A stretch of DNA of 55,066 nucleotides from Candidatus Omnitrophota bacterium (GTDB taxonomy: Bacteria; Omnitrophota; Omnitrophia; Omnitrophales; Aquincolibacteriaceae). Below are positions 1-55,066 of the stretch, one piece after another. How positions within the stretch are numbered: the first letter of the stretch is position 1; every line of letters begins with the position of its first letter. The stretch covers positions 1 through 55,066 of the forward strand of contig JAHFHG010000009.1 of NCBI GenBank assembly GCA_023247035.1. The letters are read 5' to 3'. The notes beneath the pieces are model-generated. The model saw nothing but the letters and a program-made list of their open reading frames with translations, was not told the origin of the DNA and did not search any database. The translations under genes and the position numbers were made by a program.

Positions 1-972
1 TGCAGGGGGGCGCACTGCCAGACGATTTACGGAGGGCTTTTCCGGCCTGCCGTGACCCTCTTATTCCGGCGTGAGCGCTTGGAACTTCCCGACGGTGATT
101 TTGTGGATCTGGATTGGGCACGCAAGAAAGCGAACGCTCCCATTCTTGTAATTTTGCCCGGCCTCGGCGGTTCGTCTCAAGACCGTTATGTCAAATCGCT
201 TGCCGATCAAGCCGCCCAAAGAGGATGGAACGCTGTGGTGCTTAATGCCCGCGGCTCAAGCGGTGAATTAAACCGTCTGGCAAAGACCCATCACGGCGGC
301 CGGACCGATGACCTGAATTTTGTCCTCCGGCATCTTATCAAAAAAAACGCCGCGGAAATTTATCTCATAGGATATTCGCTCGGCGGAAATATTCTCCTTA
401 AATGGCTGGGAGAGCAGGGAAGGGATGTGCCTTCTCAAATCAAAAAAGCTGCGGCAGTGTCCGTGCCTTATGATTTGGCCAAAGCCTCCGAATGCCTCGC
501 CCAGGGATTCAACCGCGTCATTTATACGCGTAACCTCCTTAAGAAGTTGAAACGCCGGGCGCTTGAGCAAGAGAAGAGATTCCCTGGGATCCTTGATATT
601 GAAAAGGTAAGAAATGCGGACACGTTTAAAATTTATGACCGTGAAGTCACGGCCCGGCTCAATGGCTTCAAAGATGAGAAAGATTATTGGACGCAATCCA
701 GTTCCGTTTCCTATTTGGAGAGAATTCAAATCCCCGTTCTCCTGATTCATGCCGCCAACGACCCTTTTCTGCCGGCCGCGTTTATCCCGCAGGAAAAAAT
801 CCGGAAATCATCCGTGCTCACCTTGCTTCTTACAAAAGACGGCGGCCACCTCGGATTTGTTTCCGGCGGTTTTCCCGGCCGTTCAGACCCGTGGCTTGAG
901 CAGACCCTCCTCGGTTTTTTGGAGCGCGGCCGAAAACAACCCACGCCCCTTCCACCGGCGCCGGATTCGTGA
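1..972 (+). CDS. YheT-like alpha/beta-fold hydrolase (5' end outside the window)
   Basis: Frame is open from position 1 (CRGAHCQTIYG, matching the YheT N-terminal GHxQT motif). Also ERLELPDGDFVDLDW, GYSLGG nucleophile elbow, DPF and GGHLGF catalytic motifs. Confidence 0.85.
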   Translation, partial: CRGAHCQTIYGGLFRPAVTLLFRRERLELPDGDFVDLDWARKKANAPILVILPGLGGSSQDRYVKSLADQAAQRGWNAVVLNARGSSGELNRLAKTHHGGRTDDLNFVLRHLIKKNAAEIYLIGYSLGGNILLKWLGEQGRDVPSQIKKAAAVSVPYDLAKASECLAQGFNRVIYTRNLLKKLKRRALEQEKRFPGILDIEKVRNADTFKIYDREVTARLNGFKDEKDYWTQSSSVSYLERIQIPVLLIHAANDPFLPAAFIPQEKIRKSSVLTLLLTKDGGHLGFVSGGFPGRSDPWLEQTLLGFLERGRKQPTPLPPAPDS

Positions 973-1142
973 TCGAATCCTGCATTTTGAGAAGGACGCC
1001 TCTCCAGTTCCAAGTCAAAAGGAAAGGATCTTTCGTCAATCCTGCGGAAACGTGTTCAAGGGGATGACAGGGAATTTAATATCCGGTATGATACGCAGGA
1101 ACGTCAATCCTTATTCTCGATTTTCCGGTTTGAAATAGAAAA

Positions 1143-2792
1143 ATGCTGAAGCCTAAACTTTTTACGACGCTGAAAAATTATTCGGGAGGAACCTTTTTTT
1201 CGGATCTTATCGCAGGGCTGATTGTCGGGATCGTGGCCCTGCCGCTTGCCATTGCCTTTGGAATCGCCTCGGGCGTTTCGCCGGAAAAAGGGCTGATTAC
1301 GGCGATCGTCGCCGGGTTTTTGATTTCCGTTTTCGGCGGAAGCCGGGTTCAAATCGGAGGCCCGACCGGGGCTTTTGTGGTCATTGTCTACGGCATCGTT
1401 CAAAAATACGGAGTCGACGGGCTTACGGTTGCGACGCTCATCGCCGGGGTTTTGCTGGTGATCATGGGGCTGGCGCGGCTGGGGACGGTGATTAAGTTCA
1501 TCCCCCATCCCGTGACCGTGGGTTTTACAAGCGGGATCGCCGTCATTATTTTTTCTTCCCAAGCTAAAGATTTATTTGGGCTGAGTATCCCGAAGCTTCC
1601 GGCAGATTTCATCGAAAAATGGGCCGCCATTCTCGAACATATTCCTTCTTTCAATCTTTATTCCTTCCTTATCGCGCTGATCACGATCGTCATCATTGCG
1701 TATTGGCCGCGCGTGTCTCGGAAAATTCCAGGATCCCTCATCGCCCTTATTTTCTGCTCCGCATGGGTTCAGTTTTTCCACTGGCCGCTGGAAACAATCG
1801 GCACCCGTTTCGGCGATCTCCCGCACACGCTTCCGCTCCCGCACTTTCCCGACCTCAGCTTTTCGATGATCCGGAAAATGATCCAGCCCGCGTTTGCCAT
1901 CGCGTTTTTAGGCGGGATTGAGTCGCTGCTTTCAGCGGTTGTTGCCGACGGCATGATTGGGGGAAGACACCGCTCGAATATGGAGCTGGTCGCTCAGGGG
2001 ATCGCCAATATCGCGTCGGGCGTTTTCGGAGGAATCCCCGCAACCGGCGCGATCGCCCGCACGGCAACGAATATCAAAAACGGCGGCAAGACCCCCGTCG
2101 CCGGAATCATCCATTCTTGGACGCTCCTCTTGATCCTTCTTTTTTTAGGCCGCTGGGCAAAGGGAATTCCGCTGGCTTGCCTGGCCGGTATTTTGGTCGT
2201 GGTTTCCTACCATATGAGCGAGTGGCGCTCTTTTCTTTCTCTTTTAAAAGGGCCGAAAAGCGATGTCGTGGTGCTGGCCGTGACGTTCCTCTTAACCGTA
2301 CTGATCGATTTAACCGTGGCGATCGAAATCGGGATGGTGCTTTCCGCATTTTTATTCATGCACCGGATGGCGAGCGTGACGAAATTTCACATGATCGACA
2401 CTGAGGTCGAGGAGGAGCAGATTGACCGCAAGGAATCCGCGGCAAAAATAAAGATTCCCGCAGGGGTTGAAGTTTATGAAATTAACGGCCCTTTTTTCTT
2501 CGGAGTGTCCCATGATTTTGAGGAAACCTTGCGCGTCATTTCAAAAAAACCCAAGGTGCAGATTTTAAGGCTGCGCCACGTGCCGGTGATGGATGCGACG
2601 GGCCTTCACGCGTTAAAACAATTTCATGAAAGATGCCAAAAAAGGGATGTGAGAGTGGTGCTGTCCGGCATTCATTCCCAGCCGCTTAAGGTTCTAAAAG
2701 CGTCCGGGCTGTATGATGCGATCGGGCATGAAAATGTTGTGACGAATATTCAACACGCGCTCCAGCGCGCCAACGAAGTGATCCGCGCGTGA
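1143..2792 (+). CDS. SulP/SLC26 family anion permease with C-terminal STAS domain
   Basis: DLIAGLIVGIVALPLAIAF, QIGGPTGAF, ELVAQGIAN motifs; STAS domain (GPFFFG...MDATGL). Confidence 0.93.
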   Translation: MLKPKLFTTLKNYSGGTFFSDLIAGLIVGIVALPLAIAFGIASGVSPEKGLITAIVAGFLISVFGGSRVQIGGPTGAFVVIVYGIVQKYGVDGLTVATLIAGVLLVIMGLARLGTVIKFIPHPVTVGFTSGIAVIIFSSQAKDLFGLSIPKLPADFIEKWAAILEHIPSFNLYSFLIALITIVIIAYWPRVSRKIPGSLIALIFCSAWVQFFHWPLETIGTRFGDLPHTLPLPHFPDLSFSMIRKMIQPAFAIAFLGGIESLLSAVVADGMIGGRHRSNMELVAQGIANIASGVFGGIPATGAIARTATNIKNGGKTPVAGIIHSWTLLLILLFLGRWAKGIPLACLAGILVVVSYHMSEWRSFLSLLKGPKSDVVVLAVTFLLTVLIDLTVAIEIGMVLSAFLFMHRMASVTKFHMIDTEVEEEQIDRKESAAKIKIPAGVEVYEINGPFFFGVSHDFEETLRVISKKPKVQILRLRHVPVMDATGLHALKQFHERCQKRDVRVVLSGIHSQPLKVLKASGLYDAIGHENVVTNIQHALQRANEVIRA

Positions 2793-2846
2793 CGTATTAC
2801 CTCAGACGCTTTTGCTGATCGGCCTCCGCCCGCTCGAATGTTCGCG

Positions 2847-2876
2847 TTACAGTTTTGAAAACTAATCTGCTACAAT
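2847..2876 (+). promoter_or_regulatory. Putative sigma-70 promoter (extended -10) of the ABC-F gene
   Basis: TGcTACAAT at 2868-2876, about 33 nt upstream of ATG 2910. Confidence 0.45.
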
Positions 2877-2909
2877 ACCGCCTCAAAATTCAGCGCGTAG
2901 GAATATAAA

Positions 2910-4751
2910 ATGCCGGTTCTTCTTCAAATGAATGAGATTTGTAAAGCTTACGGCGCGGCCGTGATTTTGGACGAGGCCACGGCGTCGTTTGGAAGCGATC
3001 AAAAAATCGGCATGATCGGCCGCAACGGAGCCGGGAAGTCCACCCTCTGCCGGATCATTACCGGCCACGAAACGGCCGACAGCGGAACCCTCACGCGCAA
3101 TGCTTCGCTCCGGCTGAGCTACCTGGAGCAGCACGACACCTTTCATCCCGGCGAAACGGTTCAGGATTTTCTGATCCGCACGACGGGCGCCGAGGCCTGG
3201 CAGTGCGGGGCGACTGCGGCCCGGTTTCAGATCAAAAATGAAATGCTGATCCAATCGGTTGAGAGTTTGGCCGGCGGGTATCAGACCCGGGTCAAGCTGA
3301 CGGCGATGCTTTTGGGCGAGCCCAATTTCCTCCTCCTGGACGAGCCGAGCAATTATCTGGATTTAAGCACGATGATCCTGCTCGAGAATTTCCTCCTCGA
3401 TTTCAGGGGAGGCTATCTGATTGTTTCCCACGACCGCGAATTTTTGAAGCGCACCTGTGAACATACGCTCGAGGTCGAGGCCGGAAGGCTCATCCTTTAT
3501 CCGGGCGATATCGAGGAATATTTTGAATTTAAAGAAGAACAGGTGAAGCATAAAGAGGCGCGCAACCGGGGCATTCTGAAAAAACGGGACCAGCTTCAGG
3601 AATTCGTCGACCGTTTCCGCGCCAAGGCCTCCACGGCCTCGCGGGCCCAATCCAAATTAAAACAACTGCAGAAGCTTAAGACGATTGAAATTGCGCACCA
3701 GGCCGGCACAGTGCGCATCTATATTCCGCCGGTCGAATCCAAAGCCGGGATTGCCTTTTCCTGCGAGGGGCTGCGCGTGGGCTATCCCGAAAAAGACGTG
3801 GCGCACGGAATCCATTTCGATATCGAACGAGGCCGGCACGTGGCGATCCTGGGCGACAACGGCGAGGGAAAGACTACTTTTTTGAGGACGATTGCCGGAC
3901 AACTGCCCCCCAAAGGAGGAACTTTCCGGTGGGGAACGGGCCTTAAGACGGCCTATTACGCCCAGCACGTTTTCTCGGCGCTCAATCCCGAGGACACCAT
4001 TTATTCGTATCTCCTGCGCGAGAGCGCCAGCGAGGTGACGAGCCAGGATATCTTAACGATGGCCGGCTGTTTTCTTTTCAAGGGCGATGACGTGAAAAAA
4101 AAAGCTAAAGTCCTCAGCGGGGGCGAGCGAGCGCGGCTTGTACTGGCTGGGCTTCTTCTTTCCAAAAGCCAGGCGCTGCTTTTGGATGAACCGACCAACC
4201 ACTTGGATTTCGAAACCGTAGAAGCCCTGGGCCAGGCCCTCAAAAAATTCGCAGGCACGGTCTTTTTTATCAGCCACGACCGGACCTTTGTGAACCTTTT
4301 GGCGACCAGTATTCTGGAGGTCAGGAAGGGCAGGGTGCGCCGTTATCCCGGAACTTACGAAGATTACGTTTATCATCTTGAGATGGCGGCCCGCGGGGAG
4401 AGGGAAGAGGCGGCTCATCAAGATCCGCATCCGCCGGAAAAATCACACGGGCATAAGACTGCCGCAGTCGCAAACCCTTCTCCCGAGGCAGCGCAATCGC
4501 CGCCCGAGCCGGCGCACAAAGTCAATCCCAAATCCGAAATCGCAAAGCTTAAAAAAAAGATGGAGAAGGCTGAGCAGCAAATCAGCCATTTAACCAAAGA
4601 GCGGGACAAACTCCTTCAGGAGATTCAAAAAAACCCTTTCCACTATTCCAAAGAACGCAACGCGCGCTTGAAGGAGCTTCAGGCCGGCCTCGAAGAAGCC
4701 GAGGACGAATGGTATTCCCTCGAGGAAAAATTAGGCGGAATGAAGGAATGA
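2910..4751 (+). CDS. ABC-F family ATP-binding protein (Uup/YheS-like, ribosome-associated)
   Basis: Two ABC domains (GRNGAGKST, GDNGEGKTT; LLDEPSN and LLDEPTNHLD), inter-domain linker, C-terminal coiled coil, no TM helices. Confidence 0.92.
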   Translation: MPVLLQMNEICKAYGAAVILDEATASFGSDQKIGMIGRNGAGKSTLCRIITGHETADSGTLTRNASLRLSYLEQHDTFHPGETVQDFLIRTTGAEAWQCGATAARFQIKNEMLIQSVESLAGGYQTRVKLTAMLLGEPNFLLLDEPSNYLDLSTMILLENFLLDFRGGYLIVSHDREFLKRTCEHTLEVEAGRLILYPGDIEEYFEFKEEQVKHKEARNRGILKKRDQLQEFVDRFRAKASTASRAQSKLKQLQKLKTIEIAHQAGTVRIYIPPVESKAGIAFSCEGLRVGYPEKDVAHGIHFDIERGRHVAILGDNGEGKTTFLRTIAGQLPPKGGTFRWGTGLKTAYYAQHVFSALNPEDTIYSYLLRESASEVTSQDILTMAGCFLFKGDDVKKKAKVLSGGERARLVLAGLLLSKSQALLLDEPTNHLDFETVEALGQALKKFAGTVFFISHDRTFVNLLATSILEVRKGRVRRYPGTYEDYVYHLEMAARGEREEAAHQDPHPPEKSHGHKTAAVANPSPEAAQSPPEPAHKVNPKSEIAKLKKKMEKAEQQISHLTKERDKLLQEIQKNPFHYSKERNARLKELQAGLEEAEDEWYSLEEKLGGMKE

Positions 4752-4965
4752 GGGCCCGTCTCATTTTTTCGTTCGCAGAGGAAATGGCTGAAAGGGCAGG
4801 GCTTGATGTTCGATAGGATCAACACCTCCCAATCAGGGCGTTTTTTGGCAGGTGGGGCCGCCGCTACATAAACTCTACTTCGAATTGGATTTCATCCCTT
4901 TAGGCTATTCTTCAAAAACAATCTTTTGTATTCCCCGGATACCTTGTTCCAGCGATCTCATAAAT

Positions 4966-6627
4966 TCAGAATTCCATTCTTTTGAGCGCATGGACTCCGA
5001 TTTTCAGCGGGATCGTGCCGATCAGAAGGCTTGCCGCGGCCATCGTCAAAAAAATAATTCCTTGGTGCTCGTGAGAGAGTAAAAGAAAAATCCCGATCAC
5101 GGCCAAGTAGGAGAGGTGAGTGACCAAAAGCATCGAGCCTCCGAACCCGGAGATGATTTCGGCCGGGTTGTTGGACTTCAAATTAATGAATTTCGCGCCG
5201 AGGCCGACGGATAAGCCCGTTAAGGCGACGCAGACAAACCCGCCGAGCCCGGTCGTAAAAAGAATCCGCCGGAGCGGGATTTCAAGCATCCAGCCCGACA
5301 GAAAAACAAGAGGCAGGGTCAGGAAAAGAGAAATCACGGTACCTAGAAAAAATTTTTCGAGAAGGATTGAAGACGGCCGCATTGGGGCGACGCCGATGAT
5401 CCACGCCTTGGTCCCTTCCATCGAAAGCATAGGGTATACAAAGCGCATACTGAAGCTCGAAAGGACGACGTAAGTCCCGACGGTATTCAGGACGAAGACA
5501 AGGTTTTTCCAAAAACTTTTCAGGACGTGGAATTCCAGATTTTTCAGGTTGACGAAGTAAAGCAAAAGAAGCCCGAAAAAAATAATCAATTGGGACCACT
5601 CCGCCGGATCGCGCGCGAAAGTTTTAAGGTCTTTCTCAAGGAACGCAAGCGCGGGGCGGGAAGGCCAGGAGATCGAGTCAAAGATTTTTTCGAAGATCTT
5701 GCTGTAGCGGATTCGTTTGGGTTTGCGGATTTCGGCGTGGTCTTGCGCGCGGAAAAAGCTGGCCGGGTAGAGGCGTCCGGCGGCGGAATAAGAGGGGATG
5801 AAGCCAAAGAGGGCATTGGAAAGCAATAAAAGAAGATAGAAGACTCCCGTTTGCCGGCTCAAATATTCCCGCGTGTCGATCTGGCTTAAGGCAAGGATCC
5901 CTCGCGTGACCCAAGACGAGGGCAGCCAAGGATTTTTGGCAAACGCAACGTGCGGGAGATAACCGCTCATAATGCCGGCAATCGATCCTTGCTCTTTAAC
6001 GGCCTGGGGTTCGAGGCGGATAAAAAGCAGCGCCAAGCCTCCGGCGAGGATCAGCAGAGTGGCCAAACGCGAACGCCTGCCGGGCAGCAGGGCCACGGCA
6101 AAAACTGCGGCCAAGGTTCCCAGTATTCCGGCCAGGACCACAAAGGGGACATAAAAAACAAAGCACAGCAACGGGTAGTAGGCAGCCTCAATATTTTTAT
6201 TCATCCCGTAGGCGGCCATGAAAGGAACGGCGACAAAAAGAAAAGACCAGGAGCTGTACCACAAGGCCTCGGTCAATTTGATAAAATAAATTTCCGTCCA
6301 CCGGACAGGATGTTGCAAAAGAAAAGGGACCTCTCCGGACCGGTAAAGGCAAGTGTAGGCGGATACGGCCGACGAGATGAAGAGCATGACAAAAAGCGCA
6401 AAATTAAAAAGGAAAAACGTTTCATCGATCAGGATGGGCCCGAAGGGCTCCTGGCTCGCGAAGAACCGGAAACTATAGAAGAAGAAGGCAAAAAGTCCCG
6501 CGCCGGCCGCCGCGAAAAAAAAGATAAGAGTGAACAATTCGGCCGTCGAACGCTTCCTGAGGCTGCGGAAACTATTTCTGACGGTCGTCCACTTGAGGCC
6601 GCAAAGAAGCCGGAAACGGCCCGTCAA
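4966..6627 (-). CDS. Putative ABC exporter permease subunit
   Basis: Many hydrophobic TM segments; KDLKTFARD and SMEG motifs; start overlaps the stop of the ABC ATPase. Confidence 0.8.
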   Translation of the reverse strand: MTGRFRLLCGLKWTTVRNSFRSLRKRSTAELFTLIFFFAAAGAGLFAFFFYSFRFFASQEPFGPILIDETFFLFNFALFVMLFISSAVSAYTCLYRSGEVPFLLQHPVRWTEIYFIKLTEALWYSSWSFLFVAVPFMAAYGMNKNIEAAYYPLLCFVFYVPFVVLAGILGTLAAVFAVALLPGRRSRLATLLILAGGLALLFIRLEPQAVKEQGSIAGIMSGYLPHVAFAKNPWLPSSWVTRGILALSQIDTREYLSRQTGVFYLLLLLSNALFGFIPSYSAAGRLYPASFFRAQDHAEIRKPKRIRYSKIFEKIFDSISWPSRPALAFLEKDLKTFARDPAEWSQLIIFFGLLLLYFVNLKNLEFHVLKSFWKNLVFVLNTVGTYVVLSSFSMRFVYPMLSMEGTKAWIIGVAPMRPSSILLEKFFLGTVISLFLTLPLVFLSGWMLEIPLRRILFTTGLGGFVCVALTGLSVGLGAKFINLKSNNPAEIISGFGGSMLLVTHLSYLAVIGIFLLLSHEHQGIIFLTMAAASLLIGTIPLKIGVHALKRMEF

Positions 6628-7373
6628 GCCCCGGCCCTCACTTCTTCTTTTTCCACCAGTTTCATGAACATCTGCTCCAGATTTTCTTTCGATTGGTACT
6701 TCCGCTGCAAATCGCTCAGGGATCCCACCGCAATCAGCCGGCCGCGGTCAATAATCCCGATCCGGTCGGACAGCTCCTCGGCCACGGATAAGGTGTGGGT
6801 TGAAAATAAAACCGTCATCCCTTCCCGCGCTTTCGCTTTGAGAAAATCCTTGAAGCTGCGGATGCTGATCGGATCAAGCCCGACCATCGGTTCATCCAGG
6901 ATAAACAGCTTCGGGTTGTGGAGGAGGGCCGCTGCAAGGATCACCTTTTGGCGCATTCCGTGCGAGAATTCTTCAATCAGCACATTATCGACGTGATCGA
7001 GGGAGAAAAATTTTAAAAGCCGCCGGCCGTACTCCTGAATGGCTTTGATATCCATCGAATAAAGCTTGCCCGTAAAACGTAAAAGCTCCCAAGGCGTTAA
7101 TTTTTCGTAAACGTAAGGGGCGTCCGGGACAAAACTCATAAGCTCCTTGGCATTCATGGGATTTTTGAGGATATCAAACCCGCCGATTCGAACCGTCCCG
7201 GAAGTAGGTTTCAGAAGACCGGCCATCATTTTCAGGGTAGAAGTTTTGCCGGCGCCGTTCGGTCCCACCAGCGTGAAGATCTCACCGGGCCGGATTTCGA
7301 GATCGATTCCTTTGACCGCCTCTTTGAGGCCGTAGTTTTTCTTGATCCCGCGAAGTTCAACCATCGGATCCAT
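6624..7373 (-). CDS. ABC transporter ATP-binding protein
   Basis: GPNGAGKTS Walker A, FSHGMRQK signature, ILDEP Walker B. Start placed at 7373 after AAGGAG; the ORF is open to 7394. Confidence 0.92.
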   Translation of the reverse strand: MDPMVELRGIKKNYGLKEAVKGIDLEIRPGEIFTLVGPNGAGKTSTLKMMAGLLKPTSGTVRIGGFDILKNPMNAKELMSFVPDAPYVYEKLTPWELLRFTGKLYSMDIKAIQEYGRRLLKFFSLDHVDNVLIEEFSHGMRQKVILAAALLHNPKLFILDEPMVGLDPISIRSFKDFLKAKAREGMTVLFSTHTLSVAEELSDRIGIIDRGRLIAVGSLSDLQRKYQSKENLEQMFMKLVEKEEVRAGA

Positions 7374-7434
7374 ATAAAGACTTTCTCCTTTCATTTCGTG
7401 TAACGGCGTATTGCAGTATGCCTTACCTTGAAAC

Positions 7435-8886
7435 CTACTCCGCCTCCAAAATGACGACTTTGATTTTTCCTATTTTTTCAATCAGAGACACCTGTTCCTG
7501 AAGATCTCCCGTTACAAGAGGAATATGCGTGACGTCCACCGGAGCCTGGCCGAACGTCGGATCGATGCCGATCCAGCGGCCCAAATAGACTTCCGTCCAG
7601 GCGTGATAAAAAAAGCGGCCGTTCTGATAGACCAGGCCCGCAACCATTTTTGCCGGAATCTTGAGCGCGCGCGTCAGGGCCGTAAAAAGGACGGTGTATT
7701 CGTTGCAGTCTCCCTGCTTGGCGGAGAGGACCTCGCGGGCCCGGGGCAGGCTCACGGTCGGGACAGGCGAAAGATTACTGTGGACCCACCGCATTATTTT
7801 AAGGGCCGCCTCCAGCGCAGATTTTTCTTCGCCCGCGATTTCTTTCGCCTTTTCAACGATCACAGGGTCAGACGCCTGGACCCACGGCGTGGATTCCAAA
7901 GAAGTTTTAAACTCCTCTTCATTCAATGAAAGGGGAAGGGAGAAAGCCCGCAGTCCTTCCAGCGTATCTTTTTCAATTTTTAGGATTTTTTCACGGGCCG
8001 GGGTCTTGAGTTTGATCTTCAGTGCGCGAAGCGATTCCGGATCTGGAAGAGTCCTGGTCGCGGGAATTGAAAAGAGATTCGGCAGATCCGGAGGGGTGGA
8101 GCGCTTCCGGCGCATGGCGTCGAAAATCTGCCAGCCCGGCTCCTTTTGAATGATGAGCCCCATCGGGCTTTCCTCCCGCAGCACGATTCCTTCCGGCGAG
8201 ACCCAGGCGCGGGCGTCCATTCCCTCAAAATCCAGATGAATGACAAAAACCTCCTGCTTTTTCCCTTCAAAATCCAGCGCGGCCTTTGTTTTAACGGAAA
8301 AGTTGATGTTCTGAAAGCCCATCATCAGGGGATTCCAGACCTGGAGCCTTCCTTGCTTGCCGATTTTTAAATTTTCGGGCGTCCAGATAAAATTAAGCGC
8401 CTCGGAGAAAAAAACAGGTCCTTGGACCGGAATAATCTTGCGGACGGGCGGGCTTTCTTTTCCTTCAATGACGACATTGAGATTGCCGCCGGCCAGCCGG
8501 CCCGTGAGCCGGGTCCAGGAATCGCCGCTTGAAAGGCGGATCTCAAAGGCCTTGAGGTTAAGCTGCCGGTCGAGTTTAGCCGTTCCCCGCGTAAGCATTT
8601 CCCTTTCGCGGCCCAGAAAGCGGAAAGATAAATAGGTCTGGTGCCGGAGCTCGTAATAATCTTTGTCCTTTCCTTCCAAGGCCTCTAAGGTATTAAAGTT
8701 AAAGCCCACCCGCTCTTGTCCCAGGTAGAGGGCGCGGTATTCCTGCCTGAGCGAGGGATTGTGCAGGGGAAGGATTTCGTAAGAAGTTTGGATCGGCGTG
8801 ATCTGAAAAAACTCCTTATGAATCAGAAGGCTCATCATAAGAAGCCAGAATCCCGTCGTCCCGATAAGGAAAAAAGACCGCATCAT
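7435..8886 (-). CDS. Membrane-anchored transglutaminase-like (Cys-His-Asp) domain protein
   Basis: N-terminal TM helix; GDCNEY, HAWTEVY and DPTFGQ catalytic triad motifs. Confidence 0.88.
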   Translation of the reverse strand: MMRSFFLIGTTGFWLLMMSLLIHKEFFQITPIQTSYEILPLHNPSLRQEYRALYLGQERVGFNFNTLEALEGKDKDYYELRHQTYLSFRFLGREREMLTRGTAKLDRQLNLKAFEIRLSSGDSWTRLTGRLAGGNLNVVIEGKESPPVRKIIPVQGPVFFSEALNFIWTPENLKIGKQGRLQVWNPLMMGFQNINFSVKTKAALDFEGKKQEVFVIHLDFEGMDARAWVSPEGIVLREESPMGLIIQKEPGWQIFDAMRRKRSTPPDLPNLFSIPATRTLPDPESLRALKIKLKTPAREKILKIEKDTLEGLRAFSLPLSLNEEEFKTSLESTPWVQASDPVIVEKAKEIAGEEKSALEAALKIMRWVHSNLSPVPTVSLPRAREVLSAKQGDCNEYTVLFTALTRALKIPAKMVAGLVYQNGRFFYHAWTEVYLGRWIGIDPTFGQAPVDVTHIPLVTGDLQEQVSLIEKIGKIKVVILEAE

Positions 8887-9122
8887 ATTCTTTACTCAGC
8901 CTAAATTTCGCACATTGTTCAATCGTCTTCAAAGGGCTTTGTCTTGAGGTGTTCTCTAGAAGCGAGCGTTCGATAAGTCATGAAACCCGCGCCGCCCGCA
9001 GGCAGGCCGTGTCCCGAGAGGGCCCGCCTTTAAACCGATCTGCTCGTATCAGGGGAAAGCCGGAGATCCGTTTTTTTAAACTTCCCGAAGACGGGAAAAA
9101 TTTTATACAATATCCACGGCCC

Positions 9123-10538
9123 ATGCTGCTTCTCTTAAGAAAGATCATTTTTTATCTCTTGCTGCCTCTTTATTTTCTCGTGGCCCCTTACGCCATTCTC
9201 TATGCCTTGGGTTATATTTTCAATCCGGCCGGCAGGGAGCTGTTCAAGGCGGGTTTGATCTCGATCACGACTTATCCGAAAAGCGCTACGGTATTTATCG
9301 GAGGCAAGAGGTATTCAAAAAGAACGCCGGCCACGATCCGTGATCTTCTCCCGGGGATTTATCCTGTCCGCATTACTCGAAAAGGTTACGAGCCCTGGGA
9401 AAAGGAGATCAAGGTGGAGCCGGAAAAGGCCGCGCATTTGGATCCTGTCGTGCTGCTTCCCAAAAGGCCTGAAGAGGAAGTCATTTCAAATCAATCCTAC
9501 CGCAATTTTATTCCCGAAGTGAAGGACTTTAAAATTTTCGCTTGGGAAGGGGAATCGTTGAGCACGCTGCGGAAAATCGATCTCTTCTTTAAAAAAGAAA
9601 CCCTGATTGGCGCCAAGATCCCGGACGCGGAGGAGGCGGCGCTTTTGGATTTTCTTTATAAGAAAGGCTCGGAAATCGTTTTTTTCAAGGTCAGGCATAA
9701 CGGCAAAATAAAATTTTGGGCTTATGATCTGAATCGCGAGAAAAGATCGGCGGATTTGAGCCCTTGGCTTCCGGAGGATTTTCAATTCATGGATTGGGAT
9801 TCCAAAAGCGCGGATTATGCCTACGCCTTGAAAAAAGGAGTCCTGACGGCTTTCGACCTGCGCCGCCGGAATCCTCCGGTTGAAATCGCCCAAGGAGTCA
9901 AAGGCTTCGGCGTGAAGCACAGCCGGCTTTATATCCTCAGGGAAGACGCGACGCTGATTCAAACCAACAAACGTGGTCAAAATCCCAAGCCGCTTTTTGG
10001 GGACACGACCGTCACGCGGAAAATTTTCGGCCGGACCCCCGCCGCTTTTTACCGGATCGAGCGCCTGAAGGGCGAGTTTTTTCAGAAGGATCTCCTGCTT
10101 TTCCTGAGCGACAGGGGCGCGCTCGTGAGCAGCCGTCTTCCGTATTACATTGCCGCCGCCGGGGTCCGGAATTTCCAGCACGCCGCCCGTTCCGGGGAAG
10201 AGAAGATGCTTTTCTGGACCGGGCGGCAAATCGGCGCGGTTGATTTTACGAAAGAAGCAACGGAAAATTTTTTTGAAAAAGGCCCGGAGCAGCATACCTT
10301 TTATGAAAACGGCAGGGATATCCGCCAGGCGTTTTGGGCTTGCGAAGATTCTCACATTCTTTTTGTGGATGAAGACAAGGTTTTCCTGCTTGAGACTCAA
10401 ACGGCGCCTTATCTGGCGCGCGAGGTGGTCCGGATCGCTCCTTCGAGCGGGATTATTTATAATGAAGGAAGTCATACTTTCTACTATCTTGATGCCGTCC
10501 ATCGGCATTTGATCCGCCGGAGGCTTGCGGATTCATGA
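9123..10538 (+). CDS. PEGA domain-containing membrane-anchored protein
   Basis: N-terminal TM (APYAILYALGY) followed by PEGA (ITTYPKSATVFI...TPATIRDLLPGIYPVRITRKGYEPW). Start taken at ATG 9123 rather than GTG 8949. Confidence 0.8.
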   Translation: MLLLLRKIIFYLLLPLYFLVAPYAILYALGYIFNPAGRELFKAGLISITTYPKSATVFIGGKRYSKRTPATIRDLLPGIYPVRITRKGYEPWEKEIKVEPEKAAHLDPVVLLPKRPEEEVISNQSYRNFIPEVKDFKIFAWEGESLSTLRKIDLFFKKETLIGAKIPDAEEAALLDFLYKKGSEIVFFKVRHNGKIKFWAYDLNREKRSADLSPWLPEDFQFMDWDSKSADYAYALKKGVLTAFDLRRRNPPVEIAQGVKGFGVKHSRLYILREDATLIQTNKRGQNPKPLFGDTTVTRKIFGRTPAAFYRIERLKGEFFQKDLLLFLSDRGALVSSRLPYYIAAAGVRNFQHAARSGEEKMLFWTGRQIGAVDFTKEATENFFEKGPEQHTFYENGRDIRQAFWACEDSHILFVDEDKVFLLETQTAPYLAREVVRIAPSSGIIYNEGSHTFYYLDAVHRHLIRRRLADS

Positions 10539-12208
10539 ATCGACCCTTTGTCTTTTCCCACGCGGTCAGGACTCCCCAGGACTATTTTTGGGAGCGGTTC
10601 TTCGGAATCCTGCCCGGTTTTCTGAGCTGGGCCATCCTGATAGGGATCACCTTGTTTTCATTCACCCGGCCTCTTTATGCCGCCGTGGTCATTATCGCGA
10701 TTGATATCTTCTGGCTCTTTCGGATTTTTTATATGACCCTTTTTCTTGTGCTGGCCTACGCCGTGCTGGCAATCGAGAAGGAGACGGATTGGATTGAGCG
10801 CTGCCGCCTGCTTGAAAAAGGCCAAAGGGCGCTTTCGATTCTGCGGAAAAAAAGATGGCTTGTCGGCAAGCGGGGAAAGATCAAGCGGTGGTTTGATTTT
10901 AAGAATCAAGAAAGGGAATTAAGAGAAGCCCTTCGCCGCAAGATCCGTGTCCCTTCCTTTGATTCGATTTATCATGTGGTTCTCATTGCCGCGGCCCGGG
11001 AAGGGGCTGAGGTTATTGAGCCCGGCCTGGAGGCCTTGAGCTGCAGCCGGTTTCCTGCGCAAAGGATCCTGCCGGTGCTGGCGATTGAAGAAAGGGCCGG
11101 AGCCCAGCAGCTCGAAATGGCCGAGGGGCTTTGCAGGAAATACCGCCGTCATTTCTTCGACTTCCTTGTCGCGGTCCATCCCGACGGCATTCCGGGAGAG
11201 GCGCGCGTCAAGGGGGCGAATGCGACCTGCGCGGCAAAGCAGACGGCCCGGTTTCTGGAAGAAAAAAAGATACCCTTTGAACACGTGGTCTTGTCTTGTT
11301 TTGATGCGGACACCATTCCGAGCGCGAATTACTTTGCGGCTTTGACGTACCATTTTATGCGCCACCCCAACAGGACGCGTTCGAGCTTCCAGCCGATCCC
11401 GGTTTATCACAACAATATTCTGGAGGCGCCCGCCTTTGTCCGTGTCCTTGAAACCGGCTCTTCATTTTTTCAATTGGTCGAGGCCACGAATCCCGAGAAG
11501 CTGGTCACGTTTTCAAGCCACAGCATGAGTTTCAAGGCCTTGGTGGAGATCGGTTACTGGCCCGTGGATATGATCTCGGACGATTCCGCCATTTTCTGGA
11601 AGGCGCTGATTCATTACGGCGGGGATTACCGCGTCGTTCCGATGTATGTCACGCTTTCGATGGATGTCGTGACGGCGGATTCGGTCGCGAAGACGCTGGT
11701 GAGCGTTTACAGGCAGAAAAAAAGATGGGCGTGGGGAGTTGAAAATTTTCCTATCGTGATGCGCGCTTTTATCCAGGAGAAACGGATCTCGTTTGCGAGT
11801 AAATTGCGCTACGTCATCAAGCTTTTGGAGATGCACATTTCGTGGGCCACGCTGGGGTTCCTGATGACCCTGATCGGCTGGCTGCCGGCCATTTTCGCCG
11901 GCCAGGAATTTTCCAACTCTGTGGTGTATTACAATTCTTCGCGGATCACGGGCCTGATTTTTAATCTTGCTTCAACGGCCCTGGTGATTACCATTATCCT
12001 TTCCCACCTTCTTTTACCCAAGCGAAAGACCCATTATCCTTTTTCCAAAAGGATCCTGCTGGCCCTGGAATGGCTGCTGGTCCCGCTGGTTTTTACTTTC
12101 TTGAGTTGTCTGCCCGCGCTGGACGCCCAAACCTGCCTGATGGCCGGCCGCGCGCTGGAATTCAGAATCTCGGAAAAGAAGCGGAAAAAAATGGCCCCTA
12201 AACCTTGA
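10535..12208 (+). CDS. Membrane-bound GT2 family glycosyltransferase
   Basis: KGAN, FDAD (DxD), ISDD and QKKRWAWG (QxxRW) motifs; N- and C-terminal TM helices. Confidence 0.88.
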   Translation: MNRPFVFSHAVRTPQDYFWERFFGILPGFLSWAILIGITLFSFTRPLYAAVVIIAIDIFWLFRIFYMTLFLVLAYAVLAIEKETDWIERCRLLEKGQRALSILRKKRWLVGKRGKIKRWFDFKNQERELREALRRKIRVPSFDSIYHVVLIAAAREGAEVIEPGLEALSCSRFPAQRILPVLAIEERAGAQQLEMAEGLCRKYRRHFFDFLVAVHPDGIPGEARVKGANATCAAKQTARFLEEKKIPFEHVVLSCFDADTIPSANYFAALTYHFMRHPNRTRSSFQPIPVYHNNILEAPAFVRVLETGSSFFQLVEATNPEKLVTFSSHSMSFKALVEIGYWPVDMISDDSAIFWKALIHYGGDYRVVPMYVTLSMDVVTADSVAKTLVSVYRQKKRWAWGVENFPIVMRAFIQEKRISFASKLRYVIKLLEMHISWATLGFLMTLIGWLPAIFAGQEFSNSVVYYNSSRITGLIFNLASTALVITIILSHLLLPKRKTHYPFSKRILLALEWLLVPLVFTFLSCLPALDAQTCLMAGRALEFRISEKKRKKMAPKP

Positions 12209-12272
12209 AAGGAATGGGCTGGCACCCGCCCGAAGGGCTCATTTTAATATCTTGTTTTGATCTGTTTTGATC

Positions 12273-12301
12273 TTGCATCTTTAATTGTTGGATTCTATAA
12301 T
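12273..12301 (+). promoter_or_regulatory. Sigma-70 promoter of the aminotransferase operon
   Basis: TTGCAT-17 bp-TATAAT. Confidence 0.65.
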
Positions 12302-12434
12302 GCCTCCTTATGTTCGGCGCCTGGCATAAGATCGCTTTCAGAACCCCGGCAATCATTGATCTCCAATTTTCTTATCACCTAACCTCTCTGCGAAAATCAA
12401 CGGATGGAAATTTTGTGAGAGAAAGAAAAGGCCT

Positions 12435-13850
12435 GTGAAAACATCAACCCCTTTTATTTCAGAACCCCTCCATGCGGATATTAAATCCCAGGAAGAAAAT
12501 CTTTTGGCCCGTGAAAAGGAAGTCTGTTCTTACGGGGACACGGTTCATTACGCGCAGCGCCCCAAGATTTTCGAACGCTGCGAAGGCAGCTTTCTTTACG
12601 ACGCGGAGGGAAGGCCTTATCTGGATCTGCAGATGTGGTATTCGGCCGTCAATCTGGGTTATGCGAATCCTCAAGTCAATGAAGCCCTGAAGCGCCAGAT
12701 CGATCAATTGCCGCAGCTGGCTTGCCAATACTTGCACCGGGAAAAAATAGAGCTGGCCGAGCGGATTGTCGACAGCATGAAAAAGAGTTTCGGCTTGAAA
12801 GGCCGCGTCCATTTCAATGTGGGAGGCTCCCAGGCCGTCGAGGACGCCTTGAAACTTGTCCGGAAAAATACGGGCCGTTCGCGGATGCTGGCGTTTGAGG
12901 GCGGCTATCATGGACGCACCCTCGCGGCTTCCGCGATTACTTCATCCTACCGGTATCGCGAAGCCTACGGAGAATTTTCCGACCGCGCCGAATTCATCCC
13001 CTTTCCTTATATTTTCCGCTCCCCTTTCCTCGATCCTGCTCAAGTCGAAGATCATTACATCCGGGAATTTGAGCGCAAATTCCAGCATGAATATACGGGA
13101 ACCTGGAATCCCAAGACCGGCCGCGCGGAGTTTGGTGCGATTTTTGCGGAGGCCGTGCAGGGGACAGGCGGTTACATTATCCCGCCGAAAAATTATTTCA
13201 AGCGCTTAGCAAAAATCTGCCGGGAACACGGGATCCTTTTCGTGGACGACGAAATTCAAATGGGATTTTACCGGACAGGGAAAATGTGGGCCCTCGAACA
13301 TTTCGACGTGCAGCCCGACATTCTGGTTTTCGGCAAGGCCCTGACCAACGGGATGAATCCTTTGTCCGGCATTTGGGCCCGCGAGGAATTGATTTCGCCC
13401 GAGAAATTCGGCCCCGGTTCCACGCATTCCACTTTTTCCTCCAATCCCCTCGGGACGGCGGCGGGGCTTGAAGTCATGAAGCTTCTTGAGAAAAAAGATT
13501 ACGAGAGGTCCGTTCCGGAAAAGGGCGCCTATTTTCTTGATCATCTCCGGCGGCTTCAAAAAAAGCACCCGGAAATTGGAGATGTGGACGGCCTCGGGCT
13601 GGCCTTGAGAATGGAGATGTGCGAGGCAGACGGCAAAACGCCGGCCCGTGCGCTTGCAGACCGCATGTTCCAGCTGGGGCTTGAGGGGAAGCTTCAGAAC
13701 GAGGCATCGAGCGTGGGTTTGATTCTGGATATCGGCGGCTACTACAAAAATGTGGTGACCCTTGCGCCTTCCCTGGAAATCAGCCGCGAAGAAATGGATC
13801 TTGCCTGCGAGCTTCTGGATCAAGTGATCGCGCAGGCGAAACACAAATAA
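12435..13850 (+). CDS. Class III PLP-dependent aminotransferase
   Basis: GGYHGRT, EAVQGTGG, DDEIQMGFYRTG, FGKAL (PLP lysine), HSTFSSNP. Confidence 0.92.
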   Translation: MKTSTPFISEPLHADIKSQEENLLAREKEVCSYGDTVHYAQRPKIFERCEGSFLYDAEGRPYLDLQMWYSAVNLGYANPQVNEALKRQIDQLPQLACQYLHREKIELAERIVDSMKKSFGLKGRVHFNVGGSQAVEDALKLVRKNTGRSRMLAFEGGYHGRTLAASAITSSYRYREAYGEFSDRAEFIPFPYIFRSPFLDPAQVEDHYIREFERKFQHEYTGTWNPKTGRAEFGAIFAEAVQGTGGYIIPPKNYFKRLAKICREHGILFVDDEIQMGFYRTGKMWALEHFDVQPDILVFGKALTNGMNPLSGIWAREELISPEKFGPGSTHSTFSSNPLGTAAGLEVMKLLEKKDYERSVPEKGAYFLDHLRRLQKKHPEIGDVDGLGLALRMEMCEADGKTPARALADRMFQLGLEGKLQNEASSVGLILDIGGYYKNVVTLAPSLEISREEMDLACELLDQVIAQAKHK

Positions 13851-13861
13851 GCGAAGGAATT

Positions 13862-14785
13862 ATGGGAGTTCAATTTTGTTTTTATTTGCCTAAGAAGCCA
13901 AGCCCGGCCGCGTTGCCCAACGGTCTTGATTTTAAGATCGAATCGTCACAGGCGACTGTGATTTTGATCCACGGCCTGACCGGAACGCCGAATGAAATGA
14001 AGTACCTTGCCGGCTATCTCCACCGCAGGGGATATTCGGTGGTCTGCCCGCGCCTTGCCCGGCACGGCGAACCCCTGCATGTGCTCCAAGGCGCCAAATG
14101 GCAGGAGTTCTATCAGTCCGTCCGTAAGACCCTGCGGGAGATTCCGTCCGGACAGAAAATCTTTGTAGCCGGGCTTTCGATGGGCGCATTACTCGCGCTG
14201 CTTTTGGCCGAGGAATTTCCGCAAAGGGTCGCCGGAGTGAGCTGTTTGTCTCCGACCCTATTTTATGACGGCTGGAATGTCCCTTGGACTCAACGGCTGC
14301 TGCCGCTTGCTTACTACACGCCGATCCGCTATTTTGCCTATTATAAAGAGGAGCCGCCTTACGGGATAAAAAATGAAGCCATCCGGCGGAGGGTCCATGA
14401 CTACTACAAACAGGCCTCGCTTCTGGATGATTCGGGCGTGGCCAAATACGGTTATCCTTATTTTCCCGTGACCCTTTTCTGCGAGCTCCGGCTCATGATC
14501 CAACATCTCAAAGGGAAACTGCCGCTTATCCGCCAGCCGGTGCAGATGATTCAGGCTTATGAAGATGATATGACCAGCATTAAAAATTCCCAGTTCATTT
14601 ATGACCGGATCCCTTCCCAGGAAAAAGAATTGATTCTTTTATATGATTCCTATCACGTGATTACGGCGGACCAGGAAAGGGGAAACGTCGCGAAAAAAAT
14701 GGGCGCGTTTTTCGATGGAATATGCGCCCGGGCCTTGTCAAAAAATCCGGTTGAAATCCGGAAGGAAACCCTGTGTCAGATTTGA
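13862..14785 (+). CDS. Alpha/beta-fold hydrolase (carboxylesterase/lipase-like)
   Basis: IHGLTG oxyanion motif, GLSMG nucleophile, EDD and DSYH catalytic residues. Confidence 0.88.
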   Translation: MGVQFCFYLPKKPSPAALPNGLDFKIESSQATVILIHGLTGTPNEMKYLAGYLHRRGYSVVCPRLARHGEPLHVLQGAKWQEFYQSVRKTLREIPSGQKIFVAGLSMGALLALLLAEEFPQRVAGVSCLSPTLFYDGWNVPWTQRLLPLAYYTPIRYFAYYKEEPPYGIKNEAIRRRVHDYYKQASLLDDSGVAKYGYPYFPVTLFCELRLMIQHLKGKLPLIRQPVQMIQAYEDDMTSIKNSQFIYDRIPSQEKELILLYDSYHVITADQERGNVAKKMGAFFDGICARALSKNPVEIRKETLCQI

Positions 14786-15468
14786 ATCCCGAAAAAAACT
14801 CCGTTGTCTTCATGGATTTTGACAATACGATTACCTGCGGCGATGTCTTGGATGCGGTGATCGAGCGGTTTTCCATTAGCCGCCAGTGGCAGGCCTTTGA
14901 GGAAGATTGGAAGGCGGGAAGGATCGGCTCAAAGGAATGCCTCGAAGCCCAGCTCAGTCTGATCCGCGTCCGCAAAGACGATCTGGCCGATTATGTGCGT
15001 CACATTCCGATCGATCCTTTTTTTCCGGAGCTGCTGGAAATCCTGCGCGTCCGAAAAATTCCCTGCCTGATTCTAAGCGACAGCTTTTCTTTTATGATCC
15101 ATACGATTCTCGAGCGTCACAGCATTTCCGGCATCCCCGTTTACGCCAATGAATTGAGATTTCAAGAGGACCGGCTCGTCCCCCTTTTCCCTTACTCGTC
15201 GAGCGAGTGCAAACGCTGCGCCCATTGTAAAAAGCCCCACCTCCTTGCCGATCCGGAAAAATACCGGATTTATGTAGGCGACGGTTTATCGGATGTCTGC
15301 CCTTCCTTGGAAGCCGATCTTGTTTTTGCCAAGGCCGGCTTGAGGAAACACCTTCAGGAGATGGGGATGTCCTGCCGTTTATTTCAGAGTTTGGACGAGA
15401 CCGGGCCATTTTTCAAATCCTTAAAGAAAAATTCTATCGCAGAAAAAATGGCATGCCATCCGGCTTAG
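14773..15468 (+). CDS. MtnX-like HAD-IB family phosphatase
   Basis: DFDNTIT motif I, CAHCK, GDGLSD motif IV, FAK. Confidence 0.88.
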   Translation: MSDLNPEKNSVVFMDFDNTITCGDVLDAVIERFSISRQWQAFEEDWKAGRIGSKECLEAQLSLIRVRKDDLADYVRHIPIDPFFPELLEILRVRKIPCLILSDSFSFMIHTILERHSISGIPVYANELRFQEDRLVPLFPYSSSECKRCAHCKKPHLLADPEKYRIYVGDGLSDVCPSLEADLVFAKAGLRKHLQEMGMSCRLFQSLDETGPFFKSLKKNSIAEKMACHPA

Positions 15469-15469
15469 A

Positions 15470-16651
15470 ATGAATTCTGCCGGATTGCTTGATCTCCCGC
15501 GGGATATTTCCTTCACCACAAAAATTTTCAGCAGGGCCTCGGATATTCCGGTTGAAGAATGGAGGCGCATTTATCCTGATATTCTGGAAAGCCGCTCCTT
15601 TTTCAAAACCCTGGATGAATCCGGCCTAAGTCAGTTTGAGTTTTATTATCTGGCCGTCTACGCAGGGGAAGAAAAAGTTGCCCTGGCGCCTTTTTTTCTC
15701 ATGCGTTATCTTCTGGACACGACGGTGCAAGGCCTCCTTAAAGCCTTCCTGCTAAAAATAAAAAAAATATTCCCGCGCTTTTTGGAATTGAAGGCTGTGG
15801 TTTGCGGCTTGCCGATGGGGCAAGGGAGAATCGGCAGGAACGAGGACTCCGGGAAAATGATGGACGCCATTCGCAGCGGCCTTGAATCTTTCGCCGAGGA
15901 AAAACAGATTTCGGTCATTGGATTCAAGGATTTCGATCAGGAAGACTGCCGTTTTCTGGAGGGGCTGCAGGCTCAGGGATACTATCAATTTGAAAACTTC
16001 CCCTCGACCGAAATGGATATTCCTTTTCAATCCTTGGAAGAATATTTGAAATCGCTCAGCAAGGTTTCACGCGAGGGCTTCAAGCGCAAGCTCAGAAAGG
16101 CGGACAGGGAAGGCTGCCTGGAAATGGAAATCAAAAACAGGCTGGAGCCCGATGAAATGGACCTCGTCTACTCTCTTTATCTCCAGACGGCCCGAAAAAA
16201 TACGGAGCTTTCCTTTGAGATTTTATCCAGGGATTTCTTCGGGCGCATTTCGGAAAATATGCCCGGGGAAACGCGCTATTTTCTCTGGCGCAAAGACGGA
16301 CGCCTGGCCGCCTTCGCATTATGCCTTGTCTCAAAGCAGCGCATGATCGATTATTATCTGGGTTTTGATTATTCCATCGCTTATGACTACCACCTTTACT
16401 TTGTCCGGTTCCGTGACTTGATGAATTGGTGCATTCAAAATAAAATCCAAAAATATGAAATGGGACCGACAAGTTATGAACCGAAACGGCGGCTGGGCTT
16501 CGGATTTGTCCGGCTTTTTATTTATGCCAAACACCGGAATAAATTCGCGAATCCTTTTTTTCATCTTCTTTGGAGGCTGCTGAGGCCGGAAAATTTCGAA
16601 GGGATTTTCAAAACGGTGAGGAAAAATGAACCGGCCCGCGCTGACGCTTAA
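15470..16651 (+). CDS. GNAT/FemAB-like acyltransferase family protein
   Basis: SLEEYLKSLSKVSREGFKRKLRK, YYLGFDY and EMGPTSYEPKRRLG, typical of FemAB-like GNAT proteins. Confidence 0.8.
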   Translation: MNSAGLLDLPRDISFTTKIFSRASDIPVEEWRRIYPDILESRSFFKTLDESGLSQFEFYYLAVYAGEEKVALAPFFLMRYLLDTTVQGLLKAFLLKIKKIFPRFLELKAVVCGLPMGQGRIGRNEDSGKMMDAIRSGLESFAEEKQISVIGFKDFDQEDCRFLEGLQAQGYYQFENFPSTEMDIPFQSLEEYLKSLSKVSREGFKRKLRKADREGCLEMEIKNRLEPDEMDLVYSLYLQTARKNTELSFEILSRDFFGRISENMPGETRYFLWRKDGRLAAFALCLVSKQRMIDYYLGFDYSIAYDYHLYFVRFRDLMNWCIQNKIQKYEMGPTSYEPKRRLGFGFVRLFIYAKHRNKFANPFFHLLWRLLRPENFEGIFKTVRKNEPARADA

Positions 16652-17042
16652 AGTTTTCCTGGCCGTGATTGTGAATGATCTCATTGACGGCCTGGCGCAG
16701 ATGATGATGAAAATGGGGCTGGTCCAGCCGGCCGTTTTTTCATTTTCGATTCACGATACCCTCATTTTTATCCTCCAAAACGCCGCTTCTCCGCTGGTCT
16801 GGGCCGGGATTTGCCTTTACGCCCTCAACTTTTTCATTTGGATCGCCATTCTTTCCCGCATTGACTTGAGCCTGGCCGTTCCCTTGGGAAGCGCGACCTA
16901 CCTTGTGATCCCGCTGCTTGCCATGTTTTTTTTGCATGAAAACATGCCGCCCCTGCGGTGGGCGGGGATTTTTCTCATCATGGCCGGCATTTATTTATTA
17001 TCCCAAAGCAAACCTTCTCCGGCGCCTCTTTCCGCTTTATGA
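16626..17042 (+). CDS. EamA/SMR-type small membrane protein (ArnE/ArnF-like)
   Basis: Four TM helices; LSRIDLSLAVPL and LHENMPPLRWAGI motifs. Confidence 0.85.
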   Translation: MNRPALTLKVFLAVIVNDLIDGLAQMMMKMGLVQPAVFSFSIHDTLIFILQNAASPLVWAGICLYALNFFIWIAILSRIDLSLAVPLGSATYLVIPLLAMFFLHENMPPLRWAGIFLIMAGIYLLSQSKPSPAPLSAL

Positions 17043-17404
17043 TTCAGACCTTGATCTTTGTGCTGGTTGCGGAAATATGGAACACGGCTGGTCAAATTTT
17101 TTTCAAGAAAGCAACCCATGATACGGCCTGCATTGCGACCACAGGCGCCTTCCACGATTTTTGGGTCAGCATCCTCCGGCAGCCTAAAATAGGTTTGGGA
17201 TTGGCCTGCATGGCCATGGGCCTTGTGGTCTGGCTGGCGGCTCTGAGTAACGCCCCATTGAGCCTGGTGTTCCCGCTCGGCAGCCTGCAATATATTTTAG
17301 TCCTTTTGGCCTCCAGGATTTTTTTGTCGGAACAAATTGACAGGATGCGGCTTTGGGGGACTTTGCTGATTGCGGCAGGAATCATGCTTACCGCTTTAAG
17401 CTGA
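17039..17404 (+). CDS. EamA/SMR-type small membrane protein (second subunit)
   Basis: Four TM helices; GQIFFKK, LSLVFPL, LSEQIDRMRLWG; ATGA overlap with the previous gene. Confidence 0.85.
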   Translation: MIQTLIFVLVAEIWNTAGQIFFKKATHDTACIATTGAFHDFWVSILRQPKIGLGLACMAMGLVVWLAALSNAPLSLVFPLGSLQYILVLLASRIFLSEQIDRMRLWGTLLIAAGIMLTALS

Positions 17405-17439
17405 GGCGGGCGCTCACGGGCTGTGAAATCCGCTCACGG

Positions 17440-17473
17440 CCTCTCCGCAATGCCTTTGCGGATTCCGTTTTTT
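17440..17473 (+). terminator. Putative intrinsic terminator after the EamA pair
   Basis: TCCGCAA-tgcct-TTGCGGA hairpin followed shortly by a T-run. Confidence 0.4.
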
Positions 17474-17476
17474 GGC

Positions 17477-17506
17477 TTTACAGTTTTCAGGGGATTATGG
17501 GATAAT
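17477..17506 (+). promoter_or_regulatory. Putative promoter of the bactofilin-HTH operon
   Basis: TTTACA-18 bp-(TGg)GATAAT; GGAGG SD upstream of ATG 17538. Confidence 0.5.
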
Positions 17507-17537
17507 CCACCGCTATCCACAACCCAAAGGAGGCTCC

Positions 17538-18071
17538 ATGGTTAAGAAAAGGGAAGAGACGGAAGAAAAAATACTCGACGTCGACGCGAGTATGCAGGGA
17601 ACCATTGCTTTCAAGGACCCCGTGAATCTCAGAATCAATGGAAGCTTTGAAGGGAAACTGGATACCCGCGGGAATCTGACCATCGGGGAAAATGCGAAGG
17701 TAAAGGCCGGCATTCACGGCGACCGGATTGTGATTGCCGGAAAGGTTACGGGAGATGTCCAGGCCGTCCTGTCCCTTTCCATCGTTGCTCCGGCTGTTGT
17801 GCGGGGTAATATCACCACACCGCGCTTGGTCGTCGGTGAAGGCGCCGTCATCGAAGGGCAAATTACAATGTTCGGCGGCCGCCAGAGCGGGGAAGGCCTG
17901 GACGTTGAAATGACCCTGAAAGATGTGGCTCAGTACCTTGAGGTGGAAGCCAAAGTTGTGGAAGAGTGGGCCCACCAGAAAAAAATCCCGTCACGGTCCG
18001 AAAACGGCGATTGGATTTTTTCCCGGGCTGCGATCGACCGCTGGATCCAGGAAGAAAACGCGCGAGCCTGA
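17538..18071 (+). CDS. Bactofilin (polymer-forming cytoskeletal) domain fused to a C-terminal excisionase/HTH_17-type domain
   Basis: Beta-helix repeats (LRINGSFEGKL...LTIGENAKVKAGI...IVIAGKVTGDV...VVRGNITTPRLVVGEGAVIEGQITM) followed by MTLKDVAQYL...KIPS...WIFSRAAIDRWI. Confidence 0.88.
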   Translation: MVKKREETEEKILDVDASMQGTIAFKDPVNLRINGSFEGKLDTRGNLTIGENAKVKAGIHGDRIVIAGKVTGDVQAVLSLSIVAPAVVRGNITTPRLVVGEGAVIEGQITMFGGRQSGEGLDVEMTLKDVAQYLEVEAKVVEEWAHQKKIPSRSENGDWIFSRAAIDRWIQEENARA

Positions 18072-18076
18072 CAGAC

Positions 18077-18184
18077 ATCAATCAAAAATCAAACGGCTCG
18101 GCCTGCCCCCGGGCGCGGAACGGGAATATTCATTCAGCATACTTTGCACGCATTTTGATTTTTGTGATTTGATCTTTGGACTTT
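18077..18184. repeat. Intergenic inverted A-rich/T-rich palindromic element
   Basis: CAAAAATCAAA (18083-18093) is the exact reverse complement of TTTGATTTTTG (18154-18164), with degenerate flanking repeats. Confidence 0.5.
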
Positions 18185-18185
18185 T

Positions 18186-18470
18186 ATGAATAATCTGTTG
18201 ACTCTTGAAGAGGTAAAAAATTTTCTCGCCGTTGACCAAGAGCGCGTTGAAAAATTTTTAGAACAGGGAAAACTGCACGCCTACAAAATAGGCGGCACCT
18301 ATATCCGTTTCCGTAAAGAAGAGATACTCACCCTCCACTCAGAACTCCTTCCCAAGCCGAAAGGCAAACCCTTTCTTGCCCGCGTGGGCGACTTCTGGCG
18401 GTTTAACAATTTTTATATTGTTTCCCTCCTCATCCTTATTGCCATCGTAGCCCTCACCATGAGGAATTAG
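18186..18470 (+). CDS. Excisionase/HTH_17-type domain protein with C-terminal transmembrane helix
   Basis: LLTLEEVKNFL...GKLHAYKIGGTYIRFRKEEI followed by FYIVSLLILIAIVALTM. Confidence 0.82.
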   Translation: MNNLLTLEEVKNFLAVDQERVEKFLEQGKLHAYKIGGTYIRFRKEEILTLHSELLPKPKGKPFLARVGDFWRFNNFYIVSLLILIAIVALTMRN

Positions 18471-18483
18471 CGGTCTTTCTCGA

Positions 18484-18900
18484 ATGGAAATCCGCCAGGG
18501 GATCGACATGACAAGCGTGCGGCGGATTCAAAAAGCGATCCAGCGCCGCGGCCGGTTTTTTTTGAATCGGGTTTTTACACTTTCCGAACAGGCTTATTGC
18601 GGATCCAAGCGTATGAAATACGAGCATTATGCGGCCCGGTTTGCAGCCAAAGAGGCCGCGATTAAAGCCTTTAAGATAAAAAAATGCGTCGGGCTCGCGG
18701 GGTTCGCTGGGCTCGCTGGGCTCGCTGGGCTCGCCATGCGGGACATTGAAATCCGCCGCAAGCCCACCGGCCGGCCTTTCATTTACCTTGCGCAAAAAGT
18801 GCGGAAACGTTTCCAGATTCCCGGCAATTGCCGGATTGAGCTCTCGATGACGCATGAGCGGGAATATGCGATCGCAACCGTTTTGCTGGTCCTGCCTTGA
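18484..18900 (+). CDS. acpS: Holo-[acyl-carrier-protein] synthase
   Basis: GIDM, FTLSEQAYC, AARFAAKEA, GRP, LSMTHEREYA. Confidence 0.92.
   Translation: MEIRQGIDMTSVRRIQKAIQRRGRFFLNRVFTLSEQAYCGSKRMKYEHYAARFAAKEAAIKAFKIKKCVGLAGFAGLAGLAGLAMRDIEIRRKPTGRPFIYLAQKVRKRFQIPGNCRIELSMTHEREYAIATVLLVLP
18691..18735 (+). repeat. In-frame 9-bp tandem repeat (5 copies) in acpS
   Basis: GGGCTCGCG GGGTTCGCT GGGCTCGCT GGGCTCGCT GGGCTCGCC encodes GLA GFA GLA GLA GLA. Confidence 0.85.
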
Positions 18901-18933
18901 AGCGAAATAAATTCAAAACTAAAGATCAGTAGT

Positions 18934-19704
18934 ATGAAAAAAATCCTCATCGTGAATGCCGACGACTGCAACCTCACGCGCGGGGTCACGGAAGCCATCC
19001 TGGATTGCCACGATCAAGGCCTTCTGAGCAGCGCGACATTTCTGATCAATCTTCCCGTGGAGGGCTGGACCCTGCGGCAGCTTCAAAAGCGCAAAACGCT
19101 CGGCCTCGGCCTTCATTTAAACGTGACCCTGGGTCGGCCCGTCTCCAAATTCAGAAACGTCAAATCGCTGGCGGGAAAGAAAGGGTATTTTCGTAACGTT
19201 CACGATCAACTCGCGCGGCCGCCGGCCCCCGATGAACTTGCCGGGGAATATCAAAATCAAATTGACCTTTTCAAGCGCCACTTCGCCAGAGCCCCGACTC
19301 ATCTTGATACTCACCACCAGGTGCACAACCACCCGTTTTTTTTGCGAGTCCTGATAAAAGTCGCGAGGCGGAACCGGCTTGCGGTGCGACGTTCCGGTTT
19401 GATGCTGCAGGAGGCATTTACCCCCGCGCGTTTACGAGTTCGAACGACGGATTTCTTTTTCGGAAATTTAAGTCCTCAAGGCTGCTGGAAAGAACCCGCG
19501 CTGCAGGCGGTCCTTTCAAATCTTCCCGAAGGCGTGAGCGAGATCATGTGCCATCCGGGCAGGAATGATCCGGATCTTGCGCGGATCAGTTCGTTCACCG
19601 CCGGCAGGGAAGAAGAATACCGCCTTTTTCATTCCGCGGAAATGAAATCCCGCCTTGAACGTTTTTCCATCCGGCTCAGCCACTTCGGATTATGTTATAC
19701 TTGA
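18934..19704 (+). CDS. YdjC/ChbG/HpnK family carbohydrate deacetylase
   Basis: LIVNADD, GLHLN, PTHLDTHHQVH, EIMCHPG motifs. Confidence 0.9.
   Translation: MKKILIVNADDCNLTRGVTEAILDCHDQGLLSSATFLINLPVEGWTLRQLQKRKTLGLGLHLNVTLGRPVSKFRNVKSLAGKKGYFRNVHDQLARPPAPDELAGEYQNQIDLFKRHFARAPTHLDTHHQVHNHPFFLRVLIKVARRNRLAVRRSGLMLQEAFTPARLRVRTTDFFFGNLSPQGCWKEPALQAVLSNLPEGVSEIMCHPGRNDPDLARISSFTAGREEEYRLFHSAEMKSRLERFSIRLSHFGLCYT
19693..19701 (+). promoter_or_regulatory. Extended -10 element just upstream of surE (near-leaderless)
   Basis: TGtTATACT ends 9 nt before ATG 19711; no SD. Confidence 0.45.
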
Positions 19705-19710
19705 AACGCA

Positions 19711-20595
19711 ATGAATATTCTGCTGACCAATGATGATGGAATCCGCGCGCCCGGCCTTCAAGCCCTCCTGGAAAATATGCCGGAGGAAATGCGCGTCGTC
19801 GTGGCGGCGCCGGCCAATGAAAGATCAGCCGCCAGCCATTCGATCTCGCTGGGGCAAAAATTGAGGGTCGAGGAATTGCACGAACGCGGCGCGCGCCTTT
19901 TTGCGGTTCACGGGACTCCCGCAGATTGTGTGAAGTATGCCCTTTCCGGAATCCGCGGGTTTACTCCGGATTTGATCATTTCGGGGATCAATCAGGGCGC
20001 CAATACCGGAGTGAGCGTTTATTATTCCGGGACCATTTCCGCGGCACGGGAAGGCTTTATCAACGGAGTGCCGGCGATCGCAGTCTCGCTGGCTATACCC
20101 AACGAACTTGAGCCTGCGAAAGTTGGAGGCGCCTCTTTAGAGAAGGAATCGCCGCGAAAAGTTCGCAATCCTGATCTCGTTGGGTATAGCCGGACTTTTC
20201 CCGATTTCCGGGCCAGCCTGGAGGTGGTCCGGTGTATGGTCGAAAGGTATCAAGCCTGCCGTTTTCCCTGCGATGTGATGCTCAATGTCAATATCCCTGC
20301 GCTTGTTTCCGAAAATATAAAGGGCGTCAAGATTACCAAACAAGCCAACTCGCGTTTTATCGAGGAATTTGTGCCCGAGAAGGACCACGACGGCAAAAGA
20401 GTTTTCACGCTTGCCGGCACCATTCAGATTTACGATGCCGACGGGACGAGCGATGAGGAAGCCATTCAAGAAGGATTTATTTCCGTGACTCCTTTAAAGC
20501 TGGACCTTACAGCGCACGAGGCCATTCCTCTTTTTAAAGAGTGGATTGGACTGTGCAATTATCCGAAACCGTCCCGGGAAAATTTGGGCGTATGA
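19711..20595 (+). CDS. surE: 5'/3'-nucleotidase SurE (with 31-aa in-frame insertion)
   Basis: ILLTNDDG, GTPADCV, SGINQGANTG, YSGTISAA, ISVTPL. Confidence 0.95.
   Translation: MNILLTNDDGIRAPGLQALLENMPEEMRVVVAAPANERSAASHSISLGQKLRVEELHERGARLFAVHGTPADCVKYALSGIRGFTPDLIISGINQGANTGVSVYYSGTISAAREGFINGVPAIAVSLAIPNELEPAKVGGASLEKESPRKVRNPDLVGYSRTFPDFRASLEVVRCMVERYQACRFPCDVMLNVNIPALVSENIKGVKITKQANSRFIEEFVPEKDHDGKRVFTLAGTIQIYDADGTSDEEAIQEGFISVTPLKLDLTAHEAIPLFKEWIGLCNYPKPSRENLGV
20094..20188. mobile_element. MITE-like element with terminal inverted repeats and TA duplication, inserted in frame in surE
   Basis: GGCTATACCCAACGA (20091-20105) and TCGTTGGGTATAGCC (20177-20191) form a perfect 15-bp inverted repeat. 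Removing 93 bp restores GGCTAGCC and the peptide AVSLASRTFPDF. Confidence 0.8.
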
Positions 20596-20619
20596 ATTCA
20601 ATCCGGACGGGAGGCTGAC

Positions 20620-22113
20620 GTGGCTAAAGTCCGTCTCAATTTTATTGAAGGCAAGTGGGTTGGGCCGGCAGGGAAGAAATATTTTGAGGATCGAAATCCC
20701 GCTTATTGGAAAGAGCTGCTGGGTTCTTTTCCGGAATCAGGGCCGGAAGACGTGGAAAAAGCCGTTTCGGCCGCGGAGAAGGCTTACGAATCGTGGCGTC
20801 TTCTGCCTCCTCCGAAGCGGGGCGAGATCATTTTAAAAGCAGGGCTTCTCCTGCAGGATCAAAAAGAGGAACTCGCCCGCCTCATGACGCGCGAAATGGG
20901 AAAGGTGCTTAAAGAAGCGCGCGGGGACGTCCAAGAGGCAATTGATATGGCCTTTTATACGGCCGGCGAAGGGCGGCGGCTTTTTGGAAAGACCACGACC
21001 AGCGAACTTAAAAATAAATTTGCAATGTCCGTCCGGATGCCGGTGGGCGTGTGCGGCTTGATCACGCCCTGGAATTTTCCCGTCGCCATTCCATCCTGGA
21101 AAATTTTTCCGGCTTTGATTTGCGGGAACACATTAATTTTTAAGCCCGCGGAGGACACTCCGGCCTGCGGCGCGAAATTTGTCGAGATTCTGCAAGAGGC
21201 CGGTCTTCCTGCCGGCGTTTTGAATTTGATCCACGGGGGGGCTGACGCAGGCCAGGCGCTTGTGAATCATCCGAGGATACGCCTCATTTCTTTTACCGGC
21301 TCCTGCGAAGCCGGGAGAATGATCGCCGCGCAGACCGGCCGCGCTCTTAAGCGGTGCTCGCTTGAAATGGGCGGAAAGAACGCGCAAATCGTAATGGCAG
21401 ATGCGGATTTGGATCTTGCGATTGAAGGCGCGGTGTGGGGAGCGTTTGGGACCACGGGACAACGCTGCACCGCGGCGAGTCGGATTTATATTGAGAGAAA
21501 AATTTTTGAGACGTTTCGCCGCGCCGTCGTCGAGCGGGCCCGGAAGATTAAAGTAGGAAACGGATTCAAATCCGGAATTGAAATGGGGCCGGTGATCAAT
21601 GAAACGCAGCTGAAGCGCGTTGATTCTTACGTCCGGAGCGGGATCGAAGAAGGCGCCCGGCTGGAGTGCGGCGGCCGGATCTTAAAAGGCGCAGCTTTCA
21701 AGAATGGATTTTTTTACGCGCCGACCGTCTTCACGCGCGTCAGCCCAAAAATGAAAATCATCCGCGAAGAAATTTTCGGGCCTGTGACCTGCCTGATCCC
21801 TGTGAAGAGCCTTGAAGAAGCGATCAGGGAAGTCAACCGGTCCGCCTACGGGCTTTCGTCTTCCATTTATTCCAGAGACGTCAACCGCGCGATGAGGGCG
21901 ATCCGCGATATTGAGGCGGGGATCACTTATATTAACGGGCCCACGATCGGCGCGGAAGTTCATCTGCCTTTCGGCGGAGTCAAGAATACGGGAAACGGAC
22001 ACCGCGAGGCCGGCGAGACGGCGCTGGATATTTTCAGCGAATGGAAAAGCGTGTTTATCGATTACAGCGGCAAGCTTCAGAAAGCGCAGATTGATGTGGA
22101 TGGAATGAAATGA
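20620..22113 (+). CDS. NAD(P)-dependent aldehyde dehydrogenase
   Basis: ITPWNFP, FTGS, LEMGGKN, GQRCTA (catalytic Cys), EEIFGP, PFGG. Confidence 0.95.
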   Translation: MAKVRLNFIEGKWVGPAGKKYFEDRNPAYWKELLGSFPESGPEDVEKAVSAAEKAYESWRLLPPPKRGEIILKAGLLLQDQKEELARLMTREMGKVLKEARGDVQEAIDMAFYTAGEGRRLFGKTTTSELKNKFAMSVRMPVGVCGLITPWNFPVAIPSWKIFPALICGNTLIFKPAEDTPACGAKFVEILQEAGLPAGVLNLIHGGADAGQALVNHPRIRLISFTGSCEAGRMIAAQTGRALKRCSLEMGGKNAQIVMADADLDLAIEGAVWGAFGTTGQRCTAASRIYIERKIFETFRRAVVERARKIKVGNGFKSGIEMGPVINETQLKRVDSYVRSGIEEGARLECGGRILKGAAFKNGFFYAPTVFTRVSPKMKIIREEIFGPVTCLIPVKSLEEAIREVNRSAYGLSSSIYSRDVNRAMRAIRDIEAGITYINGPTIGAEVHLPFGGVKNTGNGHREAGETALDIFSEWKSVFIDYSGKLQKAQIDVDGMK

Positions 22114-22315
22114 TCCGGCATAAACGAAAGCTGGGCCGATTTTATAAACAATTGATAAAAAAAGAGAAATTTTCCTACCGGCAGGCTTTAGCGATTTATG
22201 AAAATCTCCATCGCGAGGCGGTTTTCTTGGATGTTATCCATTTGAAGAATATGTTGGAGGAATAGAGACGGATATCCAAATGGCTCGAATGATCCACAAT
22301 CAAAAAAATGATTGA
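22110..22315 (+). pseudogene. Frameshifted small partner gene of the nucleotidyltransferase (antitoxin-like)
   Basis: MIRHKRKLGRFYKQLIKKEKFSYRQALAIYENLHREAV... stops at 22265. A shifted frame continues IETDIQMARMIHN to 22315 and overlaps the next start. Confidence 0.55.
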
Positions 22316-22867
22316 AAAACTGCTTAGCAGAATTGCCAAGCGCTTAGATAAAGCCGAGATTCCCTATAGGGTGATCGGGGGGCAGGCTGTTCTGCTTTAT
22401 GGAACGCCGCGGTTGACTCGCAATATTGACATCACCCTCGGGGTGGATACAGATCAATTCGACTCTCTGGCCGTAATTTGTAAGCGGCTTAAACTGAAGG
22501 CCCTCCCTCCGCGCCCTCAACACTTTGTAAGGCAAACCAAAGCGCTGCCGGCCGAGGATGTTAAAACGAGATTCGGGTGGACTTCATCTTCTCTTTCACG
22601 CCTTATGAAAGACCGGCTATGAGCGGGGCGCGGAAAGTTCAGAGGGCAGGCTGCGCCGTCAAATTCGCATCCCCGGAGGATGTCATTATCCATAAAATGT
22701 TTGCCGGGCGGCCGGTCGATTTCGAGGACGCAAAAAATACTCTATTGAAGCGCAAAAACAAGATCCATCTTCGTTATCTCAAGAAATGGCTCTCAGAGTT
22801 CGAAAGTCTTTCCGGAAAAAAACTGGCCAACGACTTCAACCGTTTGAACCGCGCGAGCTGCCTTTGA
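22308..22867 (+). pseudogene. Frameshifted nucleotidyltransferase (DUF6036/AbiEii-like superfamily)
   Basis: N-half IPYRVIGGQAVLLYGTPRLTRNIDI (22308-22622) and C-half VDFIFS...SPEDVIIHKMFAGRPVDFED (22577-22867) are in different frames; the shift is near 22570. Confidence 0.75.
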
Positions 22868-24228
22868 TGAAACGGCCTTTAATCAGAGTTCCTTTGCCTG
22901 GTCCAAGAGCCAAAAAAATTATCCAGCGTGACCGCGAACTTCTCTCGCCTTCCTTTACGCGCTCGTATCCTTTAGTCGCTCATCGCGGAAAAGGGATGTG
23001 GATCGAGGATCCGGACGGAAATGTGTTCCTGGATTTTACGGCAGGGATTGCGGTCACGGCGACCGGACACTGCCATCCTGACGTGGTGCGCGCGATTCGG
23101 AAACAAGCCGGGATGCTTCTGCATATGTCGGGCACGGATTTTTATTATGAAGCGCAGGTCCGGCTCGCCGAAAAACTGGCGGCGCTCGCTCCGGGGAAAT
23201 TCAAGAAACGCGTCTTTTTTACGAATTCCGGCGCGGAAGCGGTCGAGGCCGCCTTCAAATTGGCAAGGTATAAAACAAAGCGTGAGAAAATGATTTCTTT
23301 TTTCGGGGCCTTTCACGGGCGCACGTTTGGAGCGCTTTCGCTCACCGGCAGCAAGGTCAGGCAGAAAGAAAATTTCGGCCCTTTGGTTCCCGGAGTCACT
23401 CACGTCGGATACGGATATTGTTACCGCTGCCCGTACCATTTGGTTTATCCCGACTGCGGGATTGACTGCGTGGCTTATATCGAGCACACGTTATTTAAAA
23501 AGACCGTGCCTCCCGAAGAAGTGGCGGCCCTTATTGTCGAACCGATCCAGGGCGAAGGCGGATATGTCGTCCCGCCTCCCGGATATCACCAGAAATTGCG
23601 GGCGCTTACTCAAAAGTACGGTATCTTACTGATTGCCGATGAAGTCCAATCGGGAATGGGAAGGACCGGAAAAATGTTTGCGATCGAGCATTGGGGAGTG
23701 GAGCCCGACATTATTGTGGCGGCCAAGGGAATCGCCTCGGGCCTTCCTTTAGGAGCGATGATCACGCGCGCGGATTTAATGGACTGGGAGCCGGGCTCCC
23801 ACGCCAATACGTTCGGCGGAAATCCGGTAGCCTGCGCGGCCGCGCTTCAGACGATTGATCTGTTGGAGAAAAGGCTTCTCAAAAACGCCTCCGAAACGGG
23901 GGATTATTTAAAGTCGAAATTAAACGAACTCTCCCGGAAATTCCTTTTGATCGGAGACGTCCGCGGGATCGGTCTGATGATCGGAATCGAGCTGGTAAGG
24001 AATCGCGAGACCCAAGAACCCGCGCCGCACGAGCGGGATCAGATTATTCAGCGGGCTTTTGAAAAAGGGCTTCTGCTCCTGGGCTGCGGGGAATCGGGGA
24101 TAAGATTTTGCCCGCCGTTGGGGGTGACGAAACAAAATGTGGACGTCGCGATGGAAATACTGGAAGAATGCTTAAGAAACCGGAAGCGAGTCACAAGGCA
24201 TGAGAAGCAGGATAAAAAATCACAATAG
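22867..24228 (+). CDS. Class III aminotransferase (GabT/ArgD-like)
   Basis: [56 protein letters not shown]. Start at ATG 22867. Confidence 0.92.
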
Positions 24229-24263
24229 GAATTTTACGCGCTTCTTGTTTCTGGATTCTCGGA

Positions 24264-24455
24264 TTACTTTTTGAAAGTGCCGTCCAGCGTTTCGAAGATA
24301 ATCGTGACCAGATTGTGGCACTGAGGGCATTTGATTTGCTTGAAGGCCTGGATGTTGTCGTGCTTGGGGCGGTACATGATCGAAAGGATTTTGGTGATGA
24401 AATGATTTTCATCTCCGGACCAGTGGCAGCTTGAACAGGTGTAAAGCGGTTTCAA
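24264..24455 (-). CDS. Small zinc-ribbon-like protein (63 aa)
   Basis: YTCSSCHW...IKCPQCH (two CxxC); GAGG SD upstream of the TTG start. Confidence 0.6.
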   Translation of the reverse strand: MKPLYTCSSCHWSGDENHFITKILSIMYRPKHDNIQAFKQIKCPQCHNLVTIIFETLDGTFKK

Positions 24456-24494
24456 TTTTCCTCTTTTCTTAAGAATGAATCCAACAGCGTACTT

Positions 24495-24854
24495 ATGAAA
24501 AAATCGGCCGCGTCGAATAAAACTTTAAGATTACCTGTGTTTTTTCTCAGCTTATTTCTTGGCCTTGCTCCGGCTTATGCGGCGACAGGGGAAGGCGAGA
24601 GTTTCAAAATCAGGGCAAAACGGAGCCTTCAGCGGGGCGGGATCAAGATGGCCGGCGCGCTCCTTGAGATCCCGATAACCCTTCAAGAATATCATGAAAA
24701 AGCGGGCTACCCGCTCGTCCGCCACACAACTGGAATTTTCGAAGGCGCGTTCCGTGCCCTTCACCGGTTTGAGAGCGGCCTTTGGGATTTTGTTTCCGTC
24801 CTTTTACCGGGCCGGCAAAAGGCCCTTCCCGTCCAGCCTGAAACTTTATTCTAG
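24495..24854 (+). CDS. Small exported protein resembling the TIGR04073 exosortase-system-associated family
   Basis: Signal peptide (APAYA); LQRG...LLEIP...G...RFESGLWDFV...PVQPE pattern. Confidence 0.6.
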   Translation: MKKSAASNKTLRLPVFFLSLFLGLAPAYAATGEGESFKIRAKRSLQRGGIKMAGALLEIPITLQEYHEKAGYPLVRHTTGIFEGAFRALHRFESGLWDFVSVLLPGRQKALPVQPETLF

Positions 24855-25052
24855 AGGCCGGTTTTTTAACCCGGCGTTTGATCAAGCCTACGAAATTTCA
24901 ATTCCCCTTTTAAAGCGAACGTTTTATAATCTCACCTCTTATTTGCAATCCTTCGCGGGCCGGTCCCGTTAAACGGAACGGCTCGGCAAAGAGATGTGGG
25001 CAGCGAAATCAGCGGCCTCGAATGAAATGAGTTCTTATCCGCAAAGTTTTGT

Positions 25053-25125
25053 GGGCCGGTAGTTCAGTTGGGAGAACGCTACAATGGCATTGTAGAGGTC
25101 AGGGGTTCAACTCCCCTCCGGTCCA
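25053..25125 (+). tRNA. tRNA-Ala(GGC)
   Basis: Acceptor GGGCCGG/CCGGTCC with G3:U70, anticodon arm CTACA-ATGGCAT-TGTAG, T-arm AGGGG-TTCAACT-CCCCT; complete CCA not encoded. Confidence 0.95.
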
Positions 25126-25268
25126 CCGATTTATGAATTGAGAGGGGAGTTGAAGGGAGCGTGCGGTTTCAAACGTGACTTAACGTCACGTTTGAGCGGG
25201 CGGGTGGCCGACCCGTAATGAGTGAAGCGAATGAAGGGCGCCAACTCCCCTCCGGTCCACCGATTTAT
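25108..25268 (+). repeat. tRNA-3'-end-duplicating palindromic element, copy 1 (134-bp period)
   Basis: 27-bp direct repeat CAACTCCCCTCCGGTCCACCGATTTAT at 25108 and 25242. Internal GAGGGGAGTTGAA (anti-T-arm) and TCAAACGTGAC-ttaac-GTCACGTTTGA hairpin. Confidence 0.85.
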
Positions 25269-25294
25269 TATTAACCCCAATTTAAAAATATTTT

Positions 25295-25681
25295 ATGAGC
25301 CAATTCTTGATAGTCGGATTAGGCGGCTTCATGGGCGCTGTGGCAAGGTACAAGCTGGGTGGTTTTGTTCTTCATCACACGGTGGAGAACAAATTTCCCG
25401 TGAGCACTCTTGTGGTCAATGTTTTGGGTTGTTGCATTGCTGGCCTTCTGACCGGCCTTATTGAAAGCCGCGATTTTTTTAGTCCCTTGACCCGACTTTT
25501 TCTTTTTACGGGTTTCTTGGGTGGTTTTACCACCTTTTCAGCCTTTGGCTTGGAAACCTTTTATTTGATCCAAAGACATGAATTTCTTTTGGCTGGCCTT
25601 AATGCGTTTCTTAGCGTTTCGTTGGGTTTATTTGCCCTTTGGTTGGGGATAAGAATGGGCGTTATTACGTTGGCAAAATAG
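25295..25681 (+). CDS. crcB: Fluoride efflux channel CrcB/FluC
   Basis: GGFMGAVARY, FPVSTLVVNVLG, GFLGGFTTFSAF. Confidence 0.95.
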   Translation: MSQFLIVGLGGFMGAVARYKLGGFVLHHTVENKFPVSTLVVNVLGCCIAGLLTGLIESRDFFSPLTRLFLFTGFLGGFTTFSAFGLETFYLIQRHEFLLAGLNAFLSVSLGLFALWLGIRMGVITLAK

Positions 25682-25839
25682 AAACAAGTTTCGCTCTAGT
25701 GTCGCTGTAGAGTGTTTTGCAAAAAGCGATTGAAATTGCGACAAGTTGTAACTCGATTGAAATAGAAGAGTATAGAATGTGGATCGCAGAAGAGGATTTG
25801 AAACTGACCACACTGATGGCATTGTAGAGGTCAGGGGTT

Positions 25840-26011
25840 CAACTCCCCTCCTGTCCACCGATTTATGAATTGAGAGGGGAGTTGAAGGGAGCCTGTGGTT
25901 TCAAACGTGACTTGATGTCACGTTTGAGCGGGCGGGTGGCCGACCCGAAGTGATCCGCCAGGATTTGCGGCGGAGAACGAAGGGCGCCAACTCCCCTCCT
26001 GTCCACCGATT
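25840..26011 (+). repeat. tRNA-3'-end-duplicating palindromic element, copy 2 (148-bp period)
   Basis: 24-bp direct repeat CAACTCCCCTCCTGTCCACCGATT at 25840 and 25988. Same internal hairpins as copy 1 plus an extra TCCGCC...GGCGGA hairpin. Confidence 0.85.
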
Positions 26012-26061
26012 AAATGCGGAATAAATAAACTATTTTCCATTCCGCAATCCGCATTCAACCC

Positions 26062-26147
26062 GCAGGAGTGGCGGAACTGGCAGACGCGCCGGACTCAAAA
26101 TCCGGTGGTGCTCAAACACTGTGAGGGTTCGACTCCCTCCTCCTGCA
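26062..26147 (+). tRNA. tRNA-Leu(CAA)
   Basis: Acceptor GCAGGAG/CTCCTGC, anticodon arm CCGGA-CTCAAAA-TCCGG, long variable arm, GAGGG-TTCGACT-CCCTC. Confidence 0.95.
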
Positions 26148-26194
26148 GATTCATTCTTCACTCAAGCTGCTTTCCGGTCCTGGGTTTGCCTGCT

Positions 26195-26224
26195 TTGCCT
26201 AAAGAAGTTCGCTTGTGTTAGAAT
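26195..26224 (+). promoter_or_regulatory. leuS promoter (near-leaderless)
   Basis: TTGCCT-18 bp-(TGt)TAGAAT ending 9 nt before ATG 26234; no SD. Confidence 0.55.
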
Positions 26225-26233
26225 ACCGGCCCT

Positions 26234-28912
26234 ATGGCAAGCGGTTTTAAGCTTTATCCCTTTGATCAGATCGAGCCTAAGTGGCAGTCCTATTGGAAGG
26301 ATCACAAGACTTTTCGCGCGCCGGATCCTGACGAACCAAGCCATCATCCGCAGAAAAAAAAAGGCCGCGCAATTCCCAAATATTACATCCTCGATATGTT
26401 TCCGTATCCTTCGGGCTCCGGGCTTCACGTCGGCCATCTTGAGGGCTACACCGCCACGGACATTCTCGCGCGCTACAAAAGAATGCGCGGATTCAACGTC
26501 CTTCATCCGATGGGCTGGGACGCCTTCGGCCTTCCAGCCGAACAGCACGCCTTGGAAACGGGAACCCATCCGAAAATTACCACCGAAGGAAATATCCAAA
26601 ATTTCAAACGCCAGATCCAGCGCCTGGGCTTCAGTTACGATTGGCAGCGCGAAGTCAACACCACCGATCCGCACTACTACCGCTGGACGCAGTGGATTTT
26701 TATGAAGCTTTACGAGAAAGGGCTGGCCTACGAAGCTGAAATGCCCGTGAACTGGTGTCCGGAACTGGGAACGGTATTGGCGAATGAAGAAGTGATCAAC
26801 GGCAAAAGCGAGCGCGGCGGGTATCCCGTGATCCGCCGGCCGATGCGCCAGTGGGTCCTTAAGATTACGGCTTATGCCGAGCGGCTTCTCAATGATCTGG
26901 AAGGTCTCGATTGGCCGGAACCGATCAAGGAAATGCAGCGCAACTGGATCGGCAAATCGACAGGGGCGGAGGTCGATTTTTGTCTCGCCGTACCCGGCAC
27001 CGAAAAGCCGTCCTCTCTCTTCCAGGGAAAGGGTGAGGGTGTCATCCGTGTATTTACAACCCGCCCCGACACGCTCTTCGGCGCGACTTATATGGTCCTT
27101 GCCCCGGATCATCCTTTAGTCAAAAAAATTACCGCGCCGGAGCAAAAAAAATCCGTCGAAGAATACGTGGAACGCGCCGCACGGAAATCCGATCTGGAAC
27201 GCACGGATCTTGCCAAGGAAAAGACGGGCGTTTTTACCGGAGCGTTTGCGGTGAATCCCGTGAATCGGAAAAATATCCCGATCTGGATTGCGGATTACGT
27301 CCTGATGAGCTACGGAACCGGCGCGATTATGGCCGTGCCCGCGCACGACGAACGGGATTGGGAATTTGCGAAGAAATTCAATCTGCCCATTGTGGAGGTC
27401 ATTCGATCTCTTGATGTCATTCCCGCGCCGGCCAATAATCGGACAGATCCGTCCTTAGGCGGAAAAGCGGTAATCCAGAAAAATGGATCCCCGATTAAGT
27501 CATTCGGGGACGGCAAAAAAAAGGAAGCCTTCACCGGCGCCGGCATTTGCGTTAACTCCACCACACCGGATAAATCTTTTTCGATGGATGGAATCAAAAG
27601 CGATGAAGCTAAGGGAAAAATTACCGCTTGGCTGGAACAAAAAAAAATCGGTGAAAGATGCGTCAAATACAAACTCCGCGACTGGCTTTTTTCGCGCCAG
27701 CGCTACTGGGGCGAACCGATTCCCGTGATTCACCTGGACGGAAAGACACAGCTTATTTCTGAAAATGATCTTCCGCTTCTTCTTCCCGAGACTTCCAGTT
27801 ACAAGCCGACCGGAACGGGTGAAAGCCCGCTTGCAGGCATCCGGGAATGGGTGAACACGAAGGATCCCAAGACGGGAAAACCTGCGCGGCGCGAGGTCAA
27901 TACCATGCCGCAGTGGGCCGGATCGTGCTGGTATTATTTGCGTTACCTTGATCCGTCCAACGACAAAGCGCCGGCCGGTCAAGAAAAAGAAAAGTATTGG
28001 ATGCCTGTCGATCTCTACGTCGGAGGCGCGGAACACGCTGTCCTGCACCTTCTCTACGCGCGATTCTGGCATAAAGCGCTCTACGATTGCGGAGTCGTAT
28101 CGACTTCGGAACCTTTCCAGAAATTGGTCAATCAGGGAATGATCCTCGGCGAAGACAATCAGAAAATGTCAAAGTCGCGCGGCAATGTCGTCAATCCAGA
28201 TGAAATCGTGGATCGCTACGGGGCCGACAGCGTACGAATGTATGAAATGTTTATGGGACCGCTGGAAATGACAAAACCTTGGTCGACTCAAGGAGTCGAA
28301 GGGATCTACCGTTTTCTCGGCCGCGTCTGGCGGCTGTTCATCAATCAAATAGGATCTTCCCAAGCTTCTGCAAATAATCAGATTGAAGACCGAAAGCCGA
28401 CCCGAGAGGAATTAAAACGCTTACACAAAACCATCAAAAAGGCAACTGAAGATATAGAAGGAATCAGATTAAACACGGCGATTTCTGCACTTATGATTTT
28501 TGTCAACGAAGAATCGCAGCAAAGCAGCCATTGCCTTAATATTCTTAAAACATTTATTTTGTTGCTTGCCCCCTTTGCCCCTCATCTGGCTGAACAATTG
28601 TGGTATCAGATCAAGAATCCCTGCTGGTCGCCGCCTGCGAACGGATGGGAGAGTTTTAAACCGGACGGCAGTCTGGCCTACGAGCCGTGGCCGGAGTATG
28701 ATCCTCAGTATCTTATTGAAGAACAAGTTGAGATGGCGGTTTTGATCGGCGGTAAAGTTCGAGGTAAAATGACCGTTTCTAAGGATATGCCTGAAAGCGC
28801 GGTGCGCGAGCAGGCCTTGAATGATCCGGGAGTGAAGCCGTGGCTTGAGGGAAAACAAATCCGGCAGGTGATTGTGGTTCCGGGGCGGATCGTGAATATT
28901 GTTTTGGAGTAA
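26234..28912 (+). CDS. leuS: Leucine--tRNA ligase
   Basis: [14 protein letters not shown] (HIGH), [20 protein letters not shown] editing domain, KMSKS. Confidence 0.97.
27011..27041. repeat. Degenerate CCCTCTCCC...GGGAGAGGG-type palindromic repeat inside leuS
   Basis: TCCTCTCTCTTCCAGGGAAAGGGTGAGGGTG encodes extra loop residues [10 protein letters not shown] before [11 protein letters not shown]. Confidence 0.45.
27415..27515. repeat. GTCATTCCCGCG...ATCCAG ('VIPAKAGIQ'-type) palindromic element inside leuS, with a nested 36-bp insert
   Basis: TGTCATTCCCGCG[36 bp]AAAGCGGTAATCCAG-aaaaa-TGGATCCCCGATTAAGTCATTCGGGGACGGCA, read in frame as [33 protein letters not shown]. Confidence 0.75.
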
Positions 28913-29059
28913 ATCCGAAACCTCCGCAGCAATTCGCAGCGGGTCCACCAAGCATTTTGGCGGAAGTTGCCAATCACCGGACTCAAATGGGAAAATAAAT
29001 CAAAAAATCACAGCAATGATCACAAAATTTTTTTCTGGTTTCTGGTTGCTCTAAAAAAC

Positions 29060-31102
29060 ATGCCTAAAGTCCGGATTAAAAACAATGAAGTTTGGGTGGA
29101 CCGAAAACCGATCTCTCTGGTTTCCGGGGAGGTCCATTACTGGCGGCTCAACCCCAATTATTGGGGCCAAGTTTTGGCGCGGGTCCGGGAAATGGGGCTT
29201 AAGACGGTTTCGACCTATATCCCCTGGGATTATCACGAATATGCCAGAGGCCGGTTTGACTTTACCGGGGAGACGGATCAAACGCGCAATCTCAAGGCCT
29301 TTCTGCAGCTTACCCGCCGACAGAAATTTTGGCTCATTATCCGCCCGGGGCCTTATATCTACAGTGAGTGGCCTAATGAAGGAGCGCCGCAATACGCTTA
29401 CCGTTATCACCGGCTTCATCCTCAGTTCCAGAAGTACGCGCTTCATTACCTCACCCAGGTCGCCGGTATTTTGAGGCCTTTTCAGGCGACGCGCCGGGGC
29501 GGGCATATTATTCTTCTTCAAGCCGACAACGAGATCGATCCCTGGCCGGACACCTTCGGGCATCAATACGGATTAAACCAAAAGCCGGGCATGTTTCAGG
29601 AATATATCCGGTCCCTTTATTCCGGCGATTTGAATGAGCTCAATGAAAGATGGGGGACTTCTTATACTTCCTTCGAGCAGGCTAGACCTTTTATCGCGAC
29701 GATGCTTTCCGGGGAGCAGGGCCTGCCGCTCAAAGGCGACAAGGAACTCAAGCGGCATCTGGATTATTTCAAATTTAAATATTTTTATTCCCGCAAATAC
29801 GCGGCCTGGAGCGTTGAGACTTACCGGAAGCTTGGAATCGATATTCCCATTTATCTCAACCTGTATCCGTTCTTTTATGCCCACGACTGGGTCCAGATGC
29901 AGGAAACCTCCGATATGGTCGGGGTGGACCTTTATCCTTCGAGTGAATTTTCCGAAGACTCATTCGAGCACCGCAAGTTTATCGACAAAATTCGCTACCT
30001 GAAGATTGTTTCGAAGGTCCCTTATATTGCAGAATTCGCCGCCGGCGTCTGGCACGCCCGCCACTATGAAACCGGTATACTGACACCCAATCACTACCGG
30101 CTGATTACGCTGAGCGCGCTTCTGGGCGGCACGGCGGGCTGGAATTGGTATATGCTCGTCAACCGGGATAATTGGTATATGTCTCCGATTAACGAGTGGG
30201 GAAGAGTACGGAATGAACTTTATGAAGTGTTTCAAGAGCTTGTCGCGATTTTCAGCAGGATCCACCCGCCTTCTCTTGTGAAAATGAACGAGGTCGGAGT
30301 GACGTTTAATCCTCTTCAATATGCCGCGCGCACCCTGCCTCACAACAGCCCGATCCTCACCGCGCTTTATGATTCCGATATCGACTACGAATTCTGCGAT
30401 CCAAGGCTCGGCGTTCCGAACAAGCGATTTTTATTTTATTCAGGCAATCAGTGGCTCGAGGCCTCTTCTCAGGAGAACCTGCGGCGCTTTGTCGAAGAAG
30501 GCGGGACGCTGATTGCGTTCCGGGATTACCCGCGCAAGGATGAAAATTTCAAGCCGTATTCCATGGTCGGGTTCGAAGATCCCGGAAGCGCCCTTTTTGA
30601 ATTTAAGAAGAAATTCAAAATCCGGCTTGCTCCGGGGCGCCCGGAAATTGAGCTGATCAGTTCGATTTACAATTTCGATCCTGTGCGCGGCAAAAAGATC
30701 ACTGCGGATTTCGGATCCTTCGGCAGGATGACGGTAGGTTATATCAAGGAGATCGGCAAGGGCAGGATTCTCCACCTCGGGTTCGAGCCGACGCGGGAAT
30801 TAATCCTTGAGATCCTGAACTATTTTAAAGTTCCGCTGAATTCGCATTCGGTCACGCGCGACATCAAGACCGCTTTGTTCAGGCGCGGGAAGCGTTTTTA
30901 TTTGATCGCGGTCAATAACGGAGACGAAGACAAAAGCGGAAGCGTTCACCTGCCCGGAATGCAGAAGCTCCGCTCCAAAATGAGGGCCAGGGATCTGATG
31001 ACCGGCAAAGAAGCAATGATCTCGCACGAAAGGCGGCATCCCTTTACCTTTGAGGTCCGCCGTAAAGACGGAAAGATTTTTGAGTTTTCACCCCTCGTTT
31101 AA
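29060..31102 (+). CDS. Beta-galactosidase-like glycoside hydrolase (GH35/GH42-like)
   Basis: SGEVHYWR, TYIPWDYHE, RPGPYIYSEW, QADNE (acid/base), IAEF (nucleophile). Start at ATG 29060. Confidence 0.85.
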   Translation: MPKVRIKNNEVWVDRKPISLVSGEVHYWRLNPNYWGQVLARVREMGLKTVSTYIPWDYHEYARGRFDFTGETDQTRNLKAFLQLTRRQKFWLIIRPGPYIYSEWPNEGAPQYAYRYHRLHPQFQKYALHYLTQVAGILRPFQATRRGGHIILLQADNEIDPWPDTFGHQYGLNQKPGMFQEYIRSLYSGDLNELNERWGTSYTSFEQARPFIATMLSGEQGLPLKGDKELKRHLDYFKFKYFYSRKYAAWSVETYRKLGIDIPIYLNLYPFFYAHDWVQMQETSDMVGVDLYPSSEFSEDSFEHRKFIDKIRYLKIVSKVPYIAEFAAGVWHARHYETGILTPNHYRLITLSALLGGTAGWNWYMLVNRDNWYMSPINEWGRVRNELYEVFQELVAIFSRIHPPSLVKMNEVGVTFNPLQYAARTLPHNSPILTALYDSDIDYEFCDPRLGVPNKRFLFYSGNQWLEASSQENLRRFVEEGGTLIAFRDYPRKDENFKPYSMVGFEDPGSALFEFKKKFKIRLAPGRPEIELISSIYNFDPVRGKKITADFGSFGRMTVGYIKEIGKGRILHLGFEPTRELILEILNYFKVPLNSHSVTRDIKTALFRRGKRFYLIAVNNGDEDKSGSVHLPGMQKLRSKMRARDLMTGKEAMISHERRHPFTFEVRRKDGKIFEFSPLV

Positions 31103-31171
31103 ATTTTTCTTCAGCTTTTTTGAAGTTTGGACGAAGTTTAGGCCGGAGATCGAGAACCTTTCCCTATAAAA

Positions 31172-31981
31172 ATGTACGAATCTTTTTTCGGCTTAAAAGA
31201 ATCTCCTTTCAACGTCACTCCCGATCCGCGTTTCCTCTACTTCAGCCGCAAGCATCAGGAGGCTTTATCCGCGATGATTTACGGCGTCGAGAGCCGGCGC
31301 GGCTTCATCCAAGTCACCGGCGAGATCGGCGCAGGAAAGACGACGCTTTGCCGGACACTCCTTAAAAGGTTTGAGGGAAAAGTCCACAGTTCCCTGATCT
31401 TTAATCCGAGATTTTCCGATTTCGAACTCCTGAGAGGAATTGTTGAAGATTTCGGGATCGAGCCCCGGGGCAAGCATCGAAAAGACTATTATGACGCCCT
31501 GAACCGCTTTCTCATTGAGGAATCTCAAAAAGGGCGCAATGCCATCGTGATTATTGATGAGGCGCAGCTGATGACCCCGCGCTCCCTGGAGCAGGTCCGT
31601 TTGCTTTCGAATCTGGAGACTCCAACCCAGAAACTTTTGCAGATTATCCTGGTGGGGCAGCCCGAGCTTAAAGAGCTCCTGGGCCGGCCGGATCTTGTTC
31701 AGCTCAAGCAGAGGATCACCATCCGTTATCATCTTTCCGAGCTTTCGCAGGATGAAATTGCAAGTTATATCACGCACCGTTTAAAGGTCGCCGGGGCGGA
31801 CGCCAATTTTTTCACCGAAGCCGCTATGAATATGATTTACCATCTTTCTTCGGGAATCCCTAGAATTATCAATGTCCTTGCCGACCGCGCGATGATGGCC
31901 GCGTTCAGCCAAGGGCGCCAAATCATCCAGCCGGAGATTGTGGAAATGGCCGAGGCGGATTTGGAAGGGGTGCGGGTATGA
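31172..31981 (+). CDS. ExeA/GspA-like AAA ATPase
   Basis: MYESFFGLKESPFNVTPDP, GEIGAGKTT, IIDEAQ, LVGQPEL, SGIPRIIN. Confidence 0.9.
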   Translation: MYESFFGLKESPFNVTPDPRFLYFSRKHQEALSAMIYGVESRRGFIQVTGEIGAGKTTLCRTLLKRFEGKVHSSLIFNPRFSDFELLRGIVEDFGIEPRGKHRKDYYDALNRFLIEESQKGRNAIVIIDEAQLMTPRSLEQVRLLSNLETPTQKLLQIILVGQPELKELLGRPDLVQLKQRITIRYHLSELSQDEIASYITHRLKVAGADANFFTEAAMNMIYHLSSGIPRIINVLADRAMMAAFSQGRQIIQPEIVEMAEADLEGVRV

Positions 31982-32490
31982 GCCTTATTCAAGAGGCGCT
32001 TGAACGGGCCGGGCGTTTGCCGGATTATAAATCAGAAGCTCCGGATCCTTCCGGGCTCGCCGCCGTTACCGCGAAAAGCAAAAAAATGCCGGGCCTTCCG
32101 AAGCCGGAGATGAACAAAGAGCGGCTTCGCAAGGTTTCGTTTATTCTGGCCGCTCTCGCTTGCTTAGCGCTCGCTTGCTTAGCGCTCGCCTGCGCAGCAG
32201 GATGGGTTTATTTCGCTCCTTTGCCGAAAGCATTTCCCAAGAAAACGATTCCCAAAGCCGTTTGGGGAGGCGGCCTTTCCCTGGTCGGCTCCCAACCTAT
32301 TTCCGCTCAAAAGCCTCAATTCAAATTGACGGGCATTACTTATTCTTCAAACAAAGAACCGCTGGCCCTGATTAATAATCAGGTCCTGGGCGTGGGAGAG
32401 AGGCTGGATAAGGATACTGTGGTCAAAGAGATCCAGCGCAAAACCGTGACCCTCGAATTTCGCGGCACGGCCGTTACGCTTACGCTTTAG
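31978..32490 (+). CDS. ExeB/GspB-like membrane protein
   Basis: MSLIQEAL N-terminus, single TM, C-terminal LTGITYS...ALINNQVLGVGE...VKEIQRKTVTL; follows the exeA-like gene. Confidence 0.7.
   Translation: MSLIQEALERAGRLPDYKSEAPDPSGLAAVTAKSKKMPGLPKPEMNKERLRKVSFILAALACLALACLALACAAGWVYFAPLPKAFPKKTIPKAVWGGGLSLVGSQPISAQKPQFKLTGITYSSNKEPLALINNQVLGVGERLDKDTVVKEIQRKTVTLEFRGTAVTLTL
32155..32199 (+). repeat. In-frame 15-bp tandem repeat in the TM helix of the ExeB-like gene
   Basis: CTCGCTTGCTTAGCG x2 plus a degenerate third copy (LACLA LACLA LACAA). Confidence 0.75.
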
Positions 32491-32506
32491 TTCCTTCCTC
32501 AATTCT

Positions 32507-33121
32507 ATGACCCAGCTTATTTTAATCCGGCACGGCCACACTTTGTGGACGGAACAAAAAAAATATCAAGGGCATTCCGATACGAAGCTTTCGCAAACAG
32601 GCATTCAAAGGATTAGGGAGCTTGCGAAAGGGTTTCGCAGGGTCAAGGTTGATTTCCTTTATGCCGCCTCTTTAAAAAGGGCGGTTCATTCCGCGCAAAT
32701 CCTTGCCCAAGGAAAATTGAAACTGCATTTGGACAGCCGGATCTGCGAAATGAATTTTGGAAAATGGGAAGGCAGGAGCGCTGAAGAACTGCTCCGCTCG
32801 AAAGACAAAGCTTTTTTAGCGTGGACCCGGAAACAAAACTGGCCGGCCCCTCCGGGAGGGGAGTCCAGGGCCGCCTTTCGCCGGCGGGTCAAAACATTTT
32901 TTATAGAGTGCCTGAGAAAACATCCGGGGAAAACGATCGCAATCGTTTCTCACGGCGGCGCGATCCGGCTCATGATTCTGGAAGCGCTCCAGCTGCCTTT
33001 TAAATTCTTTTTTTCATTCCGCATCGATCCGGCTTCGGTGACGATCGTTTCCGCTCATCTTGAAAAACCGGGCCGGCTGTCGATTTTGAATTCGTCTCGG
33101 TTTTTGGAAAAAATGGAGTAG
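32507..33121 (+). CDS. Histidine phosphatase family protein (CobC alpha-ribazole phosphatase-like)
   Basis: LIRHG, EMNFGKWEG, PGGES, VSHGG; adjacent to the B12 operon. Confidence 0.85.
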   Translation: MTQLILIRHGHTLWTEQKKYQGHSDTKLSQTGIQRIRELAKGFRRVKVDFLYAASLKRAVHSAQILAQGKLKLHLDSRICEMNFGKWEGRSAEELLRSKDKAFLAWTRKQNWPAPPGGESRAAFRRRVKTFFIECLRKHPGKTIAIVSHGGAIRLMILEALQLPFKFFFSFRIDPASVTIVSAHLEKPGRLSILNSSRFLEKME

Positions 33122-33145
33122 GGACGATTCATGAATCCCCCCTGC
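33118..33145 (+). repeat. GTAG-family REP element providing the stop codon of the phosphatase gene
   Basis: GTAGGGACGATTCATGAATCCCCCCTGC: GTAG tetranucleotide plus imperfect palindrome centred on GATTCATGAATC. Confidence 0.65.
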
Positions 33146-33206
33146 CGATCCCCAAGAATTTTTTTGGGGATTTCCTCTTAAGACAAAAATTTCAACACAA
33201 AACCGC

Positions 33207-33234
33207 TTTACTTTGAAAGTTCAGTTTGTATAAT
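33207..33234 (+). promoter_or_regulatory. Putative promoter of the B12 operon
   Basis: TTTACT-16 bp-TATAAT upstream of the riboswitch. Confidence 0.5.
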
Positions 33235-33303
33235 ACCTCCCACTTTAAACTGTTCTTTGAATTTGTGAGGAATATCTCTCACAGAATCGTAATTCAATCG
33301 CCA

Positions 33304-33499
33304 TCAGGCGCGTGCGCATTCAAAAGTGCGCTGCTTAATTAGGGAAGAGAGATTCGTAAGCCGCGGAATTTTGCGGGACGGATGCTCCACGGTGCCGCCG
33401 CTGTAGGCAAGAACGAAAACGAATAGACCACTGTTCCGCGAGGAATGGGAAGGTTCGTGAGTAGGATTAAGTTCGCTTGCCAGTCAGAAGACCTGCCTT
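33304..33499 (+). ncRNA. Cobalamin (AdoCbl) riboswitch
   Basis: AGGGAA (33341), GCCGCCGCTGTA (33394), CCACTG (33428), GGGAAGG (33447), B12 box AGTCAGAAGACCTGCC (33482-33497); upstream of btuB. Confidence 0.92.
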
Positions 33500-33548
33500 T
33501 TGGATTGTTCTTCGAGCAAAGAGAGCCTAATCTGGGTGTCGTCACTTT

Positions 33549-33595
33549 CCCCTTCATTTGTCCTTTTTCTCGGAGACAACGAAAGGGGTTTTTTT
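33549..33595 (+). terminator. Riboswitch expression platform: terminator / RBS-sequestering hairpin
   Basis: CCCCTTCATTTGTC...GACAACGAAAGGGG followed by T7, directly before ATG 33596. Confidence 0.7.
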
Positions 33596-35527
33596 ATGTC
33601 CGGGAACGAGCAATTCCTAAAAAAAAGTCTGTTTTGCGCTGCCTTCAGTGTTTCCTTTTTTTTCTTTCTAACCCATTCGTTTGCTGCGAGCGTTTTTGCT
33701 GCGAGCATTGATCGGGAAGATCAAGCGGCGCCCGATTCCAGGGCAAAGGCCGCGCCTCCTGTGACCACGGTAGTCTCCGCCAACCGCCGTCCCGTTCCCA
33801 TTGAAAAAGTCTCGCGCGCCGTGACGGTCATTACACGGGAAGAAATCGAAAGAAGCGGTAAGGTTTTTCTTCTCGATCTTTTACGCGGCGTTCCCGGCGT
33901 TACAGTGGTTCAGCTTGGAACTTTTGGGAGGGAAGCAAATGTTCTTATGCGGGGAATGAATAAGGAATCTACACTCGTGATGCTGGACGGAGTTCAGATC
34001 AATGATTCGAATCGGGCGCTGGCCGCTTTGCAGCACATGAGCGCTGCGGATATCGAGCGGATTGAAATTATTCGGGGCACGCAAAGCGTTCTTTACGGCG
34101 CCGATGCCGTCGGCGGAATGATTCATATCATCACCAAAGCGGACCGGAAAAAGGGCCTTCATGGCGGCGTAAAATTCCAGTACGGGACTTACGAGACTTT
34201 TTATGAAGAAGGAAATTTTTCCGCAGCAACGGAAAAATTATCACTTTCCGGCGCTGTCGGCCGGCTTGACACCGATGGGCTTTCCGAAAACGATGGGTAT
34301 GAAAACACAACCGCCCGCGGTCACGCGAAACTACAAGTTACGGAAAATTCAGATCTTGATGTTGCCTTTCATCATTTCAATTCTATTGTAGGCATTGAAC
34401 GGGGCATTAGCGGAGGCGTTTTTTTCGTTGACCCAAACGATAATAGCAGGGCGAACCAGCAAGTCTTAAATACGCGTTACACTTTATCCCCCACTGACTG
34501 GTGGGAGCAGTATGTTCAATATTCGCTCTTTCATGACGCTGGGTTAACCGTGACTCCCCGCGATCCGGGGCAGGCGCCTGGAGCTGACCGGAGCGCCCTT
34601 TTTAAGATCAATTCCAACCGGCATACGTTTGAATACCAATCCGATTTTTACATTCGGGATTTTGACGTGCTTACTGTAGGATACGAATTTGAGCATTCAA
34701 GCGTTGAGAGCAAGAGCAGCAGCAAATATGATCAATTGACGCGCAATCACGGATGGTTTGCGCAAAATGAACTGACGCTTTGGAAAATTTGGACTCTCGT
34801 CGCCGGGATCAGGCTGGACGATCACGAACTCTACGGCCTTGAGGCGTCGCCCCTTTTTTCGAGCGGCTTGTGGATCGAAAAAACCATGACGAAGCTCAAG
34901 GGGAGTTTTGGGCGGGGCTTCCGGTCCCCTACGTTTAATCAGCTTTTCTTCCCTAATTTCGGAGTACCGACCCTCCTGCCTGAGACAAGTTGGAATTGGG
35001 ACGGCGGCTTTGAGCAATTTTATTGGGATAAAAAAGGCAGTTTTTCGGCCATGTATTTTGATAATAGAAATAAAAATTTGATTTTAAATCTCACTAGAGC
35101 TACGAATATCGGGCGCGCCCGAAGCCAAGGAATCGAACTCGAGCACCGGATCAGAATTTGGAAAAATCTGCAGTTCAACACAAATTACACTTACACTCAT
35201 TCCATTGACAGGGATACGCAGAAGCGCCTGGCGAGAGTGCCGCGGCATCAGGGTAAGTTCGGTTTGACCTACGATTATCGGCGTTTTCATTTTTCCGGAG
35301 ATTGGGTCTGGGTTGGGCGGCGTGACGATTTGCTTTCGAGCGGCGGGTCGAGGCATATAAAATTGGATGAATATATGCGGCTCGACCTGGCCTTATTTTA
35401 TGACCTGACCGAATTTGTCCAGATCTACAGCCGGATCGAAAATGCAACCAACGACAAGTATTTTGAAGCCGTTGGTTTTGACATGCCGCACGCAGGCTTT
35501 TTCGTAGGAATAAAGGCGAAGCTTTAA
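33596..35527 (+). CDS. btuB: TonB-dependent vitamin B12 receptor
   Basis: Signal peptide, VVSANR TonB box, plug domain (IERIEIIRGTQSVLYGADAVGG), beta-barrel; downstream of the B12 riboswitch. Confidence 0.88.
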   Translation: MSGNEQFLKKSLFCAAFSVSFFFFLTHSFAASVFAASIDREDQAAPDSRAKAAPPVTTVVSANRRPVPIEKVSRAVTVITREEIERSGKVFLLDLLRGVPGVTVVQLGTFGREANVLMRGMNKESTLVMLDGVQINDSNRALAALQHMSAADIERIEIIRGTQSVLYGADAVGGMIHIITKADRKKGLHGGVKFQYGTYETFYEEGNFSAATEKLSLSGAVGRLDTDGLSENDGYENTTARGHAKLQVTENSDLDVAFHHFNSIVGIERGISGGVFFVDPNDNSRANQQVLNTRYTLSPTDWWEQYVQYSLFHDAGLTVTPRDPGQAPGADRSALFKINSNRHTFEYQSDFYIRDFDVLTVGYEFEHSSVESKSSSKYDQLTRNHGWFAQNELTLWKIWTLVAGIRLDDHELYGLEASPLFSSGLWIEKTMTKLKGSFGRGFRSPTFNQLFFPNFGVPTLLPETSWNWDGGFEQFYWDKKGSFSAMYFDNRNKNLILNLTRATNIGRARSQGIELEHRIRIWKNLQFNTNYTYTHSIDRDTQKRLARVPRHQGKFGLTYDYRRFHFSGDWVWVGRRDDLLSSGGSRHIKLDEYMRLDLALFYDLTEFVQIYSRIENATNDKYFEAVGFDMPHAGFFVGIKAKL

Positions 35528-35632
35528 ACATGCCGGCGCGGGTTAATTTTTTGTTTTTAAAGAGCCAAGATTCGAGTATATTGAATGTTCAAATGTCCAG
35601 ACTGAAATTTTCATCACGAAAAGGAGAGAACA

Positions 35633-36130
35633 ATGCATTACTTTTTTTTGCCGCTCGTTCCACTGACGTTAGCAGGCGCCCTGTTTTTTAAAAGGCGGTT
35701 TGCCGCTTACGGGTTTCCCGTGATCCTGACTTTGATCAAACTGGCGTTTACAAAGCCTGCGCTGATCTATTTGTTTACCGCACTTGCCTTGGGTATTTTT
35801 GTGTCTCTCGTGCGCGGAACGCGCAAACAATCCGGGATCCCAATATTTTCCGTCCTTTTTTATGCGGCGCTCGGAGTTTTTATTTACGAGCTTGTCGGCA
35901 ATTTTGGCTTTTGGCTGCTCGGCAGCTGCGTCCCGGCCGAGGAGCGTTACTATCCTTTAAGCCTTGCCGGACTTGCCGCGTGTTACCAAGGCGCGATGAA
36001 ATACACCGGGCTTCATTTTATGAAAGCCGTTCCTTCCAGCCTGCTTCTCATTCCCGCGCTTGCGTGGATCGGGCGCTGGGATATCGCTGTTTCACTGCGC
36101 AGGCTGATTTCAGGCGCGTTTTCGAAATAA
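35633..36130 (+). CDS. Small polytopic membrane protein, putative BtuM/DUF6580-like solitary S-component for cobalamin
   Basis: About five TM helices; NFGFWL...YPLSLAGLAACY pattern; position between btuB and cobO. Confidence 0.6.
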   Translation: MHYFFLPLVPLTLAGALFFKRRFAAYGFPVILTLIKLAFTKPALIYLFTALALGIFVSLVRGTRKQSGIPIFSVLFYAALGVFIYELVGNFGFWLLGSCVPAEERYYPLSLAGLAACYQGAMKYTGLHFMKAVPSSLLLIPALAWIGRWDIAVSLRRLISGAFSK

Positions 36131-36145
36131 CCTAATCCTTAAATT

Positions 36146-36721
36146 ATGCCGAAGCAGATTGATAAGGCGCCGCGCGCGCATCAAGTCATTAAAGAGTTCA
36201 AAAAGAAGGGCTTGATCCTCGTTAATACGGGCGACGGCAAAGGCAAAAGTACGGCGGCTTTCGGAACCGCGCTTCGTGCCTTGGGCCGCGGATACCGGGT
36301 CGCGATGGTCCAATTTATCAAGGGAAAGTGGAAAACGGGCGAGGTCGAAGCCGCTAAAACTTTCGGGGATCGGTTTGAAGTTTTTACGATCGGGGACGGC
36401 TTCACCTGGGACACGAAAAATTTCGAGCAGGATGTGAAGACCGCCGGGCGGGCGTGGGAAAAATGCAAAGAGATCCTGCACGATCAAGGGCATCAGCTGG
36501 TGATTTTCGATGAAATCAATTATGTCCTCAAATACAATTTCCTGGGAATTGCGGAAGTGGTTGAGGCATTAAAAAAAAAGCCGCCCTTCAAGCACGTGAT
36601 CCTTACGGGCGGGGGGGCGCCTCAGGAGCTTATCGAGGCCGCGGATCTTGTCACGGAAATGAAATGCATCAAACACCCTTACCAGCGGGGCATCAAGGCC
36701 CAGCCCGGGATTGAATATTGA
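36146..36721 (+). CDS. cobO: Cob(I)alamin adenosyltransferase
   Basis: TGDGKGKSTAAFG, QFIKG, FDEINY, ADLVTEM, KHPY...AQPGIEY. Confidence 0.95.
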   Translation: MPKQIDKAPRAHQVIKEFKKKGLILVNTGDGKGKSTAAFGTALRALGRGYRVAMVQFIKGKWKTGEVEAAKTFGDRFEVFTIGDGFTWDTKNFEQDVKTAGRAWEKCKEILHDQGHQLVIFDEINYVLKYNFLGIAEVVEALKKKPPFKHVILTGGGAPQELIEAADLVTEMKCIKHPYQRGIKAQPGIEY

Positions 36722-36726
36722 ACACA

Positions 36727-36832
36727 AAGCCCGAAATCCGAATATCGAAATCCGAAAAAGTCCCAAAGACTTAAGCGAGTCGTTTGAGTGATTAGGATTG
36801 GTTTCGAGTTTGAGGTTTTGCGTTTCGAATTT
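36727..36832. repeat. Intergenic inverted heptamer-repeat element (CGAAATC / GATTTCG type)
   Basis: CCGAAATCCGAATATCGAAATCCGAA on the left; GTTTCGAGTTTGAGGTTTTGCGTTTCGAATTT on the right. Confidence 0.6.
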
Positions 36833-36851
36833 TAGGAGACATTTTTTTAAA

Positions 36852-37409
36852 ATGCGCATTCTTATTACCGGAGGCATCCGGAGCGGAAAGAGCCGGTACG
36901 CGCTTGACCGCGCCCGCTCTTTATTTCCGGATGAGCCCAAGTGTTTCATTGCAACGGCCGAGCCCTGCGACGAAGAAATGAAGGGCCGCATTTTGCGTCA
37001 TCAAAAAGAACGGGGAAACGATTTTGCTACCCTTGAAGCGCCCCTTCATCTCGCGGAAGCCGTGGCTCAAGCCCGGCAGGAATTTCCAGTGATTGTGATC
37101 GATTGCCTGACCTTTTGGATCAATAATTTGCTTTTTCGATTATCCGGCGATCCGGGCCAAATCGATCATCAGATCCAATCCCTTTTGAAAGTCATAACAG
37201 ACAATCATGAAAAGACTTCATTGTTGATGGTCACCAATGAGGTGGGCTGGGGGATCGTCGGAGATCATCCATTGAATAGAAATTTTGCCGATCGCCTTGG
37301 GGCTTTCAATCAAGCGGCGGGACGATTGTGCGAGGAACTGATCCTTGTGGTTGCAGGTGTTCCCATCTCCATTCGAGGAGGAATCGAAATTGCCGAACTG
37401 GATTTGTGA
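36852..37409 (+). CDS. cobU: Adenosylcobinamide kinase / adenosylcobinamide-phosphate guanylyltransferase
   Basis: ITGGIRSGKS, EMKGRILRHQKER, IDCLTFW, VTNEVGWG. Start at ATG 36852. Confidence 0.93.
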   Translation: MRILITGGIRSGKSRYALDRARSLFPDEPKCFIATAEPCDEEMKGRILRHQKERGNDFATLEAPLHLAEAVAQARQEFPVIVIDCLTFWINNLLFRLSGDPGQIDHQIQSLLKVITDNHEKTSLLMVTNEVGWGIVGDHPLNRNFADRLGAFNQAAGRLCEELILVVAGVPISIRGGIEIAELDL

Positions 37410-38454
37410 GGTCAAAGAAATTTTGCCCTTGGAGCCGGGGTGGAGGCTCATCGCGCGCCAGAGGCTCAAGGAGCAGACAAGGCCTGAAGGCAGTCTCGGG
37501 CTTCTGGAAAGTTTTATCGAGAGGCTCGTTGCCATTCAAAAGAAGGAGCGGCCGGAGATCGAACGCAAACGCATCCTGATTTTTGCGGCCGACCACGGCG
37601 TGAGTGAAGAGGGAGTAAGCCTTTATCCCCGCGAAGTGACCAAGGCGATGGTCCGTAATTTTCTAAACGGCGGCGCAACCATCAATGCGCTTGCGCGTTA
37701 TATCCAGGCTGAAGTCTGTATTCTTGACGTGGGGGTTGACGCGGATTTCGAGGCTGACCCGCGGCTCCTGAGCGCGAAGGCGCGCGGCGGCACGCGGAAT
37801 ATGACTCGCGAGCCGGCGATGAGTCTGGAAGAGCTGGACCGCGCTTTGAATGCAGGCTGGGACGTTGTGCGGAAAGCCAAAGAGGAAGACGTGCAAATTT
37901 TAGCGCTGGGAGAAATGGGGATCGGAAATACAACCGCGGCAAGCGCTGTGGTTGCCGCCCTCACCGAACAAGATCCGGAGTCCGTGACGGGCCGGGGCAC
38001 GGGTTTGGACGAGGCCGGCCTCCTGCATAAAATCGAAGTGATCAAACGCGCCCTTCAATTGCACGAAGGATTTCTCAAGGATCCCTTGCGCGTTTTGCAG
38101 TGCGTCGGAGGCTATGAGATTGCCGCAATGACGGGGGCCGTTTTAGCTGCGGCGCGTTTTCAAATCCCCGCCGTGATTGACGGCTGGATTGTTTCTGCCG
38201 CGGCGCTGGCTGCTTCGCGTCTTAACGCGCGCGTCCTGGATTATCTTTTCTTTGCCCACCAGTCCGCAGAACGCGGGCACCGGCTTCTGCTCAAAATGCT
38301 TGAAGTCGAGCCGATCTTGAACCTTTCGATGCGGCTCGGCGAGGCAAGCGGCGCGGCATTGGCTTTGAGTATTTTAGAGGCAGGAATCCGGATTTATAAT
38401 GAAGTCAGCACTTTTGCCGAGGCCGGCGTGGCGAATCGTCAAAGTCGTGAGTGA
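37390..38454 (+). CDS. cobT: Nicotinate-nucleotide--dimethylbenzimidazole phosphoribosyltransferase
   Basis: GSLGLLE, FAADHGV, GEMGIGNTT, GRGTG, MRLGEASGA; TTG 37390 after GAGGAGG. Confidence 0.94.
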   Translation: MPNWICEVKEILPLEPGWRLIARQRLKEQTRPEGSLGLLESFIERLVAIQKKERPEIERKRILIFAADHGVSEEGVSLYPREVTKAMVRNFLNGGATINALARYIQAEVCILDVGVDADFEADPRLLSAKARGGTRNMTREPAMSLEELDRALNAGWDVVRKAKEEDVQILALGEMGIGNTTAASAVVAALTEQDPESVTGRGTGLDEAGLLHKIEVIKRALQLHEGFLKDPLRVLQCVGGYEIAAMTGAVLAAARFQIPAVIDGWIVSAAALAASRLNARVLDYLFFAHQSAERGHRLLLKMLEVEPILNLSMRLGEASGAALALSILEAGIRIYNEVSTFAEAGVANRQSRE

Positions 38455-38457
38455 AAA

Positions 38458-39204
38458 ATGTTTGCGGAATTGATCGAGGCCGTCCGTTTTTTGACGATTT
38501 TCCCTCTGCCTTCATCCCGTAAGAATCCGCCCGCCGCCCTTGCGCGAAGCATGTTTTTCTTTCCCCTGGTCGGCGCTTTGATCGGAGGGATTTGCCTTGT
38601 TTTATTTTTGGCCGCCCGATCCTTTTTTCCTCCTTCCATTGCGGTTTTAGGCCTGCTTATTGTTTCTACGGTGACGACCGGCGGCCTTCACCTTGACGGA
38701 TTCGGGGATTTCTGCGACGGCTTTTTCGGCGCCGGGGAACGGACGGAAATTTTGCGGATTATGAAAGATTCCCGGATCGGGGCTTTCGGCGCGGCAGGAG
38801 TCACGCTGCTTTTGCTTTCCAAATTTGAACTCCTCCAAGTGATCCTGCCTCATCAAGGAGGATTTTTTTTGCTTTCCCTCGCAGCCGCGCGCTGGGCGCA
38901 GGTCGTGTTGAGTTTTTTTCTCCCTTATGCCGGATCGCAAAACGGAATCGGAAGCCTTGCCGCAGGCGAGGTGGGAATCCGGGAGCTTTCGGGGGCGACC
39001 TTTTTCTTGGTTTTGGCGGTTTTGGCCTTCGGGAAAAGGGGCTTGATTATTTTTGCGGCGCTTCCGGTTTTTCTTTTTTTATTGGGTTATCTTTTCAAGA
39101 AAAGAATCGGCGGAATCACGGGAGATCTTTTAGGAGCCGCCAGCGAGCTTACGGAGATTTTTGTTTTGGTGTCCGCGGCAGGCCTGCCGGAGTTTGGAAA
39201 ATGA
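38458..39204 (+). CDS. cobS: Adenosylcobinamide-GDP ribazoletransferase (cobalamin synthase)
   Basis: FLTIFP, TGGLHLDGFGDFCDG, IMKDSRIGAFG, GGITGDLLGA. Confidence 0.94.
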   Translation: MFAELIEAVRFLTIFPLPSSRKNPPAALARSMFFFPLVGALIGGICLVLFLAARSFFPPSIAVLGLLIVSTVTTGGLHLDGFGDFCDGFFGAGERTEILRIMKDSRIGAFGAAGVTLLLLSKFELLQVILPHQGGFFLLSLAAARWAQVVLSFFLPYAGSQNGIGSLAAGEVGIRELSGATFFLVLAVLAFGKRGLIIFAALPVFLFLLGYLFKKRIGGITGDLLGAASELTEIFVLVSAAGLPEFGK

Positions 39205-40325
39205 TGAGTCTGCCGTCAAAGACGATAGAGCCGAAACACGGCGGCGACCTTCACTCTTTTTCAGAGCTTTTCCAAGTCAAAGAGGCGGGCGTTCTCGATT
39301 TTTCGAGCAATATCAATCCTTTAGGGATTTCAGAGTCCGCGCGCAGAGTTTATCTCGAATCGGCGGATGAATTAAAACGTTATCCGGATCCGCACGCGCG
39401 GGAATTTTGCCGCGAATTGACCCGCCATTTTCCTGTCCGGTATGAAAATCTGCTTGCCGGCAACGGATCAATCGCTTTGCTGAATCTTGCCATTGAGGCG
39501 CTTGCTCCGAAGCGGGCGCTCCTTGTGGAGCCTTGCTTTGTCGAGTACCGGCGGCTTCTTGAGCTTGAGGGCGTGAAGGTCCGAAGCCTGAAGCTCAAGG
39601 CCTCGGAGTCTTTTCGATTTAATTTATCCCGGATTTATGGAGCCCTCGAGGGGATGGATCTATTGATCCTAGGGCAGCCTAACAATCCAACCGGAACCGG
39701 CCTTGCGCGTCATGAACTTTTGGATTTGCTCGAAAGCGCGCGCCGCGCCGGGGTCTTTGTGATTGTGGATGAGGCCTTTGTGGATTGGCATCCTGAACTC
39801 TCCGTGTCGGATGAAGTTAAAGAGGACGGGGTTTTTTTAGTCCTCCGCTCCTTGACCAAGTTTTTTGGATTGGCCGGGATACGCGCCGGATTCGCAATCG
39901 GGCCGAGCCCGTGGATTGCAGCAATGAAGGCGCGCCAAGAGACGTGGTCTTTTAACCGAATTGCGCAAAAAATTTCGGTCGCCGTTTTACAAGACCGGGC
40001 GTTTCAGGAAAAGAGCCGTCAATGGTTCAGTCAAGAGACGGTTTGGTTTTATCATCAGCTGAAGTCTTTTCAATTTTTAAACGTATACCCGAGTCTCGCG
40101 AATTTTTTTCTCATTCAATTCAAGCAATCCAACGCCCCGTTCTGGGTGAGATTTCTTGCTCGTGAAGGAATCTGTGTAAGGGGGGCCGAGGATTTTCCGG
40201 GGCTGGATCATTCCTTTTTTCGTATCGCGGTCCGCTGGCGGCATGAGAATGAACGTCTGATCCGGACATTCGAGCAGTGGAAACAAAAAATAGGAATCCC
40301 CGCGGACTTGCCCGCGGCGCCTTAA
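39201..40325 (+). CDS. cobD: L-threonine-O-3-phosphate decarboxylase
   Basis: HGGD, DFSSNINPLG, PNNPTG, VDEAF, RSLTKFFGLAGIRAG. Confidence 0.9.
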   Translation: MMSLPSKTIEPKHGGDLHSFSELFQVKEAGVLDFSSNINPLGISESARRVYLESADELKRYPDPHAREFCRELTRHFPVRYENLLAGNGSIALLNLAIEALAPKRALLVEPCFVEYRRLLELEGVKVRSLKLKASESFRFNLSRIYGALEGMDLLILGQPNNPTGTGLARHELLDLLESARRAGVFVIVDEAFVDWHPELSVSDEVKEDGVFLVLRSLTKFFGLAGIRAGFAIGPSPWIAAMKARQETWSFNRIAQKISVAVLQDRAFQEKSRQWFSQETVWFYHQLKSFQFLNVYPSLANFFLIQFKQSNAPFWVRFLAREGICVRGAEDFPGLDHSFFRIAVRWRHENERLIRTFEQWKQKIGIPADLPAAP

Positions 40326-40359
40326 ACTCTTCTGCGCAGGCGGATAAAATTCTGAAAAG

Positions 40360-41319
40360 ATGCTCGCCATGATTTTCGCCTTCTTGCTGGATCTGGGCAT
40401 AGGAGATCCCGTTTATCCTTTCCATCCCGTCAGGATGATGGGAAAGGTGATTGAAAGAATGGAAGGAGCCCTGCGCCGGAGAATCCGGAATGAACGATTC
40501 GCCGGAGCCCTTTTGGCTTTGTCCCTTCCCGCGGTGGTTTTCGGCGGGGCTTGGGCCGTCATTTTCCTGCTCCAAAAGGTTCACCCGGCGCTTGCGTGGT
40601 TTATGAATCTCCTCGGCATTTATACGTCGATTTCGGTTTCTGATTTACGCAGCGAGGCTATGAAAATCTATCATGATTTGGGCCGCGGAGAGGTTGAAAA
40701 AGCGCGTATGGATTTATCACGGATCGTGGGCCGGGATACCGAAGCGCTGGATCAGAAGGGGATTCTAAGGGCTTCGATTGAGACCGTCGCCGAGAGCACG
40801 GTCGACGGTATTCTAGCCCCTTTGCTTTATGCCGCCGCCGGCGGGGCTCCGCTGGCGCTTGCTTATAAAGCGGTCAATACCCTGGATTCTATGATCGGCC
40901 ATTTAAACGAACGCTACCGCGATTTTGGTTTTATTGCCGCCAAACAGGATGAATTATGGAATTGGATTCCCGCGAGGATTTCTTATTATGGGATCGCCCT
41001 CGCCTCTTTTTTTATTCATCGCAAGGCAAAACAAGCGCTGGCCGCGGGCTGGCGAGACGGAATGGCCGCCGATCAGGGCAACAGCGCGATTCCCGAGGCT
41101 GCGTTTGCGGGTTCGCTTGGGCTCGAGCTCGGCGGGCCGAGCGCTTATCAAGGCCGCTTGGTCGCCAAGCCTTTTTTGGGTTTTCAAACGAAAAATGCGG
41201 ACCGTGAGGATCTTTTAAAAAGTATCCGGTTGATGATCGCGGTTTCCTGGATTGGTTTGTGTGCCGCCGTTCTCTTCAAGTATGCCCTCAGCCTGTGGGC
41301 CGCCTCATTTTTTAGATAA
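40360..41319 (+). CDS. cbiB: Adenosylcobinamide-phosphate synthase
   Basis: GDPVYPFHPV, IVGRDT, ESTVDG, YKAVNTLDSMIG, NWIPAR. Confidence 0.93.
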   Translation: MLAMIFAFLLDLGIGDPVYPFHPVRMMGKVIERMEGALRRRIRNERFAGALLALSLPAVVFGGAWAVIFLLQKVHPALAWFMNLLGIYTSISVSDLRSEAMKIYHDLGRGEVEKARMDLSRIVGRDTEALDQKGILRASIETVAESTVDGILAPLLYAAAGGAPLALAYKAVNTLDSMIGHLNERYRDFGFIAAKQDELWNWIPARISYYGIALASFFIHRKAKQALAAGWRDGMAADQGNSAIPEAAFAGSLGLELGGPSAYQGRLVAKPFLGFQTKNADREDLLKSIRLMIAVSWIGLCAAVLFKYALSLWAASFFR

Positions 41320-41334
41320 GCCGGGAGATCGTAT

Positions 41335-42048
41335 ATGGGAAACGAATGGATCACTACGGAAGAAAAGAAAGCGGTTTATAAGACCATTTACGCCCGCCGC
41401 GATGTAAGAAGTCTTTTTACTCCGGAGCCGATACCGTCTGAAACGCTGGCCCGCATCCTTTCCGCCGCCCACCACGCGGGTTCTGTGGGTTATATGCAGC
41501 CTTGGAATTTTATTCTTGTGGAGGATAAGGCGCTCCGCCGGAAAGTTAAAGAGGCTTTTTTGCGCGAACGAAATGAAGCGGCGGTGCTTTTTGACGACGA
41601 AAAACGAATTCAATATCTTTCCTTCAAGCTGGAAGGAATTCTCGAGGCGCCGACCAATCTTATCGTGACTTCGGAATCGTCGCGTTTCGGCCCCCAGGTC
41701 ATCGGCCGCCGCAGTATGCCGGAAACGGATATTTACAGCACCTGCTGTGCCATTCAAAATTTGTGGCTGGCGGCAAGGGCGGAGAATATCGGGGTGGGGT
41801 GGGTGAGCATTTTAAAGCGCGAAGAACTCCACGCGATTTTTCAAATCCCTTTGCCTATTAAAATTGTGGCCTACCTGTGCCTGGGCTTTGTGACTCATTT
41901 CCCAGCGGTGCCGGATCTGGAGCGCGCGGGGTGGGGAAAAAGGCTTCCGCTGGATCAGCTTGTCTTCTTTGACGCTTGGAAGGGGCCGCCGTCCGAACCG
42001 AGGCAGGATCTGGCCGCCTTTTTAAAAAATGGGAAATCGCTCCCGTGA
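41335..42048 (+). CDS. bluB: 5,6-dimethylbenzimidazole synthase (nitroreductase fold)
   Basis: RRDVR, AHHAGSVGYMQPWNF, LKLEGILEAP-like motif, YSTCCAIQNLWLAARAENIGVGWVS. Confidence 0.88.
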   Translation: MGNEWITTEEKKAVYKTIYARRDVRSLFTPEPIPSETLARILSAAHHAGSVGYMQPWNFILVEDKALRRKVKEAFLRERNEAAVLFDDEKRIQYLSFKLEGILEAPTNLIVTSESSRFGPQVIGRRSMPETDIYSTCCAIQNLWLAARAENIGVGWVSILKREELHAIFQIPLPIKIVAYLCLGFVTHFPAVPDLERAGWGKRLPLDQLVFFDAWKGPPSEPRQDLAAFLKNGKSLP

Positions 42049-42189
42049 TGAGGATCGAGCGAAGGGCGCGCCGGCCGGCTCATGGTTTCATTCCAAAGGC
42101 CGCAGTCGGAAAGCCGGCGTTCGTGCGCGACTGTGCAGCTTAAGTCTTTATGACTGGAAAAAACAACATTGCGGCAAAGGAGTGAAGGG

Positions 42190-42618
42190 ATGAGATTCAA
42201 TCTTACGATTTCGTCGAAGGAACGCCTGATAAGCTTAGGGCGGAACCTTGTTCTGGCCGCGCTCTTTTCAATTCTGTTTTCCGCCGATGCTGCGGCTATG
42301 GCGCGCAAGCCGCGCACCTTTCCCATTCATATAAAAGTGGATTTCGGCCCGGCCGGCAAGCCCTTGCACGAAGAAAAACTTTATGTGGAGAAGGGCACGA
42401 CGCCCAAGGAGGCCGTGTCGCAGGTTTTTCCCGTCCTTTCCGGCAAGGCGTGTTGCAGCCCCCGCGAGCTCATTGCGATTGACGGCGTCAAGATCGATCC
42501 CGCGAAAAACCGCTGGTGGACGTGCGTCCTCAACGGCTCAAAAAAATTTTCTCCTCAAAAGAAAAAGTTGAAATCCGGAGACCGGTTGGAATGGAAATAC
42601 GTCGAGGAAGCTCAATAA
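42190..42618 (+). CDS. Exported DUF4430 (transcobalamin beta-domain-like) protein
   Basis: Signal peptide; LIAIDGV...RWWTCVLNG...KLKSGDRLEWKY pattern. Confidence 0.7.
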   Translation: MRFNLTISSKERLISLGRNLVLAALFSILFSADAAAMARKPRTFPIHIKVDFGPAGKPLHEEKLYVEKGTTPKEAVSQVFPVLSGKACCSPRELIAIDGVKIDPAKNRWWTCVLNGSKKFSPQKKKLKSGDRLEWKYVEEAQ

Positions 42619-43292
42619 CTTTTTTATTTTTCGTGCTCGGCCTCGCCGCGCCCGGCATTAATTCAGCCTATGAAATCCAAGGCAGGGTGTCCGTGACTCC
42701 GCCCTACCCCGGGCTTAAGAAAATTCAGGTCAAGAAGAAACATCACGACGCTTGCGCCGGCGAGCAAATCTCACAGTCGCTTATCGTTTCCGAAAACGGC
42801 TTCGTCAAAAATGCGGTCGTCTCTTTAAAAGGAAATTTTGAAAAAAAAGCCGGGACAGATTTTGAAATTCCGGTGCTGGATCAGAAGGATTGCAATTTCC
42901 AACCTCATATTCTGATTGCGCCGGGCGGAAAACCCTTTCACGTCGCCAATTCAGACCCGATGGATCATGATGTGCGCATTTTTGACGAGGCGGATATGCT
43001 GCTGCGTTTTGAAATGGATGCTTATGATAAACCCGTAGAAAAGCAACTCCGAAAGGCGGGAACTTATGTGGTGCGCTGCGGCCTTCATCCCTGGATGCAC
43101 GCGTTTGTGGTAAGCGCCGAGCACCCTTATTACGCGGTTTCGGATCAGAACGGAGAGTTTCGCTTTACGGGAGTTCCGCCGGGCCGTTATCATTTGCACA
43201 TTTGGCACGAAACGCTCGGCGAGGGACAAATCCCGGTCGAGGTGGAAAAGGATATAAGCGAGATTTCGTATACGTTTCGACCCGTGGGATAG
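42591..43292 (+). CDS. Exported cupredoxin-like / carboxypeptidase-regulatory-like domain protein
   Basis: Signal peptide; LDQKDCNFQPH, NSDPMDHDV, RCGLHPWM, GVPPGRYHLHIWHE. Confidence 0.7.
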   Translation: MEIRRGSSITFLFFVLGLAAPGINSAYEIQGRVSVTPPYPGLKKIQVKKKHHDACAGEQISQSLIVSENGFVKNAVVSLKGNFEKKAGTDFEIPVLDQKDCNFQPHILIAPGGKPFHVANSDPMDHDVRIFDEADMLLRFEMDAYDKPVEKQLRKAGTYVVRCGLHPWMHAFVVSAEHPYYAVSDQNGEFRFTGVPPGRYHLHIWHETLGEGQIPVEVEKDISEISYTFRPVG

Positions 43293-43373
43293 AAAATTTT
43301 CAAGTCGCTTGACGTTTAGGAAACTTTAGATTTAAATACGCGGGCTCGCATCGCCGCGCCCAGGAGGCAATAC

Positions 43374-43898
43374 TTGCGAAATATTTTTTTTAAATCCGCC
43401 GTGTTATTTTTCTTTATCCCGGCATTTCATTTGACTGCGCTTGCTCAAGAACGGGTTGCGATCGAGGCAGGAGTGGAAGAAACAGCTTTTCTAAAGAACG
43501 AGGGACCGGCTGATTTTACCCAAAGCTTGAGTTCCGTCCCCGGATGGACCGTTCCCAATTCAGGCTTGCTTCGCATCAAAACCGGCGAGATTTTTACAGA
43601 AGGCGGGGACTATAACGGGATAACGCTTCCTCATTTAGTTTCTAACCCTCGCGTGATTCCTTATCCCCGGCGGGCGGTGCGTCAGGGCTGGGAAGGAGAG
43701 CTGGTCTTGGCGCTTGAAATTTTGGAAAACGGTTCGGTCGGGCGCTTCCGTGTCATGAAGAGTACGGGCCATAAACTTTTGGACGAGGCCGCGATCCAAG
43801 CGGTGCAGAGTTGGAAATTCTCTCCCGCAATTAAAAACGGCGAACCCTTCGCAACCTGCATTCAAATCCCCATTCTCTTTCAGCTTCAAAACGCATAA
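43374..43898 (+). CDS. tonB: TonB C-terminal domain protein
   Basis: YPRRAVRQGWEG, STGHKLLDEAAIQAVQSWKFSPA, IPILFQL. Confidence 0.8.
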   Translation: MRNIFFKSAVLFFFIPAFHLTALAQERVAIEAGVEETAFLKNEGPADFTQSLSSVPGWTVPNSGLLRIKTGEIFTEGGDYNGITLPHLVSNPRVIPYPRRAVRQGWEGELVLALEILENGSVGRFRVMKSTGHKLLDEAAIQAVQSWKFSPAIKNGEPFATCIQIPILFQLQNA

Positions 43899-43905
43899 CA
43901 AATTT

Positions 43906-46900
43906 TTAGCGGCACACATCGCCGGAATAGATCAAGACTAATCCCGGTTCATTAGGATTGACGATACCGAACCCCAGCGCAAATTCGCGGCTTCCGTCGC
44001 CGTCTATATCCCCCAGCGCGCTGATGCTCGGGCGGTTAAAAAATCTCACATTGGCATATTGGCCGCCGGCTTCAATACGGTAGAGCAATTGCCCGTTTTT
44101 TCCGGAATAAACATAGACAGGACACCGGCCATTTCCCAATAAACAAGGAGGATCACGGCTCAGGCTCGCCGCCGCGAAATCCGGATAAGAATCGCAATTG
44201 ATATCGCCGACCGCGCCCACTTTCGCGCCTAAGTGATCCTCCGCATCTCCAAAAACAGAAAGTAATTCTCTCCCGTCGCGGCCGGAAAAAACTGAAATCT
44301 TGCCGCCCTCTTTTCCTCCCGGCTCTGAAAATTCATAATCCTCTTCATAGGCTACGGCTAAATCAGGAATACCGTCGTGATTGACATCGCCAAGCCGGGC
44401 TAAAGAAGAAATAGAGGCTTTTTGGAGAGGGCCTGACTTTTGCTGCAGGAGCGGGTAAGGATCAGCGCCTGAGTAAATCTGATACATCGTCGTGAAATAT
44501 AAAGGATCCGCCGCCTGCACGCTCAATGCCAAATCATCGGCGCCGTCACGATTGATGTCGCCCGCATTCGCGATAGCCCGCTGCCAGCCCAGGATATTTC
44601 CCGTCAAAGGATCTATAAATTCATGAAGCACGCTTCCGTCGCGGCCGGAGAAAAGGTATATCTTTCGAGGGTCAGGTGAGGCCGGCAATTCAGCGGGAAC
44701 GGGTTCGTAAACCGCGACGTCACTAAAACCGTCGAAGTTGACGTCTCCCATCCCGAGCACATGATTGCCGAAATTTCCGTTTGGAACGCTGCCAAAAAAA
44801 GTACGCAGGAGGCTGCCGTCGGCTCCGGAAAATACTTGAGCCCTGCCGCCTACAGGCGAGGATATCCCCCGGGCCTGCCAAGCTCCCGCAATAAAGTCGG
44901 CAATTCCATCTCCGTTGACATCTCCCGCATTCGCGACGGACTCTCCAAAGTACGGCGGGAAAAAATTTTCCCATTGCCCGTAGACGGCATGAATCCGCGA
45001 GCCGTCCGCGCCGGAAAAAACGTAAGCAGCGCCTACGCGCTGATTCGGCTCCGAGGGCCATGCCTCAGAAGCTCCCACGATATAATCAGGTCTTCCGTCG
45101 CCATTGATGTCAGGCAGCGCATCAATGCCGTTTGAAGTTGTGCCGAGCCCAAAACGGTCATTGGCCTGATCGCCTCTTTGATCCCGCACATAAGGCAAAT
45201 TTCTAATGACCGCAGGTTTAATCCAGCCGATGGGCAGGCGGACGGCTTGTCTCATCGTCGCTTCTTTGATATGAAAGAAAAATTGAAAAGGGACGGGCGT
45301 GCGCGCATTGGAGTCGATCGCAAAATCGATTTCCAGGGTCCTTCGTTCCCCGGCCGCCATTGCCGGCAAAGAAAAACCGGGATTGAGGATTCGAATCGAG
45401 GGCGAAAGGTTCGAGATTTTGATTTGAATATTCGAAGCGCTAAGCCACATATTGTGGAGCGTGACCGCAGCCCTTCCTCTTTCTCCCGGATTCAGGCGTC
45501 CGTCCCCATTGCCTTGAATTTCTTGCACGGAATCAGGATCCAGGGAAAAAAATACGCGCCGCTCCTGTTGAAGCGCCTTCAAGGCATTCAGGCGGCCGTA
45601 TCCTGCAAACCGGTCGCGGCCCGGGTATCCGGCATCGTCTGCGGAAACTCGCAGCGCGTTTGCGAGGTCGGTCAGAGTAAATTGCGGCCGGTACGCCATC
45701 ACGAGAGCCGCGAGTCCCGAGGCGTAGGCCGCGGACATTGACGTTCCGGATTGGCGGACATAATTGCCCGCGACGATCCAATCCGGATCGCAAAAATAAG
45801 GGGAGCAAATGCCAGACTTCAAAGAGAGGATATTATTCTCAGGCCAGCGGTAGCGGGGGACGGGTGAAAAACGGCTGCCCCCTCCCGGCGCGACCGCATC
45901 CAAGAGCCAGCCGAAACCGCTGAAGACATCCATCATCTCGTCAATGGGATCGCTTGAGCCTACAACGAAAGGTTTGGGAGCGGTCATATTTTGCGGGCTG
46001 TAATCGGAGATATCCTCACCGATATTTCCGGAAGCGAAGACAAGCATAACGCCTAAACCGTAAGCGGTTCTCACGGCATCTTCCAAGAGGGCAATCGAAG
46101 GGCAGCCTTCCCGCCGGCAAATCCAGCTGCTATTAATGATATCCGCTCCATTTCTTGCGGCATAGAGAATCGCGGGCGCCACATCCGTCGCCCACCCGCC
46201 GCCTTCGCTATCCAGCGCTTTTACAGGCATGATGCGGGACCGCCAGGCCGCTCCGATCATGCCGAGTTCATTATTTCCTTCCGCCGCAATGATTCCCGAA
46301 ATATGCGTGCCGTGGCCGTGGTCGTCGATCGGATCATTGTCGTGATTGACAAAGTCCCAGCCGCGGATGTCATCCACAAATCCGTTTTGATCGTCGTCGA
46401 TCAGGTTATTAGGAATTTCCCCGGGATTTGTCCAAACGTTTTGATCGATATCCGGATGATTATAATCAAGCCCCGTATCCACCACAGCCACGACGATTCC
46501 CTGGCCTTGACTCAAATCCCAGGCGGGCTCCAAATTCATCCGGGCCGGCTTCAAGGCCCACAGATCTTCATATTGATGCCCCCACGAATTCGAAGAATTA
46601 AAAAAAGGATCATTCGGCCTCAATTGGACTTCCATTTTGTAATCCGGACTTACGGAATCAACGTATTCTTCCAAAGATTTTTGAACGGATTCCGCAGCCT
46701 GTTTCATATCCCCATTTTTATTCTTGAATTCAACGGTGACGTATTGCGTGAGGTCAGGAAGATCTTTGGTTTAGTCATTCGAAGCAGCGCGTTTTTGGCG
46801 AACGGGATTTTTTTGCTTCACGGCTTCTAAATCTTCATCATAAGCTGAAGAATCCCGCCACGGGAATACAGACCGCACTTCTTCGATTTCCCCAATTTTG

Positions 46901-47169
46901 GAAAGCTCGTTGAGCAGCTTCGCGGAATCCTTGGAAATATCTTTTTTCAATTTCAGGATTAGAATTCCAGGCCTGGACACGGGTCCGGCGGTTTCCTTTC
47001 GAATCATTTTTGAAAAACTTCCTTGATCCTCCGTGGATTCCGAATTCCGGACAAAGGCCGAAAGAGGGGAAGCTGTGAAAAGTATTCCTAAAACAAGGGC
47101 CGATATTTTGAACGTTTTCCTTAACTTAAATAGGAAACCGTTTGAATTCGCGGGATCCTTAAACCGCAT
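43906..47169 (-). pseudogene. Secreted S8 subtilase with FG-GAP beta-propeller, interrupted by one in-frame TAA at 46771-46773
   Basis: Signal peptide/prodomain ORF 46771-47169 is in the same frame as 43906-46707. Catalytic VDTG, HGTH, SGTSMS intact; DxNxDG FG-GAP repeats. Confidence 0.8.
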
Positions 47170-47281
47170 ATCTCGTCTCCTTTATTTTTAAAAGATAAGC
47201 CTTGCGTGGTTAAAGAATATATTAAGTAAGGCCCGGAGATCAAGGACACAGAATCCGATCCTGCGCGGATTATGAGCTTTC

Positions 47282-47310
47282 TTGAACGCAAGTCCGGTTT
47301 TTGCTACAAT
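47282..47310 (+). promoter_or_regulatory. glyQ promoter (leaderless)
   Basis: TTGAAC-17 bp-(TGc)TACAAT, then TCCCCCC and ATG 47318. Confidence 0.65.
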
Positions 47311-47317
47311 TCCCCCC

Positions 47318-48211
47318 ATGTCTAAGTCTCTGAATTTTCAAGAGTTAATACAGAAACTCAATGTCTTCTGGGGCCAGAAGGGCTGTTTGATTATGCAGCC
47401 TTATGATCTTGAAGTAGGCGCCGGCACGTTTTCTCCTCACACTTTTCTGAGGGCGCTGGGGCCCGAACCCTGGAACGCGGCCTATGTCGAGCCTTCACGG
47501 CGGCCCGCCGACGGACGCTACGGCGAAAATCCCCACCGGACCCAGCATTATTATCAATATCAGGTGATTCTGAAACCCGCGCCGGAAAATTCCCAGGAAC
47601 TTTATCTCGACAGTCTCAAGAATCTTGGAGTCGACCTTCTTTCTCACGATATCCGCTTTGTCGAGGACGACTGGGAGTCGCCGACGCTCGGCGCGTGGGG
47701 ACTTGGCTGGGAAGTGTGGCTTGACAGCCAGGAAATCACGCAGTTCACTTATTTTCAGCAGTGCGGCAGCATCGACCTGGAAATGATTTCGTGCGAAATC
47801 ACTTACGGCCTGGAGCGGATCGCGATGTTCCTGCAAGGAAAAGAATCCCTTTTTGATATCGAATGGACGCGGGGCGTGAGTTACGGCGACGTCCATCTTC
47901 AAGGCGAGAAGGAATTTTCCCAATTTAATTTTGAGGAGTCGGAACCGGGAATGCTCCGCCGCCATTTCGAAGATTATGAAAAACAGGCCGCGCGCCTTTT
48001 GGAAAAGAAACTTGTCCTGCCGGCCTACGACTGCTGCCTGAAAACGTCTCATCTTTTCAATCTGCTCGACGCCCGCGGAGCGGTCAGCGTGAACGAGCGG
48101 CCGCGTTATATTGCCCGGGTGCGGGCTTTGGCGCGCACGTGCGCGGAAGGTTATCTCGAAAGCCGCAAAGCTCAAAACTTTCCTCTTTTAAAAAAACCCC
48201 GCCGATCATGA
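47318..48211 (+). CDS. glyQ: Glycine--tRNA ligase alpha subunit
   Basis: [46 protein letters not shown]. Confidence 0.97.
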
Positions 48212-50349
48212 GCCATTTGCTTGTCGAAATCGGAACCGAAGAATTGCCGGTGGATAGCTTAGATGTTATTTATTCTGATCTTGAAGACAAGGACAGCGTC
48301 AATCGCAATGTTTTCAAAGATAAAATCAAAGCCCTATTGGGCGTTTATAGACTTTCTTATAAGACTATTTTTGCCGGGGCAACGCCGCGGCGGATCGCTT
48401 TCTTTGTGGAGGATTTGGCTTCAAGGCAGGAAAATCAACATTTAGAATTCAACGGGCCTGCGGTGGAAAAAGCGTATGATGCGGACGGCAATCCTACGCC
48501 CGCGCTTTTAGGATTTTTAAAAAGCAAAAGCGCGGATTTGAAGGACGTGAAAATTAAAGAAACGTCAAAAGGAAAATTTGTCATTCTCGAAAAGAAAGAA
48601 ATCGGTAAGCCTGCAATCGCTGTTCTCCCTCATTTTTTAGAAGCTGTTTTAAATGCTCCTGCGTTCCCCAAGACGATGCGCTGGGAAAAAAGCGGATTCA
48701 AATTTCCGCGGCCGGTCCGCTGGATTCTGGCCCTCCTCGACCGCAAGGTCATTCCCTTTCAAGTCGCGGGCATCAAGGCCTCGCATTTAAGCTACGGGCA
48801 CCGGTTTCTGGCGCCCAAGGCGTTTAAGATTCCCTCCGCGGATTGGGCGGCCTATCAAAAGGCCTTAAAAAAAATGCACGTGATCTTGAAACTCGAAGAA
48901 CGGAAAGCCGTGATCCGCCGGGCGCTTTTAAAAAAGTATCATCAAGGTTCGTTTGATCAGGAACTTGTCCATACGGCGGCCAATCTCGTGGAGGAGCCCT
49001 TCTTGCTTGAGGGAAGTTTTTCTAAATCCTATTTAGAACTTCCTTCCGAAGTCCTCGCAAGCTGTATGAAAAAGAATCAGAAGATTTTTGCCTGCTGCGA
49101 TTCCAAGGCCCGCCTGACGAGCCGTTTTATGGCCGTTCTCAACGGAAAGCGGAAGAATCTTTCGCGGATTCGCGCGGGTTATGAAAATGTTTTGGATTCC
49201 CGCTTGAAAGACGCGCGCTATTTTTTTCAGGAGGATACCAAGGAACCTCTGGAAGCCAAACTCCCGCTGCTTGAGCAGATTGTTTATCTGGGAAAATTGG
49301 GAACAATGCGCGAAAAGACGGAGCGCCTGGAGCGGCTCGCCGGGGATTTTGCCGTTCTGGTCGGCCGCGCGGATTTAAAAGAATCTCTGCAGCGGGCTGC
49401 CCGTCTTTCCAAGATCGATTTGATGACGCGCCTGGTTTATGAATTTCCAGAACTGCAGGGGGTTGTGGGCCGCGAATATGCCCTGGCTTCGGGAGAAAAA
49501 GACGAGGTCGCTTCCGCGATCGGAACGCAGTATCTCCCTAAAAATTTATCCGAGGATTTCCGCGAGCTTAAAAAGCAGTTGTCTCCGGTCGGCGCTTTAT
49601 TCGGCCTTCTTGACCGCTTGGATCTGCTCGTCGGCGCTTTCGGCACAGGGCTTGAACCGACCGGCAGCCAGGATCCTTTCGCCCTTCGCCGCGCGGGCGG
49701 CGCCGCCGTAAAAATCTGGAGGGCCTTGCGTTTTCCTTTTAAATTATCCGAAGCGATTCGAATGGTTCAGGAACAATACGCGCGATCCGCGGGGATTTCA
49801 AAAGGGCCTGAACTGGAAAGCCGGCTCAAGAAGTTTTTTGAGGAACGGGTGACTTTTGAGCTCCAGGCGAAAGCGGGAACGCGGGAATCGGAAATCTTGA
49901 CGGCCGTTTTCCGCTCGTCTTTCGACAATCTGGCCGATGTTTACGACCGATACGAGGCTCTCACTCAGCTTTATGAGCGCGATTCCGAGGCCTTTATCCG
50001 GACCGCGAAAGTGGTGGAGAGGACGGGGAATATTCTCAAAGGCGCCAAAGTCGTTTCAGGGATTGATCCTTCTCATTTTCGTGAAAATTCCGAGATAAAA
50101 CTTTATCAGATTTTAAATGAACACTCCGGCGAGATTACAACTTTTCTGGAAAAGAAGGATTATGCAAAAGCCACTTCCCGTTTCGGCGAGATTTTTCACC
50201 AGCCCGTCCACGACTTTTTCAAGGAAGTGATGGTCAATGTGGAGGATCCGGCGCTGCGCTCGACGCGCCAGGCCTTGGTCAGCCAAATCAACCGGCTTTA
50301 TACCGAACGGCTGGCGGATTTATCAGTACTCTCCCGGCTTGAAGGGTGA
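48208..50349 (+). CDS. glyS: Glycine--tRNA ligase beta subunit
   Basis: [46 protein letters not shown]. Confidence 0.96.
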
Positions 50350-50405
50350 TATAATGAAAAAGTTTTTTTCGTCTTACTTTATTCCATTTCAAAAGGAGCA
50401 GATCC

Positions 50406-53099
50406 ATGAAGACTGCAGCAAAGAAAAAGGCAAATTCTTCCACCCCAGGTTTTATGAAAACTAAGGCGAAAACAAAACACGTTTATTTTTTCGCAAGCGG
50501 CAAAGCGGAAGGCAATGCCGGGATGAAACACCTTCTCGGCGGCAAAGGCGCGAACCTCGCGGAGATGACCAACCTCGGGATTCCCGTCCCGCCGGGCTTC
50601 ACCCTTTCCACAGAGGCCTGCGATCTTTTTTATAAGCTGGGCAAGAAATGGCCTCAAGGTTTGGAAGTCCAGATCAAAGCCAACCTTGTGAAACTCGAAA
50701 ACGCGATGGGCGCGAAATTCGGCGACCGGAATAATCCTCTTCTTGTTTCGGTCAGGAGCGGCGCCGCGGCCTCGATGCCGGGAATGATGGACACGGTTTT
50801 GAATCTCGGTTTGAACCCGGAAGTGGTGCAGGGCCTCATTATCAAGACCGAAAATGAGCGGTTTGCCTGGGACGCTTACCGGCGTTTTATCACGATGTTC
50901 GGAAATGTGGTGATGGGCGTCAAGCACGATACGTTTGAACATATCCTCGAAAAGAAAAAAGAACAGCTTAAGATCAAGCAAGACACAGAATTAAACGCCG
51001 GCGACCTTAAAGATCTTGTCCGGCTCTTCAAAAAAGCTTACCAAGAGGAAACTCGCGAGGGATTCCCGGACGATCCTTACGAGCAGCTTACGAAAACGAT
51101 CAACGCGGTTTTCAATTCCTGGAATAATCCCCGCGCCGTTAAATACCGCCGGCTTAACGAAATCCGCGGGCTGCTTGGGACTGCGGTGAACGTCCAGGCC
51201 ATGGTTTTTGGAAATATGGGCGATACCTCCGGAACGGGCGTGTGCTTTACGCGCAATCCTTCGACGGGCGAGAATAAATTTTACGGCGAATTTCTCATCA
51301 ACGCCCAAGGCGAAGACGTGGTGGCCGGGATCCGGACGCCTGAGCCGCTCGAAGATCTTGCCAAGCAGTGGCCTGCGATTTACAAACAGCTTCTTGCGAT
51401 CCGCGCCAAGCTTGAAAAACATTACCGGGATATGCAGGACATTGAATTCACGATTCAGGAAGAAAAACTTTTTATTCTCCAGACCCGGAACGGGAAGAGA
51501 ACGGCTCAGGCCGCGGTCCGGATCGCAGTTGAAATCGTCAAGGAAGGGTTGATTTCTCAAGATCAGGCTATCTTGCGCGTCGATCCCAAACAGCTCGATC
51601 AGCTCCTTCATCCGACCTTTGATCCCAAGGAGAAAAAAGAAATTATCGCCCGCGGGCTTCCGGCTTCTCCAGGCGCGGCTACGGGAAAAGTGGTGTTTAA
51701 TGCCGAAGACGCGGAAAGCTGGGCGGCAAAAGGCGAGAGCGTTATTTTGGTCCGCATTGAAACTTCACCGGAGGATATCGGCGGGATGCACGCGGCCAAG
51801 GGAATTCTCACGGCCCGCGGCGGAATGACCTCGCACGCCGCCGTGGTCGCGCGGGGAATGGGCAAATGCTGCGTGGCCGGCGCCGGAGAGCTCCACATTA
51901 ATTATGAAACGAAACAATTCAGCGTGGGATCGGCCGTCATCAAGGAAGGGGATTCCCTTTCCCTTGACGGAAGTTTGGGACAAGTTTATGCGGGCAAGCT
52001 CCGCACCCTTGAGCCCGAGCTTTCCGAGGATTTTGCCAAGTTAATGTCCTGGGCGGATAAAACCCGCAAGTTGAAGGTGAGGACTAATGCCGATACGCCG
52101 CACGATTCCCAGGTGGCGAGAAAATTCGGCGCCGAGGGGATCGGGCTTTGCCGGACGGAACACATGTTTTTTGAAGGCGACCGCATTATTGCCGTAAGAG
52201 AGATGATCCTTGCAGACAATCAAGAAGGCCGCGAAAAGGCGCTGGCAAAGCTTCTCCCGATCCAGCGCGGGGATTTTGAAGGAATCTTCAAGGCGATGAA
52301 CGGCCTTCCTGTCACGGTCCGCCTTTTAGATCCTCCGCTCCACGAATTTTTGCCGCACGAGGAACACAATCAAAATGAAATGGCGCAAGTGATGAACGTT
52401 CCTGTCGAGAAAATCCGCCAAAAGGTGGCGGGCCTGCACGAATTCAATCCGATGCTGGGCCACCGAGGATGCCGGCTCGCGATCACTTATCCCGAGATCT
52501 ACCAAATGCAGACGCGGGCGATTATGGAAGCGGCCTGCAATGTCAAAAAGCAGGGGATCAAGGTGCTTCCGGAAATCATGATCCCGCTGGTCGGAATGAA
52601 AAAGGAGCTGGATCTTTTGAAGCAGGAAATGGTCGAAACGATCGAACGGATTTTTACGGAAAAGAAGATGAGCCTCCCTTATCTTCTCGGGACGATGATC
52701 GAGGTCCCGCGCGCTGCCTTGATTGCCGACCGGATTGCGGAATCCGCGGAATTTTTTTCCTTCGGGACCAATGACTTGACCCAAATGACGCTCGGCTTTT
52801 CGCGCGACGATGCGGGATCTTTTTTAGGCGCTTACGTGGAAAGAGGAATTTTCGAGAAGGACCCGTTCCAGAGTTTGGACCAGGAAGGTGTCGGATATTT
52901 GATTCAACTCGGCGTTCAAAAAGGCCGAAAGGTTAGACCCGACCTTAAAATTGGAATTTGCGGCGAACACGGAGGCGATCCCGCTTCCGTGGAGTTCTGC
53001 CATCGGGTCGGCATGAATTACGTAAGCTGCTCGCCTTACAGAGTCCCGATAGCCCGCCTGGCTGCCGCGCAAGCAGTCCTGCGTGAAAAAAAGAAGTAA
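50406..53099 (+). CDS. ppdK: Pyruvate, phosphate dikinase
   Basis: [30 protein letters not shown] (phospho-His), [15 protein letters not shown]. Confidence 0.97.
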
Positions 53100-53108
53100 G
53101 CTCAAACC

Positions 53109-54308
53109 GTGACGGCGGAAAAGACGAAAAGAAAAAAGCAGCTTAAATCTTCTCGGGCATCAAAATCCCGGAAAAAGCCGGCGAAATTCACACCTCAACA
53201 GAAGGCCCGTCCGCTCAAATCCCAGAAACCGGCGGCGGCTGTCTCCTCCAAGATTTCCAAGAAAAAAGCCCGCCCGCCTTCCTCAAAAAAAGAGGATGAG
53301 AAAGACAAACCGCCTCAGCCAAAACGGACCCGTAAAGAGACCGAAGATATTTTGGCGCAAGAGGCCGCGCTCGAGGCGCCTTTAGAGCGCCGGCGGAAGA
53401 AACGGGATCCAGAAGACGAGGGGGAAGAAAACGCTCAGGCGGAATCCGAGCAAACCCTTGACCGGACTCCGATGAAAATTTACCTGAAGCAGATCGAGGA
53501 TATCCCTCTTCTTACTCCGGAACAAGAGATCGAGATTGCCCAGGAGATCCAGGCCCAGAATGAAAAATCCGCGTCCGCGCGCCACCGGATGATCCGCTCG
53601 AACCTCCGTTTGGTGATCTCCATTGCGAAACGCTACAGCAATATGGGATTGGCGTTCTCCGACCTTGTCGAGGAAGGGAATATCGGCCTGATGCGCGCGG
53701 TTGAAAAATTTAATCCCGAGCGCGGCTACCGTTTTTCCACCTATGCTTCCTGGTGGATCAAACAGGCCATTATGCGGGCCCTTTCGAACCAGGGAAAGAC
53801 GATTCGGATCCCGGTTTATATGTACGATGTGATTTCGAAATGGCGCAAGGTGCGCGACGGCCTGTTGCAAAAGCTGAACCGGATGCCGACGCGCCGGGAG
53901 ATCGCCAAGATTATGGAAGTTCCCGTCCAGAAGGTGAAAGAAATTGAAAATATCGCCGGCCGCCCGAGCTCCCTCAATGCCCCGGTAAGTCTGGACGGTA
54001 CCGCGGAGCTTATCGATTTGATTGAAGACGATTCCTCTCATTCTCCCGATGTCCAGATCGGGGAGATGCTGAAAAATGAGCGGATCGAGAAATTGCTCGA
54101 ACGCCTCGATGAGCGCGAGAAGCGGATTCTGACCCTGCGCTTTGGATTGGGCAAGGAGGATCCCCACACCCTTGAAGAAGTGGCGCAGGAGTTCGGCATT
54201 ACCCGCGAGCGCGTGCGCCAGATCGAGGCGTCGGCGCTTAAGAAAATCCGCCTTCAGCTTTCGCTGGAAGGCGACCGGCTCGAAAACTATTTATCGCCGC
54301 AGCAATGA
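53109..54308 (+). CDS. RpoD/RpoS-family sigma-70 factor with Lys-rich disordered N-terminus
   Basis: Region 1.2 (IYLKQI..IPLLTPEQE), region 2 (SNLRLVISIAKRY, FSTYASWWIKQAI), region 4 (TLEEVAQEFGITRERVRQIE). Confidence 0.92.
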   Translation: MTAEKTKRKKQLKSSRASKSRKKPAKFTPQQKARPLKSQKPAAAVSSKISKKKARPPSSKKEDEKDKPPQPKRTRKETEDILAQEAALEAPLERRRKKRDPEDEGEENAQAESEQTLDRTPMKIYLKQIEDIPLLTPEQEIEIAQEIQAQNEKSASARHRMIRSNLRLVISIAKRYSNMGLAFSDLVEEGNIGLMRAVEKFNPERGYRFSTYASWWIKQAIMRALSNQGKTIRIPVYMYDVISKWRKVRDGLLQKLNRMPTRREIAKIMEVPVQKVKEIENIAGRPSSLNAPVSLDGTAELIDLIEDDSSHSPDVQIGEMLKNERIEKLLERLDEREKRILTLRFGLGKEDPHTLEEVAQEFGITRERVRQIEASALKKIRLQLSLEGDRLENYLSPQQ

Positions 54309-54847
54309 GCGGATCTATGGCCCTCAAAGTTCCCAACATGAAAGAGATTATCCGGGACATCCCGGACTTCCCGAAACCGGGCATTCTCTTTAAAGATATT
54401 ACGCCTCTTTTGAAGGACGCCCCGGCTTTTCGCCGTGCCGTGGACGTGATGGCCGAAGAGCTGAGAAAGAAGAAAATCGATTTTATCGTAGGGATTGAAT
54501 CCCGTGGATTTATTTTCAGCCCTGTCCTGGCTTACAAACTCAATGCGGGTTTTGTCCCGGTGCGCAAAAAAGGAAAACTTCCCTTCCTGACCCATCAAGC
54601 CGCCTATGCCTTGGAATACGGCGAAGCGATTTTGGAAATTCACCGCGACGCCTTGGCGCCAAACTCGCGCGTGGCGATTGTGGATGACCTGCTTGCGACG
54701 GGCGGAACGGCATTGGCGGCCGCGCGGCTTGTCGAGAAATTGGGCGCTAAAGTCGAAAAAATAAGTTTCCTGATCGAGCTCGTTTTCTTGAAAGGCCGCC
54801 GGAAGCTCTCCGGCTACGATGTCTTCAGTCTGATCCAATACGAATAA
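54305..54847 (+). CDS. apt: Adenine phosphoribosyltransferase
   Basis: DFPKPGILFKDIT, ESRGF, RKKGKLP, LEYG, VDDLLATGGT. Confidence 0.96.
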   Translation: MSGSMALKVPNMKEIIRDIPDFPKPGILFKDITPLLKDAPAFRRAVDVMAEELRKKKIDFIVGIESRGFIFSPVLAYKLNAGFVPVRKKGKLPFLTHQAAYALEYGEAILEIHRDALAPNSRVAIVDDLLATGGTALAAARLVEKLGAKVEKISFLIELVFLKGRRKLSGYDVFSLIQYE

Positions 54848-55066
54848 CCGCAAACGGGCGTTTATCCGGCCGAGCGCCCCCACATAGACTGCGCATGTCC
54901 ATAACTTGTGATCTTGTAGAGGGGGTCATTCCTGCGTTGCTTCGCTTTGTCCCGAGATTTTAATCCCTGAAATCGTTTCGATTTCTAGGGACGAAGTAAC
55001 GCGGCCGGGGCCGGAATAGAAAGAAAAGGAAATCACAGTTTCCGGCCTTCTTGAGTATAAGGTGAC

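Follow-up and report, generated by a model that had tools for sequence, protein, structure and literature searches.

A bactofilin–winged-helix fusion and a tail-anchored winged-helix protein are encoded as a conserved gene pair across Omnitrophota

Results

Two adjacent genes encode related helix-turn-helix domains

We analyzed a stretch of DNA of 55,066 nucleotides from a Candidatus Omnitrophota bacterium (contig JAHFHG010000009.1 of assembly GCA_023247035.1), here called the window. The initial annotation had described two genes within positions 17538 to 18470, a bactofilin with a C-terminal helix-turn-helix (HTH) domain of the HTH_17 class and a protein combining the same class of HTH with a C-terminal transmembrane (TM) helix. 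Both reading frames lie within these limits on the forward strand. A Pfam scan placed the two domains of gene 1 above their cut-offs and recovered HTH_17 in gene 2, which also has a hydrophobic window near its C-terminus, and the helices that had been singled out as acidic, EAKVVEEW and DQERVEKF, are present in the translations. The features of the locus are:

17444..17462, + strand: terminator-like hairpin followed by a T run (consensus scan)
17477..17506, + strand: sigma-70-like promoter candidate, TTTACA-18-TG-GATAAT, 31 nt upstream of gene 1
17528..17533, + strand: Shine-Dalgarno sequence AGGAGG, 4 nt before the ATG of gene 1 (read from the sequence)
17538..18071, + strand: gene 1, bactofilin-winged HTH (wHTH) fusion of 177 aa (open reading frame, Pfam, AlphaFold2)
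17571..17864, + strand: bactofilin beta-helix core of gene 1, residues 12-109 (Pfam, profile search, Foldseek)
17868..17906, + strand: low-confidence linker of gene 1, residues 111-123 (pLDDT <50 at residues 114-120)
17910..18053, + strand: acidic wHTH (HTH_17) of gene 1, residues 125-172 (Pfam, AlphaFold2, family alignment, Foldseek)
18072..18185, + strand: intergenic spacer of 114 nt between gene 1 and gene 2, free of terminator-like sites in the consensus scan
18186..18470, + strand: gene 2, tail-anchored wHTH protein of 94 aa (open reading frame, Pfam, AlphaFold2)
18195..18329, + strand: wHTH of gene 2 (residues 4-48), a homologue of the gene 1 wHTH (Pfam, hhalign)
18384..18419, + strand: juxtamembrane motif of gene 2, GDFWRFNNFYIV, residues 67-78 (family alignment identity)
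18408..18461, + strand: C-terminal TM helix of gene 2, about residues 75-92, with 2 residues beyond the helix (AlphaFold2 and hydropathy)

The hairpin may close the EamA transporter unit upstream of gene 1, an indication that is weak on its own, with 3 such sites found in the scan against 2.2 expected in shuffled sequences. The promoter candidate, with 10 of 12 matches, is a consensus match only (1 found, 0.8 expected by chance). A strong Shine-Dalgarno-like motif precedes the start of gene 1 in all 11 relatives inspected.

Gene 1 joins a bactofilin core to an acidic winged helix

Gene 1 carries the only Bactofilin (PF04519) match found in a genome-wide search of this genome, covering residues 12-109 (E 3e-22, 79.2 bits, cut-off 27.9). 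The AlphaFold2 model has a mean pLDDT of 86.6, rising to 93-97 in the core, and Foldseek aligned it with BacA (2n3d) at a TM-score of 0.83 (target-normalised) and an rmsd of 2.1 Å over 102 columns. The family profile likewise matched the solved structures of BacA (2n3d, E 2.8e-11) and of a Thermus bactofilin (6ria, E 1.5e-9). The modelled core has a right-handed beta-helix fold, and from family membership and fold we infer that gene 1 would polymerise through it.

The beta-helical core is the same as in canonical bactofilins (Caulobacter BacA, 2n3d; Thermus thermophilus, 6ria/6rib; PF04519), but a folded C-terminal wHTH stands where these proteins have a disordered tail, an obligate membrane partner is encoded next door, and the N-terminal part contains a conserved, family-specific segment of its own, LDVDASMQG..FKDPVNLRING. 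An N-terminal membrane-targeting peptide is typical of most bactofilins without strictly defining them. No BacA-type peptide of this kind was found in gene 1 across 68 family members; position 2 is Ala in 49 of the 68 and a large hydrophobic residue in 3, and the available text on BacA names F2 and K4/K7 as critical for membrane binding (PMC12448750). The linker between core and wHTH is bimodal in length in the family (5 residues in 21 members, 13-16 in 40). One relative of the core carries a PilZ domain instead of the HTH, and the C-terminal module is thus exchangeable.

The HTH_17 (PF12728) match of gene 1 spans residues 125-172 (E 2.3e-10, 41 bits, cut-off 27). The AlphaFold2 models show an alpha1-alpha2-beta-beta-alpha3 fold in both HTHs, with Foldseek matches to BldC, Xis, RdfS and RacA. 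We compared the family with the DNA-contact residues of BldC (Lys26, Thr27, Thr29, Arg30, Lys33, His46, Arg47 and Arg48). Arg30 of BldC contacts a base, and RacA uses the equivalent arginine, according to the available text of PMC5859096; in gene 1 this position is acidic (Glu or Asp) in 60 of the 68 members. The position of Thr29 is Glu in 43/68, that of the wing residue His46 is Trp in 64/68, and the family alignment contains no basic wing. The domain carries a negative net charge in 60 of the 68 members (median -2). At six positions, 80% or more of the members have an acidic residue, and the conserved residues E135, E137, E143 and E155 occupy positions that face the DNA in BldC. Having lost the DNA-contact residues of BldC, the gene 1 HTH does not appear to be built like a DNA reader and looks unable to act as one.

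Gene 2 combines a basic-winged HTH with a C-terminal membrane anchor

The gene 2 match to HTH_17 covers residues 4-48 (E 2.1e-7, 31.5 bits, cut-off 27), and its AlphaFold2 model (mean pLDDT 85.2) has one helix over residues 63-93. All 68 members have a hydrophobic 17-residue window (Kyte-Doolittle value of 1.6 or higher) 0-7 residues from the C-terminus. The most conserved part of the protein is the juxtamembrane motif, with a mean pairwise identity of 63% versus 44% for the HTH; F70 and Y77 are invariant, and D69, N74 and F76 are each present in at least 90% of members.

Of the BldC residues compared, just two have retained counterparts in gene 2: the wing Arg48 position is Arg in 68/68 members, and the Arg50 position is Arg or Lys in 63/68. 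Positions 34, 41, 43, 44 and 51 are basic in at least 80% of members (position 41 is Arg in all 68), and in 58 of the 68 the spacer is positively charged (net +2 to +5). Such an invariant wing arginine and such basic residues would also be expected of a DNA binder, a point against the scaffold proposed below. In the recognition helix, Glu or Asp stands at the Thr27 position in 47/68 and at the Thr29 position in 35/68, and the Arg30 position is Lys or Arg in 32/68 and acidic in 24/68. The best solved relatives are BldC (6amk, E 6.5e-5) and Xis of phage Pukovnik (4j2n, E 1.7e-4; Foldseek TM-score 0.79, target-normalised). Given the invariant wing arginine and the basic spacer, a link to DNA would be possible through gene 2 only.

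The two HTHs are paralogues: aligned with hhalign, their families matched with a probability of 97.5% and an E-value of 4.9e-12, at 26% identity over 50 columns. In a mirror-tree analysis of all 68 pairs, the correlation was 0.72 between the two HTHs and 0.52-0.64 between the halves of the gene 1 core and the gene 2 HTH, with a partial correlation of 0.51 between the HTHs given the core. This suggestive signal was not robust among 29 distant sequences, where the HTH-HTH correlation was 0.42 versus 0.57 for the core comparison. Winged helices of the BldC, Xis and RdfS type oligomerise head to tail, according to the available text of PMC5859096, and the hydrophobic residues of such a contact are compatible here (L134, V136 and W144 in gene 1; L4 or M, Y33, I35, G36 and G37 in gene 2). 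The BldC salt bridge Arg22-Glu16' is incompatible, as it would pair Glu with Glu. The conserved hydrophobic 'head' residues of gene 1, L134, V136 and W144, may simply belong to the core of the fold.

The gene pair is conserved throughout Omnitrophota

We asked how widely the two genes occur. Of 401 Omnitrophota genomes, 364 contain gene 1 and 378 contain gene 2; the two occur together in 361, gene 2 alone in 17, gene 1 alone in 3 and neither in 20. The three genomes with gene 1 only gave weak matches (E 8e-6 to 6e-21), and the identity of gene 1 across the phylum is 45-77%. In 49 of 49 loci from relatives, 29 of them chosen via gene 1 and 20 via gene 2 in other families, the genes are adjacent on the same strand with gene 1 first. 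The same adjacency was seen in 20/20 further loci, which are not independent because they were picked on having both genes on one contig. Across 67 loci the gap between the genes has a median of 42 nt (range -22 to 237); some lineages have 0-30 nt, and a 22-nt overlap occurs in three loci. A sporadic fusion unlinked to the HTH-TM gene would have refuted the initial annotation, and neither is the case. Both genes recur at full length in about 90% of the 401 genomes and lie next to each other in every locus examined, far beyond chance, which makes the pair a strongly conserved core module of Omnitrophota.

In the window, the pair is surrounded by genes for EamA transporters, AcpS, YdjC and SurE, and in other lineages by TsaD, MgtC and LarB. 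Since this wider neighborhood varies between lineages, only the pair itself is constant, and the neighboring genes in the window and in the relatives' loci examined gave no functional clue.

At least two lineages have gene 2 but no gene 1. Five near-complete genomes in which no bactofilin match was found still carry gene 2 at the same locus, in the order TsaD-MgtC-gene 2-LarB. As gene 2 survives where gene 1 has been lost, anchoring gene 1 cannot be its sole job, and it must have a further role or client.

The 150 best representatives at 50% identity included about 25 full-length fusions, none of which had a gene 2-like extension. Few of the matches carry a name, and those names are Candidatus Omnitrophica or Omnitrophota, 'PVC group bacterium' and, in one case, a 'Verrucomicrobiae' MAG. 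Our literature search found no published work on a bactofilin-HTH fusion that has an HTH-TM protein as its own partner, and the pair is apparently unstudied.

Comparison with known cytoskeletal and DNA-binding systems

RodZ is a bitopic membrane protein whose cytoplasmic HTH binds the MreB cytoskeletal filament, and to our knowledge this HTH does not bind DNA. RodZ and MreB thus resemble the pair in combining a membrane-anchored HTH protein with a filament. RodZ has an Xre-type HTH_25 domain and a periplasmic RodZ_C domain, whereas gene 2 has HTH_17, no HTH_25 match in the Pfam scan and only 2 residues past the TM helix. Canonical RodZ, with both domains in one reading frame of 274-320 aa, is present in four of five Omnitrophota genomes checked, so gene 2 is not a replacement for RodZ. 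A weak HTH_25 match in the genome of the window was not accepted as RodZ; by eye it seems to combine an XRE-type HTH with a C-terminal half that is cupin-like.

A second comparison, and a precedent for a bactofilin coupled to an HTH protein at the membrane, is offered by BacR (YhbD) of B. subtilis, whose gene shares an operon with bactofilins. The accessible part of the report describes BacE and BacF as binding BacR, recruiting it to the membrane and weakening its binding to DNA (PMC13649987). As described there, BacR is a separate soluble DUF4004 protein with neither a bactofilin fusion nor a membrane anchor, unlike gene 1 and gene 2, and the membrane contact is made by the bactofilins, whereas here it would be made by the HTH-TM protein. 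The initial annotation knew of no characterised example of such a system. These two cases soften that statement, which within our literature search holds for a fused bactofilin-HTH with an HTH-TM partner.

The small alpha-alpha-beta-beta-alpha fold of BldC, Xis and RdfS gave the best sequence and structure matches of both HTHs. These are free DNA-binding proteins, whose BldC-type contact residues are missing from gene 1 and reduced to two wing positions in gene 2. Membership of several named families was rejected: the two HTHs scored 17.8 and 23.8 bits against the BldC family (NF033787, cut-off 77) and 21.8 and 27.7 bits against excisionase (TIGR01764, cut-off 28.8), and MamR matches were far below the NCBIfam cut-off. 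Against the MADS1 anti-phage HTH (NF047737), the scores were 41.9 and 27.7 bits with an equivalog cut-off of 80, and the genes lie in a housekeeping context and not in a defence island.

RacA-DivIVA, RocS and RicO resemble the pair in joining an HTH to a membrane- or pole-targeting element, as far as their available descriptions go. RacA, RocS and RicO bind DNA, and the arginine of RacA equivalent to Arg30 of BldC (PMC5859096, in its available text) is Glu or Asp in gene 1. The available account of RocS gives an amphipathic helix and no TM helix, in contrast to gene 2. The wHTH of RacA is a weak match to the gene 1 HTH (profile E 0.08; Foldseek TM-score 0.60, target-normalised). RacA has a C-terminal coiled coil that binds DivIVA, whereas gene 1 has no coiled coil and ends with the HTH. 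With the weak profile match, the acidic residue at the arginine position and the missing coiled coil, we rejected gene 1 as a RacA.

Discussion

A possible membrane scaffold and its alternatives

We hypothesize that the pair forms a two-protein membrane scaffold. Gene 1 would polymerise through its bactofilin core and present, on a flexible linker, a C-terminal winged helix that may be a former DNA reader turned acidic docking domain. Gene 2 is a tail-anchored inner-membrane protein with its basic-wing winged helix in the cytoplasm on a basic spacer. The paralogous winged helices would bind each other, possibly head to tail like BldC subunits and helped by their opposite charge, and gene 2 would thereby draw the gene 1 filament to the cytoplasmic side of the membrane and keep it there. 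Of the two, gene 2 is the more autonomous, with a further role or client. That gene 2 is a receptor on which the gene 1 filament docks via both winged helices is our tentative preference, with a probability somewhat short of even; the contact between the two HTHs and the recruitment of gene 1 to the membrane are both steps that we infer. The initial annotation had offered two readings, a link between filament, DNA and membrane, and HTHs repurposed to couple proteins and thereby anchor the filament at the membrane. The acidic character of the gene 1 HTH and its lack of a basic wing favor the second, and the part that did not stand is a DNA link via this HTH. How bactofilins reach the membrane and choose their clients is an active question; if docking on gene 2 is correct, membrane attachment has been handed to a dedicated partner by reusing a DNA-binding-type fold as a protein coupler. 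At only 177 and 94 aa, the two proteins should be tractable in E. coli or in vitro.

Alternatively, the gene 2 wHTH could bind the chromosome while its tail sits in the membrane, much as RocS, RicO or RacA-DivIVA tie DNA to the envelope, with gene 1 filaments clustering or positioning these anchors for chromosome organisation or segregation. The closest solved relatives of gene 2, BldC and Pukovnik Xis, are DNA binders that oligomerise on DNA, its wing positions are basic in all or nearly all members (Arg48 and Arg50 equivalents), its spacer is basic, its persistence without gene 1 would fit an autonomous DNA anchor, and bactofilins scaffold ParABS in Myxococcus, as the available text of PMC5703909 reports. 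We still regard this arrangement as unlikely: the positions of the BldC phosphate contacts in the gene 2 recognition helix are mostly acidic, the base-reading position is basic in fewer than half of the members and often acidic, the net charge of the gene 2 HTH is only about +1 (median), and the gene 1 HTH looks unable to bind DNA. In addition, ParB was present in four of five genomes checked, so that a standard segregation system is not missing. If gene 2 does bind DNA, the acidic HTH of gene 1 could instead serve as a decoy or DNA mimic on its DNA face, with the assembly state of the filament setting how much of a membrane-held regulator is free. Such a switch would recall BacE and BacF, which are described as binding BacR near its HTH, lowering its DNA binding and holding it at the membrane (PMC13649987, in the part available), and the four conserved glutamates of gene 1 at DNA-facing positions would suit it. 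A tail-anchored protein, however, needs proteolysis to leave the membrane, and no protease or cleavage motif was linked to the pair; phylum-wide conservation of gene 1 at the identity given above would also be unusual for a simple autoregulator, and we consider a switch of this kind very unlikely. Slightly less likely again is the possibility that the two proteins do not touch and are co-transcribed but have clients of their own, such as a distinct third protein bound by each HTH. It would explain why gene 2 can do without gene 1 in two lineages or more and why the C-terminal module of the bactofilin can be exchanged for PilZ, but not the strict adjacency in 49/49 loci, with stop/start overlap in three and all other neighbors changing, nor the near absence of gene 1 on its own (three weak cases among the 401 genomes).

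No bona fide FtsZ among 401 Omnitrophota genomes

The pair belongs to the core genes of Omnitrophota, a large, uncultured phylum about whose cell biology very little is known. No bona fide FtsZ was found in the 401 Omnitrophota genomes searched, and Omnitrophota have FtsQ, FtsA, MreB and peptidoglycan genes. Because FtsZ is absent from these genomes, a conserved cytoskeletal element is a candidate for explaining how walled bacteria without FtsZ divide. We think it improbable, at the speculative end of what the data suggest, that the near-universal and unusually conserved gene 1 filament and its gene 2 receptor are part of a machinery for FtsZ-independent division or septal wall synthesis, in which gene 2 would act as a hub with another client where the bactofilin has been lost. 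Such a role would be comparable to that of the ring-forming bactofilin of Chlamydia, which also lacks FtsZ.

A conserved bactofilin fusion encoded beside a tail-anchored winged-helix protein

The initial annotation had described a bactofilin with a C-terminal helix-turn-helix (HTH) domain, encoded next to a second HTH protein that ends in a membrane helix. Its coordinates and its description of both genes were right: we recovered both ORFs, with Pfam Bactofilin and HTH_17 domains in the first (gene 1) and an HTH_17 domain and hydrophobic C-terminus in the second (gene 2). A consensus scan found no terminator-like site between the two genes.

Features of the gene 1-gene 2 region (window coordinates)
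17444-17462: terminator-like hairpin 5' of gene 1, consensus match only
17477-17506: promoter-like site 5' of gene 1, consensus match only
17528-17533, + strand: AGGAGG 5' of the gene 1 ATG, read from the sequence
17538-18071, + strand: gene 1, 177 residues, ATG start
Gene 1 residues 12-109: Bactofilin domain, Pfam 79.2 bits (cut-off 27.9)
Gene 1 residues 125-172: HTH_17 domain, Pfam 41 bits (cut-off 27)
18186-18470, + strand: gene 2, 94 residues, hydrophobic C-terminus
Gene 2 residues 4-48: HTH_17 domain, Pfam 31.5 bits

A search with the gene 1 protein gave 2417 matches with E up to 0.001. All 120 of the matches listed contained both Pfam domains (72-100% identity), and the few named ones among them were from Candidatus Omnitrophica; ESM Atlas clusters were labelled Candidatus Omnitrophota. 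Within the phylum, gene 1 is present in 364 of 401 genomes (314 of the 341 high-quality ones) and gene 2 in 378 (328 of 341). The gene 1 matches in these genomes stayed full length even at 45-50% identity. Both genes occur in 361 genomes, gene 2 alone in 17 and neither in 20, half of which (10/20) are less than 85% complete; gene 1 hardly ever occurs without gene 2 (3 genomes, weak matches). In all 49 loci from relatives, 29 of them picked via gene 1 and 20 via gene 2 in other families, gene 1 immediately precedes gene 2 in the same orientation; it also adjoins gene 2 in 20 further loci that were picked knowing that both genes were on one contig. Across 67 loci the median gap is 42 nt (range -22 to 237). 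Gene 1 is broken into two ORFs in one relative (G042, locus L051) and has one in-frame TGA in another (G040:C3:42096-42608), which could reflect decay, recoding or assembly errors. The module is real and conserved, and it is undescribed in the literature searched: no paper on a bactofilin-helix-turn-helix fusion was found in the parts of the bactofilin and helix-turn-helix literature that were accessible, and none on bactofilin in Omnitrophota or bactofilin with excisionase.

Predicted structures

For gene 1, an AlphaFold2 model made from an alignment of 68 family members (mean pLDDT 86.6, pTM 0.58) has a beta-helix at residues 12-110, a linker with pLDDT below 50 at residues 114-120 and a winged helix at residues 124-176; its pTM fits two domains whose mutual orientation is not fixed. 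In target-normalised superpositions the core matched BacA (2n3d) with a TM score of 0.83, and the HTH matched BldC with 0.74-0.78 and RacA with 0.60. In both its domain and its fold gene 1 is a genuine bactofilin, atypical at both ends. In the model of gene 2 (pLDDT 85.2), residues 4-54 form a winged helix and residues 63-93 a single long helix, with a short spacer between them; the top structural matches of gene 2 were Xis of phage Pukovnik, BldC, RdfS and RacA. We classify gene 2 as a tail anchor protein because a strongly hydrophobic 17-residue window lies 0-7 residues from the C-terminus in 68/68 members. Judged by hhalign (probability 97.5%, E 4.9e-12), the HTHs of gene 1 and gene 2 are paralogues. 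A 253-residue bactofilin relative from outside the window (P0149) has the family-specific N-terminal motif and the core of gene 1, with a PilZ domain (PF07238, E 6.7e-10) where the winged helix would be, which suggests that this bactofilin subfamily can exchange its C-terminal module.

DNA-contact residues of the two winged helices

We mapped family columns to BldC by HMMER alignments, with the wing register taken from hhalign, and used the BldC-DNA contacts in the accessible part of PMC5859096 as a map. Gene 1 failed this comparison. The base-reading Arg30 position, which RacA uses too, is Glu or Asp in 60/68 members, Thr29 is Glu in 43/68 and His46 is Trp in 64/68, while basic residues occupy the Lys33 and Arg48 positions in only 14/68 and 30/68. 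The domain has a negative net charge in 60/68 members (median -2), and at six positions at least 80% of them have an acidic residue. Because the contact positions are replaced and the domain is acidic, it is highly improbable, on its residues, that the gene 1 HTH binds DNA as BldC or RacA does.

Gene 2 has kept Arg at the Arg48 position in 68/68 members and Arg or Lys at Arg50 in 63/68; the median net charge of its HTH is +1, and in 58/68 the spacer leading to the membrane has a charge of +2 to +5. These features are what a DNA-membrane tether via gene 2 would use. Glu or Asp stands at the Thr27 position in 47/68 members and only 32/68 have a basic residue at Arg30, and we consider such a tether rather doubtful. 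Both HTHs belong to Pfam HTH_17, and neither reached the curated BldC, excisionase or MADS1 cut-offs.

Membrane contact and proposed mechanism

According to the available text of PMC12448750, BacA binds the membrane through an N-terminal peptide, with F2 and K4/K7 as its critical residues, and most bactofilins have a similar motif. At position 2 of gene 1, 49/68 members have Ala and 3/68 a large hydrophobic residue; Lys/Arg comes next, and acidic residues after it. As gene 1 has no BacA-like N-terminal peptide, its filament would have to reach the membrane in some other way, for which gene 2 is the obvious candidate. The best-conserved part of gene 2 is a juxtamembrane motif (residues 67-78; mean pairwise identity 63%, versus 44% for the HTH), and this conservation suggests that the motif engages in a specific contact at the membrane surface. 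We propose that gene 1 polymerises and that gene 2 keeps the assembly at the membrane, with the acidic winged helix of gene 1, borne on a linker of 5 or 13-16 residues, binding to the basic wing face of the gene 2 winged helix. We hold this mechanism, in which the interaction is inferred, as a tentative reading with somewhat less than an even chance of being right.

Among the closest characterised logic to that of gene 2 and gene 1 is RodZ-MreB. Gene 2 itself is not RodZ: its HTH is of another class, it lacks a periplasmic domain, and canonical RodZ occurs in 4/5 genomes. These four are other Omnitrophota genomes; no RodZ_C match was found in the window's genome (G000, 93% complete). The only HTH_25 match of that genome, a 184-residue protein (G000:C4, locus L097, 1069-1623, - strand), reads by eye as an XRE-type HTH with a cupin-like C-terminal half, probably not RodZ. 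BacR-BacE/F, as presented in the accessible part of PMC13649987, is equally among the closest logic to the pair; a BacR-like decoy switch, set against the membrane-directed docking proposed here, seems quite improbable.

Gene 2 also occurs where there is no bactofilin. Five genomes, 96-100% complete, had no gene 1 match and no PF04519 (Bactofilin) match anywhere, with control genomes responding; gene 2 is kept in all five and therefore has a filament-independent role. In the presence tables, gene 2-only genomes make up 3/3 of one genus (g67) and 7/11 of one family (f24). One bactofilin-free genome has, in this order, TsaD, MgtC, gene 2 and a LarB-like gene, where MgtC and gene 2 are 12 nt apart, and another has the order Polysacc_deac_2, TsaD, gene 2. 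These copies retain the GG-x-x-x-R-F wing and the DF..F.DFY motif. That the two proteins make no direct contact would accord with such copies and sits less easily with the invariable adjacency of the genes; we regard it as very improbable.

FtsZ and cell division

FtsZ_C (PF12327) and Tubulin/FtsZ (PF00091) were each found in 0/5 genomes, with controls responding in 13/14 named genomes. PF00091 matched 2 of the 401 phylum genomes, with proteins scoring 50-54 bits versus an FtsZ equivalog cut-off of 295, and this search found no bona fide FtsZ in G000 and 400 other phylum genomes. In the dcw cluster of G000 (C10, locus L091) the order is murG, murC, murB, ddl, ftsQ, ftsA, and glycine-cleavage genes come next; a one-contig relative has a YggS-like gene and proC after ftsA. 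In both, the cluster ends at ftsA and ftsZ is absent. MreB is present in 5/5 genomes and ParB in 4/5. In their accessible parts, a survey from 2016 did not settle whether Omnitrophica have FtsZ (PMC5147048), a 2025 paper grouped Ca. Omnitrophota with phyla of conserved dcw genes (PMC12283558), and a preprint reported that FtsZ-less Chlamydia have a ring-forming bactofilin that is important for their cell size (10.1101/2020.10.19.346502). The neighbourhoods offered no support for a division role of the pair, and its link to cell division in Omnitrophota without bona fide FtsZ is improbable.

Genomic neighbourhood

Upstream of gene 1, the window encodes a FemAB-like protein and two EamA half-transporters; AcpS, YdjC and SurE lie downstream of gene 2. 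Among 20 loci from other families, TsaD is present in 17 and MgtC in 18, directly upstream of gene 1 in those 18. Most of them (L032-L050) share the order Polysacc_deac_2, TsaD, MgtC, gene 1, gene 2, LarB-like, then FmdE or LarC, then CdhD. The family to which the window belongs has lost this order. Across lineages only the pair is invariant, and its surroundings vary.

The AcpS gene (18484-18900) contains 4.9 in-frame copies of the 9-nt unit GGGCTCGCT (18691-18734), giving a (GLA)n-like stretch in the 4'-phosphopantetheinyl transferase. Elsewhere in the window, tRNA-Ala (GGC) (25053-25127, + strand) and tRNA-Leu (CAA) (26062-26147, + strand) flank a CrcB gene upstream of leuS, and a Cobalamin riboswitch lies at 33293-33514 on the + strand (65.3 bits versus a gathering score of 31.5).
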